A stretch of DNA of 64,000 nt from the NCBI GenBank assembly GCA_002104905.1, contig MCFE01000399.1, positions 17,366 to 81,365 on the forward strand. Reading direction: 5' to 3'. This stretch comes from Basidiobolus meristosporus CBS 931.73. Lineage: Eukaryota > Fungi > Basidiobolomycota. The translations under genes were made by a program, and so were the position numbers. The notes beneath the pieces were generated by a model. That model did no database searches. It saw only the letters and a list, made by a program, of their open reading frames with translations, and was not told where the DNA came from. Shown here piece by piece: positions 1-64,000 of this stretch. Within the stretch, counting starts at the first letter, position 1. Each line of letters starts with the position of its first letter.

Positions 1-306
1 ATCAGAATGACTAATAGCACAAGATGCATTTGAATGGCTCCTGAATGTGTCCCATCGCTTAAAGGAGATGCGTTGGTATCGAATTAGTGATCTTGGATTT
101 TGGAGGTTGCCAAATTAGAAATGAACGAGAGATCCCATTGGCCAACTGAAAAAATTATTTTATATTGCCCGACTTTATTGATTTGATTGTATTGAGCAAG
201 CACTTAACATCAAGCGTTCGCCAACTCCTTGATACACAGCTTATTTTCTCTAAGCTCTTGGCTCTTGGTGCATCACGCGATCCCTTTCGCTTTCTGAGTT
301 GTGATT

Positions 307-2578
307 ATGACCAACGAACTGAGTGATAAAGTAACTGTTGTTTTTGCCTCCCAAACTGGCAATGCTGAGTCTATCGCTAGAAATATCTGCGATGAGGCGA
401 TTGCTCGGAACTTTTCCAGCAAGTGCATGGTGGCTGACGACCTTGACAAGGTTCTTACCTTGCCTCTCTCATGGACGATAGCCCGTGCGTGAATATGCTA
501 ACGCTCACTATACTTATAGGCCGCACTAGAGGCTGAGAATGTTTTGATCTTTGTGGTTTCCACAACTGGGGACGGCGACCCACCAGACAATTGTATCAAG
601 TTCTGGAGACAGCTAAGAAAAATGAAGTCGGACAATATTCTCCCCCACGTGCAGTATGCTATCCTAGGTATCAAAATATGGACGAAGGAGTACTTCTTGA
701 TATCACACTAATGCATGACAAAGGTCTAGGCGACACAAACTATGACAACTTCTGCAACACTGCCAAACGGCTTGACCGTAAATTCCAAGAGGTTGGCGCG
801 ACACCTTTCTATCCTAGAGGGTTGGCCGACGATGCAACTGGGTATATAGTATATACAAACATATCGCCGATTCCCTACTAAACTAGTTTCTAGTCTTGAG
901 GAGATTGTGGATCCATGGATCGAAGGGCTATGGGATGCACTCGCTAAGGTTTGCAGCCGAGGAGGCCAGACTGATCGAGTCGACGAAATTGCGAATACCA
1001 TGGATAGTATCAAAGTCGAATCCCACGGGCTCACTGCAGCTGAGACCGAAGAGCTTCAAAGTGGACACAAAATCATGATCAACGAGGGCGCACTAGCGAA
1101 CCTTTCTCAATTGACTGGCTTGCCCCGCATTCCTAACAGTGTATGCAAAATTGCAGATTCTGCAAAAGCTGAAGCTGTGAAAACCGAACATGGAATACCG
1201 GGATATATTAAGGTTCCTGGATCTGTGTTTACGGGAAAGATCAAAGGCGCGCGCATGTTGACCTCTCCTGACGCAATTAAAAGGACCATCCATCTTAGCG
1301 TAGATATCTCCGAATGCAGCAACGAGCTGGAGTATGCTGCTGGTGATGCCTTTGGTATCGTCTGCCCCAACAATGAGCTTCTTGTCAATGGTATCCTTCA
1401 ACGCCTGGGTGTTTCCGAAGAAGAGTCAAATCAGATAGTTGACATTGAGCCACTCACTGAGAGTACCACTCTTCCCACTCATCTTCAAGGCATCCAAGGG
1501 GCAACCATTGCCGATATCTTCAGATATGTCACCGATTTAACTAGTCTTCCCAAAAAGGGTTTCTTGAGAATGCTCGCAGAACATACGAGCGACGAAACTG
1601 AAAAGAAGCTTCTTCTTCTGCTGTCCAGCAAACAAGGTGCTTCGGATTTCAACTCGCTCAAGGAGCAGATGCCCACGTTGCTAGACATTCTTTCCACCTT
1701 TCCTTCTTGCAAGCCTCCGTTGGCTCGTCTGATAGAAAACCTGCCACCTCATCAGCCCAGATATTACTCGGTGTCGAACTCCCCTCTAAAGCACCCCAAG
1801 CTTCTCAACTTCGCTTTCAATATAGTTAAGTACTCCTCTCCAGAACCTTTTAATGTTCCAAAGGTTGGTGTATGTACTCCTTGGCTCGACGACCTCTCGG
1901 GACTTGTGCAAACCAAAGAAGACAACGAAATCCAACCCTCTATGCGCGCATCCATTCCGCTGTTTTTAAAGAAATCCCAAACGCCATTCGTTCTCCCATC
2001 GAATACCAATACTCCAATCATCATGGTTGGGCCAGGCACTGGTGTAGCACCATTTGTTGGATTCTGTCAGCATCGCGATGAACAAAGAAAAATCAAAGCT
2101 CGTATGGGAACTTTGGGCAGAAATCCATCACTCGATATTGAAAATTGCTTCGGGGAGATGTGGCTATTTTACGGATGTAGACACAAAGAAAGAGACTATC
2201 TTTATCGCAAAGAGCTCGAAGACTTGAAGACGCGTGGTGTGCTCAAGGAGCTTGTTGTTTGCTTTAGCAGAGAGGCCGAAGACGGTGAGCCCAAATATGT
2301 CCAGGACAACCTTAGAAAATATGGCGAAGAAATCTACAAGCTTATGGCTGAGAAGAATGCTTACTTTTACCTATGCGGTGATGCGAAGAACATGGCCAAA
2401 GGAGTCAACGAGGCGCTTACAGATATTCTCTGTGAGTATGGGGGTCTGGCTAAAATGGAAGCTATTGGCAAACTTGGCGAGTGGACCGCTGAAGGCAGGA
2501 TTTTCAGAGACCTCGTAAGTTCCCCAAGCATTTAATTTGTTCAACTTGACGTACTGAACTCTTTTCCAGTGGGCGTAG
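307..2578 (+). CDS. MTRR: Methionine synthase reductase (diflavin reductase), multi-exon
   Basis: Spliced flavodoxin domain (ASQTGNAESIA, STTGDGDPPDN, LGLGDTNYDNFCN, ADDATGLEEIVDPWIEGLW), then FAD/NADPH domains (PRYYSVSNS, MVGPGTGVAPF, LFYGCR, YLCGDA). GT-AG introns at about 451-519 and 2515-2569 give a C-terminal RDLWA*. The N-terminal motifs match MTRR better than CPR or NDOR1. Confidence 0.85.
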
Positions 2579-3299
2579 AATCTCGTATCCAGGTAGAGGT
2601 GGCGAATGAGCAGACGCTCTTTTTGCATAGAGCATGGTATCATAACCGAACAGCATGCATACGAAGTATATTTATAACGATCAATCCACATTTCAGTGCA
2701 AGTTTACCACACCAGCATCAATTGAATAAATCAGCGACATTCTGTTTAACCACGGCTGTATAGCTTGAATACATTTGATGTGAGCGTCTCCAAAGCCCAT
2801 ATCTATCTCTTGATCGTTGCCCCAGTGATATTGACCTCATCGGTTTGATATTTGTATAGAATGAGTCTTCCTACATCTGATTCGTGGGAATATTCACTCT
2901 TGCTTAATGCTAAATCTCGACTGTGCCAACCAATGCTGTTCTGGTTACCATCGGTATTCAACATTTCTATGACCTCATTACCGTTGATCCTGATCTGTGA
3001 TGTTACCGTATTTTGTCTGGCCAATCAAGCACTGAGGGCTTTTCGAGAATTGAAATATATCTTATCTATATGAGGTAGCTGGGACTGTCACGAGAGTCAT
3101 TGATTGCATGATCCTGGAGATTAGTTCTAATATGGAATTTTTCTTTTTCCACAACGTCGAATTTTTTATCGAGTACAACTCATATTTCGGCAACCTGTCC
3201 TTGACCATTACCATCCGTACTTTGCTCGCTAATTTTCGAGGCTGTAGATAATTTACACCTTGATTTTCTTTCTATTCTATATCCGCACATATCGAGGTA

Positions 3300-4866
3300 A
3301 TGTCGCACTTAGCCCCCAAAAATCTCTTGAAGAAAGCAGTCAAGAGTTCCAGTCGCGCCTCCAGCAGAGCCTCCAGTCGTGCTACTACACCAGCTGGCAG
3401 CCGCCACGCTTCCGATTTTGAAGACGACGGATTTTCAGAGGCCTCGGACTCTACTTTAGATTCCCTTGCAAGCTTTCAGGATGATCTAACTATCATCGAC
3501 TATGGTGACGAATTAAAAAGAAGCATTGAAGAACTATCGGAGAAACGAACCTCGTAATCAGCCTAAGCTCTTACATCTTTCCGAACTTTTCTAAATTGAC
3601 GTACCCTAGCACGCGCGAAGCTGCCCTGTTAAGACTCGCCAAACTTCTGAGTCACAAATACTTGGAGGAGGATCTACTCCTACAGCGTAGTACCATTTTA
3701 GATGCTCTTAGAAAATGCGTTAAAAAATCCGGCAGTATTCAGGAGAAGATATTATCTGTCAAAGGTATTTCATACTTTTATTGGAAGTCTATTAATAGCC
3801 TCTAACTTGATTTGTGCAATAACAGTTGTCGCCCTTTGCTTTATTACTCTTGGCGCGGATGAGGAGAGCGCGTATAAGGAGTTTGCACCTATCTTGAAGA
3901 CTATCGTCTCTAATGTCACGGACGGTGACATCCTATCTGCAGTAAGTAGCACCTGTCAGGGTGCTCTTTGAAGCATATTAACAATGCTTTGCTAGGTGAT
4001 CAATTGTCTGGCGATGATATGCTTTGTTTCCAGCTCAGATGAGCAAGAGACACTTTTGCTTATGGACATGTTTACCACAGTTTTTAAAGATTCGCGTCAA
4101 ATGCCTCAAGCTGTAGTGAGTGCTGTTAATGCGCATGGCTTATTGTTCACTACCCTTGATGGGCCACGTATTACCCGTGATATCTTTGACAGGTGCGTAT
4201 TTCTGTTTAACATTCCGCCTTTTTCAGTCACTAATCAGGTCATTTAGTACGATGCCAATCTTGACCCGTTTACTTGAGTCCTCATCCATGGAGCTGCGTG
4301 TTGCTAGTGGAGAAAACATCGCCATGATGATTGAGGTCCTGAGTAGCGACCCAGTAAGTAGCATTATGGTGATACTGACCACTCCATTAGTTGTATGAAC
4401 TCAAATACTTTGACAGGATTCGCCGTTTAGATACGACAGAATGGATAATCTCCTCATTTCATTGAACATGCTAGCTACCGATAGCAGTAAACGCCGTTCT
4501 AAGAAGGATCGTTCCACTCAAAGGTCCGCGTTTCGAGATATCGTGAATTCGATCGAGGAAGACGAGGCTCCCGAGGTAAAGCTTAAATTCCACGGAGAGG
4601 TAATTACCTTTAACGGCTGGAGCGAAATTAAACAGCTCAACGCTTTCCGTGAAGCGCTTGCCGAAGGGCTTCATGTACATTTCCAATACAACGAGCTTCT
4701 ACACGATATTTTCCAAGTTTCGTTCTCACCAGATATGGATAGCGAAGACTATCGTCCCCCTAGCTATGTCGTATCACAGAATTCGGAGATTTCTAAGCAG
4801 AGATCCCAAGACAAGAATAGACAGCGCCAACAGCGTAGTAGACACATCGGGCTTTATGAAGATTAG
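3300..4866 (+). CDS. IFRD1: Interferon-related developmental regulator (IFRD) family protein, multi-exon
   Basis: Helical-repeat exons, ending in the IFRD C-terminal motif RSKKDRSTQRSAFRDIV...W....QLNAFREALAEGLHVHFQYNELLHDIF. Confidence 0.8.
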
Positions 4867-5131
4867 ATATCTCCTCGGCATCGCACACTGATTCCTGGAC
4901 ATACTCATGGTTAATGTCCATTTTTGATGTGCAAACCGTTGACATCCCATTCTAAGCTCTCTCTTTCCCCTGCGTTTGTTCATAAAATAAATATTGTAAG
5001 TAGATCTGATGCGTGAGTAGCACAACACTGGTTGACTCGGAAGCTTGCTTGTATCACAAAATGGATGATTTATTGAATGTGTTGATGGTGGAAAGGGATT
5101 TTACATAGATGCATATATCAATGTGAAGAGG

Positions 5132-5549
5132 CTAGTGAGCATCCTCACGCTTGCTAATGTAATCTATGGCATGGCTGACTGTCTTGATCTCGTCGGCGTC
5201 TTTGTCGGGGATTTCAACAGAGAATTCTTCTTCAATAGCCATAACAACCTCGACAGTATCAAGGCTATCAAGACCAAGGTCCTTGTTGAAGTGGGATTGG
5301 GCGTTCAACTAAACAAACCGGTCAATAGAGAATACTACCAAACAGAATGCCAATAGAGGTTACCTTGCTTTGATCAACTTTGTCGTAACCTCTCAAAACA
5401 TCCAAGATTCTGCTCTCGATATCGGAGTGAGAAAGGGCGCCTGCGGAGTAGAAGCGAGAAAAACCATAGATTGTGGGGTAGGCAGTTCTAATGGCGTTAG
5501 AAGCCACAAGGGAGCGAGCAACAGGGCGGAGAGCGGTAAATCCAAGCAT
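5132..5549 (-). CDS. ACP1: Mitochondrial acyl carrier protein, 2 exons
   Basis: Presequence-like N-terminus; second exon encodes [36 protein letters not shown], containing the phosphopantetheine site DSLD. Confidence 0.92.
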
Positions 5550-6490
5550 GATTTAGAACAAGGTGAGAGGTGAAACAAGCGTTGGCCCAATTCCTTCCTC
5601 TTGCACATAAATCCCTCCCCCGCTCAAAAATTTGATTATCTCCAGGTTTTTTGGGGAATTGGTGTGCTCGCCTCTGATTTGACCATTTTGCGATCACCCA
5701 TTTGAGATTATCACCCCGCATTGTGCAGACATGTAATCATTACTCATATAGCCAACTGATCCTATAGGTTTAAACGTCGCTTGCCTTAACCAGGATGCCG
5801 AGTTTATCAATCAATGCTCAACACAGATTGCTGACACTACCGTTATGTAGATGGCATCAATCTCGTTTTCAGTCTGGCTGGATACTGTTGTCTTCGCCCA
5901 TGCCCTTCTGTCCGTGATGGTCAAGGGTTACACCAACGAACAACCTCTTTTGATGACATGAGGGTGAACGTAATCTACCAATGCTAGTGGGATTAGTATG
6001 ATTTCTTGGAAATGGATTAAACTTTTGACTGGCGTTTGAATTCCATCATTAATCTGGCGAAAATATCAGATTTTGCCTAGTCGATACAGTATAGCACAAT
6101 GCCCTAGCATAGAGTGCTACAAGCATCCCTTATATCACCACCCGTGTTCCCTCTTTCCTCCCTTTTAAGACTCCCTTCCACGTCCAGGCAAACAGTTAAT
6201 CTCTTCTAAAGCGCAAGTCCACTATACAAAGGTAAAGAATGGTTGAGCCTCGGCACTAGCAATGCGCATGTTCCCGCTAACTCTTCATTCTCATATACGT
6301 GCCGCGACCGCATTAGGTGGCCTTTCTTACCTTTTTAGTCAAGTATATGCGATTTAAGTTGCTTTCACTCAACTAGGTGAGAATAGTTTTCTTATTTGGG
6401 GTTTTGACTCGTAGTAGAGGTTAGACGGGGATTTTGGTTTGAGCTAATATTCGCGACCAATTCCATTTCTACATAGAACCACTTGAAGCA

Positions 6491-8864
6491 ATGAACGACA
6501 AAGATAATCTCCTACACGGATATAATGGCTATTCTAGTCATCACATGCAGTCCCAATTCCTCTACAACAATGGCAGCCCAATTCGTTCCTCGAACCATAC
6601 CCCTTCGCCTTCCACCTCCCCAAGTCCAGCATTCAATTCGTATAACGGTTCTAGCCAGCTATATTCTGGCATGCTTCCAAGATACCCTGGCCAAATAAGT
6701 CTATCCCAAAATTCGCTACTCAATCCTGGCATATCTTTGAATCAGCATTCTCAAACTCTGAACTCCCAAGCCTCCAGTGCTAATAGCGTGTTGAATATGG
6801 TGTCATCATTGCCAACACCAACTACTGCGCACCACCAGCAACAAGTTAATTATCTTCAAATTTCGCGCCAGTCCTCCAGCCCTCACCATCATGCGCGAAC
6901 TGCAGCGGCGTTATCTCGTTCCACTGCACACAGTAATCCCATCACCATCGCCGATCCAAACAACCCTTCCGTCGCGATAAACGGATTAACCAGAAGAGCG
7001 CAAGATAAGCGAGCCAACAAAAATGGTCCACAATGGACAGCGCTAGATATTGGAGGAATGGGGCTAAAGAACCTAAGTCTTGAACTGTTCAGTTATCAAT
7101 TCCTGACTACTCTATACTTGAATCACAACAATCTTACCTTCTTGACTCCGGAAATTCGTCGGCTGAGAAGCCTCACGCATCTGGACATCTCGGGAAACAA
7201 GTTGACCTCCATTCCGGCAGAACTCGGGTTCTTGATTAATTTAAAAGAGTTGTTTATGTTTGACAATCTATTAGAAACCTTACCACCACAGCTTGGTACT
7301 TTGTATCAATTAGAAAATCTGGGTTTAGAAGGGAACCCCATTAAAGAACCATTCATGTCAATCTTGTACAAGGATGGTATCTCTGAACTAATTGCCTATC
7401 TACGAGACAACTGCCCAGGTATGGTGGCCTTTTTGAAAGCTTCCGGAATCATTCGGATCAATAACACTTCACCTTACAGCTCCTCCTCCGCCCCCGGAAA
7501 GAGAATGGCTTGCCTTTGAAAGTGAGAGAAGTGAAGCTGCTGAGCAAGAAAGTAATAGTAAGCGGTCCCATACAGACTCACGGCAAATCTGGAGCTAATG
7601 CTTGCATGTTATCTTCCCCTTAGGCATGTTTACTGTTTTGACATATAACATATTAAGTGAGAAGTATGCTACTTCCCAGCAATACGGTTATACTCCTTCA
7701 TGGGCTCTTGAGTGGGAATACAGAAAGGATCTGATATTACAGGAGATTCTCTCTTACAGCCCGGATATCCTATGTCTACAGGCAAGTAGTTAGGATTATG
7801 TACAGATACTGGGGTTACATAGAAGTAACATTGCGCAAATCTAGGAAGTTGAGGCTTCTCAATACGAAGAGTTCTTCCGCGATCAATTAAAGCAAGCGGA
7901 TTATGATAGCGTATTCTGGGTCAAGAGCAGAGCCAAGACTATGAGCGAGTGGGAGCGGAGATCTGTTGACGGTTGTGCGACATTCTTCAAGTCTTCGATG
8001 TGAGTGCGCGGATACATAGAGCTTAAGGCGTATCGTACTGAATTTGTATCCTCCCTAGGTTCAGCCTTCTGGACAAGCAGATTGTCGAGTTCACCCAAGT
8101 GGCCATGAAACACCCCAATTTCGAAAAAACCGAAGACTTTTTCAATCGATTCATGACCAAAGATAACATATCCGGTTTGGCATTATTGGAAACGAAAGAA
8201 ACCAAGCAACAACTACTAGTGGCGAACGCACATATCCATTGGGATCCGGCATTCTCCGATGTCAAGTTAATCCAGGTCGGCATGCTTATGAACGAGGTTA
8301 CTCGGTGCGGAAATGAGTGGATCAAAAGATACCGTCTGGCCTACAAGGATATCAGCAAACTTCCCATTCTCCTCTGTGGCGATTTCAATTCTCTGCCTAC
8401 TTCTGGCGTGTATGAATTTTTGTCCAGAGGGTCGGTCACTTCTGAACACGAAGATTTAGTTGAGCATAATTACGGCCTATTCACTTCTAAAGGGTTGTCC
8501 CACGATGTCCCACTTCGTAGTGCCTACTCGCAGATCGGAGAGCTGCCATTCACGAACTTCACAGCGCATTTTACTGGTGCCATTGACTATATATGGCACA
8601 GCACTGGAATGTTAACCGTCAACGGACTGTTAGGCGGACCGGATGGAGAATACATCTCAAGAAATGTCGGCTTTCCAAATGCCCATAACCCCTCCGAGTA
8701 AGTATATTTTCGCTGATCTGATAATGTAGATGTAGATGTATATACATACGGAGGGACTAATATGCTTTCTTATCAGTCACATATGCCTGCTTGCTGAGAT
8801 CAAGTTCAAGTCACCTCCAGCAGGTCCCACCTATCCCCAATTTCGAAAGCCCACCAACAAATGA
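6491..8864 (+). CDS. CCR4: CCR4-NOT deadenylase subunit (LRR plus EEP nuclease), multi-exon
   Basis: [15 protein letters not shown] followed by LRR repeats; EEP motifs [45 protein letters not shown]-type terminus. Confidence 0.93.
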
Positions 8865-9484
8865 TTACAATAGAGCACACTTTAATTTACTCGGTCTTTC
8901 ATGGTAAGACTCCCTTGTTGATTCCAGAGAGTTTGAAGGAAACGGTTCACCTGTCTTATAGGCCACGAGATATACTATAACTCCATGTGATCCGACATTC
9001 AATGACTTCAAATCAGCTATATTCCTAATATTTATCAGCATTTGTTGCTTCGGATTTGCTTCACTTTCTTTTCAATCAATGCCTTCGTTTAGCTTGTCCC
9101 TCTATTCAGTTCCCTCATTTATTATCCACCCCCTGTCTTCCTTCCCTGGTGTAAATAAGCATTGTAGTTTCAAGCTAGTCCAGCCTTCATCGATTAAAAG
9201 AACTGAACGTGCGAAACTTCCCATGTTTGGTGAAAGACAAATACCGCATGGCTACAATAAGGGTATGTTGCTAGACAGGGTCTTCAATAATAATATGCAT
9301 GTAACGCACTTGCTCGAACCAATGCCATGGATGTTTTGGGCTGGACACGTTGTTCCTCGGAGATGTACTTGAAGCCATTGAGATGTAGCTTTATTTGATT
9401 TTAAAGGTATACGGGCTAGATATTAGGCCATGGTGGATAACGCTGGGGGAATGGTCAGCTAGGAGCAAGCGACACAGATGATCT

Positions 9485-12019
<2,535 letters not shown>

Positions 12020-13455
12020 CTCTTCAGTGGCTACGACAAGGATTTGTGTTGTCTTTTGGAGTTACAGCAAGAAACAAGGGATATCAGTCACAACTCGGTG
12101 TACTTGCGTTGGGACACGGAGGATGCTCAACAAAGGGGAAATACAATGAAGAGCCAAGTCAGGGTGGAGAATAAGACGGTCACGCAATGGCCAACAATTT
12201 TTAATTACCGGCTAGTTGTGACGGTGATAGATACGTTATCAGTCAATTTAGTATACTTCAATCTATTCAAAGTTGCCAAATCATTAAGGATGCCATGCCA
12301 ACTAAGCCCTCCTCCCTCCGTCCATGACGAGGATGGAAAGGATTGGTTCATTGTTAGATTGGTACCCTAGCATCACTACCACCGAACCTGATACGATCAG
12401 AGGTCAGCATGTACTTCATCCCCCCTAACTTCATTCTCAAGGTTTTACTTTTTTGGTGAATGGTAAAACCCAGCCTGAATGCATCCTAATCTCTGAGACT
12501 ATTCATACTAAATGTGTTTATTTTCTTGGCTTTCTTTGCAATTAGAGTGTACGTCTATGGTGTGGATTAAAACGCCCAGCAAGGTTCCAAGAGTTTGCAC
12601 GATGCTTTAGCATATCACATCCTCAACTGTATCTTCCAGGTGGCACCTTGGATCCTGCTTACCGCTAAGGTGTGTCTTCGATTGCTGAGCACTCATTACA
12701 GCTTCCTCTCGAACAGACTTCCTGTACGTCAGTGAGTGAGAGCATTGCCTAATGGGCCCATGTTAGAATGTGGGGGGATGAGAGGGCTGAAGGTTTGGGC
12801 CTGAGCCAGCAGAACCTCTGAAGCCTTTCCATAATAAACTCACTGACGAATGAGTCTTTCAAGTCACAACTCACAAGGATATATGCCTGAGATTACGAGG
12901 CTGGGAGACAGGCAGATGACGTTCTGGGTTGCGATGCCTGCTTGATTGGCTGTATAATCTGAGATGAAGCGATCCACATCGTAGTCGTGATTGTGCAACC
13001 TGATGCACTACGTCACATCAACTAGCAGTCTGGAGTGAACTTCAACAATGGCATTACAATTTTGGGCTGCGGCAAGTGGGATTGGCATGGTGACATACGA
13101 TCATCGCTACCTGCCAGTGTTCCGATGTAGCAAACAGCTCACCTGCAACACATTCGGTGGTGATCAACCTCCAGCCATATCACAACAGAATACGAAGTGA
13201 CATGCTCACACCATCTGCTCGAACCCAAATTATTGCTTATTGTGGTCGGAATATACTCTCACTCCGCCTGTAGGCCGAAGTAACCACCAATTTTATTTTA
13301 ACCTTATATAGTTACTAGCTATGATTAGTGCCCTAAAATACGATCAAAGATTCAAGTGTAGTGATGCTCGTATTGAAGGAAAATATACGGATAAAATTAC
13401 AAGGCCGTCTGCATACCGTTAGATCATTGAATACAACTTCGCTCAACTAGGCGCT

Positions 13456-14334
13456 TCAAGAATCTTCGAACTCTGCAGTCATGAAGTTGTTGATACGAGG
13501 GTAATTCGCCTTTTCGTCAAGTTGGTTTTGAGCCCAGACCAACATCTTCAATAGTCCGGGAAGCTTGGGGTCTTTGTCTTGACTTTGTGAGGTTAGAATT
13601 GCCGCGTTCAGCTCACTGGCTGTTTTCTGGCGGTGAGTGTGATCCAAAAGCTCGCCAACCGGAGATTTTCCGAGGTCTTCAAATGCAAGTAAGGCCATGG
13701 TTTGCTCAAGCTCCTGCAACATCTCGGGATTCTCCTCGCCACGTGGGGCCAATTCCTCTTGTGCGAATTCTAGTGCCTCATCGATATTTCCTTTACGAAT
13801 GAGTTCAATCAAACGTTGTTGTTGCAAATGGAAAAAAAGTCTTGGATTGGTGTCTAAAATCTAGGAGGCATCGATTATGCAAAACATTAATTTCGAAACA
13901 AGATGCTAGTTACTTGTGCATGCTTCAGTGCTATTGCTACAAACCTCAGGGTCCAGATCATTAACTCTTTCAATTGCCTCCCCAATATCACCAGTGTGTA
14001 CGGCATTGCGTATATTCATTCGGTCCTCAATCGAGGCGAGATCGATGTTCGGAGAGAGCCCACATTCTTGGCTGAATTTCTCTGCCGCATCTTTATAACC
14101 TTCTATGACCAGGTAATTCATGACAAGTTTATTCAAATCGCTGTTAACGAGCATTTTAGATAAGTATTTGAAAAATCTATAACCTGCAATGAATTTTACT
14201 TACTGTTTGTTCACTTGGACTTTGCTCAGTCTTTCTGACCATTCATCCTTGGAGATGGTTTGCTTATTATTGGAGGTGGTCTATGGAAAAAGATTAGCTT
14301 GTTATGAGGCAATGAAAGGTTTAAGTAGTACCAT
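13456..14334 (-). CDS. GID8: GID/CTLH complex subunit Gid8/Twa1 (LisH-CTLH-CRA), multi-exon
   Basis: ISKDEWSERL, DLNKLVMNYLVIEGYKDAAEKF (LisH), LQQQRLIELIRKG, ELEQTMALLAF, ASELNAAIL, LVWAQNQL. Confidence 0.92.
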
Positions 14335-14847
14335 TGCAGGAGTAGTCGTCAGTGAAGTCTAGGCGGTATAGAGTAGTATAAGTAGGGGAAATCTCTCAAT
14401 GGGCTGTAGCATTTAGAGTTGATTAAATTTATGAACAAATCATACTCGTTAGCGAAGCTTGTAGGAATTCCGCTAACGCAATCAAATATACATCATTTGA
14501 ACAAGTCGTAATAGTAGAGCAGAGGATTTCGAAGCCAATCGCAACCAATAAAAATATCGCATGGGAGAACTAATGCAGTGTCAATCATGATAACTAACCA
14601 GAATTTGATGGGTTTGTGAAAACCGAGATAGTGTATGTGCATTCATATAAACTTGAACCTCTATGAAAATATTCAATTAACTAGAGTTAAGTTTAAATAT
14701 TTGATGAACTTCGCCAAAGCCGATTTTCAAGAAAACTTTCATTGTTAGTATTCCCACAAGTGCGTCGACCTCTGATACTAAGAACTCGCCTTGTGTGTAA
14801 CATTGGCCATTTAATACACGAAACCAAAGAGGCAGTGAACGGGTTTT

Positions 14848-16859
14848 ATGGCTCCAAAAAGAAAGAACTACACCAACTTGCCTGATGAGCAGGAGGCATC
14901 ATCATCAACAGCTATTCCACAAATGACACAACCTGACGATGCATCAACGCCCTATTATAGGCGTTCTGGAAGTAGACAACCTGTTTCTGAGCTCCCTTCT
15001 CGCGTGGATGAAGAAATTGAGGCTGTATGGGTTGAAACCGAAGCCAACACTATGCAGACGTTTGAATTCGAAGACAACGAGAACTCGAGGCGTAGCGCCA
15101 TGAGTATAGCCGCAGATTTCATGAAGGTAAATTATCCAGCTAGTTTCCGTGATCCTCTAGGAGATTAAGCTCACATCTACTCTAAACAGGATGGGCTGAA
15201 AAAGAAACTCTATTTATTGCTTGAAGATCCCTCTTCTTCTCCAGCTGCGTTTGTAGTGAACGTTTTCGTGTCGTTTATGATCGTCTTAAGTACTGTTGTC
15301 TCTACGGTCGAAACCATTCCAGCATTTCACTATGCCGGAACCTCATTATGGTACTGGTTTCCTGACTGTGAAGTCACCTCAATACTACAGCCATTCACAC
15401 GCTTCTAGGTTTAATTTCGAGACTACAATCGTGTTTCTTTTTACTGTGGAGTATCTATTAAGATTTTACGCCCATTCCGACTCTCGAGAGCAGTTGTTTA
15501 AGTTTGTCATAGGTAGTTTAACAGGTATGCTTTCAACGAATGATTCTAACGCGAAGCTATAGCACCGCTTTCAATCATCGATGTTGTTGCAATTGCACCC
15601 TACTACGTTGAACTGGTCCTCAAACGAGATACGGTAAAAAATATATTGGTGCTACTATCTAGATCGAAGTATTGTTACCTAAACGTCGATATTTTAGTCC
15701 TACGAATTTCGTTTTACCATCCTGCGTTTGTTTCGTTTGTTCCGGGCTTTTCGCGTATTTAAATACTCCTCTCTTATCCAGGTAACCTTGTAGCTGTCTA
15801 ACCCATTAGGGCCCATGTTAACGATTTTATATTGTCAAGCTTTCCATCGAAGTCATGATTATTGCCATGAAGAAGAGCTCGGATGCTTTATACGCACTTT
15901 TCCTCTTCTTCATGCTGACAATTATCGTCTTCTCGAGTCTGCTCTATTTTGTTGAAAGAGGTAGGAAATGCTGCCAGAGGGGATTTTTCGTCTACTAATC
16001 GCGCGTGATAGGTGTCTGGGATGAGGAGAAAGAGATGTTTGTTACTCCTAGCGGTGGGCCAAGGTATTAGAGACTAGGCTGTTGGCGTGACATGGCGTGT
16101 ACTGACCATGTTTCTACAGCAAATTTGATAGCATTCCTGCCTCATTTTGGTATGTTATAGTGACCTTGACCACCACTGGATATGGTAAGTTACGATAGTA
16201 TCCACTAATTCAGTGGGCAGTACTTAACCATGAGGCTATATAGGTGACATGGTTCCGGAAACCTTTATCGGCAAGCTCATCTCTTTTCCCATTATGATGT
16301 GTGGTATTCTGGTACGCCCAAGCATTTGACGATAACCCTCGACTCATGTTAACGCCACACTCTCATAGCTTATTGCTCTTCCGTCTATCATTGTTGGTAG
16401 ACATTTTACTGTTGTCTGGGACTACACCAAAAGACATAGGCCAAACCAAAGAGTGAGCTAGTTTTTGTTAAATTCGCTGCTAGTGAATTTACTTATCTAG
16501 ATTGGTATAGCTTCCTAATGCCGAAGATAACCAGGAGCAAGATCCGTTGGGTCCGGTAGGAAGATACTCCAGTAAGTTTACGTTGCGGTCTTTTATGTAG
16601 ATGTGCTATTTAACAAGACTCGCTAGTCTCCGATCTCTCACGAATGGACGCCTTTCGTACCATTACTCCGGATCCTCTGGACGCGAATCGTGATTACGCT
16701 ATGCTAAATAACGATAATCAAAATCGTGAGTTAGGTGACCAAGTACAAGCCTTGATGGAAGTACAGAAGTCAAATCAACTTATGATCAAAAAAATCCTTA
16801 AGCTCTTGGAAAACCAAAACATAGCAAACGACGAAGATCTAAACCTAAAAAATGACTAG
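14848..16859 (+). CDS. Voltage-gated K+ channel (Kv-like, six transmembrane segments, no evident T1 domain), multi-exon
   Basis: [11 protein letters not shown] before S1; S4 [15 protein letters not shown] (about 15720-15765); pore [23 protein letters not shown]; S6 [11 protein letters not shown]. Confidence 0.9.
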
Positions 16860-17095
16860 TGAAGCCATACCTTTGTACAATTCTTCATCATATTTTATTC
16901 TTTTCTTTCCATTATAGATGCTTTTGAACTTAAATAAAATAGCCCATAGCACTGGCCTCCACGCGTATCTTTCGAACAGTGCGTTGTAGCAACATGGTGT
17001 TATTGGTATTACAGCTGAATAATTTTTAAAACTAGTTTTATGTAAAATGTATGTGGATGCAAAGGAGACTTGAGTGGGGTGATGGAGGATTTCAC

Positions 17096-17374
17096 TCAAT
17101 GGAATTGGCGCGGTCTAGTTGGTTTTTCCCTTTCTAAGTCTTCTCTGCTTAGCCTACGGAAAAAGAACTAGGGGTAAATTTCTGAACAGTTAGTGATTTG
17201 GCACGAGCAGTATCCTACCTTCAGCATGGCCTTGAGTTTGGCGGTTTTTCCTTTCTTTCCTATGGCGAACTGGCTCTTTTGGCGGATTTGTTCGAATAGC
17301 ATGTTGTTCGCAGGTAGGCTGTTCCTGATAATAGGATTGGTAGTGGTAAGCACACGATTCAATAAACCGAACAT
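17096..17374 (-). CDS. Small basic hypothetical protein of about 76 aa, probably mitochondria-targeted, 2 exons
   Basis: ATG at 17374; Arg/Thr/Ser-rich N-terminus lacking acidic residues; AAG|GTAGGA donor and CCTAG acceptor give a basic C-terminus. No family recognised; the stop position is approximate. Confidence 0.4.
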
Positions 17375-17748
17375 TACAGTGTAGGAAAGTTGGACTATTA
17401 GAGGGGTAAGCTGTAGAAAAAGTCAATTTGATATTTCTCTGCGTTTGTCTAATTTTTCACTTCACGTTTGATCGGTTCATTTAGGTTTGCGGTGTCAGGT
17501 GATCGAATCCCACTATGCATTATTTGTAAGTTCATACTTAAGTTATACGGAGATTCTAGGTTTTGTTGATTGGAGATGATCACCCAGTAGTTAAACTGAT
17601 TTGCTCACCAAGGAACCAATTAGATCTTGTTTGGATGTATAAAAACAAACAAACAAATCGTACCAGTATGGGAACAATTAACACTATCTCTTCAACAGTA
17701 ACTTGGCGAATTCCAAACTACCTCAACAAGGACTGACATCCAGGAGAT

Positions 17749-19504
17749 ATGGAAGAAGGCATGCATATAGTAGAAAATAGAGTGGCGTCCTTCATGGAAG
17801 CTAAGTTCGCCTGGCCACATCCTGACACTTTTGGCGTCGTACCCTTGAATGTACTAGTATTATTCAATTGAAATATTGAGTTCTGCGGGACTATCCCTAG
17901 CTCTTTCAATTCTTGCTAATCTATTTTCCATGTTCACATCAAGTTGGCCGAAGCTGGTTTTTACTTCGATCCACAATCCAAAGAGGACGATAGTTGTGTT
18001 TGTTTTCTTTGTCATAAATCCTTGGGAGGCTGGGAAGAGGAAGACAATCCAGTGACTGAACATATTAGTCACGCTCCCTATTGTGCTTGGGCGAAACTCT
18101 TGTGTTCTCGATTGTATGTCGAAAGCTCGGCCATACCACTGAAAGATTTTGCTGAGGATGAATACCTTCCCACTTCCAGTGCTATGGAAGCAGCCAGGGC
18201 TGCAACCTTCCAAGAATTTTGGCCCCATGAGAACAAGAAGGGGTGGCTTTGTAACGTTAAAAAGGTAAATCTTTAGCGGCAAAATGGTCGTTTACAAAGG
18301 TTAACTCATCTTATTGAGCAGATGGCGAAAGCTGGGTTCCACTACAACCCTACCCCAGATTCTGATGACACTACCTGCTGTATCTACTGCAATACCACTC
18401 TTGATGGATGGGAGCCACGTGATAGCCCTGTGTAAGTAGCCTCTTTGACAACAAAGGAAAGAGCCATCTAACCGCGCCCCTTTATTGTAGCAAAGAACAT
18501 CGAAAGAGAGCCCCTACCTGTCCGTTCTTTGTCAAAGATCTCAAAAACACCTTGAAAAAGACTACTTCTAGCGAAAAAGGGGTGTGCTCTGATAGAGAAA
18601 GCGAGGTATTCATGTGATTATCAAATAGTTGAGTGTGAGTCACGTAGTAAATTCAGGGGTTTTTTACTAGGCTGAAGAAGTGGAGACGAAGGTGGCCGTA
18701 TCTCGCTCCAGCACTAAGAATGAGAAACCTCAGCCACAATTGAAACCTAAGAGCCAAAGAGGAGTTAAAGCTAAGAAAGAGGTGAAGGCACAACCTGAAG
18801 CATCTCCAACCACGGTTGTTAAGGCGGACCAAGACGATGAGTTACCACCCGCAATACCAGAGCGTAGAGCACGTGGCGGTCGTAAGAGAAAAGCAGATAC
18901 AGTCGCTGAAGAGATAACACCCGAAGAAAACGATGTCAACACTAGTACCAATGATAGAACCATCCAAAGCGTTGGCAACAAGACACAACCTGAAACCAAA
19001 TCCAAGTCGAGAAAAACCAGAAGAAACGAGCAAGTGGATACCAAGACCAACACACCTGAAGAATGCGTGGAAGCAGATAAAACACGACTTCTGGAGACTC
19101 AGGTGCCTCCTTCACCACAGGTATTGAATGAGCGTTCTACCGGCGGCGAAGAGACAACGCTGGCAGATGTGCAGAGCCATAAATCAAATCCCCAGCTTGG
19201 CACTCCTACATCCATTTCTGATTCTAACCTTGATGAAAGCTCACCAGATGTTGATGGACCACTTGCATCCTCATTATTGAACAAACCTCGCCAACCATCG
19301 AATCTACCTCAGGATGAGCAAAATAATGAAATGATGGTTTGGGAGCTACTGAGCGATGACGAGCGAAATATGTCAGTAGAGCAGTTTATGCGATCGTTGA
19401 TTGACAAGCAAGTGAAAAAGCTGCAGTCCGAGAGTGAGCAAAAGATAGCGCAGTTTATGCAAGAAGCAGAGAAAATCAAGGACATGATCATTGCTATGGA
19501 CTAG
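17749..19504 (+). CDS. BIR1: Survivin/Bir1 chromosomal passenger protein with two BIR domains, multi-exon
   Basis: BIR1: LAEAGFYF...CFLCHKSLGGWEEEDNPVTEH...C. BIR2: MAKAGFHY...CIYCNTTLDGWEPRDSPV.EH...CPFF. C-terminal survivin-like helix MSVEQFMRSL. Confidence 0.9.
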
Positions 19505-20851
19505 TAATTATCACCATTTAACCAACTAATGGTTTCTTTCCCGTATTGTATTATTTCAGCTTCTTTGACAATCTATACATAGACTTTTTGTATTAAATAA
19601 ACACTTGATTTCTTTTCACGATACACCGAATTCCTTATTCAACGCGGCGGGTAACCTCGGCCATAATGCTGATACTCGATAGCGAGGGGTTGTGCATCAA
19701 GCAACAGTTCTACACTTCCAATATTCTCTCAACTCCTCCAATGACTACCAACCATGACACGGACGAAGAACACACCATTGCACCAACCTGATATAATCTG
19801 CCTTATCATCTCAATCTCAAACACACCGTGAATCATGAAATCCGGTCCTCCATAGCTCAAGCAGGCCAATAGCAATGTGACCCTCCCACCTCCAAATCAA
19901 TATAGATTAATACCACGACCGAACTTGTACAAACCATGGGCCAAGAACATACAGGTTGATCGGCAATGTTTAGGCTAGGTCGAGAGCGTAGAAAATCCAC
20001 AGTTACGGGGACTTCAGCACTCTGGTTAAACAAGAGCGGCATACCTGTGAGATGTCATGCACCTAGCACGAATATGAGCACGATGCTCATTGGCTGAGGG
20101 ACTTTGGAACAGAGACGAAGGCTCGTCACTATGCCTACATTGGCAACGTGGTTACGACTTGCGAAATCGAGATGGCCTGCGTCACCTGGCATGCAATGAG
20201 CATTGCTAATAATGACTCAGTAGATAGTAGAACAACACAAAATCCGGTGATGGCCTCTGATGGCTGTACACATCAAACGTGCTACGATACTCTTGCATGG
20301 TAGATCATCACCTCGTGGCCAGTCGCTCACAAGTTGAACTCGCCCCATCGATCTCTCGGCGGCTGGACAAACACTGCATCACGTCAGCATAAATCATCGA
20401 AAATGATGAATTGTAAATAGGGCATTTGCCTAATGCACCGCAAATCAGAATCCATGCCTCGTTATCCATCGATGGGACAATGTGTAGCGGCCTATTTTGA
20501 CAAGAAATTTACGGATATGGGCAATTCAGGGGCCGCTCCTTTGAGTGTAACTCTTTTACCCCGTTTTTCAGATGATCAAGTCCACTCCACTCACTGAGTT
20601 TCCTTTTCCATCCAGGCGTATGAAACTATTGGCCATTACGCGATGACTAATCCTTCATCTTCCCTTCGTTTATCTGTAACTGCATTTTTTTTTCAAGCAT
20701 TATCATTATAGGAGTAAGGAGTAGACGGGGTATCGCATCGCCTGTATATATTTAAGCTACGCACCGGGTGGCATATAACTATTCTTCCCAAGTTCTCTGT
20801 CGAGTCTCAAAGAGACCTAACATATCAGTGTTGAGAAACATTTCACGTACC

Positions 20852-22003
20852 ATGGCTTTTGAACAAACCGACGATCTCCGCATCTCAGGCTACGACCCTC
20901 TCCTTCCTCCCCAAATTATTCAGGAGGAGCACGCGTTGAACGACGAAGCAAGGAACACCGTTCAACAAGGCCGAAAGAATGCAACTGCTGTATTGAAGGG
21001 CGAGGACGATAGGGTTCTGGTAATAGTCGGCCCCTGCTCTATTCACGACATAGAGGCAGCTAAAGAATACGGTTAGTATCCTAAATCTCTGCTTGAAGTC
21101 ACGAGTTTCTTAATTCTGATCGTGATCCACACAATAGCCCAGAAATTGAAGGAAGTGGCCCAGAAATATGACAACGAACTAGTCGTGATCATGCGTGCCT
21201 ACTTTGAAAAGCCTCGCACCACTGTTGGCTGGAAGGGCTTGATCAACGACCCATTCCTTGACGGAAGTTTCCAAATCAATAAAGGCCTACGCATTGCTCG
21301 CCAGCTGTTGATCGATATTACCTCCATGGGCGTTCCTGTTGGGTCCGAGCTGCTGGATACAATCTCCCCTCAATTCCTGGCGGACCTTATCTCCTGGGGT
21401 GCCATTGGTGCTAGAACCACAGAATGCCAACTCCATCGTGAGCTTGCATCAGGTGTATCCTTCCCTGTTGGATTCAAAAACGGAACCGATGGTAATGCTG
21501 GCATCGCCCTCGATGCGATTCGCGCTGCCTCTCATCCTCATCATTTCCTTGGTGTCACAAAGCAAGGATTGGCTGCGATCACCAACACATCTGGAAACGA
21601 TACCTGCCACATTATTTTGCGCGGTGGAAATCAGGGGCCCAATTACGAACAACAACACATTGCCAGTATTCGTGAAGAATTGCGTAAAACAAAGCTAAGA
21701 GAAGTGATCATGGTTGATTGTAGCCATGGAAATAGCTCTAAGCTTCACACGAATCAACCTAAAGTTTGCTCCAACCTTGCACAACAAATTGCAACCGGTG
21801 ACAAATCAATTGTTGGTCTGATGATTGAAAGTAACTTGGTCGCCGGTAGACAAGACATTCCGAAAGACGGACCTACCGCCCTTACCTACGGACAAAGTAT
21901 TACCGATGCTTGTGTTGACTGGGATTGTACAGTGGAGATGTTGGATGAGTTAGCTAAAGCCGTGCAGCAGCGCAGAAGCTTGTGTACCAACGGAAACCAC
22001 TGA
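20852..22003 (+). CDS. ARO4: DAHP synthase class I-alpha, probably the tyrosine-sensitive type, 2 exons
   Basis: DDLRISGYDPL, VGPCSIHD, MRAYFEKPRTTVGWKGLINDP, IGARTTECQLHRE, DCSHGNS, YGQSITDAC. HHFLGVTK has Gly at the specificity position, as in yeast Aro4. Confidence 0.9.
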
Positions 22004-22976
22004 GTGCGATAGATTGAAAACGAGGCGGAAATCATTTTGGCGTTAGCTTTGGAAATGACATGTGAATATTTTTCATTCGTAATATAGATATTTCCTTCAC
22101 TTTATGTATGGGCTTGATTATTCAGATATCCAAATAAGATAATTGCAATAAATGGCTCATTGTTCTTCACATAATCATCATAAACTTCTCGTTCCCATGC
22201 TCGTTATTCATAAGAATCTTTCTATGGCGGTCATCGAATGCTGCACTAACAATGGTAGGTGGACATACTGTATGGCCGGTGAATGGTGTTAGTCACTCCA
22301 CAATGATATTACAATAGCCTTTGGGACAAAAATACTGCTATTAATGGCCTTTCATCCATGCACTGACAAAGGGATATCGATATCTTTAAACCATCAAAAA
22401 CAATTGTTTTCGTAGTTAACTTTCCACTTTACTCTAGTGAAACGACCTAATTACCGATATGGAACCTCAATAAAACCTTGCATGCGAAATACTGGAATTC
22501 CTCTGCTACGTGTGACCAAAGTCCATTTTCAACAACGCCAATTACATCACATCAAAGTTAACATCGTGCTGAGCATCATTAATGGTAGAAGCGTACCAGC
22601 ATTGAGTTCACAAATCTCGGTTCAATGCACATCAACCTTGCATATGTAATCTATTTAGGACCATACCATCATACAAAGAGAAAATTGAAATATTCGAAAA
22701 AAGCTGTACAACATTGGATGTGCTGTTGATTTTTCATTCCAGGCCTAAAGTCGGCCAATTCCTGACTTGCTTCATGGATATCGCATTTTGGGCCAACCAA
22801 TGTTACTGTGGTACAGGTTTAATTGCTGCAACTTCCATTCAAGCGTTTCGAATTCACTGAGACTTTCTTTTTCCATCAACCCATATAAAATGGTGTATTG
22901 CGCGTGGTTCAGCATCAATTTCGTCAGCTTCGGGTGCAGGTCACTTTTGTTATCTCAGTCTTAACGCATATTTGAC

Positions 22977-23795
22977 ATGTGGGGAAAAAAATTCATCGCC
23001 TTGGCAATCGTTTCGCTTGCTTGTGCCGTCAATGTTGAAGGGCATTCTTATCTAACTGGGCCTGACCCACGCGTTAGACAAGGCCAATGCCGCCTTGATG
23101 GCAAAACATTCTCCGGCTCAAATCCTAAGACTTGTTATGGGCCATGCGAATCTACCGTCGTAACACCAATGAATAAGCGCGCCGTCTATCAAAGAGGCCA
23201 GCAAATCACAGTTTCTTGGGCCCGCAACAACCACCCCGGAGGCTTTGTTCGTCTTGCATTTGCGAAAACCTCCAAGTCCAAGAGTGCTAGTGAATTCGAT
23301 AAGAATGTCCACAAGTACTCTTGTTATGAAGCTGGGCCTGGCTGTAAAGGCCAGAGTAACAAAAACAATAACGACAAGTTGGGAACCAGTACCAAGAACT
23401 GTAACACTATTATCAACATTCCCAAGTGGCTCGATGACGGTGAGTGGACTCTGCAGTGGTCTTGGTATGGCTCTATGCAAGGCCATGGAGACTTCTACTC
23501 TTGCTCGGATATCATCATTAAGGGTGGCCCTAAGGGCAACAACCAAGGTGCAGCATTTGAGGGAGGTGATCCTCGTAACCCCAGTAAGCAACTCTGTGCT
23601 ATTGGATGGGGTGATCGCCTGGGAGTATGCAAGTGGAACAGATGCTGGGATCCTAAGAACAAGAACTCACGCGCACCATTCGTAAAGAAAGGATGGAACA
23701 CCAATGTTGTAATCAATGCTGTTCCATATTCCAAGAAACCTTTGAAGATGTTACCTGGTCGCAACCCCAACACTAACAAGTCTACACCTTGGTAA
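22977..23795 (+). CDS. Secreted His1 (LPMO-like copper-binding) protein, intronless
   Basis: Signal peptide ends at ...VNVEG, leaving His at the mature N-terminus (codon 23043-23045); second His in RNNHPGG; WTLQWSW and DFYSCSD motifs; multiple Cys residues. Confidence 0.65.
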   Translation: MWGKKFIALAIVSLACAVNVEGHSYLTGPDPRVRQGQCRLDGKTFSGSNPKTCYGPCESTVVTPMNKRAVYQRGQQITVSWARNNHPGGFVRLAFAKTSKSKSASEFDKNVHKYSCYEAGPGCKGQSNKNNNDKLGTSTKNCNTIINIPKWLDDGEWTLQWSWYGSMQGHGDFYSCSDIIIKGGPKGNNQGAAFEGGDPRNPSKQLCAIGWGDRLGVCKWNRCWDPKNKNSRAPFVKKGWNTNVVINAVPYSKKPLKMLPGRNPNTNKSTPW

Positions 23796-26700
23796 TGGTA
23801 ACTAGGCTTACCCCAGCAAACATTGACTATTGAAAATGAATGTTTTGATTTCCATCATGTCATTCGACATAATAAACAAATATTTCTGAACACGCTTGAA
23901 CAGATAGTGGTATCTTCCTCTAAAGTGTAATTCATAATGTTGGGCTGTTCCGTGATTTCAACTACCGCTACATTATGGATCGATTCGGTGGTGGTGATTG
24001 CCGCAGGGACCAGTGTGGATTCGACGAATTGAATCAAAATATTGCAAATACTACATTAATTGGTGTGGCCGTATGATGCTTTCACTGGTATCACATGCAC
24101 ATTCTGAACGTACTCATTGCCTTTGAGTGAATCGTTGGTGGACTACACTCTTTACATTCCCTTTTAAAGCCTATATTTAACCCACTCTAAAAGGGGTTAC
24201 AGGGATGAGGTGGAACATCACCAAGCGGGCTTTAAGGGAGCGTCAGTTAAAAAGAATGTTTGAATTACCACACTTGTTTTTCACTGTTGCATTTTGGCAC
24301 CCGTCATAATCAAGTCGCGAGTTTACTGAAATGCTCCCTATCGCGAAATTGTTACTGCTATGTTTAGACAGTAAGGTTTGGAGAGCGTCGTTGTGACAAT
24401 ATGACTGCTCCCCAAGAAGTGTTGAAAGCCATATCCTAGCTTATTTTGTATTTCGAGTGCTCTCGTTATCTGTACTTTGTCTGCTATGCAAATAAACGTA
24501 CTTTAAGTAATACTAGCCAAGCACAGATCATATGATGTGAGGTGCGTCGCTTTGCGAGAACTATAGGCTCAACCTTACGGCCAGTACCATCGTTGCATTT
24601 GATATTGCTTTGATGGATGCCATTGACTTTTCTTACACGCAGATTGCCTCCCAAACGCCGAAACCATTATGCTTAGCACCTCATTCCAATCTTAGGCAAA
24701 CTTTTGAATCCCGATAAGGACTGTTATCGGATCCAAATCTCATCGGCTCCGCCCCTCCTGTCTTTTTCGCCGAGCAAGATCTGGCTTCAACTTTTGAACT
24801 ACACTACCGATGCAATAATTATATTGCTGGCTGGAGCCTGCAGCATATTTTAATTAGTATTTACTGGGGACATTGAGGCATCTTGGCTTACACCTGTGCT
24901 CTGTTGCCAAGGCCAAAGTCCAATTTTGTATATATTACCAAACTCGACTATACTGTAATCTATTCAGCTGCAACCTTCAATCCAAACCTCAACTTTTAAG
25001 GCGTAGGTACACTAATTTGTATCCTTTGTATTCTTCACCTGATTAATGCGATATTTAAGGACTTCGATATGCTGGTCACACTCCCAAATCATGATGATCA
25101 CAAAAGTAGCCTTGTGCATGAAATTCAAATATGATGGACATTGATACTGGTGCATGTATCCATTCCAGCTTCCTACCGAATCGCGCTAATTTTCATCTGG
25201 TGTGTATGCGAATTCGCTACACAGGCGATTTGTAACGTTGCATCGCAAACTACCTATGTACTTTTAGAGGGCCTGGCTACCACCAGTCACCAGTTTGCCG
25301 ACAAAATAAAGCCAATGAGCCAACTTCGACATAGTCGGGCAGCTAGCACAGTAATCTAGATGGGTGACAGTACTTCGCTGTGCAAAGGTATTGAACATAG
25401 CCGTCGTATTCATCACAGGTTAAACTTCAACACTCACGACAGAATCCAACAATACCCGCAAGCACCATGACGTCACTTCGCTGCTTTGTATTGTTTTACA
25501 AGGGAAGAACGATGTACCTCGTTACCGTGGGTCTTTCCGTTTGGGCTACCTGTTCCGTGGTTGATGAATACAATTTTAATTCATCAATTAGAAGCGTAAA
25601 ATCGAAATTGTTTTCGTAATGTGTTACTCTTCTTTGGGTGAAGGCACTCAATAAACAAGGCCTAACGCCGAATTTTCCCCAGCAGAAGCTCCGTGGAGAT
25701 TTATCTGATCATAAGGTAACTAATAGTTGATATGATGAACAACACGCATCTCAAGAAATCAAATGTATTTGCGTCGAACTGTGGATGGCTCGTATTTAAT
25801 TAAGGAGACCGGGAGGAACTCATTAGTTTCTCAACTCAGGGATATAGCTCGAATACCTTGCAGAATCAATTTATCTATCTGTATACATGATATAAGTCAT
25901 ATATTCTGAAGTAAGGGTGGCTGCATTTCAATCTCGCATATCAAGGGAAATAACAAAGTAGACTGGCGCACGAGAAACCAAGTCATTGTTAACCTGGGCC
26001 TACAGCGATTTAATCGCGGCCCTTCTGAGCAAATTGCTTGCTGGGAAGCCGAATCCCTAGTGTTGAGCAGGGGTCCATATGGTAAAAAGGGTCAGTAGTA
26101 AAGCGGATGGCTATGATGGGCGGTCTCTGTATAGAACACAACACATTGGCTTGGAACAAATGGAAATTCCGCACACTTTCGATGGCAACTGTCACGTTGA
26201 TAGAAAATTACTTGGGAACTGAGGATTGTTCATATGCTCGTACAAATTAATCAAGCAAATCACTTGTGCCCATTTGGTATGCAATTTATGGCAAGCACAT
26301 TATTGTTTTCTGAGGACTGATGTCATGTTGATATCGATCATTCCATTGTAAAACATGGCGATCATACTTGTCCTTTCGTGTTGGATGCCAGGGGCTATCA
26401 ACCATACAGTTTGGACCAAGGGACGGAAACAGGCAGAAATCCGCCCTTCAGCAATAGGAACCATCCAAATTATATGCGCATCGTATATGGTCGGCGTAGT
26501 GTTAACCAACTAAAGGCATTGATTGAAATCCTCGAAATCTTACTCGAGACCTAATTAAATTCACAGACCACAAATGAATACAATACCGTTAAGGAGCTCA
26601 GCAAATCGGAGAGGCTATTAATAGCTAATCATATTAAAATACGAATTGATTCATTACTGAATCAGTCATAATGGAAATATGTACCTCCTCAAGTTGCACA

Positions 26701-26988
26701 GCTTAAATTGAACTTGTTTGGAGACGGACGCGGGGGCTCAGTACTAATATTCTTTGGCCATCCTTAGGGAAAGTGAAAATTTTGGTTCCACCAAATTATA
26801 AACTTAAATATGTATGGTAGTCCCTACGTTCCTGGCTATTTATCACTTGATATTTCTATCCATATCCTTTCCACTTCACAGGCGCTTGGTCGTCCTACTC
26901 TCCTCTCTATCTCTGCTTCGTGTTGTCCTTGCATACTCAGCCCCTTCTGCTATCCACCCTCCCGTCATTTTCCACTCGTTAGTAAACT

Positions 26989-28267
26989 ATGAGATTATCC
27001 GAAGTCCTAAAATCGTTTGTCGTTTTGGGATTGGCAAGCACCTCTCTAGGTAATAACACTGCCTGTAAGGTTCCTTCCCCCAAGACCCACGTATCCTATC
27101 GCGCTTCTGGCCCCATTGTCCTTGATGGTAAACTTGATGACCCTGCTTGGGAAAAGGTCCCCTGGACGGATTATTTCGGTAACATTCAGGGACCTGCTGG
27201 CATTGCCCCTCCACCCGTCATGAACACTCGCGTCAAGGTATATCGGGTCTGCATGGTTTGATAAACGCTTGAAATCTAATCTTCATTTAGATCATGTTCG
27301 ATGACGAGTATATCTACGTTGGCGCTCAGATCGACGAAGAAGTCATTCGCGCCAAGACCAAATATTGTGAGGGAGAAAGTAAGACCGATTATTTTCGTAC
27401 GAGATTGATTCCCTATTAACACACTTTTCAGAATGGGATGATAATGACTTCCAATTCTACCTTGATGCTGAACGTACCAACACAAACCTCAAGGTGATCA
27501 AGATGAATGCCTTGGGTCTCTACGAGTCCTTGATCTATGATAAGCCCCCTAGCAACAAGGGAGTTGGCAAACCTTGGGACATCAAGTCCAAATTTGAATT
27601 CAAGGTCTACACCAATGGTAAAGTTAATGATCCAAGATGGACCAAGGTCAAGGGAGGCTATTGGTCTGTCGAATGGAAACTTCACAAGAGCCTATTGTCA
27701 AACAAAGCCTCTACCAAGCGTGATGTTGAAGGAGTTCCAGCTTACCAGAACATGAATTTCTTGCGTACTGGCTATAACCCTACCTCCGTGTATCCTCTAC
27801 CTGATCAAACAAACTTCACCAGTACTGCTTCTCTCTTCTTTGGAATCCCACCCGTTGTCAACTCCCCAGTCATGCGCAAACGCCATGAAGTCACTTCCAG
27901 ATACCAATTCTCTTGGACTCCTCAATATTCCAACGACCCTACCAATCCCGATCTTTGGGGCCATGTTGAATTCAAGGACACCACTGACACTTCTGTTCCA
28001 TTTGTTGAGGATCCCAACTACGCCACTCGCTATGCCCTCATTCAAGTGTACCTCGCGCAGCAGGCATACGCCGCTAAGAACCAGGGCAAGTTTGCTAACG
28101 TATACTCGAAGTTAAACCTTGACTCTGAAGTGATCGGCAAGTGCGTTCCTGTCCCGAAGATTAAGGTATCTAATGATTGCCTCAACTTCGACGCTTTCAT
28201 CAAGAAGAGCAAGGTCGTCGGTACCATCAACGACACCCGCGAGATTATTTTCAAGGCCCATGCCTAG
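26989..28267 (+). CDS. Secreted CBM9-like (DOMON-like sugar-binding) domain protein, 3 exons
   Basis: Signal peptide; PIVLDGKLDDPAWEKVPWTDYFGNIQG, TRVKIMFDDEYIYVGAQI, DNDFQFYLD, MNALG, WSVEWKL, WRMNF-like YQNMNFLR, PDLWGHVEF. Introns at 27238-27290 and about 27379-27432. Confidence 0.75.
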
Positions 28268-28520
28268 GTCCCCTTTTTGGATTACATTATTATTCACACT
28301 GATCGATCTCAAACAATAAGAATCCTTTAATCAGTTTTTGTCTGACTTAATAATATGTATTACATCTTCGATCCCTTTTTGATATGTGGTCTTCATCCCA
28401 TAGCCATCTCATGAATGTATTCCCCAACATGGGGTTACTGCGTAACTCTTATCATTAAAATTCGTGATTGCAATCACAACCTATTCGTGGTATGTGCAGC
28501 GCTGGACAACATAACTCAGC

Positions 28521-31500
28521 ATGGATTTGTCGGCTTACATGGTTCTGGAGTCGTTTCAAACAACAGGCATCAAGCATGTACCGCGTCTGCTACCCGAGAG
28601 TTGCGATTCTTGACGGTGGCACATGGGATCCGAGAGCCAACTCAGAATTCATCTTCACTCACCAATAGATGATGGTTTTATCTTACCAGTCCAGTCATCC
28701 TATTATTCTCAGTAACAGGTTCTTTCCAGATGGTACAACGAAAAATGAATTGGCTCTGATTCTCATCGGTGTCAGCCTTTATGTAAGCAGAAGATGATAC
28801 TTCACTCTTACCTAAAATGGGTATAGGAGATTTATTGTGTGACGTGGTTTATAAGCGCTTCCATACTTTCCATTATCGGCAGTGAGATTGCCATATTCGC
28901 CATTATAAATCATCGATTATGTATTATGTAAGTATGATTGTCTAGCGTCGTAGCAATATGCCGGACTCCTGAACTCTATCAGCCAAGATATGGATATTTT
29001 CTTAATTTGGCCTGGGCTCATGATCAGTTTCAGTTTGGGATTTCTTCTTATACCATCTCCCATCCCTCATATATCTGCCTATCCTCATGTATCAGGCTCA
29101 ACTTTGTATGCTCTCATACGGATTATGCCACTTTTGGAAAACTCCTTACACTACTCCTTGGAGAATATTAGAAAAGATTTAAGCAATGGAGTGATTGAAG
29201 TAGCGAAACTGAAATTAATCCCTCTTGTTAACGATTATCATACGGTCCTCGAAGTACAGGTGCGTTTCAACATCATATAATCATCCTTAGTAGTGGAAAT
29301 TTGATCCTAGTATTTGCTTTCAAGCTACTTCTACTTGAGCTAGCCCTTGCTGAAGGAAATTTTGTAAAAGGCCTTCAAGTATTAACGCACCTGTAAGTTC
29401 TTTCCAGCAAGAGGTGTCAATCATCATACTAAGCTTTTCCTATAGGCGAGCGAAGCACAAGTTCGAGGAGAAATACAAAGAACTCGTATGCCGCATCGTG
29501 CACTCTGCTTTACTCGAGTCAACAGAGGATCATGCTGGTACTACAACTAGTCATTGTCTCAAAGTATTCGGAAATGCTTACGTTTCTTATTTTGTTTATA
29601 GAGCTGTTTCGCCAAACCCCTAGCAATGTGCAAAAGGATTTATTGGTTGAAGTAGCAGGTATTGGCTTGTTTGCTTCTTTCGAAACACTTCAAACATAAC
29701 ACCAATTTTGAAAGAACTTTATTCGTTAACAAACCGATTGTTTGATGCCTCTCGTATTTTTGCATTTCTCTGCTTTTTGTTCCCTGAATTGGCCTGTCAG
29801 TATGGGGTAGAGTTCGGTAAATAATGTTACTCATTGAAATATCTTAACCATCGGAATCTTGCTTTAGCCGATTGCTGCTGACTTGGTCATCAAGGCAGAG
29901 AAACAAAGTAAACCATCGGTACCGGTCAACACATACCGTCGTTTCTTCTGTAAGTTACCTATACATCTATGTACTTCCGCATTTGATTTTCTAATTGATT
30001 TTCTCCAAGTATGTGGAATTTTGCCGCAGATTTTCTTGGACAAAGTAAGATGCAAGGGTCCGGAAACAAACGATCCTGACGATAAAAAGAACTGTCAGAA
30101 TATGGTATCATACGAGAATCTTCTGGAGTGGATGAAACTACATCAGGCATATTATATTGCTCAGATTGATTGGAGATCCATGTACCAATCTATGGTGCAT
30201 GTACTCAAACAATGTGGTTTTCTTCCTCAAAAATGGTAAGCTGTCCTTGCGAGATAGGCCGATATACGTTGATTCGAAAACTCACGATTTCAATTAATTA
30301 TGGCTTGCAGCGAAATATCTTCAATAGTGCCTGATGCGAATTCAAATATCATGTTTCCTGACGTTCTCTTGGAGTCGCTGCGTCTTCAAAAAATTGATTT
30401 GCCAGTTGATCTCAAGTCGCTATTCCTGACAACCTGCTTCACCCAAATCTGCTTTGAATATCAGTCATTGGTCTTTAATCCGACCAAATCCAACGGTATA
30501 TTCAATTTCTGACATGTATACCACCTTGCAGATTTTCTCATATCAGATCTAGAATGTTCAATTCCAGTTGGCGATTACAACGGTGCCAAAAAAACCAAGA
30601 AATCCAAAACAGGCAAATTGTCGAAGAGTAAACAGAAGTCCAAAGATGTCAGCTCAGCTAGACCCGTAACTGACGCAGCTACCCCAACATCTACATCAGG
30701 AGGTGGTTAACTCTTTTCGCTTACATCATATAGTACCAAGCTAACCCTACCTCAATAGAGAATTCGAAAGTATCCGCACAAACCACAATTACCCTGCGTA
30801 AAGCCCAAGAGATTCTTATTCTAATAGAAAGCACTGATGGTGGTCAGGTTTTGGAACAAATGATCAACGACTGGTCCTTGCCATTTCATATCACAAACGC
30901 AATACTGCTATGTAATGCAGACATACGTCTGATGGAGGTACTAGCAACACTTGTAAGCCGTAACCCTTTTGCTAGCTTAAAAATTGATGATATTATGGCT
31001 ATGTAGAAGCGCTACTCGGATTCGTACGAACTTTATCTCGAACTATCAAAAAGATGTCAAACTCGGTGGCGCTTGAAGAATGATATTGCGGATGGCACCT
31101 CGGTCTCATTTCATCCGCTGTATCAGTTTCGATTGCTTTACTCACTCAGCTTGGCTAGCGATCACATGGGACAATCAAAGGTATATGTTATTCTCAACTG
31201 TATTTACTAGCATATTTTGATGAGTTTGTCAGAATGCCCGAAAATATCTTTTTCCAATCTTGTATTCGGGAATTCCTTGTGGCTTCAACGACTTGAGTTT
31301 CGATTTCGAACAATCCTCCAAATTCCGCCTCCGACCAGTGTCCACAGCCGCGTTGCTTAGCCGCTGCATACAAAACCTCATAGTTTCATATGTAAACGAT
31401 ATTGAGCAATGCGGATTCGATCATGACCTCATAGGGGATCTTTTGGTTCTGTCACAATTTGCACCGGCACAACTGCCCGACCAACTACAGTGGATCTCTA

Positions 31501-31841
31501 CCTTGCTCATTCGTAGCGGCAGATTTGTTTACCGGGAATTCTTTCACTTTGTATTTTCTGAAGCCATACTTCAGCAGATCTTTCAAGTCAGGAATCTCAA
31601 TGATCTGTATATATCACTCCTACCCGTAAAAAATGAGACTTCATCGCCGGAACGATCTGAGGTATCACAAGTAGAGCAGAATCGAACGCTGGAAGCCCAT
31701 TTACAACTTGCACTAGAGAGAACACCAAAAAAGATGCAACTTCTCCGAGAGTTTAGCAAAAGGACATATCTTCGGGATCAGGGAGTGCCTGTACATGTAT
31801 GGCAACGTAATATACATTCTGTGATGGAATTCTGGAACTAG
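28521..31841 (+). CDS. INTS10: Large multi-exon helical protein, Integrator subunit 10-like (start and exon structure approximate)
   Basis: The C-terminal exon IGDLLVLSQF...SGRFVYREFFHFVFSEAILQQIFQVR...HLQLALER resembles the recalled animal INTS10 C-terminus (LGHVIVLLQQ...QGNFQYENFFNYV...FRLAMER). Many short exons with GT-AG ends lie upstream. Confidence 0.55.
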
Positions 31842-32068
31842 TAACCCTATTCTATTTCGGTGACCTGTAACACATGGTATATCTAATATGAATAAATAAT
31901 TGCATGTAAACACGTTCGAGCATTCTTCTGCTAAAGGGCAGTAAATAGTATTAATTTGAGATCAGTCTACTAGGAATGATTCTTTATTCCAAATTTCTAT
32001 CTACATCATAGCACCCTGATATGGCGTAACACGAAGGTTGAGTGAAGGAACGAGAGAGCATCCATTCG

Positions 32069-33242
32069 CTATAAACAAGAGGCCACGGGCTCCAACTTCA
32101 AAGTGGCCTGGACAATCTGCCCACCTTCCCAAACATCATCGGGGTCCAGCCTGATGGGATTAACGACGATACCACATTCGACACAGATCATACTCTTATA
32201 CTCATCATCTCCAAAGTCCGCCATACCATTGGCTCTCTCAACCCAGGGATTCCAAATCACAGCATCGTCTAGATTGTTCTTTCGGATAAACAACGCTTTG
32301 CCGTGACCATGGTTTAGTTTTAGCTCCAGCGAGGTAACGTTTTTGTACACACTATCGACTTCAGAATTGACCTGGATAGCAGAGCGATCTTCTTTACCCT
32401 CGATGCATTTGACCTTGTCTGTATACTGATACCCATGGAGTCCACTGACTGAAGCATTGGAGACATCCTGATATAAATAACAACAGGAGTTAATGGTCAA
32501 TTCTGTAGAAATGCATAACCAAGACTCACAGGAACTTGGAAGTAGGTATGAGGTCAAGTTGTGAAGTCAAAGGACTTTTCATTCTCGACAGATTCCGTAT
32601 TCTTCACCGTCAGATTAGTCTCCAAGGTATCTGCCTTCAGAATAACAGTGTATACCAACTCGAAAGTGAGCGGCCAGATTTTACGGAAATCAGGACCAAT
32701 TTGTACACCATTTAGGCCTACTCAATCGGGCTATTGGTCTCAGATAGATCAAACCAAGACAACATCAAAACTTTCCAAAACGAACTTTCACTTCGTCCTC
32801 AGCACTAGAAACCGTCCCAAGCCATTAACAACGAGTGATTCTAGCAAATCCGTGTTGCGGCAAACCAGCTGCTGGGTTGGGTGCCTCCGCTTTACCGAAG
32901 TTTGGGAAAACAAGTGGAATCCTGGATAAAAACTTGGCACATGATCATATCCAGTTTCATTCAGCAGTGCCCACTGACCCACCCCGGATGGCCTTCGTTC
33001 CGTTGAGAATCGCTTTTTGGCTATGTTGTGGTTAGAAATGGTTTTAGATAATGCCATCTTCGCGGTTGGAATATCACTCACCTAACAAAGAGTCTTTCTG
33101 CATCCTTAACCTTCCAGCTTGTAACAGTGGCCCCGTAAAGGCTGATTGTGGCAGCAGCACCTTCAGGGTGATTCAGCACTATTTGGTCAGGTGAACCATC
33201 CTCCGCCTGAATAATCCTAACTGCTTTCCTGGACCAAGTCAT
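32069..33242 (-). CDS. Glucose-6-phosphate 1-epimerase (aldose 1-epimerase family), multi-exon
   Basis: ISLYGATVTSWK, KAIRGG, VVFPNFG, PQHGFAR, HGYQY.D, EVDSVY, DAVIWNPW, MADFGDDEYKSMICVECG. Confidence 0.88.
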
Positions 33243-34148
33243 GATTTAATCAGGAATACCTACACAAAGCTTTTGGAATAGAGATGCTTATATTAGTTTG
33301 GTTTCCCATGGTATGCTGATTGTGCTATATATGTTGCATGGCAGCATAAGAGATCACGTGCAAAGACAATGTTTACGTATACAGACATTCGAAGGCATCG
33401 TGCGGTATTTGGATAAACAAACGGGATTAGTTTCCCCTTGTCTAGCTCTTCGATCTACCATTTCTGAGAGCCCAACTGGCTATTTTCTTTGAGAAATCCA
33501 AGGCAAGTGACGTAAGCAATGGTCAGGTCAATTAATTGCTGGCGAGGATCAAAGATGAAGATCGATCATATCAATGCATTGACGGATGACGCAGTGTAGT
33601 AGATCTCACCCAGTATTGTTGGTCACCATAGGATATACTAGGGACAAAATAGTTGATTTGGGATCAAAGGAAATAAACACAGTCTAGGCACTCCGTATTC
33701 CAAGCAGAATTTCGACCACACCTAGTCTACTCATTGAGCTACCTGAGCATAATGTTGATTGAGATGGTGGTTTAATAAGCACAGGCTTGATTTATTTGGC
33801 GATATAATTTTCAAATTATATATTTAATTCAGATTTCCTCTAGAGCATGCAGCAGTTCCCCCAAGTGCATCAGACTGAGTCCCCCGAAATTTCGATAATT
33901 TCCTTTTGTAAAAGATCGGGTTATGACAGAATGCCATAAAAGTTTCCACGTAATAGCATTAGTTTAGAAAGGTGATCAATTTGATTAGTTGAATGGGTGG
34001 TGGGCGTCATATTCGTATACCTTTGCCACAATTTGTCTCCTTTATTTTTCCTCAGCTGCATTTTTATTAAAGAAGGAACACTCAACTCCTTTTTACCCTC
34101 ATACTTTTAAAAAAGCAGAAACCTCGAGTAAATCGTAAACCAAAGATA

Positions 34149-37100
34149 ATGATACAATCTCCCTGTATTCACGTCCCTAGTAAGCGGACAGAAGAGGTCG
34201 ATTGGGCTACCCCTCTGAAAAAGTATATCGCTAGTAATTATCAAGATGACCCAGAAAAGTATCTGGAAGAGGTCAATACTATCAATAGACTTCGCCAAGA
34301 CATGCGTGGTGCTGGGAAAGATACTACAGGAAGAGATTTGCTTTATCGTTACTACGGCCAATTGGAATTACTTGATTTACGCTTTCCAGTTGATGAAAAC
34401 AACATCAAAATTTCCTTCACTTGGTACTATATTTTTTGAGCATTTTTAGTGTTCGACTATCTAACGGGCTCTTTATTTGCTTAGGTGTGACACTTTTACT
34501 GGTAAATCTACCTCCCAGTTCTCCCTAGCTTATGAGAAGGCGTGTACCATATTCAACATGGCCTCAACCTTATCAGCAATCGCTTCTTCCCAAGTTCGCT
34601 CGGAACCGGATGGCCTGAAGCGTGCTTTCAATTATTTCCAAGCTTCAGCTGGGATGTTTACCTACATTAACGAGAATTTTCTCCACGCCCCGTCTACCGA
34701 TCTCAGTCGAGATATCGTCAAAATACTCTCTCAGCTTATGCTGGCTCAGGCCCAGGAATGTTTCCTTGAGAAGAGTCTTGGCGAAAAAAAGAAAGACGCT
34801 CTTATAGCCAAGTTGGCCAGCCAAGCTTCGTGGTCGTATGGGTCAGTTGTTGATGCAATGAACGAAGGGGTTGCTAAGACTGCTCTTAGCCGCTGGTGGC
34901 ACATGGTTTGTCAGGTAGGTTGATTTATGACAACCAAGGTAAATGGTAACTGCTTTATTTATGAACAAACAATTATTATTAGGCAAAACAAAAGCATTAC
35001 CAAGCTGTTGCTCAATACCACAAAGCCCTGGCATGCGAAGCCGAAAACAAATATGGTGAGGTGGTTGCTCGTCTTACGTATGCAGAAACCAATGCCAAAG
35101 AGGCAACGAAATTGGTGAATACGTTTGCAAGTGGATTCACGCCCTCCTTAACATCCATCCCACCGGATGCCGCAACGGCGCTTCAAGATATTGCCAAGTC
35201 TTCTCAGACCATCATTTCGGAGAAATTGGTCTCTGCAACCAAAGATAATGATTTGGTTTACCATGACATTGTTCCAAATGTTGATGTGCTGCAACCAATT
35301 GACAAGCTTAATGCTGTCAAACCTATTCCAATTTCCGAACTTTACGGGCCTAACGAAATCCAGAAGGTCATTGGGGTTGATATTTTCCAAAGGCTAATCC
35401 CTTTATCTGTCCATGAATCATCGTCTCTATACTCCGAAGAGAAGGCCAAAATTATTCGCAAGGAGACGGAAAGAGTGGATCTTGCTGATGGTGAGCTAGA
35501 TGCGGCTTTATCATTCATGCAGCTTCCTGAATCCATTGAGAAGTTCAAGAACAGAAATGGAATGGGGGAGAAGTCGATCACCTCTCTTGCTCGGAGCACT
35601 CCCGAGGTGAAAGAGTGGGCTAGAATGATTAGCCAAGAAGAAAACGAGAGAGGAATGGTTGGGGAGTTAATTGTCACACTTGAAGGGCTCAGAGGCAAAG
35701 CTAAGGAATTGCTTGATGGTGTTGGCATTTCCCTAGAGCAAGAACAGCGTGATTGTGAAGCAATGAGGGTAATTCGCTTCCTGAAAGACATCTTGACACA
35801 ATCACATATTGATATTTATTCTTCTTTTACAGGTTAAATTTGGGGATCTCTGGACTCAAAGTCCTTCTGGTCCACTCACTGCCAGCTTCCGACAAGACAT
35901 CCGAACCCACCGCGAGGCTCTTGATAAGGCCATAGCTTCAGATCGGACTTTAATCTCAAGATTTGAAGAGATACATTCTTCTATCGAGGTACTTCGTGAA
36001 GGGGAGCACAGCGACAGATTGGAGCAAATGTTTGCTGAAGCAGTTGCCAGCGCTGCAGGATCTGGTAGGGGTAGTAATTCTGCTGAGAACTCTCTGCTTG
36101 ATACCGAGATGGAGGACGGGATCGAATCCAACATTACAAATATTGAGAAGAGTATTGAGAAGTTAAACAAGATTAAGAAGGAGAGACAGGAAACTCTTGA
36201 TGATCTGAAGAAAAAGGTTGGTTGTTTTATCTAGTAGGCATATTTACAGCCCAATTAACGCATTTCGTTCTACAGATTCAAGACGATGACATATCTCACT
36301 TGCTGATTTTGAACAAAAAATCACCAAACATCGAATCGCAGCTGTTTGCTACTGAACTAGAGAAATTTAAGGGACACCAAAATCGTATTACTGCAGCAGT
36401 GCATCATCAACAAGCTCTAATCCAAGAGCTCTCTGGTTACTTCAAGGCTCTAATGGAAGGAGCTGAAGCTAAACGAGTTCAACGTATCTGGGATAATGCT
36501 GAGGCCAAGAGAGACGAAGTAACTAATAAGCTTCGCACTGCGTCTAACGATTACATGGATATTAAGAACGGTGTTAGGTACGAGAAGACAATGCAATGTA
36601 TATGCTTTCTTAGTCACCTAATCCATTTTTTCTGTCTACAGAAAAGGAGTTCAGTTTTATGCAGACTTGAATGATGTCTTGGCTGATCTGAATGCCAATG
36701 CTCGGAGACTAGTTCACGATCGCGAACAAGAAAGACAATCTTTGATCCAGTCCATTGAGGGGAACAAAATTGAACGTGAGCATCAAGCGTTGAAGGAGCA
36801 ATTGGAGAAGTACCAAGATGTTCCTCTGGATCGCGGCCAACGTCATTTTGACAACCCTCCTGTAAACCCCAATTTTGCAAATTCGGCTGAGGCGAATATC
36901 TACGCAGATATGGCTATCAAGAAACTTACTGAGCAGGCCAACCGTCTTCATATCCATAATGAGGGCAATCAGCACGCTTATGCACCAGGCCCTGACGCCT
37001 CATCTCCATTCAACTTACCTCCTCCCGCACAGGCACCCAGTGCACCGATCCAGGGACCAACCAGATACAATAGTCAACCCGACTACCCTACCGGTGGTTC

Positions 37101-38889
37101 CACATTCTCACCTCCCCCACTCAACCCTCAAGGCCCTAATATCGCACAGGGTGTTTGCAAAACCCCGTCTTATGGATCAGACAAGGACCAGAGTGCATAT
37201 TATCCACCACCACAAAACGCGCAGGCACCAATGGCCAGGACCCCATCATACGGATCAGAAGCCGACCACCATAACCCATACTTCCCACCTGGTGGAAACC
37301 AACCACCATTACCGATGAATGCACCTCATGGTGCTCAACCTAATATGGGACCTGGGGGCTATCAAACTGCTCCATCGCCTTATATTAAACAAGATCCCCA
37401 ATTTAGAGCACCTAGACAACCTGCTCCACAGCATCCCCATGCTAATATCCATTCACCGGATGTTGCTGAACCCAGGCAGCTTTCTCCAGTAATTGATCGT
37501 AATCAAGCTCCAGTTGGTGGTTATCAAGGTCAATACGGTTATGCCCAGCCCCCATACCAGCAGCAGCAGCAGCAGCAACCCATTCAAACCTCACAACCTC
37601 AGAACTACTCTGCTCCGATTGGATATGGATATCAGCAGCAAACCCCAGCTTCCGAAAACGTTACTAGCCCACAAATGAACACACCTGGATGGCAATCCCA
37701 ACAGCAATATCAGAAAAATCTACCACCACGCCCTGAGTTCAACCCTGGCCCTGTGCAACCGACCCAACAACAACAATACCCTCACCAGAACCCTCAACTC
37801 AATCAATATCCTGGCTATGGTGGGTCGTCGCCTGTTCCGGGTCAAGCACAGGGACTACAAAGACAGCCCTCAAATTATGATTTACAGCTAAAGCAGCCAT
37901 CTCATCAAGGACAACATGTGGGAACAAGCGGGCAACCTATTCGTAACCAACCTCCCCAACAACCTCAATATCAAGGCTTTGATCAAAGCAGCCAAAGACC
38001 TGAACATCCACAATACTATAACGCACGTACTCAACAACCACAATACAATGCCACAGTACAGCAACAACCTCATCAACCACCACCACCACCACCACAACAA
38101 CAACAGCACCAGCAACACGTTCGTCCGAATATGTACCAAGAGGGAAATCAAGCCTCACATTCGCAATACCCTTATGGTAACGGACAAAGTGGGCAAGTGA
38201 TCTCATCACCTTATCAACCAACCAACCCAGCTACGTTATCTGGTGGCTCGGATAACTCATACGCATCTGCGTCACAAGTTCCACCTCAACAAGGATATCA
38301 ACCACAGCAAGCCCCGTATCAACAATACCATGGTCAACCCCAGAACCAACCACCTACTCAAGATCCAAGATTGAGAGAGGGCTCGACTGGACAACAGTTC
38401 TATCCTTACCAAGGAGGATCGGCTGGACAGATGGGTCATCAGCCCCCTCAGAATCAACAACCACCACCTCAACAAGAACACGCCCACCCCGGTTATCAAC
38501 AAAGACAAGGCTATGAAGTCCAACCTCAGCAATATCAGCAGTCCAACCAACAACAGCAATTCCAGACTACCCCTGGCCCCCATGGCTATCAACTGCAACA
38601 AGGCTACAACCCTGGCCCACCTCAAGGGCCTACTGGCTACGTTAACCCATCGCCTCAAGGATGGCAGCAAGGTGCACCACAGCAGCAGCAACAGCCAATG
38701 GGTAACCAATATCAAACACAAGGTGCGATCCAAGGCCAGCAGCCTCCTGCCCCACAGCAGCAATATCAGCCACAACAGCAGCAGCAGCAGCAGCCCGGAC
38801 AATGGAATGGTTACCCTCAACAGCAGGTACCACCACCGCCACAAGGGAACTTCTATGGAGGACAAGGCGGCGGATCTCTTTTGGATTAA
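34149..38889 (+). CDS. BRO1: ESCRT adaptor Bro1/ALIX with long Q/P-rich C-terminal region, multi-exon
   Basis: Bro1 domain (LYRYYGQLELLDLRFP, LAYEKACTIFN, KDNDLVYH, FQRLIPLSVHESSSLYSEEKAK), a V domain and a proline/glutamine-rich tail. Confidence 0.93.
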
Positions 38890-39409
38890 GATAGGAGATC
38901 AGCGGTTGAATCACCATGGGATACTAGCACCCCACTAGTTGGTTTTACCGGTGAGAATCATGTAAACCAGTCTGTCGACATTGGCATTTTCTGTTTTTCT
39001 TTTATGTAGCAAAAGATATTATTAGTTAATGTATAAATTTAAGAATCCCCTTCCCCAACATCCGGTCTGAGAAACAAATCATCTCATGAACTCTGTTTGA
39101 ATTCAATAAAACCCATCATTATCATTATCATTATCGGTTACACCAATGTTTACATTCGCATTAACATTGTACATCAAGTCGCCAAAAAGAGAGATCCTCG
39201 ATCAAGACAATTCCCGTCACAACCGCTGTGATGTTCAACATGGGTATTTGGTTTATTACTCTATATTACATATGTATATTTCTGTCTCTGATGGAGGATC
39301 CAATATAAAACTAGAACCTATCTAGGTTGCGTGCTCTATGTATGTGTACGTGCGTGAAAATGTATAAATATGGGAAGGGAATTTGATCAGGGTATGATGG
39401 GTTTGAACT

Positions 39410-40476
39410 TTAAGCTGCGGACACGATGGCACTGTAGTGGGGAGGGGCCACTATAGTTTCCATCGAGCACTCATATGACGGTGGTAATGGGATGATGTTG
39501 TAGCTTGGCAATTCTTCGTCAGTATCCAGACTTGGTGACGCGATAAGAATTGGAAGTTCGAAGTGGGCGCTAGTCAATTTGCCTTTGTAGCCGAGGTCAA
39601 TGCGTATCTGGAGGCGATGGGTTACCTCGATATACTCGTTGCTGGAATCGTAAACTTTAAGTGAGGAGGGGATTTTCACCATCAGCACCTTCTCGTTGTT
39701 CACAAGCTCCTCTCGAAACCAGACGAAGCTCATGTCTAACTTCTTCTCAGTTTCTCTGACAACCTGGTTGGGGTCTTTTGGAGATTTGTATACGATGTGC
39801 TGCTTCAATAGGCAAGCAGCAAGGAGAACCTTGTCTAGCTTGGTGTGGTCAGTGATTTCATGTTGAAGCTGTAGGGGGAACTCATCGCCAGGAGTGAATC
39901 GCTGGTTTGGAATGGTAAAGCGGCATGATAATTTGCTTTCCCACTCTTGCTCCATTTGAGTAACGTGACGAGGAGTCAATAGGGAATCCACGTAGCGCCA
40001 AATAGAAACCGGCTTCTCTGCCTTGAGTTTGGAGTACAACAAAGTTGTGTCAACCACAGCCTTGAATTTATATTGGATGGATCCGGATTCAGCTTTAATG
40101 GTCTCGGGTAAATCTCTAGGCATGGCGAGTGTGAAGTCATAACTGGTGGTCTGACCATTCTTGAATGTTTGGCTCACAGATGAGTTGAGGAAAGACCATT
40201 CTTTATGGTAGAAAACCGTCTCATTCTTACGAATATCTAGATGTGAGGAATCGATTAGAGATCAATATGTAACAATTTGACACATTATTGGTACATACCT
40301 GAAGCTGTTGAAACAGTATATCTTCCCTCGAACTGGAGTGTAATTTTGTTGACCTTGATCGTAGAATTGGGAGAAAATATCAAGGTTCCGCAGAGAATGT
40401 GATCACCGCTTCCGCCGTAGCCTTTGTAGAAAGTGTCTTGGTCCAAGACAATGTCGAGCTGTGTTTTCCTGGTCAT
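39410..40476 (-). CDS. Alpha-arrestin (arrestin-related trafficking adaptor), multi-exon
   Basis: GTLIFSP...KVNKITLQFEG; YDFTLAMPRDLPETIKAESGSIQYKFKAVV; IEVTHRLQIRI; C-terminal PY motifs LPSY, PPSY, PPHY. Confidence 0.85.
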
Positions 40477-41318
40477 TCTGGTTCCTTGAGAAGTATTTTG
40501 AAATCAGAAGGCCCTCCGTTCTCTTTTATAACATTTCGAGGGTGTGTCAGAAGGATAATGTCACCCATTTTAGATGAACCATATATAGTGCCATTATCTC
40601 TTCCCGTCCCACTTGACCCATATTTGCATACCAAAATTTTCAGATGCCTGCGATTAGAGATTACCTGAGCATCCAAAAAAGGATGCATTCTCGTATCAAC
40701 AAAGGGCCATAGCAATGGAGTGTAAATATCAAATGAATTCACTGATTTTAGGAGCACCATGAATCAATTGGAGTAGCTGGATTCAGAAAATATTTGAGAT
40801 GGATTTGCGATAGGGTGATTGGCGGACAATATGAAGAACCGATTGATAGATCTTGCCTTGTAAGGATTATCGATAATAGTCGGCAAATCAAGCATCTCAA
40901 CAGTGCATCTTTTTGTAACACAACTAGGTCTCTTCTGCGGATTTCAGATCATGATTGATATCAAGTCCGCCATAAATAGTTTTCCAATGTCTGAATTAAT
41001 AAGCTGCACTTCAACCATGATATCATTGATTAGCTTGATAAACATTTTAACGGGTGGATCGTTTTAAATACGTAAATTACGTTAATGAAAGCTCGATAGA
41101 TAATACTCCATCCACAGAATGGTGGACGAATTATTTAGCAGAAACTGCGGAACAGGATAGTTGTTATTTGGTAATACTGAATATCCATTTTCATGGATTA
41201 GGATACGTTTACTGGTTAAGGTAATCAGGATAATGTTAAATCTGTCAAATCTCTAGTGTGGAGATCTAGTTCGTAATGATTGTTTTGTTCAAATCTAATG
41301 TGTTTGGTTTGCTGGCAT

Positions 41319-41349
41319 GGTTCCGTGGGTGAACCTGCGGAAGGATCAT
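41319..41349 (+). pseudogene. Isolated 31-nt fragment of the 18S rRNA 3' end (helix 45)
   Basis: GGTTCCGTGGGTGAACCTGCGGAAGGATCAT versus the universal GGTTTCCGTAGGTGAACCTGCGGAAGGATCAT: one deletion and one substitution. Flanks are not recognisable 18S. Confidence 0.7.
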
Positions 41350-41688
41350 GAACACTCTAACAAATTGTCCAATACCAACCACTTGTGCACTGTTGAAGTA
41401 AGCTTTAGTAAAGTAATGGTGGCAACGTAATCTCTCGATCTGCCAGAGTTTCTACCAATACCAAACAAACATTGTATCAATCTGACTGAATCTATACAGT
41501 GCAGGGATTTTTCAACATTACCTAGAGCAGGGTGATAATCTAATATGTGCTGAGACTCGACACCAAACCAATTTGATCTACAACACGCTGAATATATATA
41601 GTATGTCAAATTATGATAGTTTCGCCTAGAAAAAGTGTTTATTCAGGTACTTAATCCAAGCGTATTGAAGGGGAAATTATCTAGGAAA

Positions 41689-42097
41689 TTAATGGGCACG
41701 ACGAGACTCAGCAATGACGTTGGACATCTCCTCGACCTTGGCCTTGGCACGGATGAAAGTACCGAGTCTCTTCTTGGCAAGCTTACGGGCACGCTTATCC
41801 TTGGAGTTTTTCAACAATTCCATGATACGACGTTCATATGGAGCAAAGCCAGCAACTTCACGAACGATTTCACGGACGAACTTAACGCGCTTGGAAGCAA
41901 CCTACGATGATAATGCGGCGAAGTTATTACCCAATTCGACCAAATCCATCTATAGATACTGTAGGTATCCATCCATTGAATTCGTTAAAAAAACTTACCC
42001 CCTTCTTGTGGGAAGGCTTGACCTTCAATTCACGACGAGTGGTGATGTGACCGTGGTTAGCACCAAGGATAATACCTGACTTCTGAGTAACGGCCAT
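41689..42097 (-). CDS. RPL36: 60S ribosomal protein eL36, 2 exons
   Basis: [70 protein letters not shown]. Confidence 0.96.
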
Positions 42098-42417
42098 TTT
42101 TGACTCTTCAAACGAAAATACACGTTTCGTCGTGGAAGAAATAAGAGAAGGAGCAATCTAGCCAGCGTCCTTGGTGGTCATAAAGCTTCCAATCCATCAT
42201 GGAAGTCCTTTTTTTGCGTATCACATGATTCATCGGAATTATTTTTTTTCTGGCAAGTGAATTTTTTCTAAACAAACATCACCACCGTTTTTGTTTCCCC
42301 AAGAGAAACAAATGTTGGAATGTAAATCCCCAGATTTCCAATAACCAGATCTTATATATTTGAAGTGTGCATTAATTTTGGTCAGTAACTTAAACAATAC
42401 CCAGTGTCCGGTTAAGT

Positions 42418-42840
42418 ATGTTAAGGAAATACTTCCACCAAGCTAGAGCTCTACACAATAGGCTGGAGCCGCTGATACTCAGCACCTTGACCATTCAAGG
42501 CTCTGCTACCACACATGAATTGCGGTTGGCTTGCCGCACACCAGAGAGCGCAGATAATGCTGTTGACAAAGCCATCCTCTCACTTGAAAAGGAGGAATTG
42601 ATAGCTCGAGTGCAAGCCACCTCAGCTAAAAAGCCCTCAGATTACGTTGGTCCTGGTGGCTTGAGTGCTGAACAGGCAAGCACTATCTAATTCTAGTTCT
42701 TCACTCCAACTTATTCATTTTTATGCGAGTCTCTGTATGTAGATATTTAACAAAGTGCAGGAAGCCAGACGTCGTGATGAGGAGAGTAGCCTTCATAAAG
42801 GCACAGGACTTGACAAAGATATCAAGTGGAAGATTGTTTG
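42418..42840 (+). CDS. Small hypothetical protein with presequence-like N-terminus, possibly 2 exons
   Basis: ATG ORF MLRKYFHQARALH... divergent from RPL36, with a possible second exon ending ...DIKWKIV*. No family recognised. Confidence 0.35.
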
Positions 42841-43195
42841 AGAAACAAAAAGGGCTCACAGATAGGATATGGTGGTTTTTGCATCCCCGACACGCCTCGT
42901 TGTTTTCAAGCCTCTGACGGTAGGTGCCCCTTGGCTAGTTCAATCCACAATCGGTAGCAGCTGAATCTTTCGACAGCATTGCACAAGCATAGCAGAGGGG
43001 AAGTCCGAAAGGGAAAACAAAAGGAAATAAACCGTAATCTATGATTTTATTTGCCAGTGAGCTAGGGAGAATAAGTCGTGCTGACGACTCTGTTCACCTG
43101 ACGGGTGAAAATTAAAACTTCTTGCCATAGATGAGAATACTAATATGATTACAAGACAAAAGGGGGATGGACCATGACTTGGTTGTATACGACAC

Positions 43196-44679
43196 TTAAA
43201 ATCCGTTGTCAAATAGGTAATTGGCCGCTAGCTCCTCATTTTTATCGCAGGCAAAGTAGGCTTCGGTGGCGGTTTCACGGTCGAATCCTAGCGCAACCAG
43301 CTAATGGAGATACGTTAGTACTGCTTCAGGTGCAAAATGTTCGGCGGGACCTACCCTGTCTATAGCTTCTTTTTCTTGTTGTGAGATTTGAATGAATTGC
43401 ATATCTGATTCTTCGGGGTCATAGTCCTCATCATCATCCATATCATCGTTCTCTGCACTTAACAGTTGGAAAAAAGTTTCCTGGTTTTCGTTGATTAGTT
43501 GAAGGAGTTCGGGGTTGGCTTGTCCGAGTTGTTGTAATAAAGGCTGGAGTAACTCGGGATTTTGATGGACCAGTTGACGTAGTTGTTGAAACTGTGGCTG
43601 TCCAGTCAAGAACGAGATGTCAACATCATCGTCGTCATCTGGGTCTTCCATAGCAGCTGCTTGTTCAGCGGCTGCGGTGAAAAGATTCTGAGGCTGACCT
43701 ATAGATTAGGGAGAATGAATACCACGGTTAGTTTGATGCCGGCTTGGAGGTGAATTTCAGGAATGGTATTTACGAAGCATGGTAGCCGCGCTTTCCTGTG
43801 GCGTCTGTTCTGGAATACCCTAGAATAAGATGCATCAGTTTAACTGGAAAAATAAACCGTGTCCACAAGTCAAACGAACATTCATTAAATATTCTACTGC
43901 TCTATCGGGGTTGTTGAAACTAGCCCGCATGGCTTTTGTGATCTTCTCACGTTCGAATCCCATTTCCAGCATATGAGAGATAGCGGCTTCATACTCGGGA
44001 CCAGTAGCTGGGAACAGACAAGTATTAGTCCTAGCATCAGTGAAGAGAGAGTACGAGCGGTAATACCTAACTCATTCTCTATGTTGCTTTCGTTCTGGGT
44101 ATTGGAAGGTTTTGGGGCAGGTGTATCATCAGCATTTTCTTCAACTTGACGTTGCACGTTTCGGGTGGGCGCTTGTGGGGTTTGGATTGGAGCTGCTGGT
44201 GGAGCAGGTGTGTTCGGGACTTCAGTAGAGGTAACAGGTTGAGCCTTGGGCTATAAAAGGCAAGTTAATTATTTGCATTTAAAGGCTACATGGCGAATAG
44301 CAAAGTCGATACCTTTGATACCATGACAACCATGAAATCCCGCTCAGTGGCGTTGTATTCGGAAACTAAGTTTTCATCGACCAAAATCTTTCCTGAAATG
44401 ATTGAAAAGCCGGTAAGCTAGTGGACAGAAATTTTGGGGTGAAAAGCACAGGATGCCGAAATATATACCCGAGAAAATGAGTTTTTGTTGAGCAACAGGA
44501 AAGCCTTGACTTTGTTCAATCTTTTCTTTTAAAGTTGAGACCTGGTGTTCCCAAACCCAATGCGTGGTTAAGCTCATGGAGATTTTCTTCGTCATAAAGG
44601 AAGCAGTGCTTACCTTGTCGTGGAGATCTACTTCGATTTGGAATTGTTTCTGCTGTAAGGTTTTGATTGTGAGTTTCAT
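43196..44679 (-). CDS. RAD23: UV excision repair / ubiquitin shuttle protein Rad23, multi-exon
   Basis: [16 protein letters not shown]...QKLIFSG; UBA1 [24 protein letters not shown]; STI1 domain [11 protein letters not shown]; UBA2 [27 protein letters not shown]. Confidence 0.96.
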
Positions 44680-44950
44680 TATGTCCTTGTTGCTACTCCA
44701 GTAGGTTGAATTAGTGGATGTTGCTTAAGGTAGGATGCGTATATTCGTTCGATATCACGTGATCATGACCCCTCGGAATCTTACTCAGGACGACGCGTAT
44801 TAATTTTTTTATGTTTCGCGAATCCTTGATATTAGATTTTTTGTTAGAGCAACGGACGGCAGAGCGAGTAACACACCATTCAGAAGAGCTTGTATTTGTG
44901 ACAGCTGGCCGTATTTATTTGTAAAGAATGGTTGGACGACAGATGTTGAT

Positions 44951-47068
44951 TTACAATGGAGCGGTCTCTCGGATGAGCCAGTCATAAGCTAACTGGTTAT
45001 TTTTGAGGAGCGGTGCGATCTTCGAACGTGTGAGTGAATGATAATCATTCACCCACTTGATTTCTTCAGAATTGAGCAGGGATGTTTGAATCAACTTCCG
45101 CATCAGTGGGACGAAGGTAATGTGCTCGAAACCGAGATAACTGGAGTCCCCAAACCTATACGGAGTGTTCTCTTCACGAACCAGCAATATGTTTTCAATG
45201 CGGATGCCAAACTTCCCATCCTCATAATAGCCAGGTTCATTGGTTACAAGCATCCCATTGGAAAGGCCAACTTCATTGGCGCTTGCACGAGTCGCAATGC
45301 TTTGGGGACCCTCATGGACATTAAGGAACGATCCCACACCATGCCCAGTACCGTGGCGGAAATCAAGGCCTGCCTTCCAGAGGCTGCTCCTTGAAAATGC
45401 ATCAATTTGATAGCCTGTAGTACCTTTAGGGAATACTAGCGTATCAATAGCGATGTGCCCTTTGAGGACTCTAGTATAGCATTCCCGCTCATACTCAGTT
45501 GGGTTAGTAAAGTGAAGGGTACGGGTAACGTCGGTTGTGCCGTCACGATATTGAGCTCCAGAATCACACAGGTACATCTGATTTTTATCAATCATGGAAC
45601 AAGTGGCTTTTTCAGGCTTGTAGTGAATGATCGCCCCGTTGGGTCCTGTGGATGAAATGGTGTCGAAACTGATGTCAAAGAAATTCTCTTGCTCTCTTCT
45701 GTATTGTTCGAGTTTGTCAGCTCCATCAGCCTCACTTATATTGCTGTTACCCTGGTTAACCAATTCATCCTCCAGCCAAGCAAAATAGCTAACCAGAGCA
45801 GCAGCATCTCTCAGATGGCATTGTCTCATGCCTGCAAGCTCAGTCTCATTCTTTATACTCTTAGCATCACCTATTGGAGAGCGCAGCTCATGCGCGCGCT
45901 CAGCTCCAATGGTGTCGTACAGAGCAAAGCTAGCCTTATTAGATATAAGGAATTTCTAATAAAATTAAAGAGTTAACTTACGATCAGCGAAACTTGTAAA
46001 TATTTCTACTTACCTTTTGGTTGACTTCTGCCTGTATGGAGGCTTTCTTCAACTCTTCCCAGATGGCATCATAGGGACGAGTCTTGACATTCATCCCCAA
46101 GTGTGACTTTACCTGTAGAACAAATGTTAATGGATGGGACGTATTAGTGTTCTAAGAAGCGTTCTACGAACCTCCTCAGTGAGTTTCTCCTCACTAACAT
46201 AGAGGGTTGCTTCATTACCTGTGACCAATGCATAAGAAAAAAAGACAGGGTTGCATTGAATATCGCTACCACGCAAGTTGAAAAGCCACGCAATCTCATC
46301 CAGAGTAGATACTATGAATCCATAAGCGTTGTATTTTCGTAATTCTTCTCGAAGCTGGAGAAGTTTATCATCCACTGAACGACCGGCATACCGCATCGGG
46401 TGAGGAAAGATTTTGTTTGCGGGTAGGCTGGGTCGATCCTTCCATATCTTATCAATTAAATTATCCTTGACAGTCACTAGAGCGGAATTAACGCTGGTCA
46501 ATCTTTCTTGAAGTTTTCTCGCTACAGGAGCGGTAATAAGCTTTGGGTCTATTCCAATCCGGGACCCAGCTGGAAGGTTATTGGTGACATACTCCTGCCA
46601 GGTTGGGACATTAGGGAGCCCTTGTTTCATAAGAGTCCAATTGCTGTCAAGTTGCTGCGATGCTTGAATGAAGTAGCGACCGTCAGTAAAGAGCGCTGCG
46701 GCGTTATTGGAGACAACAGCACAGCCAGCAGACCCAGTAAAGCCAGATATATACGGTCTACGATTATCACATTCCGCGGTGTACTCACTTTGATGAGCAT
46801 CTTCACTAGGAATCACATATGCCTGGAGATTGTACTCTTCCTTAGCCATTAGCGCTCTGAGCGCAATCAGTCGCTCGGTGGTATTAATGGAGGATACATG
46901 GATAGAATATGGACGTTCGAAACGCGATGCTATGCAATGTTTTTCTGCTAGCGAATTGGCAGTTTTGTACTTGTAATAAAATTGGCTATTAGAGGTGGAG
47001 GTAGATACACCTTTAACACCACGCGCAGTAGAGAGGTTGGGGAAACAACTCTTTAGTAGGAATCGCAT
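44951..47068 (-). CDS. XPNPEP1: Xaa-Pro aminopeptidase P (M24B), multi-exon
   Basis: [102 protein letters not shown]. Confidence 0.95.
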
Positions 47069-47874
47069 GATTGATCAAACAGTGGTGTTATTTGAAGGAG
47101 AAACCTAATCAATCCTCTTGAGATGTAAAATTTCTGACTTGACAATACAATTTCAACATTACACGCACTAACCAATGAGAATGTGGAAGCTGAATGAATT
47201 GGGTGCATTGTCAATCTACAACTCTCTACACCATCTTCCTCATTTCATGCTATATAGTTCTAAAAATAGAAAGGGAAAGGCTATAATTTATATTGTAACT
47301 TGGTAACTTGTTTCTTGCGTTTTGATCTAGAAGCCATACAAACGAATGGATCAACGATATGAGTAGTTCACAATATCAACTTTATTTGCATACAAACACA
47401 CCATGGCTACCGAAAATATCCAAGTACTTGAATAAGTTTAGTATTTATTCGTGAATCAATGAATGCCTTGAATTATTTCATGATTCTTTGAAATCAGCGG
47501 TTCAGGAATGATCATATAAATATTTTATACATTACCGCAGTTGCACCTGAACTATTGTTTTCGGTTATCGTTTACCTTGCACCCAGTAATGAGGAAGAAA
47601 ATAAAAGCGGCCTCGGGGAAACTCTTTGGTAATATAAATGTATACGTTAGTACTTGGCTAGAGAGAAAAGAATATGAAGAGGTATTATATACATTCATAT
47701 ATCATTATTCGGCAAGAATTCTACCTTGTTTTGACTGTTTTCTTCATATTTCTCATGAGTATAGATTGTGAAAGTGCTAGTGGAACACGGGGCGTTCCTG
47801 ATCAAAGAAAAAAAAGATCAGGATAACCTTTATATTATTACTAGAGAAATCAGTGATACTTTCAACTTGGTGCA

Positions 47875-50758
47875 ATGCACGGCTGTCACGGTACGCCTCG
47901 GATAACACTTGTCATCTTATTCAATACTACATGCTAACGGAAAGCTAATTTAGCCGAACTGGGTGTATCAAACTATTTTTGCAGCCAGTTTACAAAGGTC
48001 TATCCTTCACTTTACCTCCCCATTGAATAGGAATTAATATCAAAACAGCGAGGAATCATTTTCGCCAGATCCCTTCCAAGTATTTTCGGGAATCGTTATA
48101 GCGTCGGCCAATGTAGGGAATCTTGAGATATACTGTGTCCCTAGAGAAATTAATATTTCTTTATTAGCTACCAGAATTCGATCAAGATACGTTGTTTGCG
48201 GGAGTAGAGGCGCTAGGCGGTCAATGGAGAGCCGATTACAACGAAGAAGTCACGCATCTCGTTTCAGCCTGCTCAAAAGGGGTATGTTGGAAGTGATGAA
48301 TGGACTTTAGTACCACTTGGCTTATTTTTAATCGCTTGGGTGATATTTAACAAGGTGGTGTATGAGAAAGCAATCCTCAACAACCGCTGCAAAGTAGTCA
48401 TCCCACACTGGGCGGACGATAGTTTGAAGCTTCGACGGAAATTGCCAGAGGTAGTTGATACTTATTTATTTACTTTTCACACAATTTATTCATCCTTTCC
48501 TTTTAGCAAATTTACCAATATCCTGACCCTTCTATATACAAACTTTTTCTTGATCAAGAAGAGGCAAATGTCTATTCAGCCCCACTGCAAACTCATCACA
48601 TTCCCGAATTCTTTCCTGAAAATCAAGAAGTCCCCCCGCCTGATTCGAAGTTCTTAGAAGGACACACATTTTTACTTGTGGACGATTTGGCGTTGCTTCC
48701 TGAAATGAATCAATTATTACATGAAAGGCTCAAGCAAGCGGGCGCCCGGATAGCAACTAGTTATTCAAAGAACACAAGTTGTGTTGTGTGCAAATATCGG
48801 TTAGGCAATACATATATTCGGGTTAGTGTATACATTTCTGGCCAACTTGATATTTAATATTAATTGTTTGATAGGCATCCAATGATCACAAAATTGTTGG
48901 GAATCTTACTTGGTTGTTTTATATTTTGAATACGGGCAAGATCAGTAATCCTATGAGATTTTTGCTCCATTACCCTTTACCGAAGGGGGGGATCCCTCAG
49001 TTCCAGACATATGTAAGTCAAAGGAGGTTTGGCTACTCAGAAGGTGGTTGTAGTATTAACCATCATAATTATCAGACAATTACTTTGACGAACTATATTG
49101 GAAATGCTCGCGAATACCTAAAAAGATTGATTATTGCTATGGGAGCCACCTATACAGGCCATATGGCATCAGGTCACTCGCATTTGATCTGTGGAAGGTA
49201 GGGAGTTGATTTATCGACTTGCTTTACGAAACATACTCATGATTCCCGATGAAGCCTTGGCGGAGAAAAATGCCGTAAAGCAAACGAATGGAATGTCAAC
49301 ATTGTGAATCATATGTGGCTAGAGGACTGTTTCCGTTCTTGGACTTTACATAGTATCACGAAGCACCAGTACATCTATTTTCCGAACGGCGTCAATTTGA
49401 CTGATGTGATAGGACAGTGCACGCAGCTCACTAGGAATGTAACCGAGTGGTATATAAATACTGAACACAACCTCAATCTTACACATGATACACCTACAAA
49501 GAGTGTAGAAAAAATCACTAATGCAATCACAAGAGAGCATTCAAGTAATAGCAACTTAGATTTTGAAACGAATCCATTCATGAAAACATCCTTTGCTGAC
49601 AAATCAAATAGACCAGTAACCATAAAAAAAACTAAACAAATTCAACTCGGCTCGAAGATCAAGAGCGAAGGCACAAAGAGCCTAGGGGAAAACGACAAAG
49701 AGCTAATTGTGCAGGATCAAGGCTCGGAGCCTCTAAATCCTGAGAAGAGTGCTGAGGAATTAGAAGTGATTGACGAGCAGGTGAATGACAAGTAGGCCTA
49801 TATTATCTCTATTTTCTGAAGTCCAATCTTTGGCTGAATACGTCCGCTACTCCAGATCGACATCACGTACGTTTAAAAAGCAAAAAAAAGGATCTACTGC
49901 CAAACAAAACAGTGCTGAGTCTACAACCTCCAAGACACTAGCAAAACCCATCCGGATTTTAAGTACTGGAGTTAAATTGACAGAAAAGGAAATTAAGGTA
50001 CTACTTGACTGTAGTTACCTATCCGGACTTTGGAAAGTTGACCATCTTGCATTGAAAAAAGGGGATTAAAGGGCTGGGTGCCAAGATCGCCAATTCTCCT
50101 AAAGATTGTACACATCTTATAGCTAACCAAGCTACCCGAACCGAAAAATTCCTCTCCGCAATCTCAGTAGCCGAATATATTCTAACTCGCGATTGGATTA
50201 TCCAAAGTCTAAAGGTTCACGCTTTTCTGGGTAGGGTATTTTGTTTAGCGTTGTTGGTGATCCGGTCTGGTAAATAACCAGTTTACATACAGACGAAGAG
50301 GAATTTCAATTGAAGGATGATGTAGCAGAAAAAAACTACCACTTCTCCCTGAAGGAATCTCTATTGCGAGCCAAAAAAAGGAAACTCCTGGACAAAATGA
50401 CCATTTACATCACACCGAACACTCAGCCAAAATCCAACACCATGAAAAGTTTGATAGAATGTGCTGGGGGGAAGGTAGGGATCACTTCAACCGCCATTCC
50501 CACATCTTCCAATCTGAAATTTCTCATCTAAATTAGTTGGTCACTACTTTCCCACGTAAACGCCAACGCTCCAATACCAGTGCAAGCCCCAGTTCATCCA
50601 TCAATTCGACTGATTTAGTTGTCATCTCTTGCGATGAAGACTGTTTATTGTGGGAAACTATACCTGAAAACATACCACTCTTCACATCAGAGTTTATCCT
50701 TACAGGACTACTGAAACAGGAACTTAACTGGGGGTCCGAATTCAGTTTAAGAGAATGA
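47875..50758 (+). CDS. RTT107: Multi-BRCT DNA damage scaffold, Rtt107/Brc1-like (start approximate), multi-exon
   Basis: Repeated BRCT motifs: EALGGQWRADYNEEVTHLV, PHWADDS, LLHYPLPKGGIP, TLTNYIGNAREYLKRLIIAMGATYT, VNHMWLEDCFRSW, CTHLIA..RTEKFL, LIECAGGKV, SEFILTGLLKQE. Confidence 0.72.
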
Positions 50759-50879
50759 ATCGGCACCACTGTCTCGAACATAGTTGGACTCGTCAACATA
50801 GGGAACAATCCATTCATTACACAATGCTATTCACTCAATAAACATAGAAATATACAACTCATTCTAACAAATCAAGATG

Positions 50880-51710
50880 TTACCAGTCAATGTGGGCCAA
50901 GATGACAAATCCAAAGCCAGCATTGTCGGTGATTAGTTGGATGCCAAGGGCCTCGAGAGCCTTTTCCAGCAATTTCCCCAACTAGCAGTACCTGCCTTGT
51001 GATAAAATTGTATTGAAAGACAATTGGTGTAAATGCAGACAACACACTTGGGCAAAGATACATATTTGTTGCTCTAAGACATCCCAAAACAAGGACATGA
51101 TGGATACAGATGCATTTGAAACACCTTCGCCGTGGAAGGTATATTTATATCCATACAGTACACAAACCGATGATTGGCTGCATAAGTCGAAGATCAACGT
51201 CAACACCGCCAGTGCCCAATCCGTTCATGAAAAGCTTGAAGTTCACCAGTGATCCTTGCCTGAGGCCAATTCCGTATATACAGCGTTCTTAGCTTATTAC
51301 ATTCACCATAGGCCAACTGAAACCAACTGCCGAGTTTGTCGATGTTTCTTAATTCCAACTAGTTTTCATATCTTTGCCAGGTATCAGCCCATGACGTTGA
51401 ACCAGCTAATTTCAGCCACTGCTGAGGTACCACCGAGATTTCCTATTATCCAAGATAGAAACAGGGTTTAATCGGGGAGGATGGAGGAGGCAGTGGCCAT
51501 GAAAAGTGCAGATTTCCGAATCCGCCAACGATCGTCTAATTCAACCTCGTATCGATGATATTCCTAGCGAAAAATCGAAACTCCGAAATGATCGTGGATG
51601 CGATGCCCATGATTCCAATTAGTTTTCATCGGTCATGAGGTGCATTGCATACCAGAAGTAGACTCAGCGTGCTTTGACGTGAGAAAGTTCCTCAATAGGG
51701 AGGATTCATA
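50880..51710 (-). CDS. Probable unannotated multi-exon gene of unknown function (5' extent uncertain)
   Basis: A chain of short minus-strand open segments with GT/AG ends, e.g. YESSLLRNFLTSKH, LELRNIDKLGSWFQLAY, GIGLRQGSLVNFKLFMNGLG, and terminal GKLLEKALEALGIQLITDNAGFGFVILAHIDW*. A complete in-frame model was not verified. Confidence 0.3.
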
Positions 51711-52811
51711 CGCTATCTGGTAAGAGGTTGCAAGGGTCATTCAAGTTAACAGCAGCATCACGCGCAGAGCCGCTCATACCTTCTCACAAATGAGACCAGT
51801 TCAATATCCACACACCCGGTCCTACCCGCTACCCCTTTCAACGAGTCATGGTGGACAGGATTGCTGTTTATATTCATAAGACTATTGCATGAACTATACA
51901 TCATTCTATGATTCATTCATTTGTTATATTCCAAAGATTCAAATAATTGTGTCTTAGAATCACATGACAGCTGGTTGATCAATAGATCACTCTCTGAATA
52001 CACAGCAGTTACGGCAATGACGCAAACCCCCTCTACGCCTCCAGACAATCCCCTGAGTTAGATACACCATTAGCGGTTCAATTGAAGGTGCCTTGCTGCA
52101 TAATTTGGAATGCCCTTGCCCGCCTTCTCTTCCTCGTGATGGCCGGTTCACGTGTATCCCAGCAAAGCAATTTGCCCAGTTGAGGTTTCCCTCGTTGATG
52201 TGTAGTCCTGTGTAATGAATCATCAGGTGCATAAACGTCGTCGTGGCCCAAATATAGAAATGCACCTAATATTAAGTCTAACATTACTCTTTAATTTTCT
52301 CACCCTCATGAACAGTCACACTCGTATGACATCCCACACAAATACGCACTTGACCTTCTTCGGCTCAAACCAAACCCACGACCTTAATCTATTTTCTGCA
52401 TTTGCCCGATTTCTTCCTACCCACTTTCCTCATGCTGATAATGAGACATTGAAATCCCCGAGGATGTGGCAGGCGCGAGGTATGGGCTATTCCTCGAACA
52501 CCGCTTGTCCGATCCCAGGCATTCCGGAATGGTATAGCTTATTGGGTTTCACTTGCGCAATTGAATAAATAGCTTGTGTCGGCCTTACCATGAGCAGCAA
52601 ATTCGATTCCATTTTCCCTATCGCACTCCTTGAACTTTTTCCTACGCCGATCCTTTTACAACCTCCTCCCGCTGATATTCACCGCTGCCTCGATCAGAGC
52701 CCCACTACCCACAATCTCCCACTGCACATTGGAAAGACCTGAAACCGTACGCTTGCGCTTCCTGAACGAGGATTTGTCTTTTACTGTGCTACCTGAACTG
52801 TCAATACCGAA

Positions 52812-55292
52812 ATGTTTCGCCAAAGGTAAGCTTGGATCATGGTTCAATGAAGACCTTTTTAACAGGGGGATCCTAGAAATATCTTTGCGGCCAGCCAGCA
52901 TATGAATCTGTTAAGTGCCTTGCCAGTAAGCATCACTATATGACCTCCAAGAGAATGCTCTCCACTCACTACCATTTTGATCGCATCGCAGTCTGGCATG
53001 GTTCAACCGCGCCGGTTGCCTCATTCGAAGCTACTACGCACTTACTATACTGGTGGTAATCAAAAGCTCAAGGATTGGGTGTCAAAGCACCAGAAAATAT
53101 TGAAGCCGTCCAATGTCCATTGGGTTGACGGCTCCGAACAAGAGTACAAACGATTGGTCGATTCAATGGTAAAGCGTGGCGTGATGATACCGCTGAATCC
53201 ATCGAAGCGGCCGAATTCGTATCTGACCCGAACGGACCCAGCCGACGTTGCTAGAGCGGAGAGCTCCACCTTCATTTGCTCGAAGAGCCCCGAGGATGCA
53301 GGGTACGTACAGCCTTTGCTGACATGTGATATCGACGCATTCGATGTTTGAGATTTATATCATGACCATTCAAGGCCTACCAACAATTGGGTGGATCCCG
53401 AGGAAATGCGAGCGAAGTTGGCGAAAAATTTCGATGGTTGCATGGAAGGTAGCTGTCATGGTCAAGTTCGATCGATCGATCGGGAGCACTGACATCTTTT
53501 CTACTGATGCAATTTCAAGGACGCACGATGTATGTGATTCCTTTCAGTATGGGCCCCATCGGATCCCCCCTAGCCAGGATAGGTGTGCAACTCACAGATT
53601 CACCATTCGTTGTTGCGAACATGAAGATCATGACCCGCATGGGTAGCAAAGTCCTGGAACAGCTTGGCGATCACGGTGAATTCGTTCCGTGCATCCATTC
53701 AGTTGGATGTCCGCTGCCAAACGGAAAGGAAGATTCGCTTTGGCCTTGCAACATTCCAGAACGTAAAGTGGTCCACTTCCCCGAAACCCGAGAGATTTGG
53801 AGTTTCGGCTCAGGGTAAGCCTGGCATATATCTGTGCAAAGAAAAGAAGTGGATTTCTCACCCCTTTTTTAGTTACGGTGGAAACTCGCTTCTCGGAAAG
53901 AAGTGCCTTGCACTGCGCATAGCCTCCGTCATGTCAAGGGACGAAGGAACACTGGCAGAGCATATGCTCATCTTGGGGCTGACAAGTCCAGAGGGAAAGA
54001 AATACTACGTAGCAGCAGCGTTCCCAAGGTATTACCCAACCACACCATGGTTTTCTTATCCTGGGCTAACCCCTTCTGCTGCACAGCGCATGCGGAAAAA
54101 CTAACCTGGCCATGATGGAGCCAGCCCTACCTGGATGGAAGATAGAGACAGTCGGCGATGACATCGCGTGGATGAAAATCAACAAGAAAGATTCCCGATT
54201 GTACGCGATCAATCCTGAAGCAGGGTTTTTCGGAGTAGCCCCTGGCACTTCGGATTCTACTAACCCTAATGCAATGGAGACGATCCGTAGCGATACTATC
54301 TTCACCAATGTAGCACTGACAGAGGACGGAGATGTCTGGTGGGAAGGCATGAGCAAGCAACCCCCAGCCGGGAAAATCGTTGATTGGCGTGGCGTGGAGT
54401 GGGAGAAAAGCGCAACAGAGCCAGTACGCAAAACCCCGCTGGCACACTCGAACTCGCGCTTCACGGCATCCATATCCAAATGTCCAGTCAAAGACCCTCG
54501 GTGGGAAGATCCCAATGGTGTACCCATTTCAGCGATAATCTTCGGAGGCAGACGAGAGCATACGATTCCCTTGGTATTCCAGGCATTAAACTGGAACCAC
54601 GGGGTTCTGCTTGGAGCAAGCGTGGCCAGCGAAAAGACTGCTGCTGCCGAAGGGACTGACATTGGGTTAGTGAGGCACGACCCGTTCGCGATGCTACCTT
54701 TCTGTGGCTACAATATGGGCGATTATTTCAAGTAGGTACAAACAATCTATCACGTCGATACGTACCTTATTGAACAAGTCTGCACTCTCTATAGACACTG
54801 GATATCTCTGAACCAGGCAGCCCCAGACCCGTCAAAGCTTCCGGCGATATTCCATGTAAACTGGTTCCGTAAAGGCGCCGACGGTAAATTCCTTTGGCCA
54901 GGATTCGGTGACAATTCACGGTAATGCAGAATAGTTTGTAACATACATATGTATCCGAACCTAACCTGTTTATGTACAGCGTTTTAAAATGGATCGTAGA
55001 GCGCATCGAGAATCCGGATTCTGAGGCTCAGTTGACCCCAATTGGGTATCTCCCGAAAGCCGACTCCTTAGATCTGTCCGGGATTGAGAAGCTGGCCACC
55101 CCCGCGGTCATGTCAGAGCTTCTCAACGTCAACCGAGAGGCATTTGCCAATCAAGTGCAGGAAAATAGAGAATACTTCTCGCTCTTTGGTGAGCATTTCC
55201 CTAAGGAATTGAAGGATGAGCTAGACAAGATGGAGGTGCGACTCAAGGCTGAACAGTTTGTTGAGCGACGCAGCAAAGAGGCAGCAGTTTAG
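52812..55292 (+). CDS. PCK2: Phosphoenolpyruvate carboxykinase, GTP-dependent, multi-exon, probable mitochondrial presequence
   Basis: [112 protein letters not shown] 14-nt first exon (52812-52825) splices in frame via intron 52826-52951 (inferred). Confidence 0.92.
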
Positions 55293-56356
55293 ACGCGCCA
55301 GACAATATGCCCCTATCATAGCCCCTAGTAAATTTACTCGAATGACTTTTCTGATTGCTTGATGTGTTTTCGTTTTTGTGTATTCTACAAGGCAACTCGC
55401 CTGCTCGATATATTTCCTCTGTCCTCATTGAACTCTTTTAACTAGTCCTATATGCGTGGATGTGAATGACCCTATAAGCCTATCGTTGTTTTCCAATTTT
55501 ATGTAAGTAAACATTGTTGTAGTGATGTATACCTGAGCCGACGGATAATATTCCTTCAATTTGGTCAAGATTGTTAATATCGTTTCCTCTGCTCATGGCA
55601 CCTATCTGCTCTCCTAGTCCATGATGCCAGATCAAAATCATTTTCTCGCGTGGTAGACCCTGGAGCGTTGGTGGAACAGTGATAACCTTTGTGGAACAAT
55701 GGTCAGTGCCGTATGCTGTATTCCATTTGTCAGCGAATGATCTACTACCACTACAACCAATTTTCATCATGGCTAGATGCCCTTGCTTGATATTTCCACA
55801 TCTGGATTAATTGTGGTCTTGGCTCCCCTGCGGTCACTAGCGAATTTCGCGAATGCCGCACATAGCCAAGTCCCTGTCACAGCTGAATAGAAAAGTGGGC
55901 CATTTTCGTCCCCACCACTTCTGATTGGATGTCGGTAAATAGCATTGACTCACCTGATGGACAAATATCGTTTCCTGGGCTTCATCCCGATGCAAAAGCT
56001 TATTAGGCGCTTCAGTAATTGCTGCAGAATCGCCACCGGTCGCTTGGGCGTTTATCTGGAATTGGTTAATGGAGTGCTTTCGTCAGTATCCACGAGCTAT
56101 TTCGATTACCAGGTATTGTAGGAGGCCAACATAATAGTCTAATAGGAACTTGTCTGACCGATGTACTTGTGCCAATCTAAATAGTTGTAACGTGTCTCAA
56201 CATAAACCAGCCGCATGGAAATTTCCATGTCCTCGGTTGTCAATGCTAAAATGACACTACACCATCATGTCAGTTGACAGTTGCTATGAGCACCGATGAT
56301 CACAGGAGCAGGTGCAAATCCTATAAATGCGCTTGGGTTTGGTTTCTTAGGACAAT

Positions 56357-57391
56357 ATGATTCAACTCGCTCTTCTCTCTCTCTTTGTGGCCACTGTAGC
56401 AGGTCAAGGCAGGACAACTGGTCTTCAGGCGTTCAATCCGCACCAGCTAAGACATAACGTCCGCAGTCTCTACCTGTTGATGGACAATCCTACTGGTGCA
56501 GACTTCACCTGTGCCAGATGGAACTTCGGGACTGGGATAGCTCATCAGAAATCCAAGAACAAGCCAGGATGGGAGATGCAATGCTACGCAAGCCATTACT
56601 GCGGCTCAACATTTGGGCTGTTCAACCACGTCTACTGCAAGGACTGGTACCCAAGCACCTTCTACGACGATTACACCGCGTGGAGTGTGTTGCCAGCACA
56701 TAAGGCCAAGAGCGAGAAGCTTCTCGTTTACATGGATAATAGGCTGGGGAATCGTTGGGCCTTCGGGTTGAACAACTGTATTAGCACAGTGCTATTCCCA
56801 GTGTTTGGCAATGACAAGAACAACCCAGGGAAGGACCTGTTCTACGCCGTGCAGCTGACTCCCACATTTGTAGAGCAGGTGGCTAAGCACTCGTCGGTCA
56901 AGCCCAGCTACAACTCGGGAAGACGTTGCGCAAGTTCATCAGATGTTTTACTCGAGGTGGATATGACCTGTGCCATCAGTTATGTCCATGCAAGTCCTTA
57001 CTTCCTGAGCAAGCCCATCTCATCATGCTTCAAATTCCAGCCCTCGAGTGTGCTCCCATCCAGATCCGGCGTCAACTACCTCACGTACGAGACAAAGGAC
57101 TTTGCCAAGATACTGAGTGATGAGTATGGAGTGGAGTTGCAGTACACTGACCTGGTTACAGAGATCCCTGACAGTGAGATTGTGACATTCCTCGGCAGCA
57201 AAGTTCTCAAGGAGGTGCCATTTGTAGGTGGACTACTTGCTGCGGGCTTTACTAAGGTCTACAAGCATTTTGCGGATCCCAAGAAAGTAAAGGAGGTGCT
57301 GATGTCAGAGTTCAAGGTCGATGTGGACGAGTCAGCACTGAAAGCAGCCCTTGCGGAGTTATCTCAACTCGGATTATTGAGAGAACCCTAG
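56357..57391 (+). CDS. Secreted hypothetical protein, 344 aa, intronless, last host gene before the telomeric array
   Basis: ATG ORF with signal peptide MIQLALLSLFVATVAG, a Cys/Trp/Tyr-rich N-terminal domain and a helical C-terminal domain. No family recognised. Confidence 0.75.
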   Translation: MIQLALLSLFVATVAGQGRTTGLQAFNPHQLRHNVRSLYLLMDNPTGADFTCARWNFGTGIAHQKSKNKPGWEMQCYASHYCGSTFGLFNHVYCKDWYPSTFYDDYTAWSVLPAHKAKSEKLLVYMDNRLGNRWAFGLNNCISTVLFPVFGNDKNNPGKDLFYAVQLTPTFVEQVAKHSSVKPSYNSGRRCASSSDVLLEVDMTCAISYVHASPYFLSKPISSCFKFQPSSVLPSRSGVNYLTYETKDFAKILSDEYGVELQYTDLVTEIPDSEIVTFLGSKVLKEVPFVGGLLAAGFTKVYKHFADPKKVKEVLMSEFKVDVDESALKAALAELSQLGLLREP

Positions 57392-58295
57392 AGTAAACTA
57401 ATCGTTATACTCATATGGCGGTTGAGAACTCCTGAAAAATTGGATTTTTTATTCCTGTGTGCCAATAAAAGAATTATCTAGTTCATTCATGCATCACAAT
57501 TCCCATATGTATTTCTGTTACTAACAATCATGTACCTAGTAAGCGATCCAAGTGGGTGGTATGGGTTGTAAACCCTATGAGACCCATTCAAAAGTGATAT
57601 CTAAAAATCAAACAATTGATTGATCTTATCTCAATTAGCTTTTAGCAACAGATCTACATCCCATGTTTAAATATGTAGCTGACAGTTCTTCCTTCCGTAA
57701 ACGTAACCCTATTTAACTACAGCCTGAGGGCGGGAGAAAAACGCCAATTGCAGAAATCTCCATTTCAACTGAAGCAGGGTAGCCGGAGTAACATTTACAA
57801 TTTATTTAGGAATATGGCTAGGATTCTTATACTATTTGGTTGAGAAAAAAATAACATATGAGTGCCAAGCAATGTAGAGCAATGTTATATATATACAATG
57901 GAAAAACTGGCCGCAAATTAATGCAATAACTAATACATCTGTTTTATCAAGTGAAATTATTGTGTTTCCCACCTATATTGTTCATGCTGTTATAATTTTG
58001 TAATTCCACCAAAATATTCACCTAACTTGGTCACTTTGATCTTTGTCTACAGACCTTAGAGAATTCCGGCCAAATTCTTTGTTGGCATTTACTTGGAATA
58101 TTCTGATCAAAATATCGGATGCCTGGAGTATGAGAAATCTGTGGGTTGTCCAAGCAGCCCAAAACTTTACACACATGCTCTTGAGACCTGCTAGAGCATA
58201 CACAATGAGCATATTTTACCCATACTTTGTAAAAGTGTGAATACTCCTACACATTCAGTAAATCATTAAGTAAAAACTGTTGTAAAAATTGTAAT

Positions 58296-58456
58296 TTAGG
58301 GTTAGGGATGAAAGTCACCAAGTGGTGAAATCTTTATTGACTTAAGACAAGTATCTAAAGAAACTAGGTTAACCTGAAGTTACTTAGGGTTAGGGGGAGG
58401 AAAGTCACCAAGTGGTGAAATCCTTATTTACTTTTGACAAGTATTTAGGGTTAGGG
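58296..58456 (+). repeat. Telomeric (TTAGGG)2 tracts at 58296-58307, 58384-58395 and 58445-58456, alternating with 49-76 bp element 3' stubs
   Basis: Read directly from the sequence. Confidence 0.9.
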
Positions 58457-58580
58457 GGAGGGAAAGTCACCAAGGTAGGTGAAATCTTTATTTGATTTCA
58501 GACAAGTCTAACTACAAATAAAGAAGCCAGCTGGCAATAGAAGGTTCCCAAAGTAAACACTATGTTGAATATGAATAAAT

Positions 58581-59309
58581 CTAAGCTAAAGTTAAGGCAG
58601 TATCCCAGAGTACACTGGAGTTCAGGTTCATGGGGGAGTGAAGCAGATAAGCTTGAGAGATATAATAATCTTTGAGGAAGTGGGTAACAGCAGGTGAAGG
58701 GGAGTTTTTGATAAGTGAAGTGAATCTTGAGAGCAGAGATTCCTCTAGTGAGAAGGTCTTGTAAACTGGAGAATCGGGAAACTCTTTGAAGGCATGGTCA
58801 GTAGGTTCCCAGTAAAACTGGTCAGAGACATTTTGAGAGAACTCTTTAGCAATACTTTTGTCAAGTACTACCTCCAGAGTGTGATGGTTGATAAATCTCA
58901 TGTTTACAATCTTGGATAAATTGTAACCTTGTTGCTTGAGATACATCCTATGCTCAGATATAGGAATAAACTCCACATTGGCAAAGTAGCAGACATCCCA
59001 GTCAGCAGCAGGAGGCAAATTGGAAGTGGCAGGAAACTTTCTTTTAGTCTTGGGAGGAGCAGCAGGATGTCTTGAGGAAGCAGGAACAGGCTTTTTGACA
59101 GCTTCAGAGTAGGAAGGGTGAGCAGGAGCAGATGATTCTTGGGGAGTCTTGTTGACAGGAAGAGTTGGCACAGGGACAATAGATTCTTGCAGATCAGAAA
59201 AGGCAGAAAACAGCTTTTGAACTTGTTTCTTGAGTAAAGCATTTTCAGCTTCAACAAGTGCCAGCCTTTCCTCAAGGAAGGAAATCTGAAGGGAATGGAG
59301 GGAAGGCAT
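58581..59309 (-). CDS. ORF1/Gag-like protein of the non-autonomous telomeric unit, 242 aa from the ATG
   Basis: N-terminal coiled coil (LEERLALVEAENALLKKQVQKL), Pro-rich linker with PSYSEAVKK, and an RRM-like region (YFANVEFIPISEHRMYLKQQGYNLSKIVNMRFINHHTLEVVL). The architecture is typical of non-LTR ORF1 proteins. Confidence 0.7.
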   Translation of the reverse strand: MPSLHSLQISFLEERLALVEAENALLKKQVQKLFSAFSDLQESIVPVPTLPVNKTPQESSAPAHPSYSEAVKKPVPASSRHPAAPPKTKRKFPATSNLPPAADWDVCYFANVEFIPISEHRMYLKQQGYNLSKIVNMRFINHHTLEVVLDKSIAKEFSQNVSDQFYWEPTDHAFKEFPDSPVYKTFSLEESLLSRFTSLIKNSPSPAVTHFLKDYYISQAYLLHSPMNLNSSVLWDTALTLA

Positions 59310-59613
59310 AAGAAATAAGAAGAAGAGGGTAGGATAGGGTGGGTGGGTGGCAAAATTAGCAGGGAGAAGAGAAGGAAGGAGCAAAAATTCCAGAAGTCAG
59401 AATTTATAGATGGATGGACAAGGGTAGATGGATGGATTATTCCTGGGTTAGGAAAATTAGCAGGGAGAAGAGAAGGAAGGGCTAGGGGGGGAGGAAAGGG
59501 TTAGGGGAGGGAAAGTCACCAAGTTGGTGAAATCTTTATTTGAGGGTTAGGGGGGGGGGAGACAGTCACCAACAGGTGAAATCTTTATTTCAGTTGAAAC
59601 AAAGAAGACAGCG

Positions 59614-61750
59614 CTACTGTTGTAGCTTTGATACAAGAGTGTGTAGCTGAGGGGAATTTGTAGGTAAGTTAATAAGAAGTGATGATAGTTCTTCAGTGCT
59701 CAAGACACTGTTCAGTGGGAAGGGGGGTAGCAAGAGAGGTAAGAATGACTTGTGAACAACATTAATGAGGGGAATGTGAGAAGGATTGATATTCATCATA
59801 AAGGGAGTGTGCTGCTGCAGATATTGCTGCCAAAGGTCTGTCAAGTACTTCAGGTAGGCCAGCTTGGGTTTTTCTGACTGCAGAATATAGTGAGCAAACT
59901 TCTTGACTTCAGGATCTCCAAGTATAGTTCTCCAGCAGGAGCCAGGTGTAGTGTGGTGTGTTCTCTTCCAGGCCTTAATCAGTGGGTTGTTGCAGTTGTG
60001 AAGTCTGAGGTATAATCTGGTTCTAAGGTAGAGAAGTCTGATCTTATAGGGCATAAACCCAAAAGCACCAAGAATAGCATGTCTGTAGTGGCATTCAGGC
60101 AAATGAGGCACCAAGGAGGTAATGCACCATACTGCAAACTTGTCAAGCTTAGTGCAGTCTCTAGAAGTAAGAGAGAGAAGTGGTAAGCCAAATTCCAGGA
60201 CAGGGAAGACAAACTGCTTGAGTAGAAGGAGGCAGCTGGGAGCTGAAGTTGTAGGAGGAGTTACAGCCAGTAGCTTGTGGAGTGCCTGTCTTGCCAGGAT
60301 AATTCTCTTCTTCAGGTGTGCTCCAGAGTCTAGTCCAGCAGGAAGGAAAGGAAAGCCAAGATATGTAGCAGAAACCTGAGCAGGTAGAGTGGAGTTCTCC
60401 AGGTTGATGGGAGAGCCCAAAGGTACTGTCTTTGCAATGGAAAGCTGGAGATTATTCTTCTGCAGATACTGGTGGATGGTCTGGGAGTCTTGTTGCACAT
60501 TGGAGGAGGATATTCTGATGTCATCAGCAAAGAGAGTAACCAGGCAGTCAGCTGAGAGTCTTGGGAAATCATTCAGGAAGATGGCAAACAGTATAGGACC
60601 AAGCACAGAGCCTTGAACCACTCCATTAGGAACTGAGAACACAGCTGATTGCTCACTTGGGTGCAGAATTCTTGCTTGTGGATCCAGAAACAGAGACCTG
60701 ACAAGGAGGGTGAGAGAGGTACTGGAGAAGCATTGCAACTTGGACCAAAGCAGATTTCTGTCAACTGAATCAAAGGCCTTAGTAATATCAAACAGAACTG
60801 AGGGATACTTGCACTGGAGAGAGTGATCTTGGCTAAGTATGACTGCATATTCCAAGGAGAGGCCAGGAACAAAGCCAAACTGTGCAGGATGAAACTTGAG
60901 GGAGTCAGAGTAGAGCTCCTGAGCAAGCAGAAGCTCAAACACCTTTCTGCAGGTGGGCAGCAGAGATATTGGCCTGTAGGAGCTAGGATCCAGGTGCTTT
61001 CCTTTACCCTTGTACAGTGGCAGAACATTTGCAAAGGACCATTCCTCAGGAGTAGAAAGCTGGGCTGAGCATTGTTGAAACAGTGGAAGCAGAAGTGCAG
61101 ACATGGCCTTGGTACTAGTCTTCAGAAGCTCATAAGAGATTGTGTCCACACCTGGAGCAGTAGAGTTGGGAAGTCTCTTGAGCACATTATGGATTCTCCC
61201 TTGATCAAGTGCCAGTGGGATGGGCAGAGTCTTGAAGTCAGGATGAAAGCCAGGAGTTGAGTACTGCTTTGTAGAGAAGAAGATGTTAGCCAGCTGTTCT
61301 GTTGAAGGTAACTTCCTGGAAGAGGGCCTCATTGCCCTGTAGAGTCTTGATACTGTTCTTGTTATAGAGTTGGAAGATTGCAGAGGCAAAGAACTCATAA
61401 TATGATCCCAGAGCTGAGTGTGCAGAGAGTGGTGAATTGCCTTGGAGTGGTGTATTGCTGTCAGGAGGAGTTTCTCTGTTTTTGGGTTAGGGAAACTCAC
61501 GTAGCTTTGTTGCAGGGCTGAAACAATGGATTCCCATTTTCTTGAGGTAACAGCAGTAGTCTTGCATGGCAGTGAGAGGGAGGCAGACACCAGAATCAGA
61601 TGCTTCACAAAGAGCCAGGCATAGTTGAGATCATCTGGCAGAGAAAGTAGCAAACTGGCAAGCTTCAAGTAGTTCCCAAAGTCTTTCTTCTGATTCTTAG
61701 TAGCTTTGTGGGTGAGCACAGTAAGTTTTGGCAGCTTCTTCTTCACAACT
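59614..61750 (-). CDS. LINE-type reverse transcriptase, copy 1, 5'-truncated at telomeric repeats, frame intact
   Basis: APGVDTISYELLK, WSFANVLPLYKG, YRPISLL, QFGF, DITKAFDSVDR, GVVQGSVLGPILF, FADD, YLGF. The MVTVSPNPNPNP start in the ORF track is read-through of the neighbouring unit and telomeric repeats. Confidence 0.95.
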
Positions 61751-61771
61751 GGGTTAGGGTTAGGGTTAGGG
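61751..61771 (+). repeat. Telomeric repeat tract GGG(TTAGGG)3; shorter tracts at 59445-59452, 59498-59506, 59544-59552 and 61930-61938
   Basis: Read directly from the sequence; G-rich strand on +, consistent with a right-hand chromosome end. Confidence 0.92.
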
Positions 61772-61932
61772 GAGACAGTCACCAACAGGTGAAATCTTTA
61801 TTTCAGTTGAAACAAAGAAGCCAGCGCTACTGTTGTAGCTTTGATACAAGAGTGTGTAGCTGAGGGGAATTTGTAGGTAAGTTAATAAGAAGTGATGATA
61901 GTTCTTCAGTGCTCAAGACACTGTTCAGTGGG
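61772..61932 (-). mobile_element. About 160-bp 3'-terminal stub of the RT element
   Basis: Near-identical to 59559-59719; ends at an internal GGG followed by TTAGGG. Confidence 0.92.
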
Positions 61933-61995
61933 TTAGGGGGGAGACAGTCACCAACAGGTGAAATCTTTATTTCAGTTGAAACAAAGAAGCCAGTG

Positions 61996-64000
61996 CTACT
62001 GTTGTAGCTTTGATACAAGAGTGTGTAGCTGAGGGGAATTTGTAGGTAAGTTAATAAGAAGTGATGATAGTTCTTCAGTGCTCAAGACACTGTTCAGTGG
62101 GAAGGGGGGTAGCAAGAGAGGTAAGAATGACTTGTGAACAACATTAATGAGGGGAATGTGATAAGGGTTGATATTCATCATAAAGGGAGTGTGCTGCTGC
62201 AGATATTGCTGCCAAAGGTCTGTCAAGTACTTCAGGTAGGCCAGCTTGGGTTTTTCTGACTGCAGAATATAGTGTGCAAACTTCTTGACTTCAGGATCTC
62301 CAAGTATAGTTCTCCAGCAGGAGCCAGGTGTTGTGAGGTGTGTTCTCTTCCAGGCCTTAATCAGTGGGTTGTTGCAGTTGTGAAGTCTGAGGTATAATCT
62401 GGTTCTAAGGTAGAGAAGTCTGATCTTATAGGGCATAAACCCAAAAGCACCAAGAATAGCATGTCTGTAGGGGCATTCAGGCAAATGAGGCACCAAGGAG
62501 GTAATGCACCATACTGCAAACTTGTCAAGCTTAGTGCAGTCTCTAGAAGTAAGAGAGAGAAGTGGTAAGCCAAATTCCAGGACAGGGAAGACAAACTGCT
62601 TGAGTAGAAGGAGGCAGCTGGGAGCTGAAGTTGTAGGAGGAGTAACAGCCAGTAGCTTGTGGAGTGCCTGTCTTGCCAGGATAATTCTCTTCTTCAGGTG
62701 TGCTCCAGAGTCTAGTCCAGTAGGAAGGAAAGGAAAGCCAAGATATGTAGCAGAAACCTGAGCAGGTAGAGTGGAGTTCTCCAAGTTGATGGGAGAGCCC
62801 AAAGGTACTGTCTTTGCAATGGAAAGCTGGAGATTATTCTTCTGCAGATACTGGTGGATGGTCTGGGAGTCTTGTTGCACATTGGAGGAGGATATTCTGA
62901 TGTCATCAGCAAAGAGAGTAACCAGGCAGTCAGCTGAGAGTCTTGGGAAATCATTCAGGAAGATGGCAAACAGTATAGGACCAAGCACAGAGCCTTGAAC
63001 CACTCCATTAGGAACTGAGAACACAGCTGATTGCTCACTTGGGTGCAGAATTCTTGCTTGTGGATCCAGAAACAGAGACCTGACAAGGAGGGTGAGAGAG
63101 GTACTGGAGAAGCATTGCAACTTGGACCAAAGCAGATTTCTGTCAACTGAATCAAAGGCCTTAGTAATATCAAACAGAACAGAGGGATACTTGCACTGGA
63201 GAGAGTGATCTTGGCTAAGTATGACTGCATATTCCAAGGAGAGGCCAGGAACAAAGCCAAACTGTGCAGGATGAAACTTGAGGGAGTCAGAGTAGAGCTC
63301 CTGAGCAAGCAGAAGCTCAAACACCTTTCTGCAGGTGGGCAGCAGAGATATTGGCCTGTAGGAGCTAGGATCCAGGTGCTTTCCTTTACCCTTGTACAGT
63401 GGCAGAACATTTGCAAAGGACCATTCCTCAGGAGTAGAAAGCTGGGCTGAGCATTGCTGAAACAGTGGAAGCAGAAGTGCAGACATGGCCTTGGTACTAG
63501 TCTTCAGAAGCTCATAAGAGATTGTGTCCACACCTGGAGCAGTAGAGTTGGGAAGCCTCTTGAGCACATTATGGATTCTCCTTTGATCAAGTGCAAGTGG
63601 GATGGGCAGAGTCTTGAAGTCAGGATGAAAGCCAGGAGTTGAGTACTGCTTTGTAGAGAAGAAGATGTTAGCCAGCTGTTCTGTTGAAGGTAACTTCCTG
63701 GAAGAGGGCCTCATTGCCCTGTAGAGTCTTGATACTGTTCTTGTTATAGAGTTGGAAGATTGCAGAGGCAAGGAACTCATAATATGATCCCAGAGCTGAG
63801 TATGCAGAGTGTGGTGAATTGCCTTGGAGTGGTGTATTGCTGTCAGGAGGAGTTTCTCTGTTTTTGGGTTAGGGAAACTCAGGTAGCTTTGTTGCAGGGC
63901 TGAAACAATGGATTCCCATTTTCTTGAGGTAACAGCAGTAGTCTTGCATGGCAGTGAGAGGGAGGCAGACACCAGAATCAGATGCTTCACAAAGAGCCAG
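61996..64000 (-). CDS. LINE-type reverse transcriptase, copy 2, continues beyond the window
   Basis: Same motifs as copy 1; 7 amino-acid differences counted over the 664 shared residues; no stops or frameshifts. Confidence 0.95.
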   Translation of the reverse strand, partial: WLFVKHLILVSASLSLPCKTTAVTSRKWESIVSALQQSYLSFPNPKTEKLLLTAIHHSKAIHHTLHTQLWDHIMSSLPLQSSNSITRTVSRLYRAMRPSSRKLPSTEQLANIFFSTKQYSTPGFHPDFKTLPIPLALDQRRIHNVLKRLPNSTAPGVDTISYELLKTSTKAMSALLLPLFQQCSAQLSTPEEWSFANVLPLYKGKGKHLDPSSYRPISLLPTCRKVFELLLAQELYSDSLKFHPAQFGFVPGLSLEYAVILSQDHSLQCKYPSVLFDITKAFDSVDRNLLWSKLQCFSSTSLTLLVRSLFLDPQARILHPSEQSAVFSVPNGVVQGSVLGPILFAIFLNDFPRLSADCLVTLFADDIRISSSNVQQDSQTIHQYLQKNNLQLSIAKTVPLGSPINLENSTLPAQVSATYLGFPFLPTGLDSGAHLKKRIILARQALHKLLAVTPPTTSAPSCLLLLKQFVFPVLEFGLPLLSLTSRDCTKLDKFAVWCITSLVPHLPECPYRHAILGAFGFMPYKIRLLYLRTRLYLRLHNCNNPLIKAWKRTHLTTPGSCWRTILGDPEVKKFAHYILQSEKPKLAYLKYLTDLWQQYLQQHTPFMMNINPYHIPLINVVHKSFLPLLLPPFPLNSVLSTEELSSLLINLPTNSPQLHTLVSKLQQ

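Follow-up and report, generated by a model that had tools for sequence, protein, structure and literature searches.

A one-way stack of LINE, ORF1-only and SINE-like elements at a contig end of the fungus Basidiobolus meristosporus

A contig of Basidiobolus meristosporus ends in a one-way stack of retroelements that comprises a LINE, an element with ORF1 as its only gene and a SINE-like element. Most probably, the stack belongs to the inner portion of an array at a chromosome end, built through repeated target-primed reverse transcription by a telomere-specialised consortium of retroelements. Flies, silkworm and rotifers are known to have chromosome ends made by retroelements, and the stack is a fungal variant of these. 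An earlier note on this DNA knew of no such system in early-diverging fungi, and we likewise found no paper on one in Basidiobolus or Zoopagomycota.

Architecture and distribution of the arrays

The window is the whole stretch of DNA analysed, 64,000 nt long. Its positions 58296-64000 are the terminal 5.7 kb of the contig (C700), position 64000 being the contig end. The features, by position and strand, are:

58296..58307, +, innermost junction, two TTAGGG units right after non-array DNA
58308..58383, -, unit 1, 76-nt 3' fragment of the SINE-like family C, with tail hairpin and 3' region
58384..58397, +, two telomere units closed by a 5-G run
58398..58444, -, unit 2, 47-nt family C 3' fragment, with a TTA overlap between its truncation point and the following telomere unit
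58445..58458, +, two telomere units with a 5-G run at the end
58459..59481, -, unit 3, family A element of about 1 kb with an ORF1-like gene only, and tail hairpin
59483..59498, -, micro-unit, TA and a 7-G run with just 7 nt (AGGAAAG) of a family C tail
59499..59507, +, a single telomere unit, GTTAGGGG
59508..59543, -, 36-nt fragment, tail only, of an A-type subfamily
59544..59559, +, GGGTTA, then a 10-G run
59560..61749, -, LINE (family B) copy 1, 5'-truncated at about ORF2 residue 205
61750..61771, +, three telomere units, the longest internal tract of the window
61772..61929, -, 158-nt 3' fragment of LINE family B, with GGG common to its truncation point and the following tract
61930..61941, +, a single telomere unit carrying a 6-G run
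61942..64000, -, LINE family B copy 2, whose open frame leaves the contig end at about ORF2 residue 251

Direct reading and a repeat search place the starts of the TTAGGG-type tracts, all on the plus strand, at 58296, 58384, 58445, 59499, 59544, 61750 and 61930. After each tract comes the 3' end of an element in antisense, made up of a G-run, a linker of 5-7 nt and GTCACC-loop-GGTGAAATCTTTATT. The 3' end of every unit is joined to a TTAGGG-type motif. A regular-expression search of the window returned seven complete tails (at 58314, 58404, 58466, 59515, 59565, 61778 and 61947) and none on the reverse strand; (CCCTAA)2 is also absent from the window, and TTAGGGTTAGGG occurs five times there against no occurrence in 100 shuffles. 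With the micro-unit, the complete tails give eight units in a single orientation, all with their 5' side facing the contig end, in agreement with the earlier note, which had claimed at least eight units with outward 5' ends. That note also had every unit begin, as read along the plus strand, straight after TTAGGG repeats and without poly(A). The placement is borne out, but the repeats amount to only one to three units each; the window junctions have no A- or T-runs. The further claim that every unit is 5'-truncated stands for the LINE copies of the window, but unit 3 (58459-59481) looks full-length.

Array copies are absent from window positions 1-58295 and from C700:1-10000. A terminal (TTAGGG)n is absent from C700, which breaks off within a LINE copy. 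Such caps are found on other contigs. Long (TTAGGG)n tracts, of about 200 nt, are present only at their extreme ends and cap 5'-truncated copies; the telomerase-type capping proposed before is thus seen, although not on C700. The terminal tracts measure about 48 nt at locus L006 and 192-222 nt at L018, L023, L027 and L030; at L002 a comparable multi-block tract forms the end, and at L011 and L020 the tract continues to the edge of the locus examined. Genome-wide, (TTAGGG)5 has 7145 matches.

The distribution was examined with the 30 best of 62 scored LINE copies and their contig ends, the initial screen having given 1617 candidates. In all 30 the 5' side faces a nearby contig end, at a distance of 0.2-10.3 kb (median 2.1 kb; summed log10 p = -48.9). 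The sense strand of the element is on the C-strand in 30 of 30 loci, and all tails are oriented alike with respect to TTAGGG. A LINE-derived system confined to ends and of one polarity, as had been proposed, is what this sample contains. The arrays also explain why many contigs of the assembly break at chromosome ends. Relatives in at least seven other public samples carry the same tail, and at L034, L035, L036 and L040 the relatives have head-to-tail junctions as well.

The LINE, its endonuclease and its partners

The autonomous full-length LINE (family B) is about 4.4 kb long and has ORF1, an in-frame UGA and ORF2, the last comprising an APE-type endonuclease and a LINE-type reverse transcriptase (RT). 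The two RT frames of the window, on the minus strand at 59614-61749 and 61996-64000, carry the motifs APGVD, YRPISLL, KAFDSV, QGSVLGP and FADD. They match Pfam RVT_1 (1.9e-25), and their best solved relative is human L1 ORF2p (3.5e-13). The enzyme is therefore of LINE and not of Penelope type, as these motifs had been taken to mean. Copy 1 retains the RT and the C-terminal region, without endonuclease and ORF1, and matches residues 205-917 of ORF2 in L004, a full-length copy, at 99% identity. The LINE copies have no LTRs and are frequently 5'-truncated at varying points; identity between copies from separate ends is 98-99%. Such near-identity and the very high copy number suggest that the element may be currently active. 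Against proteins outside its own family, the RT reaches 29-38% identity at best in two protein searches, the matches being unnamed or "hypothetical" proteins of mixed taxa. Aphid proteins, possibly TRAS-like, were set aside as its nearest kin because an RT-only search matched flatworm, turtle, Mucoromycota and metagenomes equally well. Downstream of the RT just two Cys are invariant; that region has no Pfam match and no conserved CCHC or PD-(D/E)XK pattern, and ORF2 has no conserved Cys-rich motif.

The endonuclease region, N-terminal in ORF2, is carried only by full-length copies outside the window (e.g., L004). By sequence, it matches Pfam families below threshold (PF14529, 3.5e-4; PF03372, 0.013) and nothing in the PDB. 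Its AlphaFold model (pLDDT 90) matches APE1 (2.3e-10) and, as second best, the TRAS1 endonuclease (1wdu; 3.1e-10). The motifs N, Y, GDxN, D and SDH are kept across lineages, the catalytic motifs being conserved in relatives that are 48-63% identical; the metal-binding Glu is Asp in all lineages. From model and motifs, the full-length LINE is predicted to encode an intact APE-type endonuclease, and the likeness to endonuclease-deficient elements that the earlier note had drawn has to be given up. Since the endonuclease is conserved, priming by a natural chromosome 3' end is possible but not required, and its conservation argues that nicking matters.

The three families share a CACC-loop-GGTG hairpin. 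On the sense strand their 3' ends consist of AATAAAG, this hairpin, a brief linker, a C-run whose length depends on the family, TAA and 0-4 further CCCTAA units, and poly(A) is absent from all three. A search for RNA sequencing runs covering the stretch found none; the transcripts may end with the C-run, with additional CCCUAA units or, past the AATAAA signal, with poly(A). Compared with shuffles, only the 3' end of family B folds significantly better (z = -5.2; others -0.03 to -1.65); the CACC/GGTG stem is invariant across families and hence offers no covariation support. In unit 3, the family A ORF extends over 58581-59309 from the first ATG (58581-59384 as listed), and the 5' region of the unit has CATCC repeats and TATAAAT. 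The ORF is 36% identical to the LINE ORF1 (tblastn 7.7e-20), and copies of the family, 0.9-1.04 kb long and 95-96% identical, are present at L014, L016, L022, L023 and L026. ORF1 has a coiled-coil region and a beta-alpha-beta-beta-alpha-beta (RRM-like) domain in a moderately confident model; the model matched nothing in the PDB significantly (best RRM-like matches, E about 0.09), and the sequence matched no Pfam family beyond coiled-coil noise. As to family C, unit 1 is about 92% identical to the 3' ends of units of about 520 nt at L002, L007, L015 and L027. The full unit at L002 has tRNA-type A and B boxes as read by eye; ARAGORN called no tRNA on the SINE-like units.

Spacers and growth of the arrays

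At most two telomere units are present in 63 of 66 junctions analysed. One TTA with a G-run is found in 41, two units in 14, three in two, five in one and less than one unit in eight. Internal (proximal) tracts have a median length of 12 nt, including the G-run, and a maximum of 32 nt. The G-run has 4, 5-6 or 6-7 G depending on the family (Kruskal-Wallis p = 7e-8), and being family-specific it must be encoded by the element. The spacers are thus mostly the element's own telomere-complementary tail, and the earlier description of the array as interleaved with telomerase repeats is largely wrong. A or T runs occur in none of the 66 junctions, the tails being a C-run and TAA. Unit lengths range from 45 to 3383 nt; among the 36 units bounded by two tails, 28% are of 200 nt or less, and micro-units retain about 7-30 nt of body. 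Plain nicking within long tracts fits poorly with spacers as short as these.

We prefer the view that the arrays grow by addition at the end followed by capping. This much of the earlier proposal agrees with end confinement, single polarity and the caps elsewhere, whereas its analogy to endonuclease-deficient elements and its telomerase-made spacers have not survived. The C-rich tail of the RNA would pair with the G-rich 3'-OH of the telomeric G strand. The 3'-OH could be that of a natural end, critically short or uncapped, or could come from a nick at the tract base, made by the endonuclease of the element. The hairpin would recruit the RT, which would then extend the G strand. Early abort, or a switch to another tailed RNA, may be frequent and would leave many short 5'-truncated units with joints of one or two telomere units. 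Telomerase would afterward add a long (TTAGGG)n as a cap to whichever truncated copy lies outermost.

The short spacers bear most directly on a TRAS/SART-type scheme, where the APE endonuclease nicks the G strand anywhere in an existing long (TTAGGG)n and the spacers are leftovers of the telomerase tract. The conserved APE fold and catalytic motifs, the structural match to the TRAS1 endonuclease and a polarity that agrees with a G-strand nick all suit such a scheme, as do the 17 of 66 junctions with at least two perfect units. However, the internal tracts are far shorter than the terminal ones, and under uniform nicking in a 33-unit tract the probability of 63 of 66 spacers with two units or fewer is log10 P = -72. 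The spacer is, moreover, mostly a family-specific G-run and not GGG, the full TTA is missing in eight junctions, and micro-units with so little body are hard to make by separate insertions; we regard the scheme as rather unlikely. A possible, if doubtful, alternative accepts that the arrays are real and has them grow mainly by recombination between ends (unequal exchange or break-induced replication), or by serial template switching in one event, instead of by many separate terminal additions and subsequent capping. It would accommodate the near-identity of LINE copies at different ends and the interleaving of families A and B in either order (L009, L014 and L026; 5-kb loci), and template jumps fit the very short units. 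But truncation points vary by locus, and short-read contigs of the same organism contain more than 100 different alternative joints, every joint listed being a tail start, which implies many independent junction-forming events. Recombination alone cannot make new truncation-tail junctions. The same short-read contigs bear on whether the array exists in the genome at all or results from repeats mis-joined at the contig end. The contig end does fall within a high-copy repeat, and homopolymer G-runs differ among other copies aligned at window positions. Yet the same architecture, with different junctions, is found on 30 contigs, in independently assembled contigs of at least seven other samples and in short-read contigs, one of which, 180 nt long, spans 58154-58333 exactly, across the boundary at 58296; contigs of another isolate (X6) also end in tails. 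The chance of an artefact is accordingly minute.

A bolder reading, to which we give only a slim chance, would make the LINE RT a second telomere-repeat synthase, templated by an RNA tail. Its own CCCUAA-type RNA end would be copied, and by slippage sometimes re-copied, onto worn chromosome ends. Together with the ORF1-only and SINE-like partners, it would share end maintenance with telomerase across very many ends, and the conserved endonuclease would serve to open or trim capped ends and not to choose interior targets.

Comparison with known systems

This early-diverging fungus retains long telomerase-type caps and combines three traits that usually occur apart: a LINE of APE type, known from silkworm TRAS/SART; a 3' tail complementary to the telomere in place of poly(A), known from endonuclease-less Penelope-like elements; and a division of labour among RT, ORF1-only and SINE-like elements that recalls HeT-A and TART. 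Chromosome ends built or colonised by retroelements bear on the relation of telomerase to retrotransposons and on the domestication of transposons by their hosts. If currently active, the elements would offer a culturable system for testing LINE priming from a chromosome end and the purpose of the endonuclease.

TRAS1 and SART1 of Bombyx mori, R1-clade, APE-type LINEs specific for telomere repeats, similarly place APE and RT in the telomeric repeats of a telomerase-positive host, and TRAS has the same polarity, its cDNA extending the G strand. TRAS and SART have a poly(A) 3' end and are located within long TTAGG arrays (in part from PMC10088271). In contrast, the tail here is a C-run with TAA(CCCTAA)n, the spacers are of one or two units, and ORF1 has a coiled coil and an RRM-like domain with no CCHC knuckles seen. 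The Jockey-clade elements HeT-A, TART and TAHRE of Drosophila are stacked head-to-tail at chromosome termini, their 3' ends pointing to the centromere and 5' truncation being frequent, as here, and HeT-A is a Gag-only partner of RT-encoding elements much as family A is of the LINE. The Drosophila arrays are without telomerase repeats and have oligo(A) junctions, whereas here there are long (TTAGGG)n caps, telomere-mimicking tails and a third, SINE-like partner.

According to the summary in PMC10088271, the 3' ends of Athena and Coprina elements carry short reverse-complement telomere repeats able to pair with the G overhang, and at chromosome ends telomere repeats cap copies that have lost their 5' part (Gladyshev and Arkhipova, 2007). 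The 3' repeats, a functional resemblance only, and the truncation and capping are common to both systems, but Athena and Coprina have a Penelope-type RT and no endonuclease, in contrast to the LINE-type RT and conserved APE endonuclease here. The known fungal telomeric non-LTR elements are MoTeR of Magnaporthe, FoTeR of Fusarium and Cnl1 of Cryptococcus (PMC12857005; bioRxiv 10.1101/2021.08.11.455996), which fall into the CRE clade and carry a restriction-like endonuclease at the C-terminus (PMC12857005). They too lie in (sub)telomeric arrays of telomerase-positive hosts, but the endonuclease here is N-terminal and APE-type, and the region after the RT lacks REL and CCHC motifs. Telomere-associated L1-like LINEs are also known from an anole (Tx1-1_ACar) and from Chlorella (Zepp; PMC10088271). 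As here, these are APE-type LINEs with telomeric repeats outside insects, in hosts of different kingdoms. Elements of the L1 clade have an ORF1 with coiled coil, RRM and CTD, a Cys-rich motif at the C-terminus of ORF2 and poly(A); the LINE here has the coiled coil and may have the RRM, and it has neither a conserved Cys-rich motif in ORF2 nor poly(A). Zepp has poly(A).

Stringent-type LINE/SINE pairs, such as eel UnaL2 and UnaSINE1, have a common 3' hairpin and, in place of poly(A), a short tandem-repeat tail of variable repeat number, and they insert genome-wide. By comparison, the repeat in the tail here is that of the telomere, and chromosome ends are the only places where the sampled copies lie.

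An array of tailed elements at the contig end

The stretch examined here covers C700:17366-81365 of a contig (C700) of 81365 nt, so that the contig ends at window position 64000, short of any terminal telomere. On the + strand of window 58296-64000, short TTAGGG-type tracts are followed by a G-run, a linker of 5-7 nt and the hairpin GTCACC-loop-GGTGAAATCTTTATT. Read on the minus strand, which is the sense strand of the elements, the 3′ tail thus has the order AATAAAG, CACC-loop-GGTG hairpin, linker, C-run, TAA and, optionally, CCCTAA units. The units belong to a LINE with ORF1 and ORF2 (family B), an ORF1-only element (family A) and a SINE-like element (family C).

Tails and units of the array (sense strand, minus)
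58314, 58404, 58466, 59515, 59565, 61778, 61947: seven complete tails
Units 1 and 2: family C, 3′ fragments of 76 and 47 nt
Unit 3: family A, ~1-kb element with a single ORF
59483-59498: micro-unit with 7 nt of element body left
59508-59543: tail of an A-type subfamily, 36 nt
Family B: two 5′-truncated copies and one 158-nt fragment
59560-61749 and 61942-64000: large LINE units, RT frames on the minus strand

A motif search of the window found no tails on the opposite strand, and the array junctions have no A-runs or T-runs. The sequence TTAGGGTTAGGG occurs 5 times in the window vs. 0 times in 100 shuffles. The RT frames of both large units carry all the RT motifs quoted in the earlier note and match RVT_1 at 1.9e-25; their closest solved relative is human L1 ORF2p (3.5e-13), and an RT fragment annotated in B. 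meristosporus CBS 931.73 (P0082) is 73% identical to the LINE RT. Tails, RT motifs and the lack of A/T runs together bear out the earlier description of same-orientation LINE-type units at TTAGGG tracts without poly(A). The "TTAGGG repeats" that it placed beside the units are indeed present, but they are merely 1-3 units long.

No further copies were found in window 1-58295 or in C700:1-10000. Just inside the first TTAGGG, some 290 nt (57991-58277) are 73% identical to L021:805-1092, another chromosome-end locus, and have very high depth in short-read contigs; this segment is probably an older element or subtelomeric repeat and not unique DNA.

The full-length LINE and its partners

The genome holds at least 62 LINE copies of 98-99% identity, whose open frame in most cases spans 922 codons. 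Once the 5′ part from locus L003 is added, the element is ~4.4 kb long, and its 5′ end adjoins TTAGGGTTAGGG. In the copy at L004 the frame order is ORF1, in-frame TGA-CTA, ORF2. A single TGA followed by CT(A/C) separates the ORFs there (L004:4267-4269, minus) and in three relatives (L032:2112-2114, L033:905-907 and L034:1666-1668). ORF1 and ORF2 share one frame, the endonuclease begins directly after the TGA, and an ATG after the TGA is missing in three of these four lineages. The arrangement suggests stop-codon readthrough or reinitiation. ORF1 comprises a coiled coil and a beta-alpha-beta-beta-alpha-beta domain with helices, and in L034 its N-terminus bears a Cys motif; a structural search with ORF1 gave no significant match. 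At L003:900-1130 (minus) the N-terminal part of ORF1, which has a CxxC...CxC motif, lies in a different frame from the remainder, owing either to an indel of that copy or to a homopolymer error in the assembly.

The N-terminus of ORF2 is an APE-like domain. Its Pfam matches are sub-threshold (PF14529 at 3.5e-4, PF03372 at 0.013), and a PDB search with the endonuclease sequence gave no match. Relatives of 48-63% identity keep the motifs N, Y, GDxN, D and SDH, with the metal-binding Glu replaced by Asp. An AlphaFold model of the domain (pLDDT 90, pTM 0.89) matches APE1 (2.3e-10), the TRAS1 endonuclease (3.1e-10) and a variant of the L1 endonuclease (1.7e-9). Since the motifs are conserved and the model matches APE folds, the endonuclease of the family looks functional.

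The partner families are smaller. Family C copies of full length (~520 nt) have A and B boxes resembling those of tRNAs at their start, as read in L002; ARAGORN called no tRNA on these units. The sole gene of family A is an ORF of 242-267 aa that aligns with the LINE ORF1 at 36% identity, and other contig ends also have copies of this element, 0.9-1.04 kb long. The predicted fold of the 3′ ends has two hairpins and, after them, an unpaired C-rich tail; only in family B is it significantly better than in shuffles (z = -5.2). The LINE and family C also have a short motif in common: GGGTTAGGG lies on + at window 61485-61493 and 63868-63876, as the motif CCCTAACCC within ORF2, encoding an invariant F-P-N-P. 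CCCTAACCC recurs in ORF2 of relatives (L032:3011, L033:1867, L034:2562); of six lineages, five conserve it as nucleotide sequence, L040 being the exception. The SINE-like element has it too, in its tRNA-like head (L002 about 1399-1407).

Chromosome ends, spacers and the proposed mode of addition

Confinement of the copies to chromosome ends in one orientation relative to TTAGGG, a point raised by the earlier note, held throughout the sampled loci (the best 30 of 62 scored copies). The sense strand of the element is the C-strand in 30/30, and the contig end faced by the 5′ side of the copy lies 0.2-10.3 kb away (median 2.1 kb), in a set that takes in 23 contigs >50 kb; the summed log10 p of such proximity under random placement is -48.9. 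At other contig ends, terminal tracts lie directly next to truncated copies: ~48 nt at L006, 192-222 nt at L018, L023, L027 and L030, and a similar, multi-block tract at the contig end of L002, with the tract still running where sampled loci L011 and L020 end. The assembly has 7145 forward matches to (TTAGGG)5 and 73 reverse ones, so nearly all telomere-bearing contigs have the telomere at the right end.

The spacers were examined at 66 tail junctions. The tract has a median of 12 nt and a maximum of 32 nt; in 41 cases it is a single TTA fused to the G-run, the others having two units (14), three (2), five (1), TA only (5) or none (3). The length of the G-run is characteristic of the family (A 4, C 5-6, B 6-7; Kruskal-Wallis p = 7e-8), and is therefore passed on with the element rather than synthesised by telomerase. 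At 63/66 junctions there are ≤2 proximal units, with log10 P = -72 for a uniform nick in a tract of ~33 units. Because the G-runs are family-specific and the junctions shorter than the uniform-nick model predicts, the spacers consist mainly of the telomere-complementary tails of the elements themselves and are not remnants of full telomerase tracts; the earlier picture of units interleaved with telomerase repeats is largely contradicted by these counts. Among 36 bounded units, 28% are ≤200 nt, and micro-units retain ~7-30 nt of body. Truncation points often have 0-4 nt in common with the next telomere unit. Short units and shared nucleotides fit a process in which synthesis aborts and then resumes by re-priming or by a switch of template. 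One 160-nt piece between two telomere tracts (L003:1262-1425) lacks the tail hairpin and departs from the tail-first pattern; it looks like the untranslated 5′ beginning of a related LINE (cf. L034:1-200).

The sequence evidence is best read as target-primed reverse transcription taking place at chromosome ends. The C-rich RNA tail would pair with the G-strand 3′-OH, and the shared hairpin would recruit the RT, so that the ORF1-only and SINE-like partners could ride along. Priming may start either from the chromosome's own end, where this is short or uncapped, or from a nick that the endonuclease introduces at the tract base, and the outermost copy would be capped by telomerase. A simple TRAS-like entry into long telomere tracts is disfavoured by the short spacers, the family-specific G-runs and the log10 P of -72. 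Addition without an endonuclease, as in the endonuclease-deficient elements to which the array had been likened, is disfavoured by the conserved APE-type domain that the full-length copies encode (motifs, AlphaFold model); the LINE copies in the window lack it only through truncation.

Known systems and support from other samples

Telomeric retroelements as such are already known: TRAS/SART, HeT-A/TART/TAHRE, GilM/GilT, Zepp, Tx1-1_ACar, MoTeR and Athena (PMC10088271). The window contributes one more chromosome end with an array. The fungal cases, MoTeR, FoTeR and Cnl1, all belong to the CRE clade and have a restriction-like endonuclease (PMC12857005; bioRxiv 10.1101/2021.08.11.455996), whereas that of the Basidiobolus LINE is APE-type. 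A literature search on telomeres and retrotransposons in Basidiobolus or Zoopagomycota found nothing relevant. What sets the Basidiobolus system apart from the known ones is the combination of an APE-type LINE, a tail of telomere repeats and two sorts of dependent element, in a fungus of an early-diverging lineage.

Independent data contain the same structures. Short-read contigs (X1, X2) from the same organism have very high depth and >100 alternative joints, and every joint listed falls on a tail start; a 180-nt short-read contig matches 58154-58333 exactly. Another isolate, X6, which carries the same species name, likewise has contigs with these tails at their ends. Relatives from other public samples (L034, L035, L036, L040; ORF2 63-80% identical) have AATAAAG, CACC-loop-GGTG, C-run, TAACCC ends, joined head-to-tail to other tailed units or to a full-length 5′ end. 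A Logan contig from a 63%-identical relative (L036:1-5075) has its final tail joined directly to the beginning of its own 5′ region (CATCC repeats, TAAATTAAC); it is apparently a tandem array of full-length units that has been collapsed into one.
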